Part shown: positions 1-64,000 of the stretch, in pieces
How the letters are laid out: each line of letters starts with the position of its first letter
Position numbering within the stretch: the first letter of the stretch is position 1
NCBI GenBank assembly: GCA_021647705.1
Contig: JAKIUF010000007.1
Location: 76,751 to 140,750, forward strand
Length of the DNA stretch: 64,000 bases
Origin: Gammaproteobacteria bacterium
GTDB taxonomy: Bacteria; Pseudomonadota; Gammaproteobacteria; SZUA-152
Direction: 5' to 3'
The notes under the pieces: model-generated
What the model was told of the DNA's origin: nothing
Seen by the model: only the letters and a program-made list of their open reading frames with translations
Databases searched by the model: none
Translations under genes and position numbers: made by a program

Positions 1-54
1 TGCTTTCGCCTGACGGACACTATTGGCTAATTTAGAACCCAGTTCTTTTGTCAT
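1..54 (-). CDS. mcdB: Probable carboxysome positioning protein McdB, N-terminal fragment (runs off window edge)
   Basis: ATG at 54 overlaps the mcdA stop (ATGA) and reads MTKELGSKLANSVRQAKA, open to position 1. Lies directly downstream of a ParA-type ATPase in a cso locus. Not in the ORF track. Confidence 0.7.
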   Translation of the reverse strand, partial: MTKELGSKLANSVRQAKA

Positions 55-689
55 GATGTCAATATCTCCTCGATGAGAAACTCCACTTCCTGAACCGCAG
101 ATTCCCCACGCTTCCCCATACAATATACACTTAAACCTTCTAAGGCTGAATTTCGATACACCGCACGCCTTCGCAAACAACTCTGTAGGGTGGGCATATC
201 AAATTCCGCCAATGCCTGGCTCATGCTTCTGGACATCGCACTCCGCAACTCTAACTGATTGATCAGTATATATGCCTGCAATCGGGAGTTGCTGATTTTA
301 ATCTGATCAATGGCATCCGTCAGCCGAACACTCGCCCACAAATCAACGGGGGAAGGCAATATTGGAACGAACACTTTATCGGAGATGCTCATTGCCGACT
401 GAGCAACCCCGGTTTCAAGCGTCGGCGGACAATCAATAACCAAATATTGATAATCCTGACGCATGCGGCTGACTTCTCTCGCCAGATTGCTCGCCACCGA
501 AATGACCGAAACAGGAAAAGGGCGCTCATCTGTCGATAATCCAGCCCACTGCCCAGCCGAGCCTTGCGGATCGGCATCAATAATGAGGGTTCGACCACGC
601 CGGGAAAACCCCGCAGCAAGATTCATACTGAGCGTCGTTTTACCCGTACCCCCTTTTTGATTCGCGACCGAAAAAACCTGCGCCAACAT
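51..689 (-). CDS. mcdA: ParA/MinD-family ATPase, carboxysome positioning McdA
   Basis: Deviant Walker A QKGGTGKTT, DADPQGS and VIDCPP motifs; 212 aa; carboxysome locus context. Confidence 0.85.
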   Translation of the reverse strand: MLAQVFSVANQKGGTGKTTLSMNLAAGFSRRGRTLIIDADPQGSAGQWAGLSTDERPFPVSVISVASNLAREVSRMRQDYQYLVIDCPPTLETGVAQSAMSISDKVFVPILPSPVDLWASVRLTDAIDQIKISNSRLQAYILINQLELRSAMSRSMSQALAEFDMPTLQSCLRRRAVYRNSALEGLSVYCMGKRGESAVQEVEFLIEEILTS

Positions 690-732
690 AGTAAATACCT
701 TTCCTCAAATAACAGCGACCCCACACTCTGCT

Positions 733-3003
733 TTACTTTTTAATCAACTCGACACAAGAATGATTAAAGGTTTCTGCCAAAGAAAACAACAATGCGACAT
801 CATCCGCATTGGCAAGTGCATGGTCTTTTCTGAACGCCAGCATAACACCCTTGCGTACTTCCAGATAGAAATCGTCATGCTTTACAATAAACGCGATAAG
901 TTTTGGCGAAATATAGGATAAGGGATCAGCACCTTCTTTTGCATAAAGACGATATTTTCCAGCAAGGTCATTGCCATCAGGCAACGCGACCTCTTCATAA
1001 TCAACCAGATAACGCTCCAGATAATGTCCCGGAGTAATCACCATATCTGGCACATCGACACCAGAATCCGTAGGGCAACGCACAGTGATGATCGTATGCC
1101 AGTGCCTGGAGTAATAATTCGGTGCAGACGTATGACTGTAATCGTACAGACGAACACGACTGCCCCAATATTCACCTGACAGGATATTACACTCTTCCTT
1201 GTCTGCACCACGACGCAGATATACGAAGTCTTCTGCATTTAATATGCTTTTTGACTCCGGCCGAAAGTCCAGGCTGTATTGCTCGGCCAAGCGCTCCATT
1301 TGTATTTCTCTATCGCTACGCTGCACCTGCTCTTTAATCAGAATAGTATCTTGCATACGGGCCGCCAGTGCATGTCGCGTAAACGGAATAAAGTTTTCGA
1401 CCCCCAGCAGCTCAAAGGCACGACCATCGCGCACGCACTCTTCTTCAAATTGATGCAGATATTCCATGGCAGTATGGTCAATGATCCGCCCTGATTCAGT
1501 AATAATCACCGTCACGCCGACCTTGGGTGGCAAATTGGCGAGCAACTTATCCAAAGATAAAAGGTTGAAACAAACCAGTGAAGATAAGGTCATTTCGTAA
1601 TGAGCGATGCCTTCTCTTTCCTGCTCCTTGACGTTGATGACCGGCGTTTTAAACAAACTTCTCAGGTTATCCCAAAGCAGACTAAGCCCTTGTTTAAAAC
1701 TCAGGCGTCCTGTTAACACAAAACGAAACGATGGCATCAACAGATACAGCAATATCAGAACTTCTGCGGCCACACCAATCAGAATACCGGAAAGAAGATC
1801 TGTGCCGAGAATGGCAACAACAGTAACAACGAAGATGACAATCTGGTCACGACCAATAGCATAGGTTTTGGTGAAAACCTTGTATTCACACAATTTCCAG
1901 CCGACATAAATCAGGATCGCTGCAATCGCTGCCAGCGGGACCATCGCGATAATATCCGTGACAAAAAACAGGAATATCAGCAAAAACATCGCATTATAAA
2001 AATTTGCCCATAGCGTCCGTCCACCAGCATCGATATTGGTACGGCTTTTTATCCCACCCGGGATAATCGTCAACCCGCCAAAAATACTCGACATCGAATT
2101 GGATATTCCCATGGCCCGCAACGTGACGTTCGGGTCTGACTTGCGCTGGAATGGATCAATTTTATCGACCGCCTTGATCGTCGCCAATGACTCAACACCA
2201 TCAATCAGTGTCAGAGTAATCACGACAACCAACACACCCCACCACAGCTCCGGTCGTGAAAACACTTCACCAAAGGCCGGAAAGGTAATACCGTCTGCCA
2301 TGATGTTATCCGGCATAGTGATCAAATACTTTGCGTCAAGGCCGAATGCAGAGCCCAACAAGATGCCGAGTACCGTCACAAGCAATGGTGGTGGCACTTT
2401 ACGCATCCACTCATGCTTCGATTTACTCAGGTAAAAAACAAGGAACAGACTTAACCCGCCAATAACCAGGACACCCCAGTCTATCTGCAACAGAGCCTGT
2501 GGCAGCTTTGCAACCGATGCCAACATGGTTTCCGAAGCCGGTAATATCGCTCCCATCAAGGGCGGGATTTGTTTGATGATAATAATCAGACCGATGGCAG
2601 CAAGCATCGCTTCGACCACCGTCACAGGCAAAAAGATGGCATAACGACCTGTCTTGAAAAAAGCTAACACTATCTGCACTAACCCGGTGATACAGATGGC
2701 CACCAGAAGCAGAGGATAACCGGCTGCAAGGTCACCACCACCCAACATCAACATTCCTGCTAAAAGTGCAGGAGCCAAACCGGCAGCGGGCCCACTAATG
2801 GTGACATAAGCCCCTCCCAGGAAAGGAAAGATAAGGCCGGCAATAATCGCAGAAATCAATCCCGTCACGGGCGGCGCACCGGACGCAATAGCAATTCCCA
2901 GTGATAGAGGCAATGAAACAAGCGCTACTTGCATGCCTGCCAATAAATCGTAACGCCAGTGTTTTAAACCTTTAATGCCATTCTGTGGAGCTTCAGTCAT
3001 CAC
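733..3003 (-). CDS. SulP/SLC26 anion transporter (probable bicarbonate transporter) with STAS-like domain and extra C-terminal domain
   Basis: DLLAG..VALVSLPLSLGIAIASG, ISGPAAGL, ESLAT..AVDK.DP and NIDAGGRT motifs; STAS-like IIDHTAME; about 200 extra C-terminal residues. Confidence 0.88.
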   Translation of the reverse strand: MMTEAPQNGIKGLKHWRYDLLAGMQVALVSLPLSLGIAIASGAPPVTGLISAIIAGLIFPFLGGAYVTISGPAAGLAPALLAGMLMLGGGDLAAGYPLLLVAICITGLVQIVLAFFKTGRYAIFLPVTVVEAMLAAIGLIIIIKQIPPLMGAILPASETMLASVAKLPQALLQIDWGVLVIGGLSLFLVFYLSKSKHEWMRKVPPPLLVTVLGILLGSAFGLDAKYLITMPDNIMADGITFPAFGEVFSRPELWWGVLVVVITLTLIDGVESLATIKAVDKIDPFQRKSDPNVTLRAMGISNSMSSIFGGLTIIPGGIKSRTNIDAGGRTLWANFYNAMFLLIFLFFVTDIIAMVPLAAIAAILIYVGWKLCEYKVFTKTYAIGRDQIVIFVVTVVAILGTDLLSGILIGVAAEVLILLYLLMPSFRFVLTGRLSFKQGLSLLWDNLRSLFKTPVINVKEQEREGIAHYEMTLSSLVCFNLLSLDKLLANLPPKVGVTVIITESGRIIDHTAMEYLHQFEEECVRDGRAFELLGVENFIPFTRHALAARMQDTILIKEQVQRSDREIQMERLAEQYSLDFRPESKSILNAEDFVYLRRGADKEECNILSGEYWGSRVRLYDYSHTSAPNYYSRHWHTIITVRCPTDSGVDVPDMVITPGHYLERYLVDYEEVALPDGNDLAGKYRLYAKEGADPLSYISPKLIAFIVKHDDFYLEVRKGVMLAFRKDHALANADDVALLFSLAETFNHSCVELIKK

Positions 3004-3500
3004 ACTTACACCTCAACATTTGTTTAGCCTGGGTAGTGCCCGGGAATAAATACGCAATAACTTCCCGGCTTCCATTTCATCTTCAGCCCGTCTTAGCCTA
3101 AAGCACTTAGTGTCGCCTACAGAGCACCTACTTTTTGGTGGCGTCCATTCTTCAATCACAAAATCTCGAAGCCGAACAACTATTCCTTACTGTTGTACCC
3201 CACCCACCAATACTGCATTTATCATTAATACAAACACATTCGACAACCTTGAGTACCCGGATCTGCCTCACCAACACAAACGCGCATTGGCTTAATAAAA
3301 ACCGGTAATGCGCAAAGACAGCGCGCACCAAAGCCTGTGACTGAAAACCGTAAAACCAAGCCTATCGGGTTTAGACAGAAATGGGGCATTCGGATATTCA
3401 ATGGCAAGCATTGCCAATCATCGATGTCCCTCCGCTAGCCTAGGCTCAGAGGAAAGAATGGTGACCTGACCCATGAAGCCATGGAGTAAAATCGCAAACA

Positions 3501-3570
3501 ACTATACCAGACAGACAAAAACATAGGCAATAATCAATAGCCTTCATTTGTTTTCTGAATATACACCTAT
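3501..3570. promoter_or_regulatory. Putative sigma70 promoter for sulP (minus strand TTGCCT-N18-TATAGT, extended -10 TG) with two inverted LysR-type boxes
   Basis: ATAGGCAATAATCAA at 3523-3537 and TGAATATACACCTAT at 3556-3570 are approximate mirror images. -10 at 3501-3506, -35 at 3525-3530. Confidence 0.45.
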
Positions 3571-3671
3571 AAAAAATTAGCGTAATGTGGCAATCTTCAC
3601 TGATCTTACGGGTTACCGTCCAAGCTTCAATTGAGCGGAAAAACGAAATAAAGCAGACTTAAAACACCATC

Positions 3672-4244
3672 ATGCACCGCGAAAAGCTTTTACAACTGCT
3701 TAAAAATTACAAAACCCCTTTTCTCGAAGAATCAGCGATGCTGGAACGTACCCGGCGGTTTGTCAGCGCACACGAAGACTGTTTTGACAGGGAGCTTATG
3801 CCAGGTCATGTCACCGGTTCCTCGTGGGTCATCAATCCTAGCCGGGATCATGCGCTCATGTTGCACCATCGCAAACTCGACCTGTGGTTACAGCCTGGCG
3901 GACACGCAGATGGTGATGCTGACATACACAACGTGGTCATAAAAGAGACCTCGGAAGAGTCAGGCATTGAAATGGAACAGATTAAACTACTGAGTCACGA
4001 TATTTTTGACATTGACATACATACCATTTACGCGAGTCAGCACGACCATCGACACGAACATTATGATATACGTTTCTTGCTGGAGATTGACGACCGTTTA
4101 CCTGTTCCGGGCAACAATGAATCACATCAAATAGGCTGGATACCTCTGGCACACATACCGAGCTTCAACAATTATCGCTCTATTTATCGCATGATACGCA
4201 AAACACGCCAGTATTACTCTCCCGCATCAATGTCATTAAGTTAG
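3672..4244 (+). CDS. NUDIX hydrolase
   Basis: GHVTGSSW, HHRKLDLWLQPGGHADG, Nudix box KETSEESGI, and HEHYDIRF. Confidence 0.9.
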   Translation: MHREKLLQLLKNYKTPFLEESAMLERTRRFVSAHEDCFDRELMPGHVTGSSWVINPSRDHALMLHHRKLDLWLQPGGHADGDADIHNVVIKETSEESGIEMEQIKLLSHDIFDIDIHTIYASQHDHRHEHYDIRFLLEIDDRLPVPGNNESHQIGWIPLAHIPSFNNYRSIYRMIRKTRQYYSPASMSLS

Positions 4245-4254
4245 CAAAAAACGG

Positions 4255-4289
4255 CGTACCGTAGGTTCGCAAGCTCACCACCAACCTAC
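4255..4289. repeat. Collapsed REP/REPIN copy (same family as 48182-48255)
   Basis: GGTTCGCAAGCTCACCACCAACCTAC is identical to the right arm of the 48.2 kb REPIN; the GTACCGTAGGTT flank is also shared. Confidence 0.75.
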
Positions 4290-4410
4290 AACAAGCCGAA
4301 AGTTTGGCTTAACTTAATGACATTGCCTCCCGCATCTTAAGCCAAGAAGTATCAATAAACACGCTTAACGCATAAACATCGAATAAATCAACGACGTCGA
4401 TCGAGCAACG

Positions 4411-5025
4411 TTACACGCCACTTAAGCTTTGCACCGCATGTATTGCAGCATGCGCGGCCACATCGATATCCGCTTCTTTTCCTGCCAGCGTCAAACGTCC
4501 GTAAGCGCCCACCGCACGGGCATCGACCAGCGTTATATTGGAGGCTTTCTCAGCTTCATTGGCCGCATAAACGATATAACCAGCAGGCTCTGTTTCGAGA
4601 ATAAACATACTCTGTCCGGGCAATATCATCGATCCCCGGCGGTCCTGACGATTGATTAACACGGCATGATCCGGGGTAATCGCCCGCACCGTTTCACTCC
4701 AGGCAACACGACATTTCTGTCGTTCATCTTCCGTTGTGCGCAGCGAATGCAATATAGCCCGACCTGCCTCAATAACATCACTCTGATCACGATGGTGAAA
4801 CACCATGGAACCAAATGCCCTCTCGACAACCTGCTGTCCAAGATGAACGCGCGTCGCCTTTAACGCCACATCGGTCAAACGGTGTATCGCCATGCCGGGT
4901 GCTACTTCCATCCACAAACAGGCATCACCGGGCACAGGCAGAAAACCTTGAGACACAGTCGCCATATACGCCGCTAGCTGTGGCTGCAACGAGTCAATAA
5001 AAACATAGGTTCGCAGTTTAATCAT
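4411..5025 (-). CDS. csoS1D: Tandem-BMC-domain carboxysome shell protein CsoS1D
   Basis: [49 protein letters not shown] and GAYGRL motifs of CsoS1D/CcmP. Confidence 0.93.
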
Positions 5026-5034
5026 TATATAACT

Positions 5035-6054
5035 TCATAAGTTGGCAACACGATCACGATGCCTTGTGGAAAATTCTTCATACAAATCGTGCATACGCTG
5101 ACGAATTGATGGTTCACTTTTTTCTGCAAACTCAAGAAATGTCCTGGCAATCAGTGACAGCTCCTTCCCTTTCAAATGCACAAGATACCAATTACGCTCT
5201 ATGGGAAACCCTTCAACATCTAACAAATCAACAGGCCCATTGGTACCTTCTAAGCAGAGCGTATGCAAAGACAATATAGCGACACCCAGACCACCAACAA
5301 CAGCGTGCTTTATTGCCTCGTTACTGCCAAGCTCCATGCGCACATTAGGTACAAGCCCATGCTGTGCAAACAGCTTCATCGCAGTATCACGAATCCCCGA
5401 ACCCACTTCCCTGGAGATAAAAGGCTCTTCAGCCAGTCTTTCAATACTGATGTTTGATTCTTTACATAACGGATGATCCTGGGAAGCCATAACAACCAGG
5501 GGGTTAGGTGCAAACAGCAATGTTTCAAGGTCCTGCCCCGTACCAGGAGGCCGACCAAGAATATACAAATCATCTTCGTTATTATAAATACGCTCAAATA
5601 TCCGCTCTCTGTTCGTCACTTTTAACGAAACATCAACGCCGGGATACAACCTGCAAAATTCACCCAGGATTTCAGGTGTAAAATATTTCGCCGTACTGAC
5701 GACCGCCAGACGCAACCTGCCACTACGCAGACCTTTAATTTCCGCAATACGACTATCCAGGTCAGAAAGACTGTCAAAAATATCTCTGACGGCCTGATAT
5801 AACTTTTCACCCGCCTCAGTCGCTTTGATCTGACGACCTGCCTGATCAATCAACGGCAGCTCCATCACATCCGTCAATTTTTTTAATTGTATGGAGACAG
5901 TGGGCTGGGTGATATGCAGCTCTTCCGCAGCACGGGTAAAACTGCCCAGCCTGACAATGGCTTCAAATATTTGCATCTGCCTGAATGTCGTATGACGAAT
6001 CAGGTAGTCTGGCAAACCACCTTTGAATCTCGACATACTGTAATTCGACATCAT
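5035..6054 (-). CDS. cbbR: LysR-family regulator, CbbR/CmpR type
   Basis: HTH SFTRAAEELHITQPTVSIQ; VVSTAKYF, REVGSGIR and ELGSNEAIKHAV motifs typical of CbbR. Confidence 0.88.
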   Translation of the reverse strand: MMSNYSMSRFKGGLPDYLIRHTTFRQMQIFEAIVRLGSFTRAAEELHITQPTVSIQLKKLTDVMELPLIDQAGRQIKATEAGEKLYQAVRDIFDSLSDLDSRIAEIKGLRSGRLRLAVVSTAKYFTPEILGEFCRLYPGVDVSLKVTNRERIFERIYNNEDDLYILGRPPGTGQDLETLLFAPNPLVVMASQDHPLCKESNISIERLAEEPFISREVGSGIRDTAMKLFAQHGLVPNVRMELGSNEAIKHAVVGGLGVAILSLHTLCLEGTNGPVDLLDVEGFPIERNWYLVHLKGKELSLIARTFLEFAEKSEPSIRQRMHDLYEEFSTRHRDRVANL

Positions 6055-6084
6055 GCGTTTCCGATTTTAAATACTACAAAAAAT

Positions 6085-6236
6085 GTAACTACTCAGTCTG
6101 AGCTTAAAAATGTACAGTAACTGCTCAGATTGCCTTTGATTTGTTCGAGAACAAGGAAAAAGCGCGGAGTTTACAGGTGTAAATGAGCACTTTTGACGCA
6201 GTAATCGGGCAAATCAAAGGCAATCTGAGTAGTTAC
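6085..6236. mobile_element. 152-bp MITE with terminal inverted repeats and 8-bp target-site duplication
   Basis: TIRs GTAACTACTCAG/CTGAGTAGTTAC. An inner 27-bp IR arm starts at 6117. CAAAAAAT occurs at both 6077-6084 and 6237-6244. Confidence 0.8.
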
Positions 6237-6264
6237 CAAAAAATCGTGCTTTCAAGCGCATGAT

Positions 6265-6573
6265 TCAGTTAAATTTATCAGGTGAAATCACCTGAACATC
6301 ACTAATATAAGTCGTAAGGTGATACCCTTTTTTGAGCTTACGCTCAATGCTTTCCAAAATAGGCTCCATCCGTTTTTCTGACACAATAACCGTCACCAGT
6401 ATATTGGAGTCAAAACCACTGATATCAGCCTCATAACCAGACGACCCTTCGCCTCGCGCACGCAGAATGGTGAAGCCACTCACACCATATTTTTTGAACA
6501 TGGATACAAGCCTGTCTTCCATAGAGGATATGGTAATAATGCTTAAAAGCTTTTCTGGATATAATGTAATCAT
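6265..6573 (-). CDS. sbtB: PII-like regulator SbtB
   Basis: GVSGFTI..ARGEGS PII-like motif; 102 aa; directly downstream of sbtA. Confidence 0.88.
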   Translation of the reverse strand: MITLYPEKLLSIITISSMEDRLVSMFKKYGVSGFTILRARGEGSSGYEADISGFDSNILVTVIVSEKRMEPILESIERKLKKGYHLTTYISDVQVISPDKFN

Positions 6574-6605
6574 ACTTATTTGCTCCTCAGTGGTTTAGAT
6601 CGAAC

Positions 6606-7631
6606 CTATGCAGCAGCCATCATCTTCACGAGGCTATGATACAAAGGGATACCAATAAGTACATTGAAAGGAAAGGTAATACCAAGAGACAAAGTAAGAT
6701 AATACGAGGGATTAGCTTCGGGCACGGCCAGTCGCATAGCCGGCGGCACAGCAATATAAGATGCACTGGCAGCCAGAACAGCAACCAATGTTGCTCCGCC
6801 AACACTGAAGCCAAGCATTGAATGACCGATAAAAGCCCCTGCTACTCCCCCCACCAATGGCATGACAATACCGAATGCCGCCAGGACAAGTCCAACCTTC
6901 TTGAAGTCACCAATACGACGGGCAGCGACCATTCCCATCTCGAACAAAAACAAACACAGCACCCCCATGAAAATATCATCGATAAAGGGGAAAAGCTTGC
7001 TCATTCCCGACGGTGTCGAGATCGCGCCAATAATCATCGAACCGATCAGGATAACAACACTGCCGTTCGTAAATGCATCACGTAATAAGGATCCAAAACC
7101 ACTTTCTGAGGTATTATCAACGGGTGTACTAGGCACAACAGCACCCGCAGAAGGCACATTACTTAAGGACTGGGAGCGCCTTGCTTTCGCAGCAAGCAAC
7201 AAACCGACCACGATCGCCGGTGATTCCATAACAGCCAGCATAATCATAGGGTAGCTTTCGTAAGTCACCCCGATATTATCCAGGTAGGCGATGGCTGTCA
7301 GAAAAGTACCCGCACTCACTGAACCATAATGAGCCGAGATCGCAGCAGCATCCATCGGATTAACTTTTCGGGTTGCGACAAGGGATAAATATCCAATAAT
7401 CGGTAATACAAAACCAAGAACCAGCGCCCAAATTATCGAGGTAAGCGCTATCACCATATCCGACTTGGCTAATTCATAACCACCATGCAAGCCAATAGCC
7501 ATCAGCAAGTAGATCGACAAAACTTTTGCCAGATCCGGGGGAAAACGTAAATCTGATTTTATGACGCGCGCGATAAAACCTAACGCAAAAAACAAGACTG
7601 CGGGCAATAATAAACTTTCCAGACTCGGCAT
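6606..7631 (-). CDS. sbtA: Sodium-dependent bicarbonate transporter SbtA family
   Basis: KSDL, YLLMAIGLHGG, HYGSVSAGTF, MESPAI, ASASYIAVP and SLGITFPFN motifs. Confidence 0.93.
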   Translation of the reverse strand: MPSLESLLLPAVLFFALGFIARVIKSDLRFPPDLAKVLSIYLLMAIGLHGGYELAKSDMVIALTSIIWALVLGFVLPIIGYLSLVATRKVNPMDAAAISAHYGSVSAGTFLTAIAYLDNIGVTYESYPMIMLAVMESPAIVVGLLLAAKARRSQSLSNVPSAGAVVPSTPVDNTSESGFGSLLRDAFTNGSVVILIGSMIIGAISTPSGMSKLFPFIDDIFMGVLCLFLFEMGMVAARRIGDFKKVGLVLAAFGIVMPLVGGVAGAFIGHSMLGFSVGGATLVAVLAASASYIAVPPAMRLAVPEANPSYYLTLSLGITFPFNVLIGIPLYHSLVKMMAAA

Positions 7632-7784
7632 TTTATCCCTTCGCAGGTTTCCACCGTGACAAAACAGACATCCGCCCTTTAAATCACGATGACAATTTAA
7701 AGCTACAAATTTTAATTAATATTTCAACCGTTTGTATCGTTCTAAATTCAACAAGAACCATACTAAAAATAAACTATCAACTGA

Positions 7785-7955
7785 TTAATCAGGCCAAACT
7801 CTGTGCGATACAAACACTCGTGGCTTTTCTTCAATCTTCTTTTCTTCGTTCGTTGCTGCTTTTTTACTGACAGCAGCTGCGCCAGCATTTCTTACGCCAG
7901 CAGTCGTATCTTTAGGTTTACCCACACTGGAAACCTGTTTTTTACGCGTAGTCAT
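7785..7955 (-). CDS. 56-aa McdB-like protein ending in RVWPD
   Basis: MTTRKKQVSSVGKPKDTTAGVRNAGAAAVSKKAATNEEKKIEEKPRVFVSHRVWPD; AAGGA RBS; below the ORF-track cutoff; VWPD terminus is characteristic of alpha-McdB. Confidence 0.85.
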   Translation of the reverse strand: MTTRKKQVSSVGKPKDTTAGVRNAGAAAVSKKAATNEEKKIEEKPRVFVSHRVWPD

Positions 7956-7978
7956 AACTCATCCTTACGGTAATACTT

Positions 7979-8248
7979 TTAATCAATGCTCTGCTTTGCA
8001 TCAGGTATGAGCTGATCCACTTGAGTCGCATAACGCAACATGTCTTCACTCACTTCATCCACATCATTTTCAGAGCGAAGCGTAATAGAGACATGGGTTC
8101 GACCAAAACTCATATCAGGATAATAGCCTTCACTTTCGGACAACTCAGCGACCCGCTCCAAAAAATCACGGGTCTGTTGATAATCAGAAAACTCGATACG
8201 CCGCTCAAGCTGAGCCGGTTTTTTACGTGTAAACCAGTCCGAACTCAT
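7979..8248 (-). CDS. Pterin-carbinolamine-dehydratase-like Rubisco assembly factor (acRAF)
   Basis: WFTRKKPAQLERRIEFSDYQQTRDFL..SE.EGYYPDMSFGRTHV; start at 8248 with GGGAGG RBS. Confidence 0.88.
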   Translation of the reverse strand: MSSDWFTRKKPAQLERRIEFSDYQQTRDFLERVAELSESEGYYPDMSFGRTHVSITLRSENDVDEVSEDMLRYATQVDQLIPDAKQSID

Positions 8249-8277
8249 AACAACCTCCCTAGGTAAAAGGTCAACAT

Positions 8278-8736
8278 TTATGTCGTCACCATTTTTTGCC
8301 ACCAATCATTCACATGACTGGCATGCTGCCTTTCTTCACTGAGCAAGGCATCAAAAAAAATCCGGTTTTCGCAGTCACCCGCCTGGATACAATACTGAAC
8401 AGCGCTCTCGTAAAATTCTACAATTTCATGTTCAAATTCGATCACATGCTCTACCAACTGTGACAATGACCCATTTAGTTTGGGAGGTCGCAAACAACTT
8501 GCGTTGGGCGCAAACCCTAGTGCAACCATTCGACCAATAATTCGCTCAGCATGCTGTAGCTCATCCTGCGCTTCGTTTCGAAACCGTTCACTTGCCTCAT
8601 GCACTCCCCTCATTGTCAGGAGACTAGATAATGACAAATACTGCTGTACAGCAGAAAGTTCATAACTCAACGCGCGCCCAAGATAACCAGGGATTACTGC
8701 ATCCTGATTCATGACCGAAGGTTCATCACTCATCAT
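8278..8736 (-). CDS. Carboxysome-locus bacterioferritin-like protein
   Basis: GYLGRALSYELSAVQQY, DELQHA and EERQHA di-iron motifs; usual position after csoS1. Start uncertain (8712-8736). Confidence 0.85.
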   Translation of the reverse strand: MMSDEPSVMNQDAVIPGYLGRALSYELSAVQQYLSLSSLLTMRGVHEASERFRNEAQDELQHAERIIGRMVALGFAPNASCLRPPKLNGSLSQLVEHVIEFEHEIVEFYESAVQYCIQAGDCENRIFFDALLSEERQHASHVNDWWQKMVTT

Positions 8737-8783
8737 TCAAAGAAGGGTAAGGCAGGATAAATCCGCACTCACCCACCCCGAAT

Positions 8784-9080
8784 TCAAGCTTTATTGCCGT
8801 CAAGAATTGGTTCAACTTCCTTGTGCGGACGCGCGATAATATGTGCAGCCACCAAACCATCGCCAACCCGCTCACACGCATCAGCACCCGCACGTACAGC
8901 AGCGTTAACCGCACCCGTTTCGCCACGGACCAGTATGCTGACATAACCACCGCCGACAAATTCACGACCGATCAAGCGTACTTCTGCTGCTTTGGTCATC
9001 GCATCAGCAGCCTCGATAGCAGGAACCAGACCGCGGGTTTCAATCATGCCTAAGGCAATACCATAAGTATCATTTGCCAT
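8784..9080 (-). CDS. csoS1: Carboxysome shell hexamer CsoS1
   Basis: GIALGMIETRGLVPAIEAADAMTKAAEV..RGETGAVNAAV BMC-H motif. Confidence 0.97.
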   Translation of the reverse strand: MANDTYGIALGMIETRGLVPAIEAADAMTKAAEVRLIGREFVGGGYVSILVRGETGAVNAAVRAGADACERVGDGLVAAHIIARPHKEVEPILDGNKA

Positions 9081-9133
9081 GGTGTTATTCTCCTCTAGGG
9101 TGTTTATAGATTACAAAGTGCCTTTTGGGCTGC

Positions 9134-9436
9134 TTATGCCTTTGGGCCACTCATGCTGAGCACAGGCTCAACTTCTTTGTGAGGACGCGCAATAATGTGT
9201 GCGGCCACCAAACCATCGCCAACACGTTCACAGGCATCAGCACCCGCACGTACAGCAGCATTAACAGCACCTGTTTCGCCACGCACCAGTATGGTGACAT
9301 AACCACCGCCGACAAATTCACGACCGATTAAACGTACTTCAGCGGCTTTAGTCATTGCATCGGCTGCTTCAATAGCGGGAACCAAGCCGCGGGTTTCTAT
9401 CATTCCAAGCGCAATACCATAGTTGTTTTCGCTCAT
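9134..9436 (-). CDS. csoS1: Carboxysome shell hexamer CsoS1 (paralog)
   Basis: Nearly identical BMC-H protein to 8784-9080. Confidence 0.97.
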   Translation of the reverse strand: MSENNYGIALGMIETRGLVPAIEAADAMTKAAEVRLIGREFVGGGYVTILVRGETGAVNAAVRAGADACERVGDGLVAAHIIARPHKEVEPVLSMSGPKA

Positions 9437-9487
9437 TACCTTTTCTCCGTCTTGATGAATTAAAAATCTTCTCGTACTTCACTACAA

Positions 9488-9757
9488 TTACACTGTTTCC
9501 AATTGACCGTTGTCTACATCCCAATAATCAATAATTCCACCTACCGTCAAATCCGTTAATACTGTCGGGTCTTCACAGGCATAACGTGCCGCCGACCCGC
9601 TTATCACAAAAACCCAGTTACCTTCCCGGGAACCACAAGGATCCACCGCCACCTGAAGTTTACCGCTGGTGTTTCGCAGCACACGCAAACTGTATCGCTG
9701 CAAGCCAGGGTGGCGTTGGGTACATACCAAAGTATCCACCACCTGCAATATCTCCAC
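9488..9757 (-). CDS. csoS4B: Carboxysome shell pentamer CsoS4B
   Basis: LVCTQR..VAVDPCG..GNWVF..GSAAR..LTDLTVGGIIDYW; GTG start. Confidence 0.93.
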   Translation of the reverse strand: MEILQVVDTLVCTQRHPGLQRYSLRVLRNTSGKLQVAVDPCGSREGNWVFVISGSAARYACEDPTVLTDLTVGGIIDYWDVDNGQLETV

Positions 9758-9762
9758 TAGCT

Positions 9763-10008
9763 CTATTCCTCATCCCAGTAGTCAATGATGCCCACAATCG
9801 TCAAATCACTGGGATATTCTTTGCTACCCGCAGCCTCACGAGCAGCCGAACTTCCTACACATAACACCCAGTCCCCTGGCGAACACCCTACAGAATCTAC
9901 AGCGACCAACCGGCTACTGCCGTCAAGCACGACCTGTAAATGTTTATGTTCCATGCCGGGTATGCGATTAGTGGCAACCAGAGGTTTTTCCACCTTACAT
10001 ATTTTCAT
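9763..10008 (-). CDS. csoS4A: Carboxysome shell pentamer CsoS4A
   Basis: MKICKVEKPLVATNRI..GDWVLCVGSSAAREAAG..YPSDLTIVGIIDYW; ATG overlaps the csoSCA stop. Confidence 0.95.
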   Translation of the reverse strand: MKICKVEKPLVATNRIPGMEHKHLQVVLDGSSRLVAVDSVGCSPGDWVLCVGSSAAREAAGSKEYPSDLTIVGIIDYWDEE

Positions 10009-11513
10009 TAATGTTTCTCCTGCCCGTTCAGTGCCAAAGAACATCCTACTGTTTCTGCACAAGCATCCGCATAGCAATCTCGCACCATTAACAAGGTATG
10101 CAACATACCCTTGCCATGTAATGCCGCGAAACGGTGTTTCAATGCGGCATCAAGCTGATGACAACGGTCAACTGCGCGTTCACGCGCACCTGGAACCTGA
10201 CCGTGATAATCATTTCGAATTACCACTGGAACCGGCAGCCCACGTGACACATTCAATTGACTGAATATTTTTATGCCTACATCCAGATCTCTGGCACCTT
10301 CTTCGACTGTTTTCAAATAAGCAAAGTACGTCAGATTGCGCAACTGTATTTCTTCAAAACCAATACCCATGCCAATAAAGCGTTCTTGATGACCTATGTC
10401 TTCATATCGCCCGTTGTAATATTCACGAACATAATTCACTTGCAACATATTACTGTGAAACAATTTGGCAACAAACCGCAACATGCCTTCGGCAGGCGCA
10501 ATCCCCTGAGTCTGTGCCAAACCTGCAACAACGTTATATATTTCTTCACCCGTATCACCAGCGTTTGCGACAGCATAAACATCATTGCAATCAACATAAC
10601 GCACTGCATCAATGCCGCCATCAGCATCTGACAAGTGAATACGAATCGCGTCGTTATCGGTATCAATACCTATTAACAACAGGTCAATGGACGCACCACA
10701 ACAAAAACTGTTTTCAACACCCTGCTGAAATGCCTGCAAACGTGACAGCGCACCCTCAGCAGCTTTTACGGCATCGCTACCATGCGCTGCACAACCTTCT
10801 ACATCAGGCGCGCTTGTACTGTAGTGATAAACAGCAGCTTTCAAATAACGTGTCGCCGCATCAACGCTATTAGGCCTTGATTCTCGATAGCGCAACATTT
10901 CTGTCTCGACCCACTTTTGCAGGCTGTCATCAATGTCAAACATTGCACCAGCGTAAGACTTTCGGCGCACCGATTTATACGGCAGACGCAGCACATACCG
11001 AATAACGTGTGCCAAACGCCCATCTGCACAAGGCGATACATCCACCGTGTGAAAGCCACACTTTTCAATAAATGCCTGAAAATTCTCATCGTCCAAACCC
11101 ACCAGAGGCCTGTCGGTAAAAAACTCATCCGACATGCGACGAAACGTTTCAAAAACACACCACACATACAACTGGCCGATATCCACAGACTTTATCCATG
11201 CGTCTGCCAACAAAACATCGGGCAACTCAAAGCCCAGATACTCTCGGGCAACAGCTTGTGCGCGACGTGAAAAATCCGTCTCATGCTGAAAACCGGAAAC
11301 CGCTTTCAAACACAATTCAATGTTCGCAAAAGCCTGTTTTACTTTTTGCTCGTAGCGATAGAGATGTAAATTTTCACCACCTCTATCCGACCTATAACCA
11401 ACCTCATAAGCAGTACCAACCTTATAAGCAGTACCAGCCTGCGGTGCAGAAGGGCGCATTACAGTCCGCGCACGCTGCAAAGGTCTCCTGCTTTTGGCTC
11501 TGGCATTAAACAT
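10008..11513 (-). CDS. csoSCA: Carboxysomal beta-carbonic anhydrase CsoSCA (CsoS3)
   Basis: SPCADGRL, RRKSYAGAMFD, YHYS..GCAAHG, NSFCCGAS and LRNLTYFAYL motifs. Confidence 0.96.
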   Translation of the reverse strand: MFNARAKSRRPLQRARTVMRPSAPQAGTAYKVGTAYEVGYRSDRGGENLHLYRYEQKVKQAFANIELCLKAVSGFQHETDFSRRAQAVAREYLGFELPDVLLADAWIKSVDIGQLYVWCVFETFRRMSDEFFTDRPLVGLDDENFQAFIEKCGFHTVDVSPCADGRLAHVIRYVLRLPYKSVRRKSYAGAMFDIDDSLQKWVETEMLRYRESRPNSVDAATRYLKAAVYHYSTSAPDVEGCAAHGSDAVKAAEGALSRLQAFQQGVENSFCCGASIDLLLIGIDTDNDAIRIHLSDADGGIDAVRYVDCNDVYAVANAGDTGEEIYNVVAGLAQTQGIAPAEGMLRFVAKLFHSNMLQVNYVREYYNGRYEDIGHQERFIGMGIGFEEIQLRNLTYFAYLKTVEEGARDLDVGIKIFSQLNVSRGLPVPVVIRNDYHGQVPGARERAVDRCHQLDAALKHRFAALHGKGMLHTLLMVRDCYADACAETVGCSLALNGQEKH

Positions 11514-11642
11514 TTTATTTACTTGTGCCCTACTTCATCATTCCAGGATTTGGCGTCAAGACCCAGTGAGCTACTGCCCACTGGCCGCTTGGTTATTACA
11601 ACAAGTCATACAAACAGGAAAACCCAATCAACGACTCTCAGG

Positions 11643-13541
11643 CTACCCTCTGGCACCACCTGATACGGTTATCATTGCACCATTTTCAGTGTTTCCACTT
11701 CCGCCTGTCACTTTCGAGTCACTGGGTGGCACTTCTTCGTTACGCTTTGGCGCTACACCTGGCATCGCGTTCATGGGTCCCCGTATCGTCACATTACGGC
11801 GGGTTGCAGAGCGCCCCTCAGTACCGGTGACATGTTCACCCCGGTCCCAATCATTACCTGTGACAGTCAAACCCGTTGAGAGACCTTCACCCGTCACGCG
11901 GGAAACCTTGGCTTCTTTTGCTTTTTCAACCGGCGCTCTCGGTACAGCAACGGGAGACTCATTGCGGCGGCCACTGGATCTGAACTGTTCCGTCCCGGTC
12001 ACTTTCCCCTCACCGAGTGAAAAAGTGCCACTAACACGCCCCTGTTCATAGCTCGTACCCGTCACCGCCGATGCAACCACGGGGGCTTCGCTCGCATGAA
12101 CGAGTGCTTCGCTGGCATGATTCGGTGTCGCAATACTGAAGGTTCCCCATGGAGCCCCTTCCAATGGCTGTGGAAAATCACTATCACCTACCTGAGCGGG
12201 TGTTGTGCCACAGACATTGATTTGCTCACTGTCACCCAAATAAGCCGTTCCGCTTACCGACTGACAACTGCCTTTTTCTGTTCCTGTCAATCCGGACAAA
12301 CCGGGCTGCACACCACTGATATCGCGGCCGGTATTACTTTTCATTGGCAAAGAAGTCCTGGCCTGTATGGCTTTAACTTCTTGCGGCATACAATAATCCA
12401 GCGTTTGCTCAACACCCGCATAGGGTGTCCCGGTAACTGCCTTGCAGGTGCCCAGCTCATCCCCTGTGACTGAACGGGATCGTGCAGGCTTTGATCCTGA
12501 GACAATCAGCCCTCGTGTTGTTTGCGAATGGCTGACTTTCGCGCTTCCCGGCTCTGGCTTCGACTGGCAGAAATTGTCGTACTGCTCACGGCCAACATAC
12601 TCATTGCCCGTCACATTCCGGCAACTCCCCCGCTCATCACCCGTGACACGCTCGCTGCGCCCCACTTTTCCACCACCTGTCACTGTTGATCCACTCAGTG
12701 TTTCTGTGGTTTGCACCTTTGCAGGCACGATTGGCAAAACCTTAGGCGAATCCGCTTGGCAAAAATCAGTAAAAACTTCACTCGACATGTAGTCTGTACC
12801 GGTTACTGAGCGACACAAACCTATCTCGTCACCTGTTGTTTTTTCGCTATGCGCAACCTTTGTACCTGTCACTCCGGTTTCAGGTCGCGGACGCTTTCGA
12901 CCAACCGGCGCAGGCGCGGCAGCACCCTGAGCACCCGTGGCACTCCGTTGTGCGCGAATACTACGGGCCAGTTGCCGACCTGATATATCAGGGTTCTGGT
13001 GCTTTACCATCTGCGCAGAACTCAGACCTTTACGGAACACATCGTGTCCGCTTTTGCCATGTTTCGCTAACATCTCACGACGCAATCGGGAATTAATCCG
13101 CCCTGCATTGCTCGGTGTTACCTTCTTTGGCTCCTGGCTGCGGCGACGGCTCCCCGGCTTGGGTGACACTCGCGACAACGCGGAAGCGGAAGTAGATGGT
13201 ACGTTTTTCGCGCAATCCCCTTCACCGTTGCAACCACAGCCACAGTCTTTTTTCTCCTGAGCCTGATTACGTGCACTGCGCATCGTATCCGCCATGCGCT
13301 GACGATCCGTAGAAGCAACACCCGACTTGCCTTGTTTAGACATGGCCCGTCTTCGTGCCTGAGACGCAGCACGCCCCGTGCTCGTCACCGTAGCTGGACG
13401 TCTTGCTACCGCAGCCGCCACGGGAGGCGTGCTCGACACCGCTGGAGCACTTGTGTTGCTTCTGGCAGACGAGACATTTTTGCCACTCACTTGTGCTTCG
13501 CGACGCGCCATTGAGGCAGCACGACCTGACAGCTTTTGCAT
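11643..13541 (-). CDS. csoS2: Carboxysome scaffold CsoS2 (short, 632 aa)
   Basis: Four N-terminal GR..S..RR-type helices, [VI][TS]G repeats with Cys pairs, C-terminal ITVSGGARG; AAGGAG RBS. Confidence 0.96.
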   Translation of the reverse strand: MQKLSGRAASMARREAQVSGKNVSSARSNTSAPAVSSTPPVAAAVARRPATVTSTGRAASQARRRAMSKQGKSGVASTDRQRMADTMRSARNQAQEKKDCGCGCNGEGDCAKNVPSTSASALSRVSPKPGSRRRSQEPKKVTPSNAGRINSRLRREMLAKHGKSGHDVFRKGLSSAQMVKHQNPDISGRQLARSIRAQRSATGAQGAAAPAPVGRKRPRPETGVTGTKVAHSEKTTGDEIGLCRSVTGTDYMSSEVFTDFCQADSPKVLPIVPAKVQTTETLSGSTVTGGGKVGRSERVTGDERGSCRNVTGNEYVGREQYDNFCQSKPEPGSAKVSHSQTTRGLIVSGSKPARSRSVTGDELGTCKAVTGTPYAGVEQTLDYCMPQEVKAIQARTSLPMKSNTGRDISGVQPGLSGLTGTEKGSCQSVSGTAYLGDSEQINVCGTTPAQVGDSDFPQPLEGAPWGTFSIATPNHASEALVHASEAPVVASAVTGTSYEQGRVSGTFSLGEGKVTGTEQFRSSGRRNESPVAVPRAPVEKAKEAKVSRVTGEGLSTGLTVTGNDWDRGEHVTGTEGRSATRRNVTIRGPMNAMPGVAPKRNEEVPPSDSKVTGGSGNTENGAMITVSGGARG

Positions 13542-13629
13542 GGCTTTTACTCCTTACTTGAACTCTCTAACCTTGTAGCTGGCCATGGAGATTTCTCCGT
13601 AGCCAGCCTCCCCTGCTCATTTATCAGGA

Positions 13630-13968
13630 CTAGGCACGATAAACGACGAAACAAACACCTTGGCTTTGTGTGTAGCTGTCGTAACCAATCAGTCTGACAT
13701 GATGACCCGGGTAGGCCCGGTGACAGGCTTCAAGCTCATTCACGACATTGTTTAACTCGGTTTCACCAAAGAAAGGAAGTTTCCACATAGGCCAATAGTG
13801 ATCGGCTGCCTGGGCGGGTACTTCGTGCTCGATTGCCGGCGTCAAACCCTGAGCAAGCATGTAGTTTATCTGTTCATAAACTTCTTCTTGCGTCAATGCT
13901 GGCAAAAACGAGAAAGTTTCAAGTGTTTGCTGGGTGCGATAATCACCGATTTGTGAATCTGCATTCAT
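13630..13968 (-). CDS. cbbS: Rubisco small subunit, form IA (carboxysomal)
   Basis: ETFSFLP, YWPMWKLPFFGE and HVRLIGYD motifs. Confidence 0.97.
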   Translation of the reverse strand: MNADSQIGDYRTQQTLETFSFLPALTQEEVYEQINYMLAQGLTPAIEHEVPAQAADHYWPMWKLPFFGETELNNVVNELEACHRAYPGHHVRLIGYDSYTQSQGVCFVVYRA

Positions 13969-14002
13969 AATTTTCTCCTGATTTTCTTGGGCAAACAGGG
14001 CG

Positions 14003-15415
14003 TTAAGCCACGTCTAACTTGTCAACGGTATCGAATTCAAACTTGATTTCTTTCCAGGTTTCCATTGCGATAGCCAACTCAGGGCTATGACTCGCAGCAC
14101 CTTCCATGATTTCACGCGCTTCACGCTCCAGCTCACGACCTTCGTTACGTGCTTTCACACAAGCTTCCAGTGCGACACGGTTAGCGGCTGCACCTGCTGC
14201 ATTACCCCATGGGTGTCCCTGTGTACCACCACCAAACTGGAGAATGGAGTCATCACCAAAGATGCTCACTAGCGCAGGCATGTGCCATACATGAATTCCG
14301 CCCGATGCCACCGCAAATACGCCCGGCATTGAACCCCAGTCCTGGTCAAAGAAAATACCGCGAGAGCGATCTTCAGGAATGAACGATTCACGCAGCAAAT
14401 CGACAAAACCCAGAGTAGAAGCGCGATCACCTTCCAGCTTGCCAACGACCGTACCGGTATGCAGATGATCACCACCTGACAAACGAAGACACTTGGCTAA
14501 TACGCGGAAGTGGATACCGTGTTTTGGGTTACGATCAATAACCGCATGCATCGCACGATGGATGTGCAACAGGATGCCATTCTTGCGACACCATTTTGCC
14601 AGACCGGTATTCGCTGTAAAACCACCCGTCAGGAAGTCATGCATGATCACAGGCTGACCCAATTCTTTGGCGAACTCAGCGCGCTCATACATATCTTCAG
14701 GCGTATTGGCTGTCACGTTCAAATAGTGACCTTTCGTCTCACCCGTTTCTGCCTGTGCCTTATTCACCGCTTCAGCAACAAATTCGAAACGATTCTGCCA
14801 GCGCATGAAGGGCTGTGAATTTACGTTTTCATCGTCTTTGGTTAAATCCAAACCACCACGCAGACACTCATAAACTGCACGACCATAGTTTTTCGCTGAA
14901 AGGCCCAGTTTTGGCTTGATGGTACAACCCAGCAGTGGGCGACCATATTTATTCAACTTGTCACGCTCAACCTGAATACCACTGGGAGGTCCCATGCAGG
15001 TTTTCACGAAAGCAATCGGGAAGCGAATGTCTTCAAGACGCAGGTATCTCAGCGCTTTAAAGCCGAATACATTACCCACCAATGACGTTAATACATTGAC
15101 AATCGAACCTTCTTCAAAAAGATCCAGTGGGTAAGCGATGAAGGTGTAGAAGCTCTCTTTGTCCCCTGGCACATCTTCGATACGGTACGCACGACCTTTG
15201 TAGAATTCCATATCGGTCAACAATTCAGACCACACTGTACTCCACGTTCCCGTTGAAGATTCCGCAGCAACAGCGGCGGCGGCTTCTTCACGAGGTACAC
15301 CTTCCTGCTGTGTTACCTTGAAACACGCCAACAAATCCGTATCCAACGGTACATAGTCCGGTGCCCAATACAGGTCACGATACTCTTTTACACCAGCATC
15401 AAATTTTTTAGCCAT
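14003..15415 (-). CDS. cbbL: Rubisco large subunit, form IAc
   Basis: [11 protein letters not shown] active-site motif, [15 protein letters not shown]; start MAKKFDAGV at 15415 with AGGAG RBS (470 aa). Confidence 0.98.
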
Positions 15416-16078
15416 AGTCAGTTCACTCCTGCTGTGCTTGTTTAAATTCCTCAAAGGCAAGATTAACGATGCATGAACATTAAGACCAATTGATAATTTG
15501 AATCTCATTCATTTACGATCATCAATGAACAAATTGTCATCAAACGCAATATATTGGTTTTAATCAACACATACATCACTTGCTACATGCCCTGTAAAAC
15601 TTACAGTCGGCGACCCTAACACACTGCAATAAAAAGGAAAATATGGCAGCACATCTGTCACCAACTATAAAATGGGGTTTTTGTGACCTAAATGACCCGG
15701 ACTTTATGCAGAACTGCGGGTTTCTTTGGTGGTTAACGAGCATCAGGCGAAGAATGCGCACGCACTACCCCCATAATAACCTTCAAAAAATAAGGCTATA
15801 GGGTCGTAACCTGTGAGATTTAGGTGTTCTGTCCGCAATTCCCACCAATGTAGTCACAAGCGGAACAAAATAACGAAAAGCCAGGCAGAAGCAATGTGGG
15901 AAAAATTATCCGGTGGCGACTCTCTAGCAATCGACAAAAATCAAACAACAGCCAAATCAAAAAGGAATTTATATATCAAAGCACTTGAAAAAAATTCGGT
16001 TACACAATTTAATTTACAGCCTCGACAGCATTGTTATAGTCATACTCGATATCGCCTCACCTTCAATTTTGATAAAAT

Positions 16079-16534
16079 ATGAAAATAGCATATCCAAAAT
16101 ACGCTTTATTAACGATTATGCTTTCAATAAGTATTTTGTTCGCAGCGTGTTCTGTCACAAATCACACTGCCCAACAAAATAGTGCTTCGCAATTCACAAT
16201 AAGCCCCAAAGTGATAAATATTAATCAAATATTTACGATCAAAGTTCCTGGGGTACATCCTTCCAGCCTGTCAATACGTGACCCTATGGGCATATGGTAT
16301 GTAGTCCATGATTCCAGGGAAAAGGTATTTATATTGCCGAAAGATGAATATGTAAAAGCAAGAAGGATCGATATATCACCAACTAAACTCATGGGAATAA
16401 ACTGGACCGATGGCAAGAAAACTGAAGGGTTAGTATTTCGCTTACCGGGTGAATATCTGATTTATATGGCGGATAACCTTGAAACCGAACCTGACAATAC
16501 CTTCCACTTTATGGGTAAGGTGTTTTTAAAATAA
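16079..16534 (+). CDS. Hypothetical lipoprotein
   Basis: Signal peptide with LFAAC lipobox; AT-rich; no recognised domain. Confidence 0.65.
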   Translation: MKIAYPKYALLTIMLSISILFAACSVTNHTAQQNSASQFTISPKVININQIFTIKVPGVHPSSLSIRDPMGIWYVVHDSREKVFILPKDEYVKARRIDISPTKLMGINWTDGKKTEGLVFRLPGEYLIYMADNLETEPDNTFHFMGKVFLK

Positions 16535-16767
16535 AAACGGGCTCTATACCCATATTTCATGGCTAAAAAAGATGGAGAAGAATAGTTATTTTATTGCAAG
16601 ATATTTTAACGCCACCTTGGAATCTCCAAGGTGTGCGGTTAGGTCTAAACCTCAATCCCTGAGGGTATATGTGAGCGAGGAAAATTGCGGGGTGTTTTAT
16701 TACTCGGCTTGTACTTCGATCAGACACTCAGCACGTCGCATTTTTCTCTAACCCCAATATTATCGAG

Positions 16768-17520
16768 TTATTGAAAATCAAAACTCAAGAGAGGTTTGAT
16801 TTTTTCAGATGATACCAAATAAGCATCATGAATAACTCTCTGGCCAACAATGGTCTTTTTTAACGTATTTGCCGAACTGAATGTTACGGCCTCTCCAAGT
16901 AGCACAGGATAAAAACCATTCCTGGCTTTACTCCCCACATGCGCACGATAGATACTGTCTCTATTATTTATGGCTTGCGCATGCTTCAAAGCACTGCTCT
17001 TATCTTTGAACGAACCGGCAACCACATAGTACGATTTAATTTCTTTACCATAACCAAAAAACATTTTTATCCCGCTAACACCTGCGCTCCACCAATTCAT
17101 TGAGGTACGTTTCATCGGGTCAACCACCGTTAACTCATCATCTTCGGTGTTTTTACTTTGCTCACTCGCATGCGCAGATGAAATAAAACTGAAACCTGCC
17201 ACTGAAACAGCTTCACTAGTTTTAATCCCACCCGACCACGTTGTAATCATTGCCGGAGCAGCAATAGCGATAGCCAGTAGTTTGATGCGACTCGGTTCGT
17301 CCGAAACCCACGCCAAAACCGCACCCAGGAATATCAGGATCGGCGTCAAAATAAAATAACCCACTTTAAAAGCAAACCACTGATCAGCGCTCAAATTAGC
17401 ACCCTGCTCAATAAGCAGCGCGTAATCCTGACCAAGAAATTTAACACACACCGCAGACAAACCGCCCAGTGCGCCGATGATAACCTTCTCCCAAGTCGTA
17501 AGCTGAGGTAACTTTGCCAT
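16768..17520 (-). CDS. Membrane protein with C-terminal SPOR-like domain
   Basis: Three to four N-terminal hydrophobic segments; YYVVAGSF..A..A..FYPVLLG..DAYL SPOR-like pattern. Confidence 0.6.
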   Translation of the reverse strand: MAKLPQLTTWEKVIIGALGGLSAVCVKFLGQDYALLIEQGANLSADQWFAFKVGYFILTPILIFLGAVLAWVSDEPSRIKLLAIAIAAPAMITTWSGGIKTSEAVSVAGFSFISSAHASEQSKNTEDDELTVVDPMKRTSMNWWSAGVSGIKMFFGYGKEIKSYYVVAGSFKDKSSALKHAQAINNRDSIYRAHVGSKARNGFYPVLLGEAVTFSSANTLKKTIVGQRVIHDAYLVSSEKIKPLLSFDFQ

Positions 17521-17618
17521 ATCGTATTATCCTTTTTTCTTTTTGTATTGTCCCTACAACCGTTAAATCAGTCTCGTTAACGTCAGTCTTATTTTACCGC
17601 GGAAAACCGGTTTCTTAG

Positions 17619-18230
17619 TCAGTTTTTACCGTATGTTAACGCCTTGCGCACCGGCGCAAAAGAACGGCGATGGATAGGGGTTACGCCCAGACTCTGTAAC
17701 GCCGCCATATGCACTTTGGTGGGATAGCCTTTGTGCCCCGCCAAACCATAACCGGGATACTCGGCATCCAGTAACACCATTTCACGGTCGCGCGTCACCT
17801 TGGCAATAATGGATGCCGCGCTGATGGCCGGTATTTTGCCATCCCCTTTGATAATGGCTTCGGCCGTACAGGGGAGTTCCGGGCAACGATTGCCATCCAC
17901 CAGAACATGCCCGGGTTGCAATGCTAATCCGGCGACGGCGCGCTGCATGGCCAGCATGGTCGCTTGCAGGATGTTGATTTTGTCAATTTCTTCCACTTCG
18001 GCACGGCCGATGGCCCAGGCTTTTGCATTCATTTGAATCTCTTCAAACAACGCCTCACGCTTTTTTTCACTGAGCACTTTGGAATCCGCCAGACCAGAAA
18101 TGGGGCGCTCCGGGTCAAGTATCACAGCAGCCGTTACCACAGGGCCAGCCAGCGGTCCTCGCCCTACTTCATCAACGCCTGCCACCCACAATGCAGCATC
18201 AGAAAAACCATGTGTTGATTGAGTACCCAT
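17619..18230 (-). CDS. rnhB: Ribonuclease HII
   Basis: [17 protein letters not shown], and [12 protein letters not shown] motifs. Confidence 0.97.
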
Positions 18231-18236
18231 ATCCCG

Positions 18237-19409
18237 TTATACCTTTGCCGCTTGTGTGATTTGTTGCAGAATGGCATCCGCAGCCTGCCGGCTAGCGTCC
18301 TGCCGCAATGTTTGATGAATGTCAGTAAAACGCTGATTCAGGTCGCCCATTATCGAAGGATTTTCAAAATAGGCTAGCAGCTTCTGTCCGAGATTTTCCG
18401 GCGTTGCTTCATGCTGAATCAGTTCCGGCACCAGAGTTTCATTGGCCAATAAATTGGGCAACGACACATTCTCCACTTTCACCAGACGCTTGGCCAGCCA
18501 GTAGGTCAGTGGTGCCAGCTTGTACGCCACTACCATGGGCCGCTTTAGCAACATGGCCTCCAACGCGGCAGTGCCCGAGGCCAGCAACACCACATCGGCA
18601 GCGGCCATCACTTCACGCGATTGACCATCGACCAGGGTCAACCGGGGCAACTCCCTGCCCTGTGCCTTGATTTCTGTCATGGCCTGCTCAAACTGAATGC
18701 GTCGCTCTTTGTTTGCCAACGGCACGACAAATTCCAGGCTTGGGCGTCGTGCCTGCAACCAACAAGCTGTTTCGATAAACGGCTGTGCAAGATAATGCAG
18801 TTCGTTGGAACGACTGCCCGGTAACAAGGCCAGGATTTCAGTATCGGTTGGCAAATTCAGTTGCTGTCGCGCCGCCTGCTTATCCACTGCGAGCGGAATC
18901 GTGTCAGCCAGTGGATGTCCCACAAAACGCACCGGTACCTGATATTTTTGGTAAAAGCTTGCTTCAAAGGGAAATAGGGTCAACATCAAACCGGTGGACG
19001 CGGCAATCTTTTTCACCCGCCGTTGCCGCCAGGCCCAGACGGAGGGGCTGACATAGTGTACGGTTTTAATGCCCGCAACACGCAATTGTTTTTCCAGGCC
19101 CAGCGTGAAGTCCGGCGCATCAATGCCAATAAAAACATCCGGTGGATTTTGTTTGAAATGCGTGGCCAGTTGGCGGCGTATGCCCAACAGTTCACGATAG
19201 CGCCCTAGCACTTCCACAATGCCCATCACCGACAAACGATCCATAGGGAACAGGCTGTCAGCCCCTGCGGCGATCATTTGCGGACCTGCAATACCTTCAA
19301 AAACAGCATCGGGATAGTGTTGTTTGATGGCAGCAATAAGACCGCCACCCAGTAAATCACCCGAAGCCTCTCCGGCAACAATGCCAAATCGCAATGGCGG
19401 CTTTGCCAC
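18237..19409 (-). CDS. lpxB: Lipid-A-disaccharide synthase
   Basis: [24 protein letters not shown] and LLPGSR motifs. Confidence 0.97.
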
Positions 19410-20180
19410 TTATCGCACAATCCCGCGCGTGCTGGCTTTAATGAACATCAACAATTGAGCAACTTCATCACAATTTTCTGCCATGGGCTCAAGTTGGGAA
19501 ACAGCCTGTGTCAGTGTATTACCTGAGCGGTAAATAATTTTATAGGCTTTGCGTAATTGACTCAGTGCATCACTGGAGAAACCACGACGCTTGAGGCCTT
19601 CGGTATTCAAACCATGCGGTTTAGCCATATGCCCGGAGACCATCAGAAACGGTAATACATCTTTGGAAATCACACTGTTCATGCCCGTAAAACAATGTGT
19701 ACCGACTTTGCAAAACTGGTGTACCAAGGTAAAACCACCAAGAATGACGTAGTCTTCGATGATTACATGACCTGCCAGTGTGGTGCTGTTGGCAAAGATG
19801 GTGTGATTGCCAATCTGGCAATCATGGGCAATATGCACGGTCGCCATAATCCAGTTGTCATTACCGATACGGGTAATACCCACATCCTGCGTAGTGCCAC
19901 GGCTGATGGTGCAATATTCACGGATAACATTGCGGTCACCTATTTCCAGTTCGGTGGCCTCACCGGCATATTTTTTGTCCTGGGGATCACCACCAATGGC
20001 GGCAAAAGAATAGATTTTATTGTCACGTCCAATGCGCGTGGGGCCATTAATCACAACGTGCGAATCAATGACCGTGCCTTCACCGATTTCCACACCGGCA
20101 CCGATGACAGAAAAAGGACCGACACTGACATCTTTGGCAAGATGGGCGTCAGGATCAATAATGGCCTGGGAGTGAATCAA
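19410..20180 (-). CDS. lpxA: UDP-N-acetylglucosamine acyltransferase
   Basis: Hexapeptide repeats; PQDKKY, HIAHDC, VHQF and GLKRRGF motifs. Confidence 0.97.
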   Translation of the reverse strand: MIHSQAIIDPDAHLAKDVSVGPFSVIGAGVEIGEGTVIDSHVVINGPTRIGRDNKIYSFAAIGGDPQDKKYAGEATELEIGDRNVIREYCTISRGTTQDVGITRIGNDNWIMATVHIAHDCQIGNHTIFANSTTLAGHVIIEDYVILGGFTLVHQFCKVGTHCFTGMNSVISKDVLPFLMVSGHMAKPHGLNTEGLKRRGFSSDALSQLRKAYKIIYRSGNTLTQAVSQLEPMAENCDEVAQLLMFIKASTRGIVR

Positions 20181-20192
20181 GAACCTTCTGCC

Positions 20193-20669
20193 TCAATCAG
20201 TCTGTACGCCCCGTTCGGCACACATCAGTTCTGCGGAACACACAACTTTGCCGTCCACTTTTGCAACACCGTTGAATTTCCAGACACCACGCTTGGTTTT
20301 GATAATATCGACTTCCAGCATCAGCTGGTCACCGGGAATAACCGGCTGCTTGAAACGCGCGTTATCAATACCGACAAGATAATACAGAGAGTCTTTATCC
20401 GGTACCTTGCCACTGGTGCGAAAAGCAAGGATACCGGTTGCCTGCGCCAATGCTTCCAGGATCAACACACCTGGCATGACAGCACGATCAGGAAAATGGC
20501 CGGTAAAGCAGGGCTCGTTATAGGTAACATTTTTATAGCCCACCAACCGCTCACCGACTTTGCATTCGGTCACCCGGTCAATCAACAAAAACGGGTAGCG
20601 ATGCGGGAGGTGCTCCAGAATTGCGTAAATATCCAGCGTGGTTAGCGATGTATCCAGTGACTCACTCAT
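20193..20669 (-). CDS. fabZ: 3-hydroxyacyl-ACP dehydratase
   Basis: [12 protein letters not shown] and [16 protein letters not shown] motifs. Confidence 0.97.
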
Positions 20670-21730
20670 TATTTTTTTGTCTCATCAAGATGCTCAGAAG
20701 CAGCTAATCGCTTTTCCAGTTTTTTTAACCGGCGCGCCATATCGTCCAGCTGTTTTAAACGAATAAAATTCCGATGCCATGCCGCATTTTCTTCCAACGG
20801 CGTACCGGAAGAATAAACCCCCGGCTTCCCTATCGCCCGTGAAACATGCGACATGCCGGTAATGGTAACATTATCCGTGATCTCAAGGTGGCCGACAATG
20901 CCCACACAACCACCAATCGCACAATGTTCACCGATAATCGCGCTACCGGCCACGGCAGTACAAGCAGCAATGGCCGTATGTGCGCCAATGCGCACGTTAT
21001 GACCAATTTGAATCAGGTTATCAAGCTTGACGCCATTCCCAATAACAGTATCACCAATCGCGCCACGGTCAATGGTACTATTAGCACCGACTTCAACATC
21101 ATCACCCAAAACAACCCTGCCAACCTGTGTCACTTTCAGCCATTCTCCCTTCTTATTTGCCAGACCAAAACAATCCCCGCCAATCACCCCCCCCGGGTCC
21201 AAGAGATTGCGGCGACCAATTTGTGTGCCGTGGCACAGAGTCACATTAGCAACCAAACGTGTATCTTCACCTAACACGGTATTTTTACCCATCACACAAC
21301 CGGGGCCAATGTGACATCCCGCAGCGATAACGACACCGGCTTCAATAACACAATTGGCATCAATCCGAGCCTTAGCATGCACCCTGCTGGTTGGATCTAC
21401 CGTGACGGAGGGATGAACACCGGGTAAAAAATCATTATCGGAATACAACCAAGCTGCCACATGGGCATACGCAACATGCGGATTCTCCACCACAACAGCG
21501 TTAGTGGGAACGGCATCCGCATCATCTGCTGTAACAATAACAGCAGCGGCATTTGTGTTACACAGGTCTTTTCTAAAACGTGAACTAACCAGAAAAGTGA
21601 TGTCACCCTCACCGGCCTCGGTTAATGAGGCCACTCGCCTGATCTCATCACTGGCATTCCCGGAAAGCTGTGCCGACAGACCTTGAGCATTAAGTCGCTC
21701 AACAATGACTTTCAAAGTAAGCGCGGGCAT
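20669..21730 (-). CDS. lpxD: UDP-3-O-acylglucosamine N-acyltransferase
   Basis: Hexapeptide repeats, [16 protein letters not shown]; start taken at ATG 21730. Confidence 0.95.
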
Positions 21731-21758
21731 CAGAGCAACTATTGAGTATTGATTTCGA

Positions 21759-22331
21759 CTATTTTTTTGTGCTTGCAGCAAATTCTTTTTTCAACTGCTC
21801 AACGACTCTGCCGGTAATATCAATACGGTCATCAGCATAAACCACGCCATCACTGATAACGAGATCGTACTTTTCAGCTTTTGCAATATCGTTGATCACT
21901 TCAAACACCCGGCGACGCAGGGTGTCGAAAGCTTCGTTGCGACGGATATTCAAATCTTCCCGGAATTCTTCCTGGCCGCGTTTGAGCTCACGTTGTTGGG
22001 AAAGGATATCCCGCTCCAGTTTCCGCCGCTCGGTTTCACTCATGATGGCACCATCACGAGTGAGCTTCTCTTCAAGCTTGCGCACCTTTTTTTGTGCATC
22101 CACCAGCTTTTTATCGCGAGGTGAAAATTCCTTTTCAAGACGGACACGTGCCGCATCGGCTTGAGGAGCCTCCTCCAATACACGCGCCGCATTGACAAAT
22201 CCGATTTTTATCTCGGCGGCAACAGCAACCGTTCCGACAATGCTTAACCACGCGACAAGGCAAGCACACAGCAATACCCGAGAATAGTTAAAGGCGCGTT
22301 TACTGATTGTTTTTTTTGACATAATCTCCAC
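21759..22331 (-). CDS. skp: Periplasmic chaperone Skp/OmpH
   Basis: KIGFVN, coiled coil, YDLV..DIT; located between bamA and lpxD. Confidence 0.93.
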   Translation of the reverse strand: MEIMSKKTISKRAFNYSRVLLCACLVAWLSIVGTVAVAAEIKIGFVNAARVLEEAPQADAARVRLEKEFSPRDKKLVDAQKKVRKLEEKLTRDGAIMSETERRKLERDILSQQRELKRGQEEFREDLNIRRNEAFDTLRRRVFEVINDIAKAEKYDLVISDGVVYADDRIDITGRVVEQLKKEFAASTKK

Positions 22332-22501
22332 TCATATACAATTGATAACGAGCAACCCTGCTCCTGACATCCCCCTATGATGCCATGAAATACCGCCGGA
22401 CCCAATGCCTGAATAATTTCGTGATTTTACGCTGTTTTCACACCAAACCAGAGGGTTTATACCGTCTCTGGCACATTCCCCCGATAGCAAGCTCTAAAAA
22501 T

Positions 22502-22738
22502 GTGGGTTAAGTGCTAAAAATATTTAACCGGATAAAGTCATTGACTTACATTCGGTGGGACAGGCTGTTTCTCAACTACAAATCACAGCGTCATAAAATC
22601 TAACGTAAAGGCGCAAAGACACAGAGGGCGCAGAGATCAATAACATTTGAGATTTTTTTATCTCTTCCTCATCACCCTTTGCGCGCTCTGCGTCTTCGCG
22701 CCTTTGCGTTGGATTTTCATTATTCCGACCCAGCCAGC
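22502..22738 (+). repeat. Dispersed hairpin element, subfamily A copy 1
   Basis: Colinear with 55930-56178; starts TTAAGTGCTAAAAA, has an internal AACGTAAAG..CTTTGCGTT hairpin, ends CAGCCAGC. Confidence 0.85.
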
Positions 22739-22826
22739 ATACGCATAAAAACAGGCTGACTCAGCTCTTGGTTCACCTTTAAAGGCATGGTTTATACCCT
22801 CTCCGGTATACGCCGGATAGCAAGCC

Positions 22827-25151
22827 CTAAAACGGCGTACCAATGGAGAACTGGAATATCTCCGTATCATCTTCCGGTTTGGCATTGATAGCCCAGCCCC
22901 AGTTAAAGGTCAGTGCGCCAACGGGAGTCAGCCAGATAGCAGAAAAACCGTATGAAGACCGTAATCCCTCTTTCTGAATATCTGACTCTGACTCAAAGAC
23001 GTTACCCGCATCAAGAAAGGCACTCAAACGGAAGCTTCGCTCCGTTTCCGCAAAGGGTGATGGAAAAAATAATTCCAGGTGCGTCACAATTTTAATGGGC
23101 CCGCCCAGTGGCCGATCCGACTCCCTCGGTCCCAGAGTATTGCCCCGGTATCCACGCACCGAACGACCACCACCCGCATAATAATTTTTATAAAAGGGTA
23201 ATGCAGTGGTGTCACCATAACCTGCGCCATAACCCAGATCTGCCCCCAAAAACAGGCTGGTGCCTTTGGCTAGCGGAATATAGTATCTCTGCCGAACATT
23301 CAATTTGTAATATTCAAGATCGCCACCGGGCAATGCAATATCGGCTGAAAGCAAGCTGTAATAACCACGATCCGGGAAAATGGCCCGGTTGCGGGTATCG
23401 TGCGACCAGCTCACGGTTGTGGTGATGGAGTTATAGTCATCACCATTCTCTATCACCCATTGACTGTACGACGCAGGTGCTGTGTCTTCATTAATATCCA
23501 GACGGGTATTCTCAAACCCCAAACTCCAGGATGCGCGATTATATTCACTGATTGGGAACCCAAAATTCATACTCCCGCCATAGGTATCTGTTGAAAAATT
23601 CACCAGATTTGCATTTCGGGCATTGGTTGACCGTGAGTACGCACTAAATCCGCGACTGATACCATCAACAGTATAATACGGGTTGGTATAGTTCACCCGG
23701 TATACCGTATTCACTCGGCTGTTATTAATCTCGGTACTGACACGCTTCCCGGTACCCAGAAAATTATTCAGCGTCACACTCAGATTAAACAGCAAACCCT
23801 GTGTATCACCATAACCCAGACCTGCCGTGAAATTTCCGGTCGAACCTTCGGTAACATCAAAATTGAGATCGACCTGATCCCGGGTACCCGGTACCGCAGG
23901 CGTTTCCACATTCACCGAGTCGAAAAAGCCCAGTTTCTGCAAACGAATCTTCGAGCGCTCGACCAAAGGTGATGACAACCAGCCCCCTTCCATCTGACGA
24001 ACCTCACGTCGCACCACACCGTCGCGTGTTTTTGTATTGCCGGTAATATTAATCCGTCGCACATAAACCCGATGCCCTGGGTCTATAAAAAAGTTTAATG
24101 CGATAGTACGGTCTTTTTCATTAATGTCGGGTATCGAATTCACATTGGCAAAAGCATAACCATCGATCCCTAAACGCTGGCTAAGCAGATTGCCGGACTC
24201 TGCAATGGCACGTCGGGAAAAAATATCTCCGGCCTGCACAGTGAGTAACTTACGCAGTTCTTCTTCCGGCACCACCATGTCACCGCTTACCGTCACTTCG
24301 CTGACGATATATTGTTCACCTTCGGTGACATTAATGCTGATGTAAACATCGCGTTTATCCGGTGTAATGGAAACCTGCGTGGAATCAATGGAAAAATGCA
24401 GGTAACCGCGATCAAGATAATAAGAGCGCAATTTTTCCAGGTCGCCCAACAATTCTTGTTTGGAGTATTTTCCGCTGCCAGAAATACCAGACCACATGGT
24501 CGGCGTGGAAAGTTCAAACTTATCCAGCAGCTTCATTTCATCAAACTTGTGTGAACCAATAATATTGATCTGCTTTATTTTTGCAGCATCACCTTCATCA
24601 ATATCAATGGTGATTTCAACACGGTTTCGCGCCAGTTTTTCCAGCTTGGTTTCAATTTTTACACCGTACTTACCCAGACTGAAATATTGTTGATGCAGCT
24701 CCTGTTCGATTTGATCCAATAATGAACGATTAAAAATACGCCCTTCCGTCAGGCCAATGGTTTTCAGCGCGGTATTAAGATCTTCTGTATCAAGGTCTTC
24801 ATTACCAAAAACCTCGATCTTGGCAATTGAGGGACGTTCTTCAACATGAATAATCAGCACATCATCTTCACGCGCCAGCTGAATATCTTCAAAAAAACCG
24901 GTTTTGTATAAAGCCTGAATAACCGCGCTCGCCCCGGCATCATCCAGCGACTCTCCCACTTTGATGGGCAGATAATTGAACGTCGTGCCCAGGGAGATGC
25001 GCTGCAAACCCACAACCTGAATATCCTGCACCACAAACCGCTCAAACGCCCACACTGACCCACTTAGCATGGCGAACAGCATCGCGCTCACTAAACACGG
25101 CCATTTTTTATGTAAAACAATGCTTAATCTACTGCCCAACTTAATGCTCAA
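22827..25151 (-). CDS. bamA: Outer membrane protein assembly factor BamA
   Basis: POTRA domains, VRGY motif, C-terminal FQFSIGTPF. Confidence 0.97.
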   Translation of the reverse strand: MSIKLGSRLSIVLHKKWPCLVSAMLFAMLSGSVWAFERFVVQDIQVVGLQRISLGTTFNYLPIKVGESLDDAGASAVIQALYKTGFFEDIQLAREDDVLIIHVEERPSIAKIEVFGNEDLDTEDLNTALKTIGLTEGRIFNRSLLDQIEQELHQQYFSLGKYGVKIETKLEKLARNRVEITIDIDEGDAAKIKQINIIGSHKFDEMKLLDKFELSTPTMWSGISGSGKYSKQELLGDLEKLRSYYLDRGYLHFSIDSTQVSITPDKRDVYISINVTEGEQYIVSEVTVSGDMVVPEEELRKLLTVQAGDIFSRRAIAESGNLLSQRLGIDGYAFANVNSIPDINEKDRTIALNFFIDPGHRVYVRRINITGNTKTRDGVVRREVRQMEGGWLSSPLVERSKIRLQKLGFFDSVNVETPAVPGTRDQVDLNFDVTEGSTGNFTAGLGYGDTQGLLFNLSVTLNNFLGTGKRVSTEINNSRVNTVYRVNYTNPYYTVDGISRGFSAYSRSTNARNANLVNFSTDTYGGSMNFGFPISEYNRASWSLGFENTRLDINEDTAPASYSQWVIENGDDYNSITTTVSWSHDTRNRAIFPDRGYYSLLSADIALPGGDLEYYKLNVRQRYYIPLAKGTSLFLGADLGYGAGYGDTTALPFYKNYYAGGGRSVRGYRGNTLGPRESDRPLGGPIKIVTHLELFFPSPFAETERSFRLSAFLDAGNVFESESDIQKEGLRSSYGFSAIWLTPVGALTFNWGWAINAKPEDDTEIFQFSIGTPF

Positions 25152-25170
25152 TTTTCTACCTCAGAACAAA

Positions 25171-26538
25171 TCAATCCGTAAACAAGCGCATAACATCGTT
25201 ATACAACGCCAGACTCATCAGCATGAATAAAAAGGCGATACCAACATGTTGCAACTTAAGTTGCACCGCATCAGACAGAGGCTTTCCTTTCACCATTTCC
25301 ACCAGGTAATACATCAGATGACCACCATCCAGCAGCGGTATGGGCAGCAAATTAAGCACGCCCAGACTGATGCTAACCACCGCAAGAAAATACAAAAAAG
25401 CCGTTACACCGGCACTTGCGGTATAACCTGCATAAGTGGCAATGGTAATCGGGCCACTGAGATTTTTAACGGACACTTCACCCACAATCATTTTTCCGAT
25501 CATACGCAGCGTTAATGACGACAACTGCCAGGTTTTTGCTACCGCAACGCCCACTCCCTCAAACAGGGAATATTCTTCACGCGCCATCAGCTCAGGTGGT
25601 AGCGGCCCGGGCGGTGACGGTGCTGCACCAATGCGGCCGATGGTCTCTGTGTCTGTTTGGTGGCTGGCCGTTTTTACCCTGAGCGACTGCACCACACCAT
25701 TGCGCTCAAATTCAATATCCAATGCCTGATCAGGATGCGCACGCACCACATCCACCAACGCCATCCAGTCGGTCACTGTCTCGTCATCGACACGCAAAAT
25801 ATGGTCGCCCGTTTTAAGCCCTGACAAAGCTGCTGGCCCATCGGGTGACAACTCACCCAGTGTCGCAGGCAATACAGGACGCACCGGCAAAACACCCAAA
25901 TGCCCCAACAGGTTTTTTTGTTTGACTTCACTCGGCACTCCGAGCAATGACAACTGCAACTGCTGTGTGTTGCCATCAGCGTCTTCTACACGCACGGCAA
26001 TTTCATCATCGCCCAGTGCCGCATCCAGCATATTAATACGCACCACTGCCCAGGTCGGCGTTTGTGTGCCATTCACTTCGGTAATGCGGTCCCCCACATG
26101 AAAGCCTGCCACCGCAGCAGGGCTATCCGGTTTTACTTCACCAATAATGGGAGCAACCCCTGGCACACCAATCAGGTACATCAGCCAAAAAGCCGCTATC
26201 GCAAAAATAAAATTGAAAATTGGCCCCGCCGCCACAATGGCAAAACGACGCCACACTGACTGTCGGTTAAAGGCGCGATGCGCCTCTTCTTCGGGCACCT
26301 CATTTTCGCGCTCATCGAGCATTTTCACAAAACCACCCAAGGGGATGGCGGCAATCACAAACTCGGTTTGATCGGGCCCGTAACGCCGCAACCATAATGG
26401 TTTGCCAAAGCCAATTGAAAAGCGCAGCACCTTTACACCCAGCTTGCGTGCCGTCCAGAAATGACCAAACTCATGGAAGGCAATCAATATGCCCAGTGTC
26501 ACAATCAGCGCCAGCGCTGACGTTATAAATGTACTCAT
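25171..26538 (-). CDS. rseP: RIP metalloprotease RseP
   Basis: HEFGH, PDZ domains, [11 protein letters not shown]; ATG overlaps the dxr stop. Confidence 0.96.
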
Positions 26539-27767
26539 TTCAGGTCTCCCGATGCCGCTGTCGATAACACCCACGCCGTCGCCATTTCGCGTGCAGTAGC
26601 ATCAGCGGCCAATACTGCCCCCAGAGTCTCGCCATTTTCAATCGTGCTTTGCTCCATTGTCCGGGAAATGATGTTGGGGATATCCGTGAAACGTATTTTT
26701 TTATCCAGAAAACTTTGCACCGCAATCTCATTCGCCGCATTCAAAATGGCAGGCCCGGTCCCCCCTGCTTCACCCGCCGTGTACGCCAACTGCAAGCAGG
26801 GAAAACGTGTCATATCCGGCCGTTCAAAATCCAATTGCGCCACTTCAAACAAGTCCAATGCAGCAACACCGGATACCATACGCTCCGGCCAGGCCATGGC
26901 ATGGGCAATGGGGGTGCGCATGTCTGGATTACCCATCTGCGCCAAAACCGAACCATCGTTATAACTCACCATGGAATGCACAATACTTTGCGGATGAATC
27001 ACCACCTGGATCTGTTCCGGTTTGGTATTAAATAACCAGCATGCCTCAATCACTTCCAGTCCTTTATTCATCATCGTGGCCGAATCCACGGAAATCTTTT
27101 GGCCCATGCTCCAATTGGGATGTGCGCAGGCCTGCTCCGGGGTAACGGATTCCAGCTGGGTTTTATCCATAGTACGAAATGGTCCACCCGATGCCGTTAA
27201 CAATATTTTTTGCACACCCAGAGTCTGCAATTCACGCGGCACCTGCGCACAGGAATACCCACCCGGCAGGCTTTGGAAAATGGCATTGTGTTCGCTGTCG
27301 ATGGGTAGCAGCTCAGCATCGTTTTCCCGCACGGCATCCATTAATATTTTCCCCGACATCACCAACGCTTCTTTATTTGCCAGCAAAATACGTTTTCCGG
27401 CATACGCGGCAGCCAGTGTCGGGCGCAATCCAGCCGCACCCACAATAGCCGCCATCACCTGTCGGGTTTGTTCCAGCGCCGCCACCATCTCCAGGCTATC
27501 TACCCCACTTAACACCGTGGTTTCCAGCCCGGCGGCACGCAATCGTTGTTGCAACTGCTCTGCGGCAGTGGCATCAGCCAGCACAGCATATTCCGGCGCA
27601 AAGGCTCGACATTGTTCAAACAGTCGATCTACCTGTGTATTTGCGGTTAATGCCACCACGCGATAACGCTCAGGGTGCCGGGCAATCACATCCAGTGTAC
27701 TGACGCCGATAGAACCAGTAGCGCCTAAAACGGTGACACCAATCGGGCCCGTGGGAATAACGGCCAT
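26535..27767 (-). CDS. dxr: 1-deoxy-D-xylulose-5-phosphate reductoisomerase
   Basis: [26 protein letters not shown] and NKGLE motifs. Confidence 0.97.
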
Positions 27768-28621
27768 CACGTGAGACTGGTTCCGGTTAACCCCGTCAAC
27801 CAAAGTCCCACCACAAAAATGGGCGCGGCTGCGGTGACACTGTCGATGCGATCCAATACACCGCCATGCCCGGGTAACAAGGTGCCACTGTCTTTAATCC
27901 CGGCGTGGCGTTTAAACATGCTTTCGGTAAGATCTCCCAGCACGGAAAAAACAACCGTCACCAGCGACAAGACAACGAATACCGGCCACAGGTTCCCGGG
28001 CAGCCCCAAAACCTGAGCCGCTGCAATGGCGTAAAGCGTGCTGATGGCCATCGCGCTACCCACACCTTCCCAAGTCTTCCCCGGACTCACCGCCGGTGCC
28101 AATTTACGCTTGCCCCATGCCCGACCACCAAAATAAGCACCGGAATCCGCCACCCAGATAAGGCTTAACAGATACATCACCAACAACGGCCCCTGCTCAC
28201 CACTGGCGTGCAACCCCACCACCGCCAACCAGGTGGGCAACAATATCAACAACCCAATCAACATCAGTGCCGCCCGTGATGACCAACGCTGCACCGTACG
28301 TGGGTAACTCAATACCCACACTGTTGCCAACAACCACCAAAACAGGCTCAGTATGGGTAAAGCCAGCCAATCGGTATTAGCGCCTGCCAGAAAAGAGTCT
28401 TGTTGGAAAAACCAGATGCAGGCCAGACCCAGCGTTACCACTGCAACATAAAGAATACGTTGCCACACCACCTTCAGCTGCATAAAACCTGTCCATTCCC
28501 AGGCACCCTGTACAATAAACAGGGCAAGCACCAGAGAAAGATAAGATGTCGGCAGACCTAGAATGCCCCACACCACCAGAGGTATCAGAATGGCGGCCGT
28601 AATCAGACGCTGTTTCAGCAT
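27767..28621 (-). CDS. cdsA: Phosphatidate cytidylyltransferase
   Basis: SPGKTWEG and [18 protein letters not shown] motifs. Confidence 0.97.
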
Positions 28622-29415
28622 TCCGTTTCGCAGACCTTGTTATTCTGTTCAACCTGCTGGCCGGTACGACCAAAGCGGCGCTGTCGGGTAGCAAATGAAG
28701 CAATGGCATCGTTCAACGCATCAATATTAAAATCCGGCCATAAAATATCGCTGAAATAAAATTCGGTATAAGCCAACTGCCATAATAGAAAATTGCTGAT
28801 ACGGCTTTCACCACCGGTGCGAATAAACAAATCCGGCTCTGGCAAATCCGCCAGACACATACCGTCCGCCATGCGTTCCGGCGTAATGTCGTCCACGTTT
28901 AATTGACCGGCTTGCACTTGAATGGCGAGCGATTTTGCCGCCTGGGTAATATCCCAACGCCCTCCATAATTGGCTGCTACGACAACCGTCAGGCCGGTGT
29001 TGTTCTGCGTGAGTACCTGTGCTTCTGCAATGCGTTTTTGCAGCGCTTTGTTGAATCCCTTGATATCACCAACCACCCGCAATCGCACATTATTTTTATG
29101 CAGACGCTTCACTTCCCGCCCCAGAGCCGTCATGAACAACTCCATGAGCAGACCCACTTCCTGTTTTGGGCGACGCCAGTTTTCACTGCTAAAGGCAAAC
29201 AGCGTCAATACTTCAATGCCCCCTTTTGCACAGCCCTCTACCACGCCACGCACCGCTTCCACACCGGCACGATGTCCCATAATGCGAGGTTGATTCCGTT
29301 TTTCCGCCCAGCGCCCGTTGCCGTCCATGATAATGGCAACATGTCGGGGAATATTTTGCTTTCCGGCAGAAAGCGCGGAAGAAGATGTGTCAGAGGGGGT
29401 GTCGTTTACCATCAC
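28615..29415 (-). CDS. uppS: Undecaprenyl diphosphate synthase
   Basis: HVAIIMDGNGRW, FSSENWRRP and IRTGGESRISNF motifs. Confidence 0.97.
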   Translation of the reverse strand: MMVNDTPSDTSSSALSAGKQNIPRHVAIIMDGNGRWAEKRNQPRIMGHRAGVEAVRGVVEGCAKGGIEVLTLFAFSSENWRRPKQEVGLLMELFMTALGREVKRLHKNNVRLRVVGDIKGFNKALQKRIAEAQVLTQNNTGLTVVVAANYGGRWDITQAAKSLAIQVQAGQLNVDDITPERMADGMCLADLPEPDLFIRTGGESRISNFLLWQLAYTEFYFSDILWPDFNIDALNDAIASFATRQRRFGRTGQQVEQNNKVCETEC

Positions 29416-29535
29416 AAACCTACATTACGAATACGCCGCCATTGAGCGGCAAATGGTACAAAGAGAGGATGGCGTGATGACACGAGAGGCTCACTAATCG
29501 AATATAGGGTCAGTAATAATAAAGGAAATAGAAAA

Positions 29536-30093
29536 TTATAATTCCATCAAATCTTTTTCTTTGGCCTCCAGCAACACATCCACCTCAGCGATGCGTTTGT
29601 CTGTCAGTTTTTGAATAGCCGCTTCAGCTTGACGTTCTTCGTCTTCGGTAATCTCTTTTTCTTTCAGCAATTCTTTGAAATCACTATTGGCATCACGGCG
29701 GATATTACGAATCGCTACCTTGGCATGCTCACCTTCGGCACGCACCACTTTGGTCATGTCACGACGACGCTCTTCAGTCAATGCAGGCAACGGTACACGA
29801 ATCACCGTACCTGAAGTGGCCGGGTTCAGGCCTAGATCAGAGGTTATAATGGCCTTTTCCACGGCCTGCACCATGTTTTTTTCCCAGGGAGTCACTGTCA
29901 ACATACGCGCATCGGCAACACTCACTGTTGCCACTTGATTCAGTGCTGTTTCCGTACCGTAATAATCTACAGTGATGTGATCCAGCAAACTGGTATGCGC
30001 GCGCCCGGTGCGCAATTTTCTCAGTGCATTTTTCAGAGTTTCAATGCTTTTTCCCATACGGGTGTCTGCATCCTGCTGAATTTCGTCAATCAT
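29536..30093 (-). CDS. frr: Ribosome recycling factor
   Basis: RTGRA, DLGLNP, LTEERR and RNIRRD motifs. Confidence 0.98.
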
Positions 30094-30161
30094 TTGCTTT
30101 CCCTGGTTAATCTGTATTTTTTGCGTTTTATTTAACCAACGTCTCTACTTGAGCAAGGTAC

Positions 30162-30887
30162 CTATTTAACCAAAGTACCTTCATCTGAGCCGCGCATAAT
30201 ACCCATCAACGCGCCCGGTTTGTTCATATTAAAAACACGCACCGGCATGGATTGATCACGACACAAGGCAATCGCCGTGGCATCCATCACCGCCAGCCCT
30301 TTAGCCAGCACTTCGTCATAACCCAGAGCACTGTACAAGGTGGCATCCTTGTCCTTCATAGGGTCTGCGGAATACACACCATCCACCTTAGTGGCTTTCA
30401 GCACCACATCGGCACCGATTTCAATGCCTCGTAAACTGGCGGCAGAATCCGTGGTAAAAAACGGGCTGCCGGTTCCCGCAGCAAAAATCACCACCCGACC
30501 TTTTTCCAGGTGTCGCACAGCGCGACGCTGGATGTAAGGCTCACATACCGTATCAATTGGCAGCGCCGACATCACCCGCACCTGCATACCATGTCGTTCC
30601 AGTGCATCCTGCATAGAGAGTGCATTGATTACTGTGGCCAGCATGCCCATGTAGTCACCGGTGGTCCGGTTCAGGCCATTGGCGGCGAGGCTGACGCCAC
30701 GAAAAATATTCCCGCCGCCAATCACCAGCGCCACTTCAATACCTGCGTCCACCAATTCCAGGATCTCAACAGAGGTTCGGTCGATAACGGCGGGATCAAT
30801 ACCAAACTCGGCATCACCCATTAAAGCCTCGCCACTTAATTTAAGCAGGATGCGTTTGTAAACCGTTGTCGTCTTTTCGTCTGTCAT
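30162..30887 (-). CDS. pyrH: UMP kinase
   Basis: [17 protein letters not shown] and FFTTDS motifs; start at ATG 30887. Confidence 0.97.
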
Positions 30888-30974
30888 TCGCTGATCTGTA
30901 CCTTTTAATAATGTGTTGATGGAGCAACGCTCTTTGCTCTTTCTCAATAAATAACAATAACTCCGCGCGGGGTA

Positions 30975-31853
30975 TTAACCACCCTGGGCTTGAGCCATCA
31001 CTTCTTCCGCAAAGTTTTCGACTTTCTTTTCGATGCCTTCACCCACTTCCATGCGGTCAAAAGCCACCACGGTCGCACCGGCAGCTTTCAACAATTGCTC
31101 CACAGTTTGGTCCGGGTCTTTCACAAAAGGCTGTCCCGTCAGTGTGATTTCCTTGAGGAATTTTTTGATGCGTCCACCGACCATTTTTTCGACAATTTCC
31201 GGTGGTTTGCCACTTTCAGCGGCCTGTGCAACAAAAATAGCTTTCTCTTTTTCGATTAATTCGGGATCAACGTCAGCGTCAGATACGCAGGCAGGATTGC
31301 TCGCTGCCACATGCATGGCGATATCTTTGGCCAGGGCTTCATCACCCCCCTGTAATTCCACCAGGACACCAATACGGCCACCGTGCAAATAACAACCCAG
31401 CACACCGTCTGTGGTTTTACACACAAACCGACGCACGTTCATGTTTTCACCCACCTTGGCGATCAGGTTTTTGGTCGCATTCGCTACCGTTTCGCCATCA
31501 CCCATATTCAATGCCAACAAAGCATCGATGTCAGTCGGTTTTTGATCCAAAGTAACCTGCGCCACAGCCGCTGAAAAATTCAGGAAGTCATCACCCTTGG
31601 TGACAAAATCGGTTTCGCAGTTCACTTCCACCATTGCGGCGCTTTTTCCGTCAGCGCTGGCCTTGAACACCACCAGGCCTTCCGCCGCAATACGCCCGGC
31701 TTTTTTGTCCGCCTTGGCAGCGCCACTCTTGCGCATCAGCTCGATGGCGGCATCAATATCGCCGTCCACTTCCACTAATGCCTTTTTGCATTCCATCATG
31801 CCGGAGCCGGTACGCTCACGCAGTTCTTTTACTAACGCAGCAGTAATTGCCAT
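30975..31853 (-). CDS. tsf: Elongation factor Ts
   Basis: [18 protein letters not shown] and NCETDFV motifs; start MAITAALV at 31853. Confidence 0.98.
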
Positions 31854-32039
31854 TGTCGTCGTTCCTCGAATGTCGTTGGTTCTGATCGCACATGAAGGCT
31901 CGCGTATACACCATATACCCTCACATACCAAAAAATCACTGGCGGGGTACCCCGGCCAGCAATTTTTTCGTTATATTTTTTCCGTCCTTCTCCGGTTACT
32001 GCAACGTGCAGAAAACAAAAAAGGATTTCGCAGTAGAAA

Positions 32040-32861
32040 TTATTCCGCTGCTGCTGCCGTCGCTGCGGGTGCAGGTGCCGCAGTTTCAGGCGCGACGACT
32101 TCGGGAGCCGCTGCTTCAGCTTCAGCTTCCTCAGCCGCTGTCACTTCCACAAAGCCATCGTCGCCCCGAGGCTGCAAGGCAGCAGATCGACTTTCCACGA
32201 TAGCATCGGCCACACCGCGCACATACAGCTGGATGGCACGCATGGCATCATCGTTACCCGGAATCACGTAATCAACGCCATCCGGATTGGTGTTGGTATC
32301 CACAATGCCCACTACCGGAATACCCAGCTTGCGTGCTTCGGATACCGCAATTTTTTCATGGCCAACATCAATAATCAGCACGGCATCCGGCAAACCGTTC
32401 ATGTCTTTAATACCGCCCAGGCTACGCTCCAGCTTTTCCTGCTCGCGGGTCAGCATCAAGGCTTCTTTTTTGCTGAGCTTGGCGAAACGGCCGTCAGCAG
32501 CCATGGCTTCCAGCTCTTTCAGGCGTTTGATGGAACGTTTGACGGTATTGAAGTTGGTCAGCATGCCACCCAACCAGCGGTGGTTCACATAAGGCATGCC
32601 AGCACGATCCGCATGTTCTTTGACGCTGTCGCGAGCGGCGCGCTTGGTGCCGACAAACAGTACCTTGCCTTTTCCGGCAGCCAATTTACTCAGAAAATTG
32701 GTCGCATCTTTATACAGAGGCAGGGTTTTTTCCAGATTAACGATATGAATTTTGTTGCGTTCGCCGAAGATGTACGGAGCCATCTTGGGGTTCCAGAAAC
32801 GGGTTTGGTGACCGAAATGAACTCCGGCCTCCAGCATTTGACGCATGGTCACTTGAGACAT
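32040..32861 (-). CDS. rpsB: 30S ribosomal protein S2
   Basis: [24 protein letters not shown] and PGNDD motifs. Confidence 0.98.
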
Positions 32862-32869
32862 GTGCTACT

Positions 32870-32972
32870 CCTGATTGTATGGGTTAAACCTCCACGCATC
32901 CCATGTACCAACCCTGGCCGAAAAACCCTCGGTCCGGGCACCCTGGTACACGTGTCGATACGTGTGCGGATT
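32870..32972 (-). ncRNA. rpsB 5' leader (t44/S2 autoregulatory RNA)
   Basis: Minus strand CACACGTATCGACAC..GGGTGCC..GGGTTGG..ATGGGATGCGTGGAGGTTTAACCC resembles the conserved gammaproteobacterial rpsB leader. Confidence 0.8.
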
Positions 32973-33035
32973 TAGGGGAAACGGACAGGACAACAAAGCC
33001 ACTTTATCCGCGATTTCCCCGATGATTGCCTTAAT

Positions 33036-33053
33036 GGCGCGGGCTTTATACCA
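33036..33053 (-). promoter_or_regulatory. rpsB extended -10 promoter with GC-rich discriminator
   Basis: Minus strand TGGTATAAAGCCCGCGCC resembles the E. coli rpsB promoter TGGTATAAAGCGCGCC. Confidence 0.7.
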
Positions 33054-33150
33054 TATGCGGCCTTTTTCAACAATCAGATAACTGATTTTGGCCTCAAAAG
33101 AGGCCATTATTTGTACCTGATCCACGGCTGACATACAGCAGGAAACCATT

Positions 33151-33918
33151 ATGGGCATTACCCTGAAGACCCCTGAAGCTATCGAAAAAATGCGCATTGC
33201 CGGTCAATTGGCAGCGGAACAGCTACGCATGATCGCTCCGCACATCCAGCCCGGCATCACCACCAACGAGCTGAACCAGATTTGCCACGACTACACCATC
33301 AACGAACAGCAGGCCACCCCCGCTCCGCTGAACTACCATGGCTTCCCCAAATCCATCTGCACCTCAGTGAATAATCAAATCTGCCACGGCATCCCCAGTG
33401 CTAAAAAGCTTAAAAATGGTGACATCGTCAATATTGATGTCACCATCATCAAAGATGGCTACCACGGCGACACCAGTAAGATGTTTTTCGTCGGCAAGCC
33501 CTCTATTCTCGCCGAGCGCCTGTGTCGTATCAGCCGTGAATGCATGAGACTGGGTGTAGAAATGGTCAAACCCGGCATCCACCTGGGTGACATCGGCCAC
33601 AACATCCAGAAACATGCCGAAGCCAACCATTTTTCCGTAGTACGGGAATATTGCGGCCACGGTATCGGTAAAGTCTTCCATGAAGAGCCACAAGTGCTGC
33701 ATTACGGTGACGCAGGCACTGGCGTTATCCTGGAACCGGGCATGACATTCACTATCGAACCCATGATCAACGCAGGCAAGCGTCATGTAAGGCTGATGCC
33801 GGATCAATGGACCGTGGTCACTAAAGACCGTAGCCTCTCCGCCCAGTGGGAGCATACCCTGCTGGTAACGGAAGACGGCTACGAAGTGCTGACTCAATTG
33901 CCGGGTGACGAGATTTAA
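33151..33918 (+). CDS. map: Methionine aminopeptidase type I
   Basis: CHGIP, DVT..DGYHGDTS, GHGIG..FHE, TIEPM and QWEHT motifs. Confidence 0.98.
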   Translation: MGITLKTPEAIEKMRIAGQLAAEQLRMIAPHIQPGITTNELNQICHDYTINEQQATPAPLNYHGFPKSICTSVNNQICHGIPSAKKLKNGDIVNIDVTIIKDGYHGDTSKMFFVGKPSILAERLCRISRECMRLGVEMVKPGIHLGDIGHNIQKHAEANHFSVVREYCGHGIGKVFHEEPQVLHYGDAGTGVILEPGMTFTIEPMINAGKRHVRLMPDQWTVVTKDRSLSAQWEHTLLVTEDGYEVLTQLPGDEI

Positions 33919-33938
33919 CCTGAATCGATCACAAGTAG

Positions 33939-33981
33939 TGTTGGAGCATGCTGTCCCTTGAAAGATGCATGCTCTTTAACA
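33939..33981. terminator. Hairpin between convergent map and hydrolase genes
   Basis: GAGCATGC..GCATGCTC stem. Confidence 0.5.
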
Positions 33982-34028
33982 GCCTCTAACACTGACACTG
34001 ACAAGAATACAAAAAACGGTTATGAAAT

Positions 34029-35126
34029 TTACCTGGCAGTACCAATCACATAGGTATTCTTATCCACTTGATATTCCAGCGTGTCTTCAACAGACTTGCC
34101 GGTGAACATTGCTTCAAAAAGCCCTCTGAGCACAGTATTGTCTTTGACAGAATCCCCTTTAAAATAGGTATGTTCTCTATCAACATCATCAGCCCCGGTA
34201 ACATCAATATAATAGGCATTAGACGAATTTAATTTTCTTGTGTAATGCCCCAGACGCGCTAACTGTTCATCACCGGGCTTGATGCGTGATGCAGCGAGTG
34301 CGCTATCGCTTTCATTGATAACAACGTAACAACGATTCCTGACATCCAGCTTGCTGACCCAGTCTTTGTGGTTTTTGTTATTGGTATCTGCGGCGACCAG
34401 ACAAACATTATCAAAAACCAAACCCCGGGTAAGGCTGTCTGTTGTCATTAACGTGTGTTTTAACACATAGTTGCCCATACTGTGACAAAGCAAAGACAGT
34501 TTTGTTTGACAGCTTTTTTCCTGTAATTCAGTAAAATATTCTTTGGCCGCCGCGCTATTGTCAGGATATTTCTTTTCGGCTCTTTGCCAAATATTGTCAC
34601 GCCTCGCCTTGGTCAACAGCGAATGATAATACTGTATTTTTCCAACCACACGGTTGAAGGCGCTCGCGGATTGCCGCCCATCTGCCTTGTCACTTGAATA
34701 CGAGGTAGCACCTGATATCGCACCACCCCCGTTTGCCGGCCATGTAAAAGGAATAACAATAACATCGTATAACTGCTCAATATCCTGAGCGGCCTTTACA
34801 ACGTCATTTACGTCATTATTGTAACCATGCACAAAGAAAAGAATGCTTTTCTCTTTTTCCATTGCCATTTCGAATATTTCACAGGCAACTCTGAGACTCC
34901 CATGCCATTCATCATTAATATCAATATCAATTTTGTATTTTTTTTTGAGTTCTTTAATTTCTTGCAGAGAAAGGTTGTCTGTAACCGGCTTTGAAACCCA
35001 TGACTTACCCCTTTTTTGTACTTCGACAAGCGTGATTTCCTGTGCGCCCTTGGTATTGGGTTTTTTACCAAAGATATCCAGCCCCTTTTTCTTTGTATTT
35101 ATTTCACGATTTGTAATGAGATACAT
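34029..35126 (-). CDS. Alpha/beta hydrolase, DUF900-like
   Basis: FFVHGYN, FTWP, nucleophile elbow CHSMGN, VAAD, H-x-YF; AT-rich. Confidence 0.8.
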   Translation of the reverse strand: MYLITNREINTKKKGLDIFGKKPNTKGAQEITLVEVQKRGKSWVSKPVTDNLSLQEIKELKKKYKIDIDINDEWHGSLRVACEIFEMAMEKEKSILFFVHGYNNDVNDVVKAAQDIEQLYDVIVIPFTWPANGGGAISGATSYSSDKADGRQSASAFNRVVGKIQYYHSLLTKARRDNIWQRAEKKYPDNSAAAKEYFTELQEKSCQTKLSLLCHSMGNYVLKHTLMTTDSLTRGLVFDNVCLVAADTNNKNHKDWVSKLDVRNRCYVVINESDSALAASRIKPGDEQLARLGHYTRKLNSSNAYYIDVTGADDVDREHTYFKGDSVKDNTVLRGLFEAMFTGKSVEDTLEYQVDKNTYVIGTAR

Positions 35127-35368
35127 AATTCCCCCCAGTATTTTCTGTCAGATTATGGATATTTTCATCTGCAAATTCTCAGACTGCTTCATTTACAGCT
35201 TTACTAAATTATTGTACGCATTTGCCATATCAGATTATTTTTTGTAAAACCGATCACTCCTGAATTCAAAACTAGCATTACCCACTCAAACAACCAACTC
35301 TTTAGTTGGCTTTCGGTAATTTTCAACATAATACGGAAAACAAAATACGTCATCCGACACTCGAAATA

Positions 35369-35536
35369 GCAACTGCTCAGCTTGGTTTTTCAAATATACC
35401 GTGACCGCTCAGATTATCTTTTGATTCGTTCGGGAATTTTTAAAAACAAGAAAAAGTGCGGGAATCAGCAACATAAAAAAACACTTTTGGCGCAGCCATC
35501 AAAAAAATCAAAAGCAAGCTAAAGCTGAGTCGATCA
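35369..35536. mobile_element. Degenerate copy of the 6085-6236 MITE
   Basis: GCAACTGCTCAG is followed 32 bp later by GTGACCGCTCAGATT, the same spacing as in the 6.1 kb copy. Core ACAAGAAAAAG..CACTTTTGGCGCAG; ends CTGAGT. Confidence 0.65.
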
Positions 35537-35551
35537 ATGAATTTCCATTCC

Positions 35552-35678
35552 TTAAGTGCTAAAAACCACTGGCTATTTAACGCGCCATTTGTCAGCACCA
35601 CTAAATATAATTTCTCCATATACTGGAGCGTTTGCCTGGGAAGTTACGTCTCTGGATTCCAGCTAAAAACGGAATGAC
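35552..35678 (+). repeat. Dispersed element subfamily B copy lacking the central hairpin
   Basis: TTAAGTGCTAAAAA left end joined to the TAACGCGCCATTTGTCAGCACCAC..ACTGGAGCG right segment. Confidence 0.7.
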
Positions 35679-35769
35679 GGTGTTTTCAATAACAAACAGA
35701 ACGAGTTAGCTCTGAATTCACATATTAGAAAAATATTTTTTATATGGAATATTACTCTGCCACTTCCAA

Positions 35770-36396
35770 TTATAAATCTACCAGCATATCTACTGATCCC
35801 TGCCCCCGTCTCACTACTACGGGCACATCATCGGTGAATTCCACGACGGTAGTGGGTTCAAAGCCACAGTAACCACCATCGATCACCAAGTCTAAGCTGT
35901 GCTCCAACGTGTCACGAATATCGTAAGGATCAGTAAGCGGCATATCATCACCGGGCAAAATCAGCGTGGAACTCATCAGAGGTTCGCTGAGGGTTTCCAA
36001 CAATGTCTGAGCAATGCGATTATCCGGCACGCGCAGGCCAATGGTTTTACGTTTGGGATTTTGCAGACGGCGCGGCACTTCTTTGGTGGCCTTAAGAATA
36101 AAAGTATATGGCCCCGGCGTGTGGTTTTTAATAAGCCGATAAACGCTGTTTTCCACCTTGGCATAAAGCGCAATCTCAGAAAGATCCCGACACACCAGGG
36201 TAAAATTATGCTTGGCATCCACTTGTCGAATACTGCGGATGCGTTCCATGGCGGCTTTGTCGCCAAGATGGCAACCAAGGGCATAACCCGAGTCGGTAGG
36301 ATAAACGATGACTCCACCGCCATTGATAATCTCCACGGCCTTGTCGATCAGCCGCTGTTGGGGATTATCGGGATGAATTTGAAAAAACTGGCTCAT
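35770..36396 (-). CDS. yciO: Sua5/YciO/YrdC family protein
   Basis: MSQFFQIHPDNPQ, YPTDSGY, PGPYTFIL and TIGLRVP motifs. Confidence 0.92.
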   Translation of the reverse strand: MSQFFQIHPDNPQQRLIDKAVEIINGGGVIVYPTDSGYALGCHLGDKAAMERIRSIRQVDAKHNFTLVCRDLSEIALYAKVENSVYRLIKNHTPGPYTFILKATKEVPRRLQNPKRKTIGLRVPDNRIAQTLLETLSEPLMSSTLILPGDDMPLTDPYDIRDTLEHSLDLVIDGGYCGFEPTTVVEFTDDVPVVVRRGQGSVDMLVDL

Positions 36397-37259
36397 GTGT
36401 TTTCCTCCCAGCCCATCGACCATTCTTTCCAGATCGGTACACAGCCATCCGGTAATGGCATGGGCCGCCCCAACTCTTGCCAGGATTGTTCAGGACCATG
36501 GTAGTCCGAGCCACAGGAAGCCAGCAGTTCGTAACGTTTGGCATATTGTGCCATGCCCGCAGCATCACTCGCCGAGTGGCTGCCGGAAACCACTTCAATG
36601 CCGACACCACCACAGTCTTTAAAGCTTTCTATGAACTGTCGCAACCGGGTGGCGCTAATGCGATAACGTGCTGGGTGAGCGATCACCGCCTGTCCACCCG
36701 CATCACAAATCCAGCTCACGGCCTCTTCCAGCGTCGCCCACTCACCGGGGACGTAACCGGGTCGGTTATGCACCAGGAATTTCTTGAACACCTTGCGCAT
36801 ATCCTTGGCGTATCCTGCCTCCACCAAAAAACGGGCAAAATGTGTACGGCTAAGAATGGGCCCGGTAGCAAAAGCCTGCGCGCCCGCCAATGCGCCTTCG
36901 ATGCCGTGTTTTTCCAGGCGTTGAGCAATCTCTTCACCGCGTCCGGTGCGGGTGGCCCGCAATTTAGCCAGCCCGGTTTGCAAGCCGCTATGCCCGGGAT
37001 CAACATTCAACCCCACGATATGAAAAGTCACGCCACTCCAGGTCACTGAAATTTCGACACCGGATACCAAATGCAGCCCTACTTCTGCCGCAGTGACAGC
37101 CGCTTCGGCCAGCCCGTCGGTGACATCATGATCGGTGAGCGCCAGTACATCCACGCCGTGCGCATGAGCACGGCGTACCAATGCCTCCGGGCTGAGAGTG
37201 CCATCGGACAGCGTGCTATGGCTGTGTAAATCGAAATGAAGAGCGTTGGATGTAGACAT
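36393..37259 (-). CDS. PHP-domain phosphoesterase/exonuclease (YciV/TrpH family)
   Basis: DLHSHS..SDG, LTDHD, GVEIS, AHP and GSDYHG motifs. Confidence 0.92.
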   Translation of the reverse strand: MSTSNALHFDLHSHSTLSDGTLSPEALVRRAHAHGVDVLALTDHDVTDGLAEAAVTAAEVGLHLVSGVEISVTWSGVTFHIVGLNVDPGHSGLQTGLAKLRATRTGRGEEIAQRLEKHGIEGALAGAQAFATGPILSRTHFARFLVEAGYAKDMRKVFKKFLVHNRPGYVPGEWATLEEAVSWICDAGGQAVIAHPARYRISATRLRQFIESFKDCGGVGIEVVSGSHSASDAAGMAQYAKRYELLASCGSDYHGPEQSWQELGRPMPLPDGCVPIWKEWSMGWEENT

Positions 37260-37370
37260 AAGCCCGCTATTCTAACAGAGCCCTACTCCCGAGGTGTGAC
37301 AAAGCACCATAACATTGTGTTAAATTAACGCCCCTCGTCCACCACCATTAACAGCCGGTAAACGCGCCAC

Positions 37371-37934
37371 ATGAAATTCCTCTTTGATTTTTTCCCCATT
37401 TTGCTGTTTTTCATCGCCTACAAACTGGAAGGCATTTTCGTCGCTACCGCTGTGGCTATCGCCGCGAGCTTTTTGCAGGTCGGTCTTTACTGGCTAAAAC
37501 ATCGACGTTTTGAGACCAGCCACCTGGTGACCCTGGTATTGATCGCGGTCTTCGGCGGACTCACTTTGTTTCTACAGGATGAAGCCTTTATCAAATGGAA
37601 GCCAACCGTCATCAACTGGCTGTTTGCTGCTGTTTTCATCGGCAGCCAGTATATTGGTAAAAAAACCATCGTTGAACGCATGATGGGCACCAGCCTCACA
37701 TTGCCGAATTTTGTCTGGGTACGTTTGAATGCATCCTGGGCCATTTTTTTTGTCGCCCTGGGTTTTGCCAACTGGTACGTTATGGCCAATTTTGACACTG
37801 ACACCTGGGTCAATTTCAAAATGTTTGGCATGATGGGGCTCACCCTCATCTTTCTTGTTGCACAAGGGTTTTATCTCACAAAATATTTACAGGATGAGCT
37901 GCCTGAAAAAGCGCCCCGGACGGAAGAGGATTAA
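37371..37934 (+). CDS. yciB: Inner membrane protein YciB (septation protein A)
   Basis: MKFLFDFFP, FIKWKPT and WVNFK.FG motifs. Confidence 0.95.
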   Translation: MKFLFDFFPILLFFIAYKLEGIFVATAVAIAASFLQVGLYWLKHRRFETSHLVTLVLIAVFGGLTLFLQDEAFIKWKPTVINWLFAAVFIGSQYIGKKTIVERMMGTSLTLPNFVWVRLNASWAIFFVALGFANWYVMANFDTDTWVNFKMFGMMGLTLIFLVAQGFYLTKYLQDELPEKAPRTEED

Positions 37935-37940
37935 ACCATC

Positions 37941-38249
37941 ATGCTTTATGCCATCATCAGTGAAGACCAGAAAGACAGCCTTGAACGCCGTTTGCAGGCG
38001 CGGTCGGCACACCTGGAAAGACTCACCGCATTACAAAATGAAGGTCGATTGCTACTTGCCGGACCTCACCCCGCCATCGACAGTGAAGACCCTGGCCCGG
38101 CTGGCTTCAGCGGCAGTCTGGTGGTTGCAGAATTCCCGTCACTGGACGACGCACAGCAATGGGCCAACGCCGACCCTTACGTGGCCGCCGATGTGTACGA
38201 TAAAGTCACCGTAAAACCCTTTAAAAAAGTCTTTCCCCAATCATTGTAA
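37941..38249 (+). CDS. yciI: YciI family protein
   Basis: [21 protein letters not shown] motif. Confidence 0.95.
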
Positions 38250-38292
38250 AAAATAACTTTTTTTATTATAAAGTCCCACTGAGAAAAATAGC

Positions 38293-38568
38293 ATGAGCGA
38301 ACGTATTGATATGATCCGCGAAAAACTAACTGCGGCCTTTTCCCCCGAGCAATTGGACATTATCGACGAAAGCCACCTACATGCCGGCCACCCTGGCGCA
38401 CGCAGCGGTGGCGGGCACTTTGTGGCCACCATCGTGTCTACTGCTTTTGCCGGAAAAAACATGCTGGCACGACATCGCATGGTTTATGATGCGCTGGGCG
38501 ATGCCATGAATACTGACATCCATGCCTTGAGCATCAAGGCACTGACACCTGAAGAATTGAACAATTAA
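38293..38568 (+). CDS. bolA: BolA family protein
   Basis: DESHLHAGH, HF, RHRMVY and IHALSI motifs. Confidence 0.93.
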   Translation: MSERIDMIREKLTAAFSPEQLDIIDESHLHAGHPGARSGGGHFVATIVSTAFAGKNMLARHRMVYDALGDAMNTDIHALSIKALTPEELNN

Positions 38569-38582
38569 AGAAAGGATATAAC

Positions 38583-39395
38583 GTGAAATCAACTCCTCGC
38601 ACATTGGCCATTATTTTTTTTGCCGCCACCACTGTTTTTGCAGGCACTGCCAGCATCGCATTGGCCGCCGATAAAGACATCGTTGCTATTGTTAACGGTG
38701 CCAATATTACCGAATGGACACTCAAGCGTTATGCAGGTCAACGTGGTTTGCCACCCACAATGCCCAAAGGTCAGCAACGTGCCGCATTAATTGAGGAATT
38801 GGTCAATCGCGAACTGATTTATCAGGATGCCGTCAGTATCGGCATCGACCAGACGCCTGCCATCATCAACGAAGTCGCACATCAGCGGGTCAACCTTATT
38901 GCCAGCAGCATGTTAAATCGTTCATCAGATCGATTTGCAGTGAGCGATGAAGAACTGAAAAAAGAATATGAAGAGCGCAAGGATGAATTGGGTGGCAAAG
39001 AACTCAAAGCCCGCCATATCCTGTTAGAAAATGAAGCCGACGCCAAGGCAGTGATCGCCGAACTGGACAAAGGTGCAGATTTTGCCACTCTGGCCAGCAA
39101 AAAATCCACCGGCCCCAGTGCTGGAGATGGCGGCGACCTCGGCTGGTTTTCAACCGAGCAAATGGTCAAGCCCTTTTCAGATGCCGCCAACAAACTTGAA
39201 AAAGGCAGCTACAGCAAAACACCGGTAAAAACCCAGTTTGGCTGGCATGTCATCCTGCTGGAAGATACGCGACTGGTAAATCCACCCTCGTTTATTGAAG
39301 TCAGAGAGCAAATCCGTGTGGGCCTGCAAAACAAGCTGATCGAAACCTACATCAGCAGCCTGCGTGAGACGGCAAAAATCGAACAGAAAAAATAG
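38583..39395 (+). CDS. Periplasmic parvulin-type peptidyl-prolyl isomerase
   Basis: Signal peptide; ARHIL, GGDLGWF and TQFGWHVI motifs. Confidence 0.93.
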   Translation: MKSTPRTLAIIFFAATTVFAGTASIALAADKDIVAIVNGANITEWTLKRYAGQRGLPPTMPKGQQRAALIEELVNRELIYQDAVSIGIDQTPAIINEVAHQRVNLIASSMLNRSSDRFAVSDEELKKEYEERKDELGGKELKARHILLENEADAKAVIAELDKGADFATLASKKSTGPSAGDGGDLGWFSTEQMVKPFSDAANKLEKGSYSKTPVKTQFGWHVILLEDTRLVNPPSFIEVREQIRVGLQNKLIETYISSLRETAKIEQKK

Positions 39396-39472
39396 TCATT
39401 TAACCAAGCAGGGGGGCGTGTCAGATGCCGGATTAATTCCGGCTAAAACAGACGGGAACGACGACATTTATA

Positions 39473-42400
39473 GTGGACCACAGGGAATTGAGACACCAGA
39501 AGCAAAGTAAAAAGAGGAACTATTTAGTGCTTAACAACAAAGCTCTTCATCCTGTATTGAAATGGATCTTGCTGTCGTTCACCCTACTTGGCATCCTCAG
39601 CGGCTGTGATGGCGGAGACAAAAGCCCAAGCCCGGACAGCAACAACCTACCCACCGCTCGTTTTACCGCCTCCCTCAACAGCGGTGTGGCACCGCTAGCC
39701 GTGAATTTCAATGCCTCAGCCTCATCCGATAATGGTGGCCAGATCATCAGCTACCATTGGAATTTCGGTGATGGTCAGACTAGCAACAACATCACTGCCA
39801 GTCACACTTTCACCAATCCCGGCAGCTACACCATCACCCTCACTGTGACTGATAACAATGGGGCCAAAAACAATACGAGCCAAACCATTGTGGCCGCGAG
39901 CAGCCAGCAAAACAACACCCTTAGTGGCACAATAACCAGCGCCGCAGGTTCCATCGCTGACAGTGACATCAATGACCCCAGAGCCTTCTATGCGGCCAAC
40001 GATACTCCTGACCAAGCTCAGCCGATCCCCAACCCGGTGATGCTGGGCGGTTACGTGAATGTCGCCGGAACGGGTTATACCGGTCGCTCACGTTCATCCG
40101 GTGATCGCGTGGATTTTTTCAGCATCAGTCTGGCCGCAAACCAGAGCATCACTCTCAACATCGCCGATCACAGCACAGGCGACCTGGATCTGTACTTATA
40201 CAAAGACGATGGCAGCATTGACCTGAAGAAGCCCGACAATATGTCGAGAGGTACCGGCAAGACAGAAACCCTCACCGTTGCCGAAGCCGGAAACTATATC
40301 ATCGAAGTGTATGCTTTCAATGATACTGACAACCCCAATGACGGTTACTCGAATTACGCACTGGTGGTAGGTCAGAGTGTGCAAAACACAGCTGCACACA
40401 CAACCGGCAGACTGGTATTAACAGACCATTTTGTGCCGGGTGAAATCATCGTGCGCTTCAGGGATGACGCCCTAAACTCAAAGGCTAACCAGACTCCCAC
40501 AACCCGGGCAGCCAGCCTTGGCTTGCAGGCCAAAGCCGGTGCCAACAATCGCGCCATGCTGCTGGGACTGGGAGATCTGCAAGCACGCCAAGCAAGCTTT
40601 CGCACCCTGGGCATCACCGCAAAACAGAAGAATGCTGACCCTCTGAGACAATTCCGCTCAGCAGACCCTGAAAAACAGTTGAAAATGGACACTCTTCAGG
40701 TCATCAAAGCGCTGCGCAAACGCAACGATGTACTCTACGCCGAACCTAACTACATCTATCAAGCCCAACTGATACCAACCGACCCCTACTACAAATTCCA
40801 ATGGCATTACCCGCTTATCAACCTGCCCGGGGCCTGGGATGTCAGCACGGGCGATGCCAATGTCATCGTGGCTGTCATTGATAGCGGTGTACTGCTCAAT
40901 CACCCCGACCTGCAAGGACAGTTTTCCGCCGATGGCGGGTATGACTTCATCCAGAACAACACTATTTCTCAGGACGGTGAACCCGGCATCGATAACAACC
41001 CGGATGATCCCGGCGATCAGGCGGCTCCCGGTGGTCGAAGCTCTTTCCATGGCACCCATGTGGCTGGCACTATCGCGGCAGCAACCAGCTTTGGCGGCGG
41101 TGGAATTGGTGTAGCCGGTGTAGCACCCGGTGTAAAAATCATGCCCTTGCGTGTTCTCGGTGTTGGTGGCGGCACGGGCTACGACATCTTCCAGGCAATG
41201 CGTTACGCTGCGGGTTTAAGTAATGACTCTGGCACGGTGCCTGCGCAAAAGGCCGATATCATTAATCTCAGTCTGGGTGGTGGCCCTTTTATCCAGGCGA
41301 TGCAAGACCTCATTACCCAAACCCGCAATGAAGGCATAGTCATAGTAGCCGCAGCCGGTAATAGCCGTACCAGTACACTCGCCTATCCCGCCAGCTATGA
41401 CGGCGTGATATCGGTCAGCGCAGTCGATATCAATAAACAACTGGCTGGATACTCTAATTTTGGCTCCGCCATTGATGTCACCGCACCGGGTGGAAATATC
41501 GGTCGGGATATCAATGGTGACGGTCGCCCTGACGGCGTGCTCAGTACTGTTGGCGATGATTCCGGCAACAGCATCAAACTGGATGTCTACAGCGAATATC
41601 AGGGAACCTCAATGGCCGCCCCCCATATGGCCGGTGTCGTAGCATTAATGAAATCGGTTTACAGTAACCTGACACCTGCCAATGTAGACAGCTTGTTGAG
41701 TAGCGGCAAAATCGTTCAGGATCTAGGCACCCTTGGCTGGGATAACCAGTTCGGCCATGGCCTGATTGATGCCCGCAAGGCCGTGGACGAGGCTGCCCTC
41801 CTGGAGAGTCCTGGCAGCAACCCAGACACCCCGTTCCTCAACGTATCTCCCATCTCTCTAAACTTTGGCAACAATGAAACCAGCCTCTCTTTGTCAATGG
41901 TCAATGGTGACTCTGGTGAACTCAGCGTTACCTCAGTAAACGACGATGCCACCTGGCTGACAGTGACCGCCAATGCCGTGGATGCCACCACCCAACTCGG
42001 TAGCTACCAGATTATGGTGGACAGAACAGGGCTGGCAACAGGCACCTATACCGCCAACATCACCATCGTTTCATCTGCCAACAGCGTTACGGTACCCGTC
42101 ATCCAGCAAGTCGGGGGCGCTGGCATCAGTACCGATGCCGGTTATCAGTATGTTTTGCTGCTCAATGCCGACAACGGCAGCCCAGTCCAGCAATGGGCAG
42201 GGAGTGCTCAAAATGGAAGTTACCCTTTCCAATTCAACAACGTTGACTTCTCTGCTGAGCAAAATTATCTCATCATTACCGGCACTGACCAGAACAACGA
42301 CAACATCATTTGTGATGCTGGTGAAGCCTGCGGTGCTTACATCACCCAGATTCAACCCAAAACCATTGCTGCTGATGACCCGCACAGCGGCCTAGATTTC

Positions 42401-42505
42401 ACCACAGGCTTCAACGTGGGATTACAAAACCAAAGTCTATCGACAACAGCAGGCCCGCTCCGCGGCATCGCCATCCGTCGCCTGCCCGCTAAACAAACAC
42501 CGTGA
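39473..42505 (+). CDS. Lipoprotein S8 (subtilisin-like) serine protease with PKD, PPC-like and BACON-like domains
   Basis: ILSGC lipobox, WNFGDG PKD motif, catalytic VIDSG / HGTHVAG / GTSMAAPH. True start may be the GTG at about 39527. Confidence 0.92.
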   Translation: MDHRELRHQKQSKKRNYLVLNNKALHPVLKWILLSFTLLGILSGCDGGDKSPSPDSNNLPTARFTASLNSGVAPLAVNFNASASSDNGGQIISYHWNFGDGQTSNNITASHTFTNPGSYTITLTVTDNNGAKNNTSQTIVAASSQQNNTLSGTITSAAGSIADSDINDPRAFYAANDTPDQAQPIPNPVMLGGYVNVAGTGYTGRSRSSGDRVDFFSISLAANQSITLNIADHSTGDLDLYLYKDDGSIDLKKPDNMSRGTGKTETLTVAEAGNYIIEVYAFNDTDNPNDGYSNYALVVGQSVQNTAAHTTGRLVLTDHFVPGEIIVRFRDDALNSKANQTPTTRAASLGLQAKAGANNRAMLLGLGDLQARQASFRTLGITAKQKNADPLRQFRSADPEKQLKMDTLQVIKALRKRNDVLYAEPNYIYQAQLIPTDPYYKFQWHYPLINLPGAWDVSTGDANVIVAVIDSGVLLNHPDLQGQFSADGGYDFIQNNTISQDGEPGIDNNPDDPGDQAAPGGRSSFHGTHVAGTIAAATSFGGGGIGVAGVAPGVKIMPLRVLGVGGGTGYDIFQAMRYAAGLSNDSGTVPAQKADIINLSLGGGPFIQAMQDLITQTRNEGIVIVAAAGNSRTSTLAYPASYDGVISVSAVDINKQLAGYSNFGSAIDVTAPGGNIGRDINGDGRPDGVLSTVGDDSGNSIKLDVYSEYQGTSMAAPHMAGVVALMKSVYSNLTPANVDSLLSSGKIVQDLGTLGWDNQFGHGLIDARKAVDEAALLESPGSNPDTPFLNVSPISLNFGNNETSLSLSMVNGDSGELSVTSVNDDATWLTVTANAVDATTQLGSYQIMVDRTGLATGTYTANITIVSSANSVTVPVIQQVGGAGISTDAGYQYVLLLNADNGSPVQQWAGSAQNGSYPFQFNNVDFSAEQNYLIITGTDQNNDNIICDAGEACGAYITQIQPKTIAADDPHSGLDFTTGFNVGLQNQSLSTTAGPLRGIAIRRLPAKQTP

Positions 42506-43035
42506 CCATGCCCAACAATATACGATTTACTGCCACCATCGCATCTGTCTTGCTGTTGCTACCATTGGTAGCCGCTTGCCAACCAAAAATGCACCATCTT
42601 CAGCAGCAAGACAAACTGCCTGCTGTTGAAGCGCTATACACAAGCCAGCAATGCGGCCGCAGCCAGAGCACGCCCTCCATCACCTGGATTGATAATGCCC
42701 AACAACTGGAAGCCAGCATCAAACAAATTCAAGGCACAATACTCGATGGCAAGCTCCAGGCACTACCGGAACTGGATTTTCAACACGACATAGCCCTGTT
42801 AGTCGAAATGGGGCAACGTCCTACGCTAGGCTACCAAATCGCACTAAGCGGGACCGATAACCTGCACATCACACAGGGACAGGCCCATCTAACACTGGAC
42901 TGGATACAACCCCCGGCCGATGCCATGGTTGCACAAATGATCAGCAGTCCCTGCCTGCTGCTTAAACTTAAGCGAGGGGACTATACCTCTGTGCAGATTC
43001 GAGACAAGCAAGGAACGATTAAAGCAGGCAGCTGA
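42502..43035 (+). CDS. PrcB C-terminal-domain lipoprotein (protease complex subunit)
   Basis: LVAAC lipobox; MGQRPTLGYQI..PPADAMVAQMISSPC pattern; overlaps the S8 stop (GTGA). Confidence 0.75.
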   Translation: MTMPNNIRFTATIASVLLLLPLVAACQPKMHHLQQQDKLPAVEALYTSQQCGRSQSTPSITWIDNAQQLEASIKQIQGTILDGKLQALPELDFQHDIALLVEMGQRPTLGYQIALSGTDNLHITQGQAHLTLDWIQPPADAMVAQMISSPCLLLKLKRGDYTSVQIRDKQGTIKAGS

Positions 43036-43070
43036 AGGCACTTCCCCCGCATACTCATACTTGCCTAAAC

Positions 43071-43100
43071 GTAGGGTGGGCACGTTTTTTGTGCCCACGC
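43071..43100. repeat. GTAG-type REP hairpin
   Basis: GTAGGGTGGGCAC-GTTTTTT-GTGCCCAC. Confidence 0.65.
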
Positions 43101-43221
43101 GGGCATGCAGTTTTTTGAACCGTGACGTTCCCTGCAAGCATTTAATATTGTTTGATAAGCAAGTACAAAAATCCACCTTGCCATCAACCATATCCATACA
43201 TTTACACATCAACGTGTCTAA

Positions 43222-43650
43222 TTAACTTATAACATTGAGCTCAGGCAAATCAAGCCAGGCACACTTGTTTTCATTCTCTACCGAGAGTGTAGGCTCCAGC
43301 AAAGGGTCTTCACTGAAACACCCTCCCGCTATACCCGTCATTTCAGACATGCCGACTGGCATTTTGGGAAATTTAGAAATTTTCCAGTACAGTGTAGTGC
43401 CACATAAACTGCAAAAATATCTTTTTTGCTCAGTTTCATCATTGATAATTTCGTAAACATTTGTATTTCCACTTCGACTCTTGATCTGCGAGTCGAAAAA
43501 ATAGGCTGACATACCAAATGCACTCCCCGTTCTCTTTTTGCAGTCGTTACAATGGCATACCAGATGGATTTTTGGCTCACCTTCGACTTTTATTTCCGAT
43601 TGCCCACAACAACATATCGCTGTTCTATACATGACCTCTTCCTTTTTCAT
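43222..43650 (-). CDS. GFA (CENP-V) family Zn protein
   Basis: CCCG, CHCNDCKKRTGSAF and RYFCSLCGT motifs. Confidence 0.9.
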   Translation of the reverse strand: MKKEEVMYRTAICCCGQSEIKVEGEPKIHLVCHCNDCKKRTGSAFGMSAYFFDSQIKSRSGNTNVYEIINDETEQKRYFCSLCGTTLYWKISKFPKMPVGMSEMTGIAGGCFSEDPLLEPTLSVENENKCAWLDLPELNVIS

Positions 43651-43688
43651 CGGTTATAGCATCGTCAGAATACGTTAAATGTCTCAAC

Positions 43689-43722
43689 GAATACTCCACC
43701 AGCTTTAACCAGTGGAGTATTC
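43689..43722. repeat. Palindrome resembling an IS200/IS605-type end or REP
   Basis: GAATACTCCAC-N12-GTGGAGTATTC. Confidence 0.4.
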
Positions 43723-43867
43723 ACTATTTACTAGCATGACCTGCCAAACATCTCAATCAGAAAATTTTATCCTTTCTTCCAATCATTCAGGCTTTACACC
43801 CTCTGTAAGAATTATGATAAAAATGCCCCATCTATTTTGAAAATTCATTAACTGATATTACGCAGAT

Positions 43868-44060
43868 CTCAAATATGAATTAAATGCTAAAAACATCTGT
43901 TTTAAAAATCACCGAATATTTAACGTAAAGAACACGTGGAAGAAAATATTTAGTGTTTTTCTCTGCGTCCATTGCGCCTCTGCGTTTATAACACACCACT
44001 TGCCAGCACCACTGACAACATAACCGCTCAACACACTGGAAAAACTACCCAAGGTTTTCT
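43868..44060 (+). repeat. Dispersed hairpin element subfamily B, degenerate left arm
   Basis: Colinear with 57233-57430 (CTCAAATA..TTAA..AAAAACATCTGTTTTAA..TTATAACAC..ACACTGGA). Confidence 0.8.
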
Positions 44061-44762
44061 GACATTACTCAAATTTCAGTCAAAACACGAATTTTAACGC
44101 CATATAAAAACCGTCATTTATTGATTCATTGTTTAAACACGCGACATCATTTATTAACATAAAGAAATAAAACCCTTTGAAAATAACAAGAAAACATTAC
44201 CAGAATAAATTCGATTAAAAAAACAGACAAAACCAATCACAAAACGCACCAAAAACATTACCCCAAAAATAACGGTAACAATAAAATTTAAACACTCCTA
44301 AATTGCAACGCATATTTATAAAATTATGAAATTGCAAATATTAAAATAACCATAGATTTACTAAAAAGTTACATGTAGGATCGCGATTATCATACAAACT
44401 TAAAAAAAACATACTGGTGATCAGCAAATTAAAAATTGAATTTATTTCAATAAAAAAATCATGTGGAAATTAACATTCGCAAAGAATTAACCCGCACACA
44501 AAAAGGAATGCCCCCCTATCCAGGAAGGAAAGAATCAAACATAAGACCTTGAAGCCAAGCCTATCTTTACAGGCACATCATCAATAAAAACATATACCCA
44601 ACTATTTATCGGATAGCTGGATCTGGATTGTCTAGGACTACCATAAAATTATCGTTATAAACATTTTTTACCGTACGAAATATTATTCCTCCTGAAAATC
44701 AAAACCAGCAATTTATAAAAAAATAAAGATAAAACACAAATAAAAAAACGTGCATTTCCTCA

Positions 44763-44792
44763 CTATATAAAAAATTTATGTTTTTTATATAG
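44763..44792. promoter_or_regulatory. Perfect 12-bp inverted repeat upstream of the multicopper oxidase, possible operator
   Basis: CTATATAAAAAA-N6-TTTTTTATATAG. The AT-rich context weakens its significance. Confidence 0.35.
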
Positions 44793-44933
44793 CTATAACC
44801 TGAAAGTGCTGCTGAACATTATTTCCAACAACTCAAAAAACTAAAACTTCATTTTCAGAGGAGATCTTAATAAAGAGTAAAAAACTTTATCCGCAAGACC
44901 AAAATATATTTAAAAATGGGAAGGTAATTTATA

Positions 44934-47216
44934 ATGCAAAGAAAAACACCCCACACACTAAGACAAAAAAGAATGCATGCCACCGTGGGACTGGCATTTA
45001 TCAGCAGCATTTTTCTGGCCGCCAATGCAGCAACACTTCCAGGAGGAACACTCGACCCAACCAGTATTCCCAAGTACATTACACCACTGGTTATCCCTCC
45101 CGTTATGCCGCAGAACACCAACGGTGGTTATGACATTGCAGTACGTCAGTTTCAACAACAAATTCTACCTGTAAACTTTCCATCAACTACGGTTTGGAGT
45201 TATGGGCGTGAGGAAGATCAAGTACCCGATTTAGCACCCTCTGCTTCCAGCACGTTTAATTACCCGGCATTTACCATTGAAGCTATTAAAGATGAACGCA
45301 TCACGATTAACTGGATCAATGATCTGACTGATAAAAATGGCAACTACCTGCCTCACCTTGTACCCATTGATCAGACATTACACTGGGCCAACCCGATGCA
45401 AGATTGCCGCAAGGGTCCACCCCGTACTGATTGCCAAGGTAACAGCCAGGATCTTTATACCGGCCCTGTACCGGTTATAACCCACGTTCATGGTGCGCAC
45501 ACCACACCAGAAAGCGATGGTTTCCCGGAAGCCTGGTACCTGCCTGCTGCAAATAATTTACCCGCCGGTATTGCCACCGAAGGTTCTCTCTACAGTGACT
45601 CCAATGGTGGAACACCAGGAACAGGGTCTGCTCTTTTCGAATATAGTAATGACCAACCTTCCGCGACCTTGTGGTATCACGATCATACTTTGGGCATGAC
45701 GCGGGCAAATGTATATGCCGGGCCTGCCGGTTTTTATCTCATCCGAGAAAAGGACGGTGGTGAAACATACATGAAACGCGGCATATTACCCGGACCAGCG
45801 CCAGCCCTGGACAGTAACGGTCATCCTGAGGATGTTAATGGGCTAACGGTTCACTCTGTTCGTGGAAAAATGCGTGAAATTCCCATTGTGATTCAGGATC
45901 GTTCATTTAACGCTGACGGTTCACTTTTCTACCCGGACAATCGTGCATTTTTTGAGGGAATCAGTGTTGATCAATTACAAATCCCCTTCATTGGAGATGC
46001 TAACGGTACAGCCTCGGATATTTCCCCAAGGTGGAATCCTGAGGCTTTCTTTAACACCATGGTAGTGAACGGCAGCACTTGGCCCAAATTACAGGTAGCA
46101 CCGGCACTTTATCGCTTTCGTCTGTTGAATGGTGCTAATTCACGTTTTTTGAATCTGGCACTGTTTGAGGTTGATCAGTCCGGTAACCGTATTCGTGAAA
46201 TTCCATTTTTCCAGATTGGCAGCGATCTGAGCTTACTGAAAAACACGGTTAAAATACGCACAGGCTTTAAAACAAAAGCCAAAAGACTAAAACATCCATT
46301 GCTCGAAAACAATCTGAAAGAAAAGCCAGCAGATCACCCGGCAGAAGCCTTGTTGATGGGGCCTGCTGAACGCATGGACGTTATTGTTGACTTCCGCAGC
46401 ATGACAACAAATACCCGTATTCTCATGGTTAACACAGCTCCTGATGCACCTTTTGGTGGTTTCCCGGATACACCTGCTGACCCTGTAACAACAGGCCAGG
46501 TGATGATGTTTGAAGTTAATTCACAACTTAATGGCTTAAGCCCAACAGATCCTGCCGGAGCAACCCCGGCAACCCATCCCTGGAAGCTCAAGGTTAAAAA
46601 CAAAGCTAGAAGCCTAAAAGTTCCCAAAAGCAAAATAACAAAACGCAAGCTGGCATTACTGGAAGAAGAATCCACTAAAGTCTGTGCCACTGAAGATCCC
46701 GCTGGCAATATCATTCAATTGGCCGGCATCGCCATAGGCCCAAATTTTGTGGCTGACTGTGAAGCTGCTGGTGGATTCCCATTCGCACCCAAAGCTGCGG
46801 TACTGGGTAATATTTCCAGAAATGGTAGTGCGATTGCTCAACTCTGGTCTGACCCGATTCGTCAAACACCAAGGCTGAATAGCGTTGAAGAGTGGGAACT
46901 ATGGAATCTGACTGCAGATGCTCATCCCATCCATCTTCATTTGGTGAAATTTCGAGTGATAGAACGTCGCGTAATCGGCGGTAAAAAAGAAAAACCTGAG
47001 CTAAACGAAAGAGGCTGGAAAGATACCGTCGTTACTTATCCTGGAGAAATCACCAAAATTCGCGCCAAATTCGATATTCCAGGTCTGTATGTCTGGCACT
47101 GTCACATACTGGAGCACGAGGACAATGAAATGATGGTTCCATTCTGTGTCGGTAATGATAGTGACGGCACCCGGGCAGATGGCAAGGATATCTGTGGCAA
47201 TCTTCCCGTAATGTAA
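44934..47216 (+). CDS. Secreted multicopper oxidase (CotA/bilirubin-oxidase-like)
   Basis: Signal peptide; all four Cu motifs THVHG, WYHDH, HPIHLH and WHCHILEHEDNEM. Confidence 0.93.
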   Translation: MQRKTPHTLRQKRMHATVGLAFISSIFLAANAATLPGGTLDPTSIPKYITPLVIPPVMPQNTNGGYDIAVRQFQQQILPVNFPSTTVWSYGREEDQVPDLAPSASSTFNYPAFTIEAIKDERITINWINDLTDKNGNYLPHLVPIDQTLHWANPMQDCRKGPPRTDCQGNSQDLYTGPVPVITHVHGAHTTPESDGFPEAWYLPAANNLPAGIATEGSLYSDSNGGTPGTGSALFEYSNDQPSATLWYHDHTLGMTRANVYAGPAGFYLIREKDGGETYMKRGILPGPAPALDSNGHPEDVNGLTVHSVRGKMREIPIVIQDRSFNADGSLFYPDNRAFFEGISVDQLQIPFIGDANGTASDISPRWNPEAFFNTMVVNGSTWPKLQVAPALYRFRLLNGANSRFLNLALFEVDQSGNRIREIPFFQIGSDLSLLKNTVKIRTGFKTKAKRLKHPLLENNLKEKPADHPAEALLMGPAERMDVIVDFRSMTTNTRILMVNTAPDAPFGGFPDTPADPVTTGQVMMFEVNSQLNGLSPTDPAGATPATHPWKLKVKNKARSLKVPKSKITKRKLALLEEESTKVCATEDPAGNIIQLAGIAIGPNFVADCEAAGGFPFAPKAAVLGNISRNGSAIAQLWSDPIRQTPRLNSVEEWELWNLTADAHPIHLHLVKFRVIERRVIGGKKEKPELNERGWKDTVVTYPGEITKIRAKFDIPGLYVWHCHILEHEDNEMMVPFCVGNDSDGTRADGKDICGNLPVM

Positions 47217-47244
47217 ATAAACATAGATTTTCATATTTTATGAT

Positions 47245-47278
47245 AAAGAGACGGCCTTTCGAGGGCGTCTCTTTTTTA
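47245..47278 (+). terminator. Rho-independent terminator
   Basis: AAAGAGACG-GCCTTTCGAGGG-CGTCTCTTTTTT. Confidence 0.8.
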
Positions 47279-47389
47279 TACCCATAGCATTTAGGATTTA
47301 TATCCATCGCTATAAGTATAAATCACAAAAACACCTGGAACTAAAAAAGCCTAAATACCCTGGATATATCTGGAGGAAGCAAAGATAAA

Positions 47390-48109
47390 ATGAAAAATTT
47401 AAAAAATGCTATAAGCCTTGCCCTAGTAATTACAACCTGCACTATCGCTCAAGCCGAAGAAAAAACACTGAAAACTGATGCGGCACGTATCAACTATAGT
47501 GTTGGCTATCAGATAGGAGGAGATTTTAAACGTCAGGGTGTCACACTTGACGTTGATGCTTTAGCACAAGGTATTGCCGATGCAATTGCAGAGGGTGATA
47601 CCCTGATGTCATCCCAGGAAATGCGCACAACACTGATTGAACTTAAACGCAATATTACGGCTGCCGAAGAAAAGGAAATTGAACTGGGAGCCATTAATAA
47701 ACGACGCATCGCTGATGAAAAACTTGCCAATGGTGCCGCTTTTCTGGCCGGAAATGCAAAAAAAGACGGGGTAATCAGCCTGATTTCAGGATTGCAATAT
47801 AAAATAATCAAGGCAGGGACTGGCCGAAAACCAACATTAAAAGATGAAGTTACTGTTCATTATCGGGGAACACTGATTAGCGGGCGTGAATTTGATAGCT
47901 CTCAACGCCGAGGTAAGCCAGTTGTTTTTACACTTGAAAGTGTTATTCCAGGCTGGCAGGAAGCTTTACCGCTTATGCGGGAAGGAGCCACATGGGAAAT
48001 CTACATTCCAGAAAGCCTGGCTTATGGCCGCCGAGGCCCATTAGCCTATCAATCATTAATATTTAAAGTAGAACTGTTATCAATTGCTAAAACCGCCAGT
48101 GAATCATAA
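47390..48109 (+). CDS. FKBP-type peptidyl-prolyl isomerase (Mip/FklB-like)
   Basis: YSVGYQIG N-domain; SGLQY, VHYRGTL, FDSS and VIPGWQEAL motifs. Confidence 0.93.
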   Translation: MKNLKNAISLALVITTCTIAQAEEKTLKTDAARINYSVGYQIGGDFKRQGVTLDVDALAQGIADAIAEGDTLMSSQEMRTTLIELKRNITAAEEKEIELGAINKRRIADEKLANGAAFLAGNAKKDGVISLISGLQYKIIKAGTGRKPTLKDEVTVHYRGTLISGREFDSSQRRGKPVVFTLESVIPGWQEALPLMREGATWEIYIPESLAYGRRGPLAYQSLIFKVELLSIAKTASES

Positions 48110-48181
48110 CGAGCTAATCATTCTTTGCATCTACAACTGACATAGCAATGATATTAAGTTACGCCAAACCCCCTACCTGAT

Positions 48182-48255
48182 GTAGGTTGGTGGTGAGCTT
48201 GCGAACCCCAACATCGTCGATTCCGTTGGGGTTCGCAAGCTCACCACCAACCTAC
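48182..48255. repeat. REPIN (perfect 31-bp inverted repeat, GTAG type)
   Basis: GTAGGTTGGTGGTGAGCTTGCGAACCCCAAC-N12-exact reverse complement. Confidence 0.85.
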
Positions 48256-48530
48256 GGTACATCATTTTTATTAATTTATTAAACCCAAAGAGATTAAACA
48301 AAAAATAGCGTGGTAGACTTCAAAATCAATCACACCCAATCGACTTCAAAATAACAGGGAACTATTCCCCCATCTCCAGCACACACTATAACCCAAAACA
48401 TATCACCGCCCACCGCAATAAAACAGATTTACGTTAATGGATACACCTCTGACTTAATTTAAACAGCTTGATACGCTACACTTAGCCAGCATGAAGATAT
48501 TTTGATGAATTTTGTATCAGAAACAAACAT

Positions 48531-49892
48531 ATGAGCAGAAAAAACAAACAACGCAGCTATAAGCCCGGTTTTTTGACGACCATCGGCATAATAGCTCTAT
48601 TAATATTTATTGTTATTCCATTAATGACACTGACATACATCAGCGATTCATATGCGCTTGTCAAAGAAACAGAAAGTGTTGATGCCGACAGTGCGGTCAA
48701 AGTAAAGGAAATCGCCAGACAACTCTATGGTGATTTAATCAACCCCTCATCCTCGCAGAGATCCGAGATCACAATCTCACAAAATGAAATCAATGGCATC
48801 ATTGCATTGGCTATGCGTGGTTTCAAGGGATTCAAAGGACGAGTAAATGTGACACCCATTGGCATTAAAGGGGCTTTCACATTCCATGTACCCAAAAACC
48901 CGTTTGGTGATTATATTAACCTGTCAATAACCATCGACCCGTCACCAAACGCCCTGATTGTCAATCATGTATCTATCGGGAGTCTCGAAATTCCTGGAAC
49001 GCTGGCATTATCCGTCGCTGAAACGTTATTGAACATACTATCAAATAAAGAAGCCATCGGTACTTCATTGATAAATGCCGTAGAATCAATCCAGGTTAAA
49101 AACTCAAAATTACATCTTGTGTATCGCCCCGTTATCGGGTTACGGCAGGCTATCAACAAAACCAAAGGAACCGTTAAAAATATTCGTGATGATCTAGCAT
49201 TACTGGGCGATCCTAAAGTCGTCAAACTCTATTATCAAATGCTGTGTGAATTTCATGAAAAAATTAACGGTATTGGTGATATTTCGCTGGGTTATTATCT
49301 AAGCAGCGCATTTTCTTTTGCTGAAAAGCGTAGTTTTTCAGGCGAAAATCCTGCTGAAGAAAACCAGGCAGCGTTACTCGCTCTCGCTATTTTTTTGGGG
49401 TCCGCTCATTTTGATTCTGTTATTGGCGCAATTGATAAAGAAACTTTTCAGCGCTGCTCGCCCATCAAAGATCATGTTGTACTGGCAGGTCGTGACGATT
49501 TGCGCTTGCATTTCATTTTTTCTGCGGCATTAAAAATCATTTCGGATAGTGGGTTGAGTTTTGCCATTGGTGAATTCAAAGAGCTGCTCGATTCACGGCA
49601 AGGCGGGTCTGGCTTCAGTTTTGTTGACATTGCTGCTGACCGGGCTGGCATTCGCTTTGCAGAACTGGCGTTGGATAATTCCACCGCATCGCACATACAG
49701 CGCATGGCATCAAAACTTACAGAAGAAAATATTTTTTTCCCCTCCATCACCGCACTACCGGAAGGCATTTCACAGCAGGCTTTCGATGCACGCGGAGGAA
49801 TCGAAAGCAACTATTACAAAGAATACCTGGCAACGATCAATGCCCGCATCAACAACCTTCCGCTATACAAGAAAACTATTATGGGGCCATGA
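48531..49892 (+). CDS. Membrane-anchored hypothetical protein
   Basis: N-terminal TM; C-terminal DLRLHFIFSAAL..GEFKELLD..GSGFSFVDIAADRAG block. Confidence 0.75.
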   Translation: MSRKNKQRSYKPGFLTTIGIIALLIFIVIPLMTLTYISDSYALVKETESVDADSAVKVKEIARQLYGDLINPSSSQRSEITISQNEINGIIALAMRGFKGFKGRVNVTPIGIKGAFTFHVPKNPFGDYINLSITIDPSPNALIVNHVSIGSLEIPGTLALSVAETLLNILSNKEAIGTSLINAVESIQVKNSKLHLVYRPVIGLRQAINKTKGTVKNIRDDLALLGDPKVVKLYYQMLCEFHEKINGIGDISLGYYLSSAFSFAEKRSFSGENPAEENQAALLALAIFLGSAHFDSVIGAIDKETFQRCSPIKDHVVLAGRDDLRLHFIFSAALKIISDSGLSFAIGEFKELLDSRQGGSGFSFVDIAADRAGIRFAELALDNSTASHIQRMASKLTEENIFFPSITALPEGISQQAFDARGGIESNYYKEYLATINARINNLPLYKKTIMGP

Positions 49893-49952
49893 TTTGACTA
49901 ATTTTTAACATAAACATAAACGGAGCCCCCATCAAAAAATTCCCAATGCCCG

Positions 49953-50450
49953 CTAATACCGCCCGCCCGATTTATGGATGTAATTGGATAATTCCTGTGT
50001 TTCCACATTCATGCGCATCAAATTCATATGCGTTAAACGAAACAAGCCACGCATAACTTTGTAAACGATACGAGGGTGTGACTCCAGCAGACATTCAAAA
50101 TCAGCGGGGGCCAGGGTATAAACCATAGTATTGCCTTCCGCCGTCAGAGTTGCTCGACGAGGTGCCAAGTCTACAAAAGCGCGGGTGCCTGCACACTCTC
50201 CCACTTTCATGGTGTAAACGGGAACATTTTTTCCATCAATTTCACTACTGACAATCAATTTTCCTTTTGTCAGAATAAACAGCCTATTGTCATCCTCGCC
50301 TTCTTTCACTAACACTTCGCCATCTGTCAGTGAGCGTACTTTCATGACGTTTGTCAGTACCTGGCATTCACCCTTTTCCAGTTCTTGCCCCAGCGAAGAA
50401 TCGACGATTGCTTCGCATTCCAGTTGTTGATCTTTGTCTTTTTGGCTCAT
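49953..50450 (-). CDS. Stand-alone cyclic-nucleotide-binding-domain protein
   Basis: VLVKEGE..LFILTKGKL..GECAG..PRRATL; no HTH; start at ATG 50450. Confidence 0.85.
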   Translation of the reverse strand: MSQKDKDQQLECEAIVDSSLGQELEKGECQVLTNVMKVRSLTDGEVLVKEGEDDNRLFILTKGKLIVSSEIDGKNVPVYTMKVGECAGTRAFVDLAPRRATLTAEGNTMVYTLAPADFECLLESHPRIVYKVMRGLFRLTHMNLMRMNVETQELSNYIHKSGGRY

Positions 50451-50603
50451 GTTGTTATTCCCCCGTTTGTTGTTCACTCACTCTGATAAAACTGCATGTC
50501 CGATAAAAATACACGGCCATTGTTAATCTGTCACTTTATAACGATCCTTTAATGTAAATTAAAGGCTGAATCACTCTGTCAGCGTTTTTTTACTGGAGGC
50601 ACC

Positions 50604-50794
50604 CTCATTCCGTCCAGTACAGTGAGAACTTATATTGTCGTGGTACTGACAAGTGGCGCGTTATAAACGCAGAGGTCGCAGAGACGCAGAGGCACAGAGA
50701 AAAACACTAAAAACTCTGTGCCTCTGCGTCTCTGCGACCTCTGTGTTAAATACCCGGTAATGCTTAAAAAAGTATTTTCAGTGCTTAATTCACA
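50604..50794 (-). repeat. Dispersed hairpin element subfamily B, near-perfect hairpin
   Basis: AACGCAGAGGTCGCAGAGACGCAGAGGCACAGAG-loop-CTCTGTGCCTCTGCGTCTCTGCGACCTCTGTGTT plus the shared flanks. Confidence 0.88.
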
Positions 50795-50810
50795 TTTTAT
50801 TTGTCACACA

Positions 50811-53389
<2,579 letters not shown>

Positions 53390-53429
53390 AATACTGTCCT
53401 TAATGACTACTCTTTACAGGGTGATTTGA

Positions 53430-54389
53430 GTGACGTTGATAAACAGCTATCATAACAAGAACTTCTGCCGACCGGCGTATCATGCCCGTGCATTTTCTCT
53501 TACGCTTATGCTTTTTTTGCTGGCAACATTATTGCCCATGCTGGCTACTGCCGGGGAAAAGTCCGCCCCTCCATCCCTGGAAGATGCCCGTTGGTTTCAG
53601 GTGGAACTGATCCTTTTCGCCCAGAGGAATGGCGAGCCGCTGGATGCCGAACAATGGCCGGATATCGAAGGCCCGACCCTGCCCGATACCCTGCTGGAGC
53701 TGTATTTGCCACAGGATGCCAGCACTGCTAAAAATCAGGTTTCCACTGATGCAACCATCCGCTCTTCTGAAAACAGCCTCCAGTTGCCGCCCGCCTACCA
53801 GATTCTAGGCGACGATGCCTTACAACTTACCGATGCCGTCAAAAAACTCCAGCGTTCGCCCCGTTTCACGCCTCTGCTGCACATTGCCTGGCAGCAGCCG
53901 ACCTATAACAGGCAGCAAGCACAGCCGATCTTTTTCATGGAAGGCATGGACAAGCCACTGTCGGTTGAAGCCGGTGGGAAAATCACACCGGGGACCGATG
54001 ATAAAATCGGCCCGCCCAACCCCCTCTTTGTCGGTACCGTAACCCTCAGTGTCGAACGTTACCTGCATCTGGCGGCAGACCTGTTTTATCGACAACCCGT
54101 CGCCCAACAATTGGCCATACCCATTTCCGACCTGGATCTTTGGTATGACCGTCCTTATCCCACCTTGAAAGAGCCCCAGGGTCCAGCGTATCGACTGAAA
54201 TCCTGGCAGGCCATGCGCGGCTTCCGGCTCAAGGAATCACGCCGCATGCGCTCCAAAAAAATTCATTATCTGGATCACCCGTTCATGGGGTTAGTGGTGC
54301 TGATTACGCCAGTGGAATTGCCAGAAGACGCAGAGGAAATTCAGCAGACCAGCCCGCAGAATATTTTGTCAATGCCGGGAAGGCAATAA
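53430..54389 (+). CDS. CsiV-family peptidoglycan-binding protein
   Basis: WFQVELILF, LLHIAWQQ, RYLH and RRMRS..HYLDHP motifs. Start uncertain. Confidence 0.85.
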   Translation: MTLINSYHNKNFCRPAYHARAFSLTLMLFLLATLLPMLATAGEKSAPPSLEDARWFQVELILFAQRNGEPLDAEQWPDIEGPTLPDTLLELYLPQDASTAKNQVSTDATIRSSENSLQLPPAYQILGDDALQLTDAVKKLQRSPRFTPLLHIAWQQPTYNRQQAQPIFFMEGMDKPLSVEAGGKITPGTDDKIGPPNPLFVGTVTLSVERYLHLAADLFYRQPVAQQLAIPISDLDLWYDRPYPTLKEPQGPAYRLKSWQAMRGFRLKESRRMRSKKIHYLDHPFMGLVVLITPVELPEDAEEIQQTSPQNILSMPGRQ

Positions 54390-54393
54390 GTCT

Positions 54394-54599
54394 CTGGAGT
54401 TCAGAGGTGTAAACCTCCGGGTAACGTTCCAGTACAGCGGGAAGTTATGTTGTCGTGGCACTGACAAGTGGCGTGTTATAAACGCAGAGGTCGCAGAGAA
54501 AAACACTAAAAACTTTGCGCCCTCTGCGCCTTTGTGACCTCTCCATCAAATACCCGGTGATTTTTTAAAACCAAGTGTTTGTTAGTGCTTAACTCACCT
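54394..54599 (-). repeat. Dispersed hairpin element subfamily B
   Basis: Colinear with 50604-50794 (TCCAGTACAG..TGTCGTGG..CTGACAAGTGGCG..TTATAAACGCAGAGGTCGCAGAG). Confidence 0.88.
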
Positions 54600-55914
<1,315 letters not shown>

Positions 55915-55929
55915 CGTATCTTTTTTAAG

Positions 55930-56178
55930 GTGAATTAAGCGCTAAAAATATTCAATAAAATAAAGCTATTGGTTTACATTTGATGGAACAGGATGTTCCT
56001 CGACCACGAATCACAGCGTTATAAAATCCAACGCAAAGACGCGGAGGCGCAAAAAACGCAGAGATCCACAGTATTTGAGATTTTTTTATCTCTATTTGCT
56101 CGTTATCCTCATAACCCTTTGCGCTCTCTGCGTCTCCGCGCCTTTGCGTTGGATTTTCATTATTCAGGTCCAGCCAGC
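55930..56178 (+). repeat. Dispersed hairpin element, subfamily A copy 2
   Basis: Colinear with 22502-22738; AAAATCCAACGCAAAG..CTTTGCGTTGGATTTT hairpin. Confidence 0.85.
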
Positions 56179-56367
56179 CTGTTTTTATTATCGAGGTATC
56201 ATTTTAACAGCTAGGTAGCGCCCTTCTGCAACGGTACATTAGCAACAAGATCAATAATCGCTGGTATAAATACCGAATCACGGCAATGTCATTGACAGAC
56301 TTTCCATCCCATTGCGCTATTTCCAGTTTGCTGCTCATTACTTTTTGCGCTACTGAAACTCCCTGGA

Positions 56368-56808
56368 TTAATCAATGCTGGTACGAAACTGCACTATTCG
56401 ATAGGTTTCGTGAAAACCAATTGCCGCAAAGAATTTTTGTGCCTCAATGTTAGTCAGCTCTGTATCCATAGCCAATTCTGTGAAGCCTTTATTTTTGCAC
56501 CAGCTTTTTATGGTTTTCACGGTTTCTCTCCCCAGTCCCATCCCACGGTATTCTTTTTTCAGGTACAAACCCTCAAGGTATGCCACAGGACTGCTGAGAC
56601 ATCCATCAACAATATTTCGTGACGATAATTCCACAAAACCTGTTATTTGATTATTTCCGTCTTCCAGGAAGTAACAAAACCAGTCATCGCTCACAAATAT
56701 CTGTTTCATTTCCTGTTCATGAAATTCATCGTCGAGAGAACGGTACACGTCTTCCCGCATTGCTTTCCACTGCGTAAACTGATTTCTTTTTATTGGCAGT
56801 AGGTTCAC
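56368..56808 (-). CDS. GNAT N-acetyltransferase (AAC(6')-like)
   Basis: R..VDGC.SSPVAYLEGLY, YRGMGLG and ELAMDT motifs; GTG start overlaps the cupin stop. Confidence 0.85.
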   Translation of the reverse strand: MNLLPIKRNQFTQWKAMREDVYRSLDDEFHEQEMKQIFVSDDWFCYFLEDGNNQITGFVELSSRNIVDGCLSSPVAYLEGLYLKKEYRGMGLGRETVKTIKSWCKNKGFTELAMDTELTNIEAQKFFAAIGFHETYRIVQFRTSID

Positions 56809-57176
56809 TGATTTATAGACTGACTTGGGTATGACATTTCCAGCACCACACACCCGACATCTGTTTTAAAAGGGCCGTGCAATTCTCCCGGTGGGCGGCT
56901 TGCGTAATCACCAACCTCCAGCCATCGGCCAAATGCTTCATCATAAAGCCTGCCTTTTATAATCATGATTTCTTCCGGGTATTCGTGGCTTTTTGCGCCA
57001 AATGACGCGGTATCAGCACCCGGCTTGAAACGGGTCAAACGAGTATAGTCTCCGGTATTTTTATCCATCGCCAATGTGAGCTGTTCTAAAAGCCCATCAC
57101 TGCCTTCAATAATTTCCCACGCACAATCATTGCTTTTATCCAGGGCATTCCAATACGTTTTAGTGCTTTTGCTCAT
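56805..57176 (-). CDS. Cupin-domain protein (ChrR-like)
   Basis: SHEYPEEI..G..GDYASRPPGELHGP motif. Confidence 0.85.
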   Translation of the reverse strand: MSKSTKTYWNALDKSNDCAWEIIEGSDGLLEQLTLAMDKNTGDYTRLTRFKPGADTASFGAKSHEYPEEIMIIKGRLYDEAFGRWLEVGDYASRPPGELHGPFKTDVGCVVLEMSYPSQSINQ

Positions 57177-57232
57177 TTATTGCTCTTTCCACAATGTCAT
57201 TACAGTAAACATTATATTTATTGTAGGTTGGC

Positions 57233-57430
57233 CTCAAATATAAATTAAGCGCCAAAAACATCTGTTTTAAGAATCACCGGGTATTTAACGCAGAAGTCGC
57301 AGAGGCGCAAAGGGCGCAGAGAAAAACACTAAAAAATTTACGTCCTCTGTGCCTCTGTGCTTATAACACGCCACTTGTCAGTGCCACGAAACAATCCCTC
57401 AATACACTGGAGCGATTGTCCGGAAGCTTC
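57233..57430 (+). repeat. Dispersed hairpin element subfamily B with inverted loop
   Basis: Flanks colinear with 43868-44060, but the loop GAGAAAAACACTAAAAA is in the opposite orientation. Confidence 0.85.
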
Positions 57431-57482
57431 TGTATTGCGCAGGCTTCAATCATTGATTCATTATTCGAATGCATAACATCCG

Positions 57483-57851
57483 CTAATAAGTAAATGTCAC
57501 CGTATCATCATCCATGGCTTCACTGATAATGTACGCGGCACCTACCGTTTCATCAATTTCCGGAATCAGGTTTTCACCCCACAGCTCCAGAGTAGAGGCA
57601 CATATTTTCAGCTTCGCCCCGGCTTCCACAGCATCGCACATCAGGTCATAAACCGTTTTTTTACTGCCTGTGGGAAAATGCAAATTTTCAGCAACACCAA
57701 CATTGGCCAATTCACCTGCGCGCCCCGTGAGCAAAACCTCCACGTCATATTCCATGGCAGCCGCCACGCTGGCCTGCATAAAAGGTGTGCCCAGTTCCGA
57801 GGGATTGCTTGGGTCAGTGTTCATTAATACGATTAACAGTTTGTCTGCCAT
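57483..57851 (-). CDS. DsrE/DsrF-like family protein
   Basis: PF..A.VAAAMEYDVEV, GAKLKIC and GAAY motifs; 122 aa. Confidence 0.8.
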   Translation of the reverse strand: MADKLLIVLMNTDPSNPSELGTPFMQASVAAAMEYDVEVLLTGRAGELANVGVAENLHFPTGSKKTVYDLMCDAVEAGAKLKICASTLELWGENLIPEIDETVGAAYIISEAMDDDTVTFTY

Positions 57852-57876
57852 GATTGTCTCATCTCCGATTCAGGCG

Positions 57877-58992
57877 TTAGCCCGGTTCAATAGTCATTGT
57901 CGGTGCATTTTCCAATACAATACCATCCGGCACATGCACTGTGGAGGTAGGGAAGGCCATTTCTGCACCATGCTGTTCAACGATAGCAGCAATCTTCAAT
58001 AACACGTCCTGTTTAATGGTGTGAAATTCGACCCATACCGTGGTTTTGGTAAAAGTGTACACAAAAAAATCCACCGACGATGTCGCGCAGGAAACAAAAT
58101 TCACCATCAGGGTCTGTGTAGTATCGATGGCCGGGTGATTTTTCAGCATGGTTTCCACATCGGCAGTGATCGCCGACATTTTACCCATATCCTCATAACG
58201 GAGACCAAAGGTTTCATAAATGCGCCGGTTGGTCATGCGCGAGGGATTTTCCACGGCGATGTTGGCAAACACCGAATTGGGTACATACAGGGGACGTTTA
58301 TCGAAAGTGCGAATCATCGTCAGCCGCCAGCCGATGTGCTCTACCGTACCCTCAATTTCGCGGTCCGGAGAGCGTATCCAGTCGCCCACAGAAAAAGGCC
58401 GGTCGAGATAAAGCATTAGCCCTCCAAAGAAATTGGCGAGCAGGTCACGGGCAGCAAAACCTACGGCAATACCCCCCACGCCACCAAACGCCAGCACCCC
58501 GGAGATACTGAAACCGAGGGTCTGCAACATCACCAATCCGGCGGTAATGATCACAGAAAGACGCAACAGCTTGGTAATGGCATCCAGCGTGGTAACATCC
58601 ACCGGCTCGCCTTTGGCCTTGCGGGCAACAATAATATTGCCTTCGGCCTGCCGGATAAAACGCACCAGAAACCAGGTCAGCGCGACAATAACCAGCACAT
58701 CCTGTACCGGCTCAACGATGGCGAAAATTTCTGCCTCCGTCTGCGTTGCGGCAATTTGCGCGGCCAGGCTGATGCCCACGACCCAGATCAACAGACTCAA
58801 TGGGCGGCGTATAGCTTCCAGCAGCGCGTCATCCCAAAGATTTTTGGTTTTTTCAAAACGCTTCGTTAGGCTGCGCAGAACACGTCGCTGCACAAAATCT
58901 GCCAATAGGGCAACAAATACGATGACAAATATCTGCGAAATCCACACACTGTCGCTTTGCCAAAAGTCACTTTGTAAAAAATCAATATTCAT
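57877..58992 (-). CDS. MscS-family mechanosensitive channel
   Basis: GGIAVGFAARDLLANFFGG, PFSVGDWI, GTVE.IGWR, VPNS and AFPT motifs. Confidence 0.95.
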   Translation of the reverse strand: MNIDFLQSDFWQSDSVWISQIFVIVFVALLADFVQRRVLRSLTKRFEKTKNLWDDALLEAIRRPLSLLIWVVGISLAAQIAATQTEAEIFAIVEPVQDVLVIVALTWFLVRFIRQAEGNIIVARKAKGEPVDVTTLDAITKLLRLSVIITAGLVMLQTLGFSISGVLAFGGVGGIAVGFAARDLLANFFGGLMLYLDRPFSVGDWIRSPDREIEGTVEHIGWRLTMIRTFDKRPLYVPNSVFANIAVENPSRMTNRRIYETFGLRYEDMGKMSAITADVETMLKNHPAIDTTQTLMVNFVSCATSSVDFFVYTFTKTTVWVEFHTIKQDVLLKIAAIVEQHGAEMAFPTSTVHVPDGIVLENAPTMTIEPG

Positions 58993-59078
58993 TCACGCTA
59001 CCTTCTTTCACCGCTTGGAACCAGGCTCCTATCATAGCGAAAAAAGGTGGAAGGCGCGCCACACACACGGGGCAAATT

Positions 59079-59702
59079 TCAGGAAGTTTGTGGGGCAGCC
59101 CGACGGGCAGGCAGGGACTGACGCTGATACCAGACACGTACCAGCAACAAAGCCAGTAAAATAGCCGCGTGGATCAGCGGCAGCAGGTAATCTGCTTTCA
59201 CTAACCAGAGATAGTGCAGAATGCCAAAAACGGCAACCACATACACCAACTGATGCAATTGCCCCCAGCGTTTACCCAGGCGACGCATCATGGCATTGGT
59301 GGAGGTGACGGCTAACGGTACCAACAACACAAAGGCGCTAAAACCGATGGTAATATAGGGGCGTTTGATGATGTCTTTAAAAATTTCATCCCAATCGAAA
59401 AACTGATCCAGCACAAAGTACGTCAACAAATGCAGACAAGCGTAAAAGAATGCAAACAAGCCCAGCATACGTCGCACCCGTAGCAGCCAGCCCCAACCCA
59501 ACATACGCCGTAATGGTGTTACTGCCAGAGTGATCAGCAACAAACGCAAAGCCCAATCACCGGTACGATGGGTAATTTCTTCGATGGGATTGGCACCGAG
59601 CTGATCGGTGAAGCCCGCCCAGATACCGAAAACCAGGGGAAACAGGCAGGCTATAAAAACCAGTGGTTTTATTAATGCGGGTTTCATAGTGTGCATTATC
59701 AT
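59079..59702 (-). CDS. msrQ: Methionine sulfoxide reductase heme subunit
   Basis: GANP, RRMLGL, Y..LH, TS and W..LH.LVY..LHY motifs. Confidence 0.95.
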   Translation of the reverse strand: MIMHTMKPALIKPLVFIACLFPLVFGIWAGFTDQLGANPIEEITHRTGDWALRLLLITLAVTPLRRMLGWGWLLRVRRMLGLFAFFYACLHLLTYFVLDQFFDWDEIFKDIIKRPYITIGFSAFVLLVPLAVTSTNAMMRRLGKRWGQLHQLVYVVAVFGILHYLWLVKADYLLPLIHAAILLALLLVRVWYQRQSLPARRAAPQTS

Positions 59703-59726
59703 GGTGGGTTATTGCAGGATGAGTTA

Positions 59727-60689
59727 TTAATAATTACGTCGCAAGTCCATGCCCGAATACAGGCTAGCCACCTGTTCTTCATAACCATTAAACATTTTTG
59801 TTTTACGTTTCAAAAATTCACCGATGCGCCGCTCACGGCTCTGACTCCAACGCGGATGATCCACTTCGGGATTAACGTTAGCGTAAAAACCATACTCCTG
59901 TGGCCCGGACAAATTCCAGGTGGTATTCGGCATGGTTTCGGTAAAACGAATTCTGACAATGGACTTGATGTTTTTAAACCCGTATTTCCACGGCACCACC
60001 AATCGAATTGGCGCACCATTTTGATTGGGTAATACGTCCCCGTATAAACCTACAGCCAACAATGTCAGAGGATGCATGGCTTCATCCATGCGCAGACCTT
60101 CCACATAGGGCCAGTTCAGCACTCCACGTTTTTGTCCTGGCATTTGCGCAGGATCATACAGGGTAGTGAACTCTACATACCTAGCCTTCGATGTGGGCTT
60201 GAAGCGCTTGATCAATGCACTCAACGGAATACCCACCCAGGGAATCACCATGGACCAGGCCTCCACACAGCGCATCCGGTAAATACGTTCTTCCAGCTGA
60301 CTCTCTTTAATCAAGTCCTCCAGTTGATAATCAGCAGGTTTTTCCACCTCGCCTTCCACACGCACATTCCAGGGATCTGTCTTCAGCGTGTGTGCATATT
60401 TTGCCGGGTCTTTTTTGTCGGTACCAAATTCGTAAAAATTATTGTAGCGGGTGATATCCTTCAGTGAATTGACTTCTTCATCGGTGGAAAAGCGGGTATT
60501 TTTTTTGAATTGCAGAGCCGCAACCTGTGCCGCTGCTTCGCCAGGAAACATCATCCCTGGCACAACTGCACCCGCAGCAACGGCCAGGGCAGCGCGGGAG
60601 CCTGCCTGTAAAAAGGCGCGTCGTTGATGATAAATTTTTTCATCCGTAATATCAGATGGTTTGATATCGTCAGGGCGTTTGATCAGCAT
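59727..60689 (-). CDS. msrP: Methionine sulfoxide reductase molybdo-subunit
   Basis: Tat motif RRAFL; [23 protein letters not shown] and HPRWSQ motifs. Confidence 0.97.
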
Positions 60690-61024
60690 TGATATTCCTC
60701 ATTCAACTCCATAGCAGAATCCAGTCTCCAGATTACCCATCGGCCAAAGTGCGCCAAAGATAATGTTTCTTTAGCGACTCCTCTTCCCTGTACAGCCGCT
60801 ATGAACTTATCATTCAGGCAACAGTCGGACTTCGGAGCAACACACTAAAATTAACGAATAATCAATAAATTATAGTCTTAACTTGGTATCTGGTCTTGAT
60901 TAGACCACTTCATATCCAACAGCATGAACAACTTAAAAATTAAGCCCGAATTAATAAAACCACGCCAAGCTCATGGATGACAGCACATTCCTGATGTCTG
61001 CACGCCGTCAATCATGCATCAAAT

Positions 61025-61058
61025 TTGTCACGGTACTGTCACAATGCAACTATATATT
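61025..61058 (+). promoter_or_regulatory. Pho-box-like direct repeat with -10 element
   Basis: TTGTCAC-GGTA-CTGTCAC (11-bp period), then 10 nt, then TATATT. Confidence 0.55.
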
Positions 61059-61104
61059 CACACATCAATACCTTTTGCCCAATAAATTCTGAGGTCAACC
61101 CAAC

Positions 61105-61593
61105 ATGCTTCCCCGCTTACCTGCACTTTCGGTCACTCTGCTCTTTTTCCTCACCTTGCCCGCTTTCGCCGTAGAACCTGCCCCCGACTTCACCCTGCCC
61201 ATTTTTCCTGACAACCATGAAATCAGCCTGAAAGACTTCAAGGGCCGCGTGGTATACCTGGATTTCTGGGCGACTTGGTGCCCACCCTGCCGCAAATCCT
61301 TCCCATGGATGGATGAAATGCATGAACGTTACAAAGATGAAGGATTGAGCATCATTGCCGTCAGTGTGGATAAAAAACGCGAGCAGATCGAGCAATTCAT
61401 CAACAGAATAGAACCCGCATTTATTATCGCCCACGACCCCACTGGCACCGTTGCCAAAACCTACCAACTACGTGCCATGCCCACTACATACCTGATCAAC
61501 AGAAACGGCCAGCTGGTAATGACCCACATGGGGTTTCGTTCCAAAGACACAGACAAACTGGAAGCGGCCATTCAATCTCTTCTGGAGGAATAA
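61105..61593 (+). CDS. TlpA-family thiol-disulfide oxidoreductase
   Basis: Signal peptide; DFWATWCPPC; cis-Pro MPTT. Confidence 0.93.
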   Translation: MLPRLPALSVTLLFFLTLPAFAVEPAPDFTLPIFPDNHEISLKDFKGRVVYLDFWATWCPPCRKSFPWMDEMHERYKDEGLSIIAVSVDKKREQIEQFINRIEPAFIIAHDPTGTVAKTYQLRAMPTTYLINRNGQLVMTHMGFRSKDTDKLEAAIQSLLEE

Positions 61594-61598
61594 CAGGC

Positions 61599-61817
61599 AT
61601 GGTAAAAACTGTTCTACTCTCAATGTGTATCAGCTTGGTGCTGAGCGCATGCAGCCTGGAACCGGTACAACCCTGGGACCGGGATTTGTTGGCCCAACAA
61701 AAAATGCAGCTAGTCGCGGACCCGCTAGAGATTTACCTTGATGAACATACCTATTTCAGTAAAGAAGCTTCCAGTGGTGGCCAAGGCGTAGGTGGTGGAG
61801 GCTGCGGATGCAACTGA
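61599..61817 (+). CDS. DUF4266 lipoprotein
   Basis: LSAC lipobox, VQPWDR..LA, and C-terminal KEASSGG..GGGCGCN. Confidence 0.9.
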   Translation: MVKTVLLSMCISLVLSACSLEPVQPWDRDLLAQQKMQLVADPLEIYLDEHTYFSKEASSGGQGVGGGGCGCN

Positions 61818-63148
61818 AAAAAACACAACAGGGTCCACGTCACATTCGCCGTCAACTGGCAGCGGCCACCTGCACTTTACTCGCCGGAGCCAGTCACGCA
61901 GGCGGCTTGATTGCTTCCGGTGATAACTGGACAATTGATTCTGCATTATTGATTTATACTGAAAAAGACCGTGTATCACTGGCGGAAGGCATACTGAGCA
62001 TCAGCAAGGAGATCGATGACGACGAATTTATTAATGCACGTATAGTGACGGATGTTTTAACCGGCTCCTCTCCGAATGGTGCGGTGCCTTCCAATACTGC
62101 ACAAACCTTTACCAATCCCTCGGGAAACTCAAGTTACACTGAAGCAGCAAACACCACACCGTTAAATCACACCTTCAAAGATCTCCGCAATGCGTTAAGT
62201 ATAGAATGGGATACCCCTTTAAGCAGAAGCCTGCGCGGTACCATCGGCGGCAACGTATCCCAGGAGTATGATTACCTGTCTACCGGAATATCCGCTTCCC
62301 TCGCGCAAGATATTAACCAGCGCAATACCACGCTCACTCTGGGCCTTTCTTTGAACAAAGACACCTGGGATCCGGTGGGTGGTGTTCCCGTCGGCTTTAC
62401 CGTTATGCCTGCTTTTCCTGCCAAAAAAGACATTGATGGCATCAAAACGGATAAAACCGTTAAAGAAATACTATTTGGTGTTACACAGGTCATCAACCGT
62501 CAGACAATAATGCAGATCAATTACAGCCGAGGTCAGAGTGATGGTTACCTCACTGATCCGTACAAAATTCTCAGCATACTGGAAAACGATGGCAGCGGAA
62601 ATTTACGCTCAAGCAATCCTTATGTTTACGAAAATCGCCCCGAGCAGCGAACCTATCAAAGCCTATATTGGAAAGGTGTGCATCAATTCCCCAATGAAAA
62701 TGTACTCAACGTGTCTTATCGGTATTTCTGGGATGACTGGGGGATTCAATCGCACACGGTGGATTTGCGTTATCGTTTTGATTTCGACGGTGGCCATTAT
62801 CTGCAACCACACCTGCGTTATTATCAACAGGGTGCCGCTGACTTTTACCGGCAAACACTTACCGATGGTGAAGAAAGCACATTGTCATATGCCAGCGCCG
62901 ATTACCGGCTGGGGGAATTCGTCACACAGACCATTGGCCTGAAATATGGCTTTGAATTCAAAAACGGTGCTGAAATCAATTTCCGTGCAGAAATGATCAC
63001 GCAAAAAGGTAAAGACCGCAGTGCAGATGCGGTGGGTATATTACAAAACCAGCAACTGTTCCCGGATAACGAGGCTTATCTTTTGCAGGGTGGGCTGTCG
63101 CTGGATTCCGATATGGTGATTAAATACATCATGCGTTTTTTCAAATAA
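61808..63148 (+). CDS. DUF3570 outer-membrane beta-barrel protein
   Basis: DVLTGSSPNGA, GYLTDPYK, YRYFWDDWGI, RYYQQ and SADYRL motifs; overlaps DUF4266. Confidence 0.88.
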   Translation: MQLKKTQQGPRHIRRQLAAATCTLLAGASHAGGLIASGDNWTIDSALLIYTEKDRVSLAEGILSISKEIDDDEFINARIVTDVLTGSSPNGAVPSNTAQTFTNPSGNSSYTEAANTTPLNHTFKDLRNALSIEWDTPLSRSLRGTIGGNVSQEYDYLSTGISASLAQDINQRNTTLTLGLSLNKDTWDPVGGVPVGFTVMPAFPAKKDIDGIKTDKTVKEILFGVTQVINRQTIMQINYSRGQSDGYLTDPYKILSILENDGSGNLRSSNPYVYENRPEQRTYQSLYWKGVHQFPNENVLNVSYRYFWDDWGIQSHTVDLRYRFDFDGGHYLQPHLRYYQQGAADFYRQTLTDGEESTLSYASADYRLGEFVTQTIGLKYGFEFKNGAEINFRAEMITQKGKDRSADAVGILQNQQLFPDNEAYLLQGGLSLDSDMVIKYIMRFFK

Positions 63149-63397
63149 ACCGTGCCAGACCTCGAACGCAGAATAGATTATTTTGTCGGTATGTAACCAT
63201 GTAAGGTTTTACGCACAACAACTGTTGCGGCATATGGAATACACCCTACCTGGCTAAGTTCGGCATATGATTTACGAAAATAGTGCTGGTCGCTATGTGA
63301 AAATAAGATGGTAAAGTATCTACTAATACTTCTACTATGTCGCCCAATCAATGCACTCCTTAGGGACGTGCACGTCCCTTAGAATATCATGAGGATT

Positions 63398-63435
63398 TAA
63401 AGCGGTGCTTCGTTTGTCGCCGAAGCGCCGCTTTA
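63398..63435. terminator. Bidirectional terminator-like hairpin
   Basis: TAAAGCGGTGCTTCG..CGAAGCGCCGCTTTA between convergent genes. Confidence 0.6.
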
Positions 63436-63446
63436 GGCTCTCCAAT

Positions 63447-64000
63447 TTACTGCGTTGTAAAAGTTCTCACTTCACTTTCTGTTGTTAATTTTCCATCACT
63501 GGCGACCACTTTCCAGTAGTAGGTTGTACCCGCTTTAAGCCCGGATTCCTGATGGGACAAAACAACATTACCACCACCGCCACCACTGCCACCACCACAT
63601 GCGCTCAGCACAAGACCGGCGGCGAGCATGAGCATGAGCGCGGGAGTTTTCCGTTTCAGCCCGCCCATGCAGGCAATGCCTAAAATAAACAAACCATTGC
63701 CAAAAGACGCAAGCTGCGTGAGCCCTATTATCGCGGCTGCCACAACTGTCGTCGTGCCGCAATCTGTGCCCACAAATGTGTCGTTATCACAAATGAAGAA
63801 GTCATATGTCATGGCATTTCCATTGGCGTCCGTACTGGCGTTCCATTGGAAATCGACCGTCGTACCGAGGCCCGTTTGTCCATTGTCGGGCGAAATGAGG
63901 ATCGGCGCACTGGGTGGGGCATTAAAATCACCCACGGCGAGTGGATCGACAATGATACCGTTGGCAACACCGTCCAAATCGAAAGCACCGCCATCGGTCA
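63447..64000 (-). CDS. C-terminal part of a surface protein: choice-of-anchor-U-like motif followed by an FN3-like domain interrupted by a hydrophobic hairpin/lipobox
   Basis: Frame open to the window edge (TDGGAFDLDGVANGIIVDP). FN3 halves APILISP..W..STD..TY and LKAGTTYYWKV..SE..TFTT. Confidence 0.75.
   Translation of the reverse strand, partial: TDGGAFDLDGVANGIIVDPLAVGDFNAPPSAPILISPDNGQTGLGTTVDFQWNASTDANGNAMTYDFFICDNDTFVGTDCGTTTVVAAAIIGLTQLASFGNGLFILGIACMGGLKRKTPALMLMLAAGLVLSACGGGSGGGGGNVVLSHQESGLKAGTTYYWKVVASDGKLTTESEVRTFTTQ

Follow-up and report, generated by a model that had tools for sequence, protein, structure and literature searches.

To our knowledge, there are few tags by which Gram-negative bacteria retain large secreted enzymes and adhesins at their surface (LPXTG, PEP-CTERM, GlyGly-CTERM and MYXO-CTERM), each served by a sorting enzyme of its own. 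Completion of an Ig-like sandwich by non-contiguous strands is familiar from donor-strand complementation in chaperone-usher pili and from split-protein complementation. [quoted passage not shown] In the GlyGly-CTERM/rhombosortase system, to which VesB from Vibrio cholerae belongs, a glycine-rich motif, a hydrophobic helix and a basic cluster end a Sec-exported protein, which is cut, attached to a lipid-like moiety and then displayed at the surface by the type II system (PMC6219818). A further kind of tail is catalogued as NF058595.1 ('invert_tail', lipo-invert putative C-terminal anchoring domain; NCBIfam release 20.0, June 2026), and is the kind to which we compare our locus below. Literature searches for lipo-invert, NF058595, or an internal lipobox or signal peptide found no paper, the papers listed for lipobox, hairpin and signal peptidase II do not, judged by titles and abstract openings, treat this layout, and a search for choice-of-anchor with a sorting signal returned only an unrelated plant paper.

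The tail described here is encoded at the end of a 64,000-nucleotide stretch of gammaproteobacterial DNA, which we refer to as the window. The frame at 63447..63998 on the minus strand, open at its 5' end, covers the C-terminal 183 residues of a 989-residue open reading frame (L003:398-3367 on contig C45, minus strand), which is longer than the part in the window and extends past the window edge. An earlier note on this DNA had quoted the peptides correctly, in the right order and with the right cysteine codon (63597-63599), all on the minus strand, and the features it had read from an open reading frame at 63447..63925 stand, but the extent does not: the gene is far longer, this frame being just its tail, and 63930-63998 encodes the end of a choice-of-anchor U domain (residues 807-829, matching profile positions 69-91) that begins outside the window. 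The full protein has a PD40 propeller, a choice-of-anchor U domain (NF041766 at residues 739-829, with 93.6 bits when the whole protein is searched) and, at its extreme C-terminus, the split-FN3 tail. Its N-terminus, MKQIKKTLLIALLFLLATSQVQA, is signal-peptide-like both by eye and by a hydrophobic-run rule, which suggests that the protein is Sec-exported. The N-terminal 340 residues gave no matches to solved structures, and the rule of our terminator scan detected no terminator after the stop codon (63447..63449).

All features of the tail lie on the minus strand. Five predicted strands make up the first half of its FN3-like domain (63741..63923, residues 832-892), which leads into a glycine-rich hydrophobic helix, AAAIIGLTQLASFGNGLFILGIACMGGL (63657..63740, residues 893-920), which may stop transfer and pass from periplasm to cytoplasm, and then into the basic loop KRK (63648..63656, residues 921-923), which would form both a cytoplasmic turn and the n-region of a lipoprotein signal. 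The h-region and lipobox of this lipoprotein-type signal peptide, TPALMLMLAAGLVLSA (63600..63647, residues 924-939), fit the lipoprotein rule and precede Cys940 (ACA on the plus strand, TGT on the minus strand), the putative site of diacylglyceryl transfer by Lgt and the presumable new N-terminus after cleavage by LspA. A Gly/Ser linker, GGGSGGGGG (63570..63596, residues 941-949), connects the cysteine to the second half of the FN3-like domain (63450..63569, residues 950-989), which contributes the last three to four strands and reads TTYYWKV...FTTQ. Domain and insert together make up the last ~160 residues; as the cysteine is residue 940 of 989, with 49 residues following it to the protein end, the lipoprotein-type signal is internal and not at the precursor N-terminus.

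That both halves of the tail belong to one FN3-like domain, split by the insert, is supported by structure prediction and alignment. In the AlphaFold2 model, strands are formed by tail residues 12-15, 20-23, 27-32, 43-49 and 60-65 in the first half and 125-130, 138-146, 151-153 and 157-161 in the second, and the insert (helix, KRK, lipoprotein signal and Gly linker) sits in the loop between strands 5 and 6. Over 25 tails, block pLDDT was 86-98 for residues 1-60 and 88-98 for residues 121-162; the insert of our tail, in its own model, scored below 50. The predicted seven-strand sandwich superposes on solved FN3 domains using both halves (model range 4/5..162): VIA-align gave Z 10.8, rmsd 2.2 and 88 aligned residues against the 92-residue FN3 domain 7y8h_A, and Z 10.5, rmsd 2.1 and 91 aligned residues against the 94-residue 9kvu, and the top Foldseek matches of the model are FN3 domains too. 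The first half carries a CxxxxxxxxxC pair (Cys876 and Cys886) that is kept in at least 90% of the aligned tails. In sequence alignments, tail residues 3-161 correspond to one uninterrupted 98-residue repeat of the database protein P0025 (26-123), and residues 5-162 to a single uninterrupted repeat of P0030 (461-556); these natural repeats serve as the insert-free comparison. The Pfam models fn3 (PF00041; 12.5 bits against a gathering threshold of 25) and Pur_ac_phosph_N (21 against 30 bits) stay below their cut-offs on the tail. The fold is recognised from structure and from relatives that carry PF00041.

A profile search over 1.84 billion representative sequences returned 40,029 matches at E<=0.001, mostly multi-repeat proteins with uninterrupted FN3 domains. 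In the best 150 of these, the two halves match separately, at about 4-65 and 126-171, and the cassette was seen in none of the 146 newly listed proteins among the best matches; this search says no more than that the two halves come from one common repeat. When the halves were modelled as two chains (residues 1-72 and 113-162), they scored 0.51, against 0.01 for the best of three controls, with at least 94% contact agreement between runs and a partner pLDDT of at least 71. The mark applied is passed by 116 of 157 solved complexes and by 2 of 215 mismatched pairs; at a score of 0.60 or less, it is passed by only 18 of the 157 complexes but by both of the passing mismatched pairs, and halves of one known fold may pass through their likeness to solved FN3 structures. 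These predictions lend weak support to an association of the two halves as separate chains.

The insert bears the marks of a lipoprotein signal. The second helix, with KRK, TPALMLMLAAGLV and LSAC, passes the lipoprotein core pattern, based on PROSITE PS51257, and our lipobox criterion combined a positive n-region, an uncharged h-region and [LVI][ASTVI][GAS]C. The core pattern fits 64 of 72 unique tails, over which the basic loop has a median net charge of +3, position -3 is L in 38 and F in 14, position -1 is S, A or G in 68, and position +2 after the cysteine is G in 45, S in 13 and D in none. Glycine makes up a fraction of 0.25 of the first helix in 25 tails, compared with 0.06 of the second, and one glycine is nearly invariant. 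Within its own genome, the tail stands alone: among 10,241 open reading frames of at least 80 residues, exactly one, that of the tail, combines an uncharged helix, a basic loop and a lipobox in its last 150 residues, and the whole tail has no paralogues there, matching only itself. Its lipobox, LSAC, is at the same time the most frequent one in this genome, accounting for 27 of the 297 N-terminal signals of lipoprotein type that the same rule finds; the genome also encodes Lgt (TIGR00544, 261.7 bits) and LspA (TIGR00077, 134 bits), both over cut-off. A stand-alone mini-lipoprotein, as a naturally split form, was sought with a 69-residue query among lengths of 37-121, a search of low sensitivity, and none of the nine candidates reached E<=0.01.

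Of 59 database matches, 30 share this layout (27 by pattern, plus P0016, P0022 and P0024 with FMSC); among 78 named genome loci, the pattern detects it in 29 and inspection by eye in 7 more, across Nitrospirota, Desulfuromonadales, Pseudomonadota and other groups. The lipobox cysteine is invariant in all 25 tails of one alignment, on proteins with unrelated N-terminal parts, and in all 13 tails of a second. The module always occupies the extreme C-terminus, and its passengers include choice-of-anchor U, D and Q, CSLREA, delta-60 and tandem-95 domains, among others. These results bear out what the earlier note had expected, namely that the halves would form one sandwich (a single FN3 domain in the AlphaFold2 model, with weak support from the two-chain runs), that the cysteine would be conserved and that the module would sit behind many different N-terminal parts. 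We regard it as practically certain that the module is real and conserved. Related choice-of-anchor U domains also occur directly before short transmembrane segments with arginine-rich sorting tails, and JDVT-CTERM is over cut-off in two of eight scanned choice-of-anchor U relatives (P0206 and P0225); this swapping of the tail for JDVT-CTERM or GlyGly-like tags on homologous passengers argues for an equivalent role. Neighbours that recur at 35 tail genes are histidine kinases and response regulators (10 loci), Crp/Fnr-type regulators (6), ABC ATPases (4) and triosephosphate isomerase (4, in one clade), and no protease or transferase recurs beside them. A quick tree of 44 tails leaves 27 of 41 inner branches unresolved. 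In it, tails from the window's own family lie dispersed between those of other phyla, and a tail from Dongiaceae groups with one from Nitrospirota (SH-aLRT 98), which gives a hint of an exchange of tails between lineages that is too weak to build on.

The mechanism had been put forward in the earlier note as a candidate undescribed one, and in this it went too far, as NF058595 already lists the kind as a putative anchor. Both this model and our tail comprise, at the extreme C-terminus, a hydrophobic helix, a basic loop, a lipoprotein-type helix with a cysteine and a short β part. On the 183-residue fragment the model scores 18.2 bits (profile 34-108 of 113, fragment residues 101-177), and 15.6 bits on the whole protein, both under the curated cut-off of 37 bits; none of the tails of seven relatives and none of 23 database tails pass, and our tail and 30 others of its close circle score 13-32 bits, with 0 of 31 over the cut-off. 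The 41 weak matches of the model in the tail's own genome are signal-peptide-like stretches, as it also gives sub-cut-off matches in 14 of 14 control genomes. The connection is provided by the full-length homologue L106, whose tail passes the cut-off with 39.4 bits. It matches our tail at E 3e-6 in tblastn (residues 11-161), aligns to it with 35% identity over both halves and the cassette, with W, Y, the cysteine and YYW invariant, and is predicted to have the FN3 halves and two helices (64-82 and 91-103). Our tail is very probably a divergent member of the lipo-invert kind, the same kind as NF058595, and differs by belonging to a 'TTYYWKV' FN3-repeat type that occurs in Nitrospirota, Desulfuromonadales and Pseudomonadota. 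Since the kind extends well below the curated cut-off, current annotation misses most such tails, the model naming none of the 31.

In the reading that we favour, Sec would export the passenger until helix 1 stops transfer, leaving KRK in the cytoplasm, and helix 2 would re-insert, oriented like a normal signal peptide, which would bring the lipobox cysteine and the final strands of the FN3 domain into the periplasm. The topology would thus be 'inverted', allowing housekeeping lipoprotein enzymes to work close to a C-terminus. Both halves of the FN3 domain would fold into one sandwich, Lgt would add diacylglycerol to Cys940 and LspA would cut between Ala939 and Cys940, and the resulting 49-residue lipopeptide, supplying integral strands of the sandwich, would tie the passenger to the lipid via its own last domain. 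Judging from the signal and its conservation, the cysteine is probably lipidated and cut by LspA; for the fragments then staying together via their shared fold, the chances appear evenly balanced. For the reading as a whole, from lipidation and cleavage at Cys940 to a lipopeptide that completes the FN3 domain and tethers the passenger, we incline towards acceptance. The mechanism calls for no dedicated enzyme, and none is evident beside the tail genes. After a cut by LspA, helix 1, KRK and the signal-peptide helix would remain on the large fragment, which would therefore stay in the inner membrane; as it would be membrane-held anyway, the lipid would add nothing unless helix 1 is removed. We consider only tentatively that a second cut, in or before the conserved glycine-rich helix 1, frees the passenger, that only the triacylated 49-residue peptide then holds it, and that the pair leaves the inner membrane, by Lol or type II secretion (Asp is at +2 in none of 72 tails), for the outer membrane or cell surface, the protein being lipid-anchored in trans by its own fragment.

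The persistence of helix 1 on the passenger, which would keep it membrane-bound after any cut by LspA, also suits a simpler explanation, in which the tail is a plain two-helix inner-membrane anchor, the chain is not functionally split, the cysteine is perhaps lipidated as an extra anchor or otherwise used, and the last strands trail helix 2 because a hairpin entered a loop of the domain. The predicted FN3 sandwich is that of an uncut chain, and one tail, from a Methyloglobulus metagenome-assembled genome (L044), lacks the cysteine while keeping both helices in place. This exception is a single tail beside the 29 pattern-positive and 7 by-eye loci that carry the cysteine, one C-terminal helix would suffice for anchoring, and the second helix retains its lipoprotein marks in the core pattern (64/72), the cysteine (25/25) and the Gly/Ser stretch that follows it, which is hard to explain without the action of Lgt and LspA. 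We therefore regard a plain anchor as unlikely.

Less probable still, and in our view improbable, is that helix 1 is a sorting signal cut by rhombosortase or by the myxosortase-like MrtJ, with the lipoprotein part as an adaptor. Its glycine-rich helix followed by a basic cluster resembles GlyGly-CTERM (PMC6219818), the genome encodes both rhombosortase (155.8 bits) and MrtJ (106.4 bits), and relatives of the passenger bear JDVT-CTERM. However, rhombosortase is over cut-off in only two of five other tail-bearing genomes and in none of the three from Nitrospirota; within the window's family it is present in 4 of 6 tail-positive relatives, compared with 23 of 25 others, and is missing from a tail-positive relative that is 100% complete (G006). 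On contig C6, a JDVT-CTERM client of MrtJ's own is encoded one gene away from it, and this protein is the only one in the genome to pass the JDVT-CTERM model NF033191 (46.1 bits), the C45 tail being absent from its three matches at E<=1. The GlyGly-CTERM model is not among the four families listed for the tail at E<=1, in a search weakened by short models and HMMER filters, and no enzyme of the rhombosortase or MrtJ type recurs beside the 35 tail genes. A link between rhombosortase and the tail was considered and rejected, as the two do not co-occur.

Contigs from four public sequencing runs of four studies, one of which (X1) may be the source of the window DNA, span 63400-64000 with 0 to 13 substitutions; the only indel among them, a deletion of 3 bases at 63580, falls in the Gly linker and keeps the frame (run X7). 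The earlier note had named a chance fusion or frameshift of two genes as something that would refute its reading. Apart from the oddity of an internal signal peptide, an artefact could be suggested only by the broken state of related copies elsewhere (the second copy of L050 and L057 frameshifted, L062 a remnant). Whether as a frameshift, as a chimeric assembly or as the chance joining of a helix-ending gene to a downstream lipoprotein gene, it can be dismissed, as the frame is the same in all four runs, the layout recurs in dozens of proteins from several phyla and one FN3 fold requires both halves.

If read rightly, the tail would arrive at the same end as the known tags by a different principle, drawing on the general lipoprotein machinery and on a split domain. 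On the tentative reading of an anchor in trans, it would amount to a counterpart of GlyGly-CTERM, JDVT-CTERM and MYXO-CTERM that needs no sortase, built on housekeeping enzymes and non-covalent complementation in at least five phyla. To the catalogue entry, our analysis adds the FN3-repeat type, the swapping of tags in homologues, the lack of an accompanying dedicated enzyme and the Cys-less variant; and the module, being small (about 160 residues), could, if it works as read, be used as a portable C-terminal lipid anchor. MYXO-CTERM and JDVT-CTERM tags have one helix, a cysteine before it, no lipobox and a topology 'inverted' relative to lipoproteins (PMC11980579), whereas the split-FN3 tail has two helices, of which the second precedes the cysteine, together with a full lipobox and a folded domain around the cassette; the former need a dedicated CPBP-type protease, no counterpart of which is evident for the latter, and choice-of-anchor U homologues carry JDVT-CTERM in place of the split FN3. 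With GlyGly-CTERM, the tail shares a glycine-rich motif, a hydrophobic helix and a basic cluster on a Sec-exported protein, and its own genome encodes a rhombosortase and a GspD secretin, but here 66-69 residues follow the basic cluster, so that the tripartite tag does not end the protein. The n-region, h-region, lipobox and Gly/Ser tether are indistinguishable from the N-terminal signals of ordinary lipoproteins in the genome, yet the signal occupies residues 921-940 of 989 and is preceded by both an exported passenger and a first membrane helix, and the mature product would measure only 49 residues, with no domain of its own. Finally, whereas in donor-strand complementation one strand comes from another subunit, in this tail three to four strands would come from the same precursor, through a cut that would occur after folding.

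The minus-strand frame at 63447..63998 is still open at the end of the window, and the rest of the contig, G000:C45, on which the window spans 76751-140750, completes it to an ORF of 989 aa. Its N-terminus is signal-peptide-like (MKQIKKTLLIALLFLLATSQVQA); for the first 340 residues, family-model searches and comparison with solved structures returned no recognisable family, and further along the chain come PD40 (TolB-like propeller) repeats in five stretches (PF07676, 74.8 bits) and a choice-of-anchor U domain (residues 739-829; NF041766, 93.6 bits). The ORF ends in a split FN3-like tail (residues 832-989), in which a first half of five β-strands with a conserved Cys pair (832-892) is followed by a Gly-rich hydrophobic helix of 28 residues (helix 1, 893-920), the basic loop KRK (921-923), the h-region/lipobox stretch TPALMLMLAAGLVLSA (helix 2, 924-939), the lipobox Cys940 (codon 63597-63599), directly after it the linker GGGSGGGGG, and the last 40 residues, with the motif TTYYWKV...FTTQ, up to the stop codon (63447-63449). 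The sequence features described in an earlier note, which read the lipobox as internal to an FN3 domain and proposed a split-domain lipid anchor, were correct in every point when frame, peptides and Cys codon were read back.

Just past the stop codon, an inverted repeat is seen by eye (GCGGTGCTTCG ... CGAAGCGCCGC, 63400-63437); a scan of this region, whose rule demands a T run, returned no terminator. Convergent to the gene lies a plus-strand cluster (61105-63148) of a TlpA-like redoxin (AhpC-TSA, 94.4 bits), a 72-aa DUF4266 lipoprotein with the lipobox LSAC and C-terminal GGGGCGCN, and a DUF3570 protein (438 bits), and further away, on the minus strand (57877-60689), an MscS-type channel and a pair of MsrQ-like (Ferric_reduct) and MsrP-like (Oxidored_molyb) proteins, which are ordinary housekeeping genes. 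Beyond the window, on the upstream side of the gene, the minus strand of the extended locus encodes a 402-aa lipoprotein with the lipobox LSAC and DUF5122/delta-60 propeller repeats (L003:4049-5257), a repeat that is also the passenger of the tail protein P0008, and a 332-aa ORF (L003:5685-6683) with no Pfam match that resembles a REP-associated tyrosine transposase.

Both halves of the tail come from an FN3-like repeat that is very common in bacteria. A search with a 25-tail profile against 1.84 billion representatives matched 40,029 proteins (E ≤0.001), the halves aligning one by one (profile ~4-65 and 126-171) inside contiguous repeats, and by BLASTP tail residues 3-161 align with a single 98-residue repeat of the database protein P0025 (26-123), and residues 5-162 with P0030 461-556. 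The ~62 residues between the halves are therefore an insertion in one loop, between predicted strands 5 and 6, which we read as C' and E in FN3 nomenclature. An AlphaFold2 model, built with a 25-row alignment, has block pLDDT values of 86-98 (residues 1-60), 88-98 (121-162) and <50 (72-120), and over its whole range superposes on the FN3 domain 7y8h_A (Z 10.8, rmsd 2.2, 88 residues aligned of 92), as well as on 9kvu (Z 10.5, rmsd 2.1, 91 of 94); its Foldseek list is FN3 throughout. The structural part of the earlier reading, two halves predicted to form one β-sandwich, holds. Modelled as two chains (1-72 and 113-162), the halves scored 0.51, against 0.01 for the best of three controls, with at least 94% of contacts agreeing between runs and a partner pLDDT of at least 71. 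This lends weak support: of 157 solved complexes 116 reach the mark, as do 2 of 215 mismatched pairs, and scores up to 0.60 comprise only 18 of the solved complexes and both of the passing mismatched pairs. Since many structures of this fold have been solved and the two chains are its halves, the pass may mirror likeness to those.

The cassette of helix, basic loop and lipobox occurs within the last 150 residues of just one of 10,241 mechanical ORFs of the source genome, this one, which is also its only full-length match to the tail profile (187.3 bits, profile 5-171); among 60 relatives, full-length matches lie at seven places in six genomes, all within the window's own family. It is present in 30 of 59 database hits, where seven other high-coverage hits, read individually, are repeat proteins without interruption and the remaining 22, of low coverage, were assessed by pattern only. 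Of 78 named species-genome loci, 29 are pattern-positive (31 ORFs) and seven further ones carry the cassette by eye. The labels include Nitrospirota (with Thermodesulfovibrionia), Desulfuromonadales, Gamma-, Beta- and Alphaproteobacteria and SAR324, as well as single records labelled Myxococcota, Spirochaetota and Deferrimicrobiota, and every one is diderm. In the 25-tail alignment the lipobox Cys, W31, Y139 and W141 are invariant, and one helix 1 Gly and the Cys pair are conserved at ≥90%. In a survey of 72 unique tails, whose looser pattern assigns the wrong Cys in a few, 64 fit the lipoprotein core pattern; position -3 is L in 38 and F in 14, position -1 is S, A or G in 68, and +2 is G in 45, S in 13 and otherwise N, H, T, A, E or Q, never D, with a median uncharged run of 17 residues before the Cys and a median net charge of +3 in the inter-helix loop. 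The module stands behind widely differing N-terminal parts (choice-of-anchor U, D, Q, CSLREA, delta-60, tandem-95, YD/OmpL47, FG-GAP and PKD), and ~21 of 30 tail proteins begin signal-peptide-like, the rest looking truncated; the rule used gave 22 positives, one of them (P0021) false by eye. A chance fusion or frameshift of two genes, or a Cys that is not conserved, were among the ways in which the reading might have failed; the Cys is invariant in the 25 aligned tails, the cassette is widespread, and contigs from four public runs of four studies contain the stretch with the frame unchanged. The tail is a conserved module, not an accident.

Several variants were seen alongside. The DNA of the Gly linker and lipobox (63566-63598, rich in GGTGGTGG) is repeated at G000:C78:1391-1423 on another contig of the source genome (94% over 33 bases) and draws additional short contigs in metagenome runs; in run X7, three bases are deleted at 63580 with the frame kept. 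Broken copies in a second tail gene of L050 (L050:2400-3730) and in L057 (L057:6001-6515) are readable only with frame changes, possibly sequencing errors because both come from one long-read-type MAG, and L062:5944-6348 is a remnant without the first strands. The metagenomic protein P0026 (398 aa) may be lipidated at both ends, as its N-terminus also carries a lipoprotein-type signal (MKKYILFISVLFLLSC).

The earlier note called the arrangement undescribed, but its kind is already catalogued as NF058595.1 (NCBIfam release 20.0; [quoted passage not shown], 113 positions, cut-off 37 bits). This tail matches the model at 18.2 bits (fragment residues 101-177, profile 34-108), those of the relatives at 13.4-30 bits (7 of 7) and 10 of 23 database tails at 23.3-32.3 bits (E ≤1e-4); none of these 31 tails reaches the cut-off. 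L106, a Geopsychrobacteraceae MAG locus of the same homologous series and the only tail seen here above the cut-off, passes with 39.4 bits; the two tails align from the opening FN3 strands through to the C-terminus (35% identity, Cys invariant), and the L106 model has FN3 halves at pLDDT >90 with helices at 64-82 and 91-103, the second just before Cys105, and superposes on single FN3 domains (Z 9.6-10.1). Because this homologue passes, we file the tail as a divergent member of the NF058595 kind, though it fails the curated cut-off. A literature search found no paper mentioning lipo-invert or NF058595; the observation is real, and the tail adds a new member, below the threshold, to a kind that is known but has not been studied. 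L106 belongs with L059, L065, L068, L073 and L081 to a Desulfuromonadales clade of ~290-aa proteins with little beyond one domain and the split FN3, and with conserved synteny (a Crp/Fnr-type regulator, triosephosphate isomerase and histidine kinases).

As a mechanism, we propose that the passenger would be exported by Sec, helix 1 would act as a stop-transfer and helix 2 re-insert, and Cys940 would be lipidated and the chain cleaved there; the FN3 sandwich would persist after the cut, tying the 939-residue precursor fragment, or ~916 residues if an N-terminal signal peptide of 23 residues is taken off, to a lipopeptide of 49 residues. This model requires no dedicated enzyme, and no recurring one was found beside 35 tail genes; the source genome encodes Lgt (261.7 bits), LspA (134 bits) and a GspD secretin (598.8 bits), and the internal lipobox is identical to its favourite one (LSAC). 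Some points fit poorly. Once LspA had cut, the C-terminus of the large fragment would still consist of helix 1, KRK and the signal helix, leaving it an inner-membrane protein, and with such retention by the hairpin the lipid adds nothing obvious. Either, then, the hairpin itself is the anchor and the lipobox secondary, or a further cut takes helix 1 away. The retention after the LspA cut speaks for the hairpin, as would the tail at L044:2956-3444 (Methyloglobulus sp. MAG), the only Cys-less cassette seen, which keeps both helices with KKRHD between them and reads …VAYLFGQSG… at the expected lipobox; it is either a degenerate copy or proof of a hairpin that suffices by itself. As for a further cut, helix 1 is unusually rich in Gly and well conserved if all it does is stop transfer (Gly fraction 0.25 vs 0.06 in helix 2; consensus AGxGxxGxGLxxFG), a pattern that could reflect a cleavage site or close packing between helices; the rhombosortase and the myxosortase-like MrtJ of the source genome are poor candidates as its cutters. 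Judging from lengths (Cys to YYW, median 31 residues), the linker from Cys to fold would be too short for a lipopeptide transferred to the outer membrane to remain attached to a fragment held in the inner one.

Choice-of-anchor domains, as named in NCBIfam, are so called for preceding varied C-terminal sorting tags. By eye, most of 38 further proteins with the same choice-of-anchor U region end a few residues later, in a Gly/Ser stretch, a hydrophobic helix and an Arg-rich terminus, and two of eight scanned pass the JDVT-CTERM model, a third falling short by 0.5 bit; the split FN3 follows this domain only here and in the close relatives P0002-P0004. We read the tail as an anchor because homologues place sorting tags where this protein has the split FN3. 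The source genome has three kinds of C-terminal anchor, counting this tail, a rhombosortase (G000:C55:10611-11069, 155.8 bits) and JDVT-CTERM/MrtJ, the last with a giant protein at G000:C6:about 55800-64922 (L123:2-6923; open frame 2349 aa, tag 46.1 bits), a 498-aa ORF and then MrtJ (106.4 bits).

GlyGly-CTERM is cleaved by rhombosortase and attached to a glycerophosphoethanolamine-containing moiety (PMC6219818). For JDVT-CTERM and MYXO-CTERM, the proposal is that an invariant Cys is lipidated, with Lgt as the authors' leading candidate, before a CPBP-type protease removes the helix, and that surface display proceeds via the type II system; the tag is described there as without a lipobox and inverted in topology relative to lipoproteins (PMC11980579; 10.1101/2023.06.07.544157). 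In contrast to that tag, this tail has a second helix and a normal lipoprotein signal. A second helix that reverses the chain would orient such a signal correctly and so solve the topology with housekeeping enzymes, which is how we read both the name lipo-invert and this tail.
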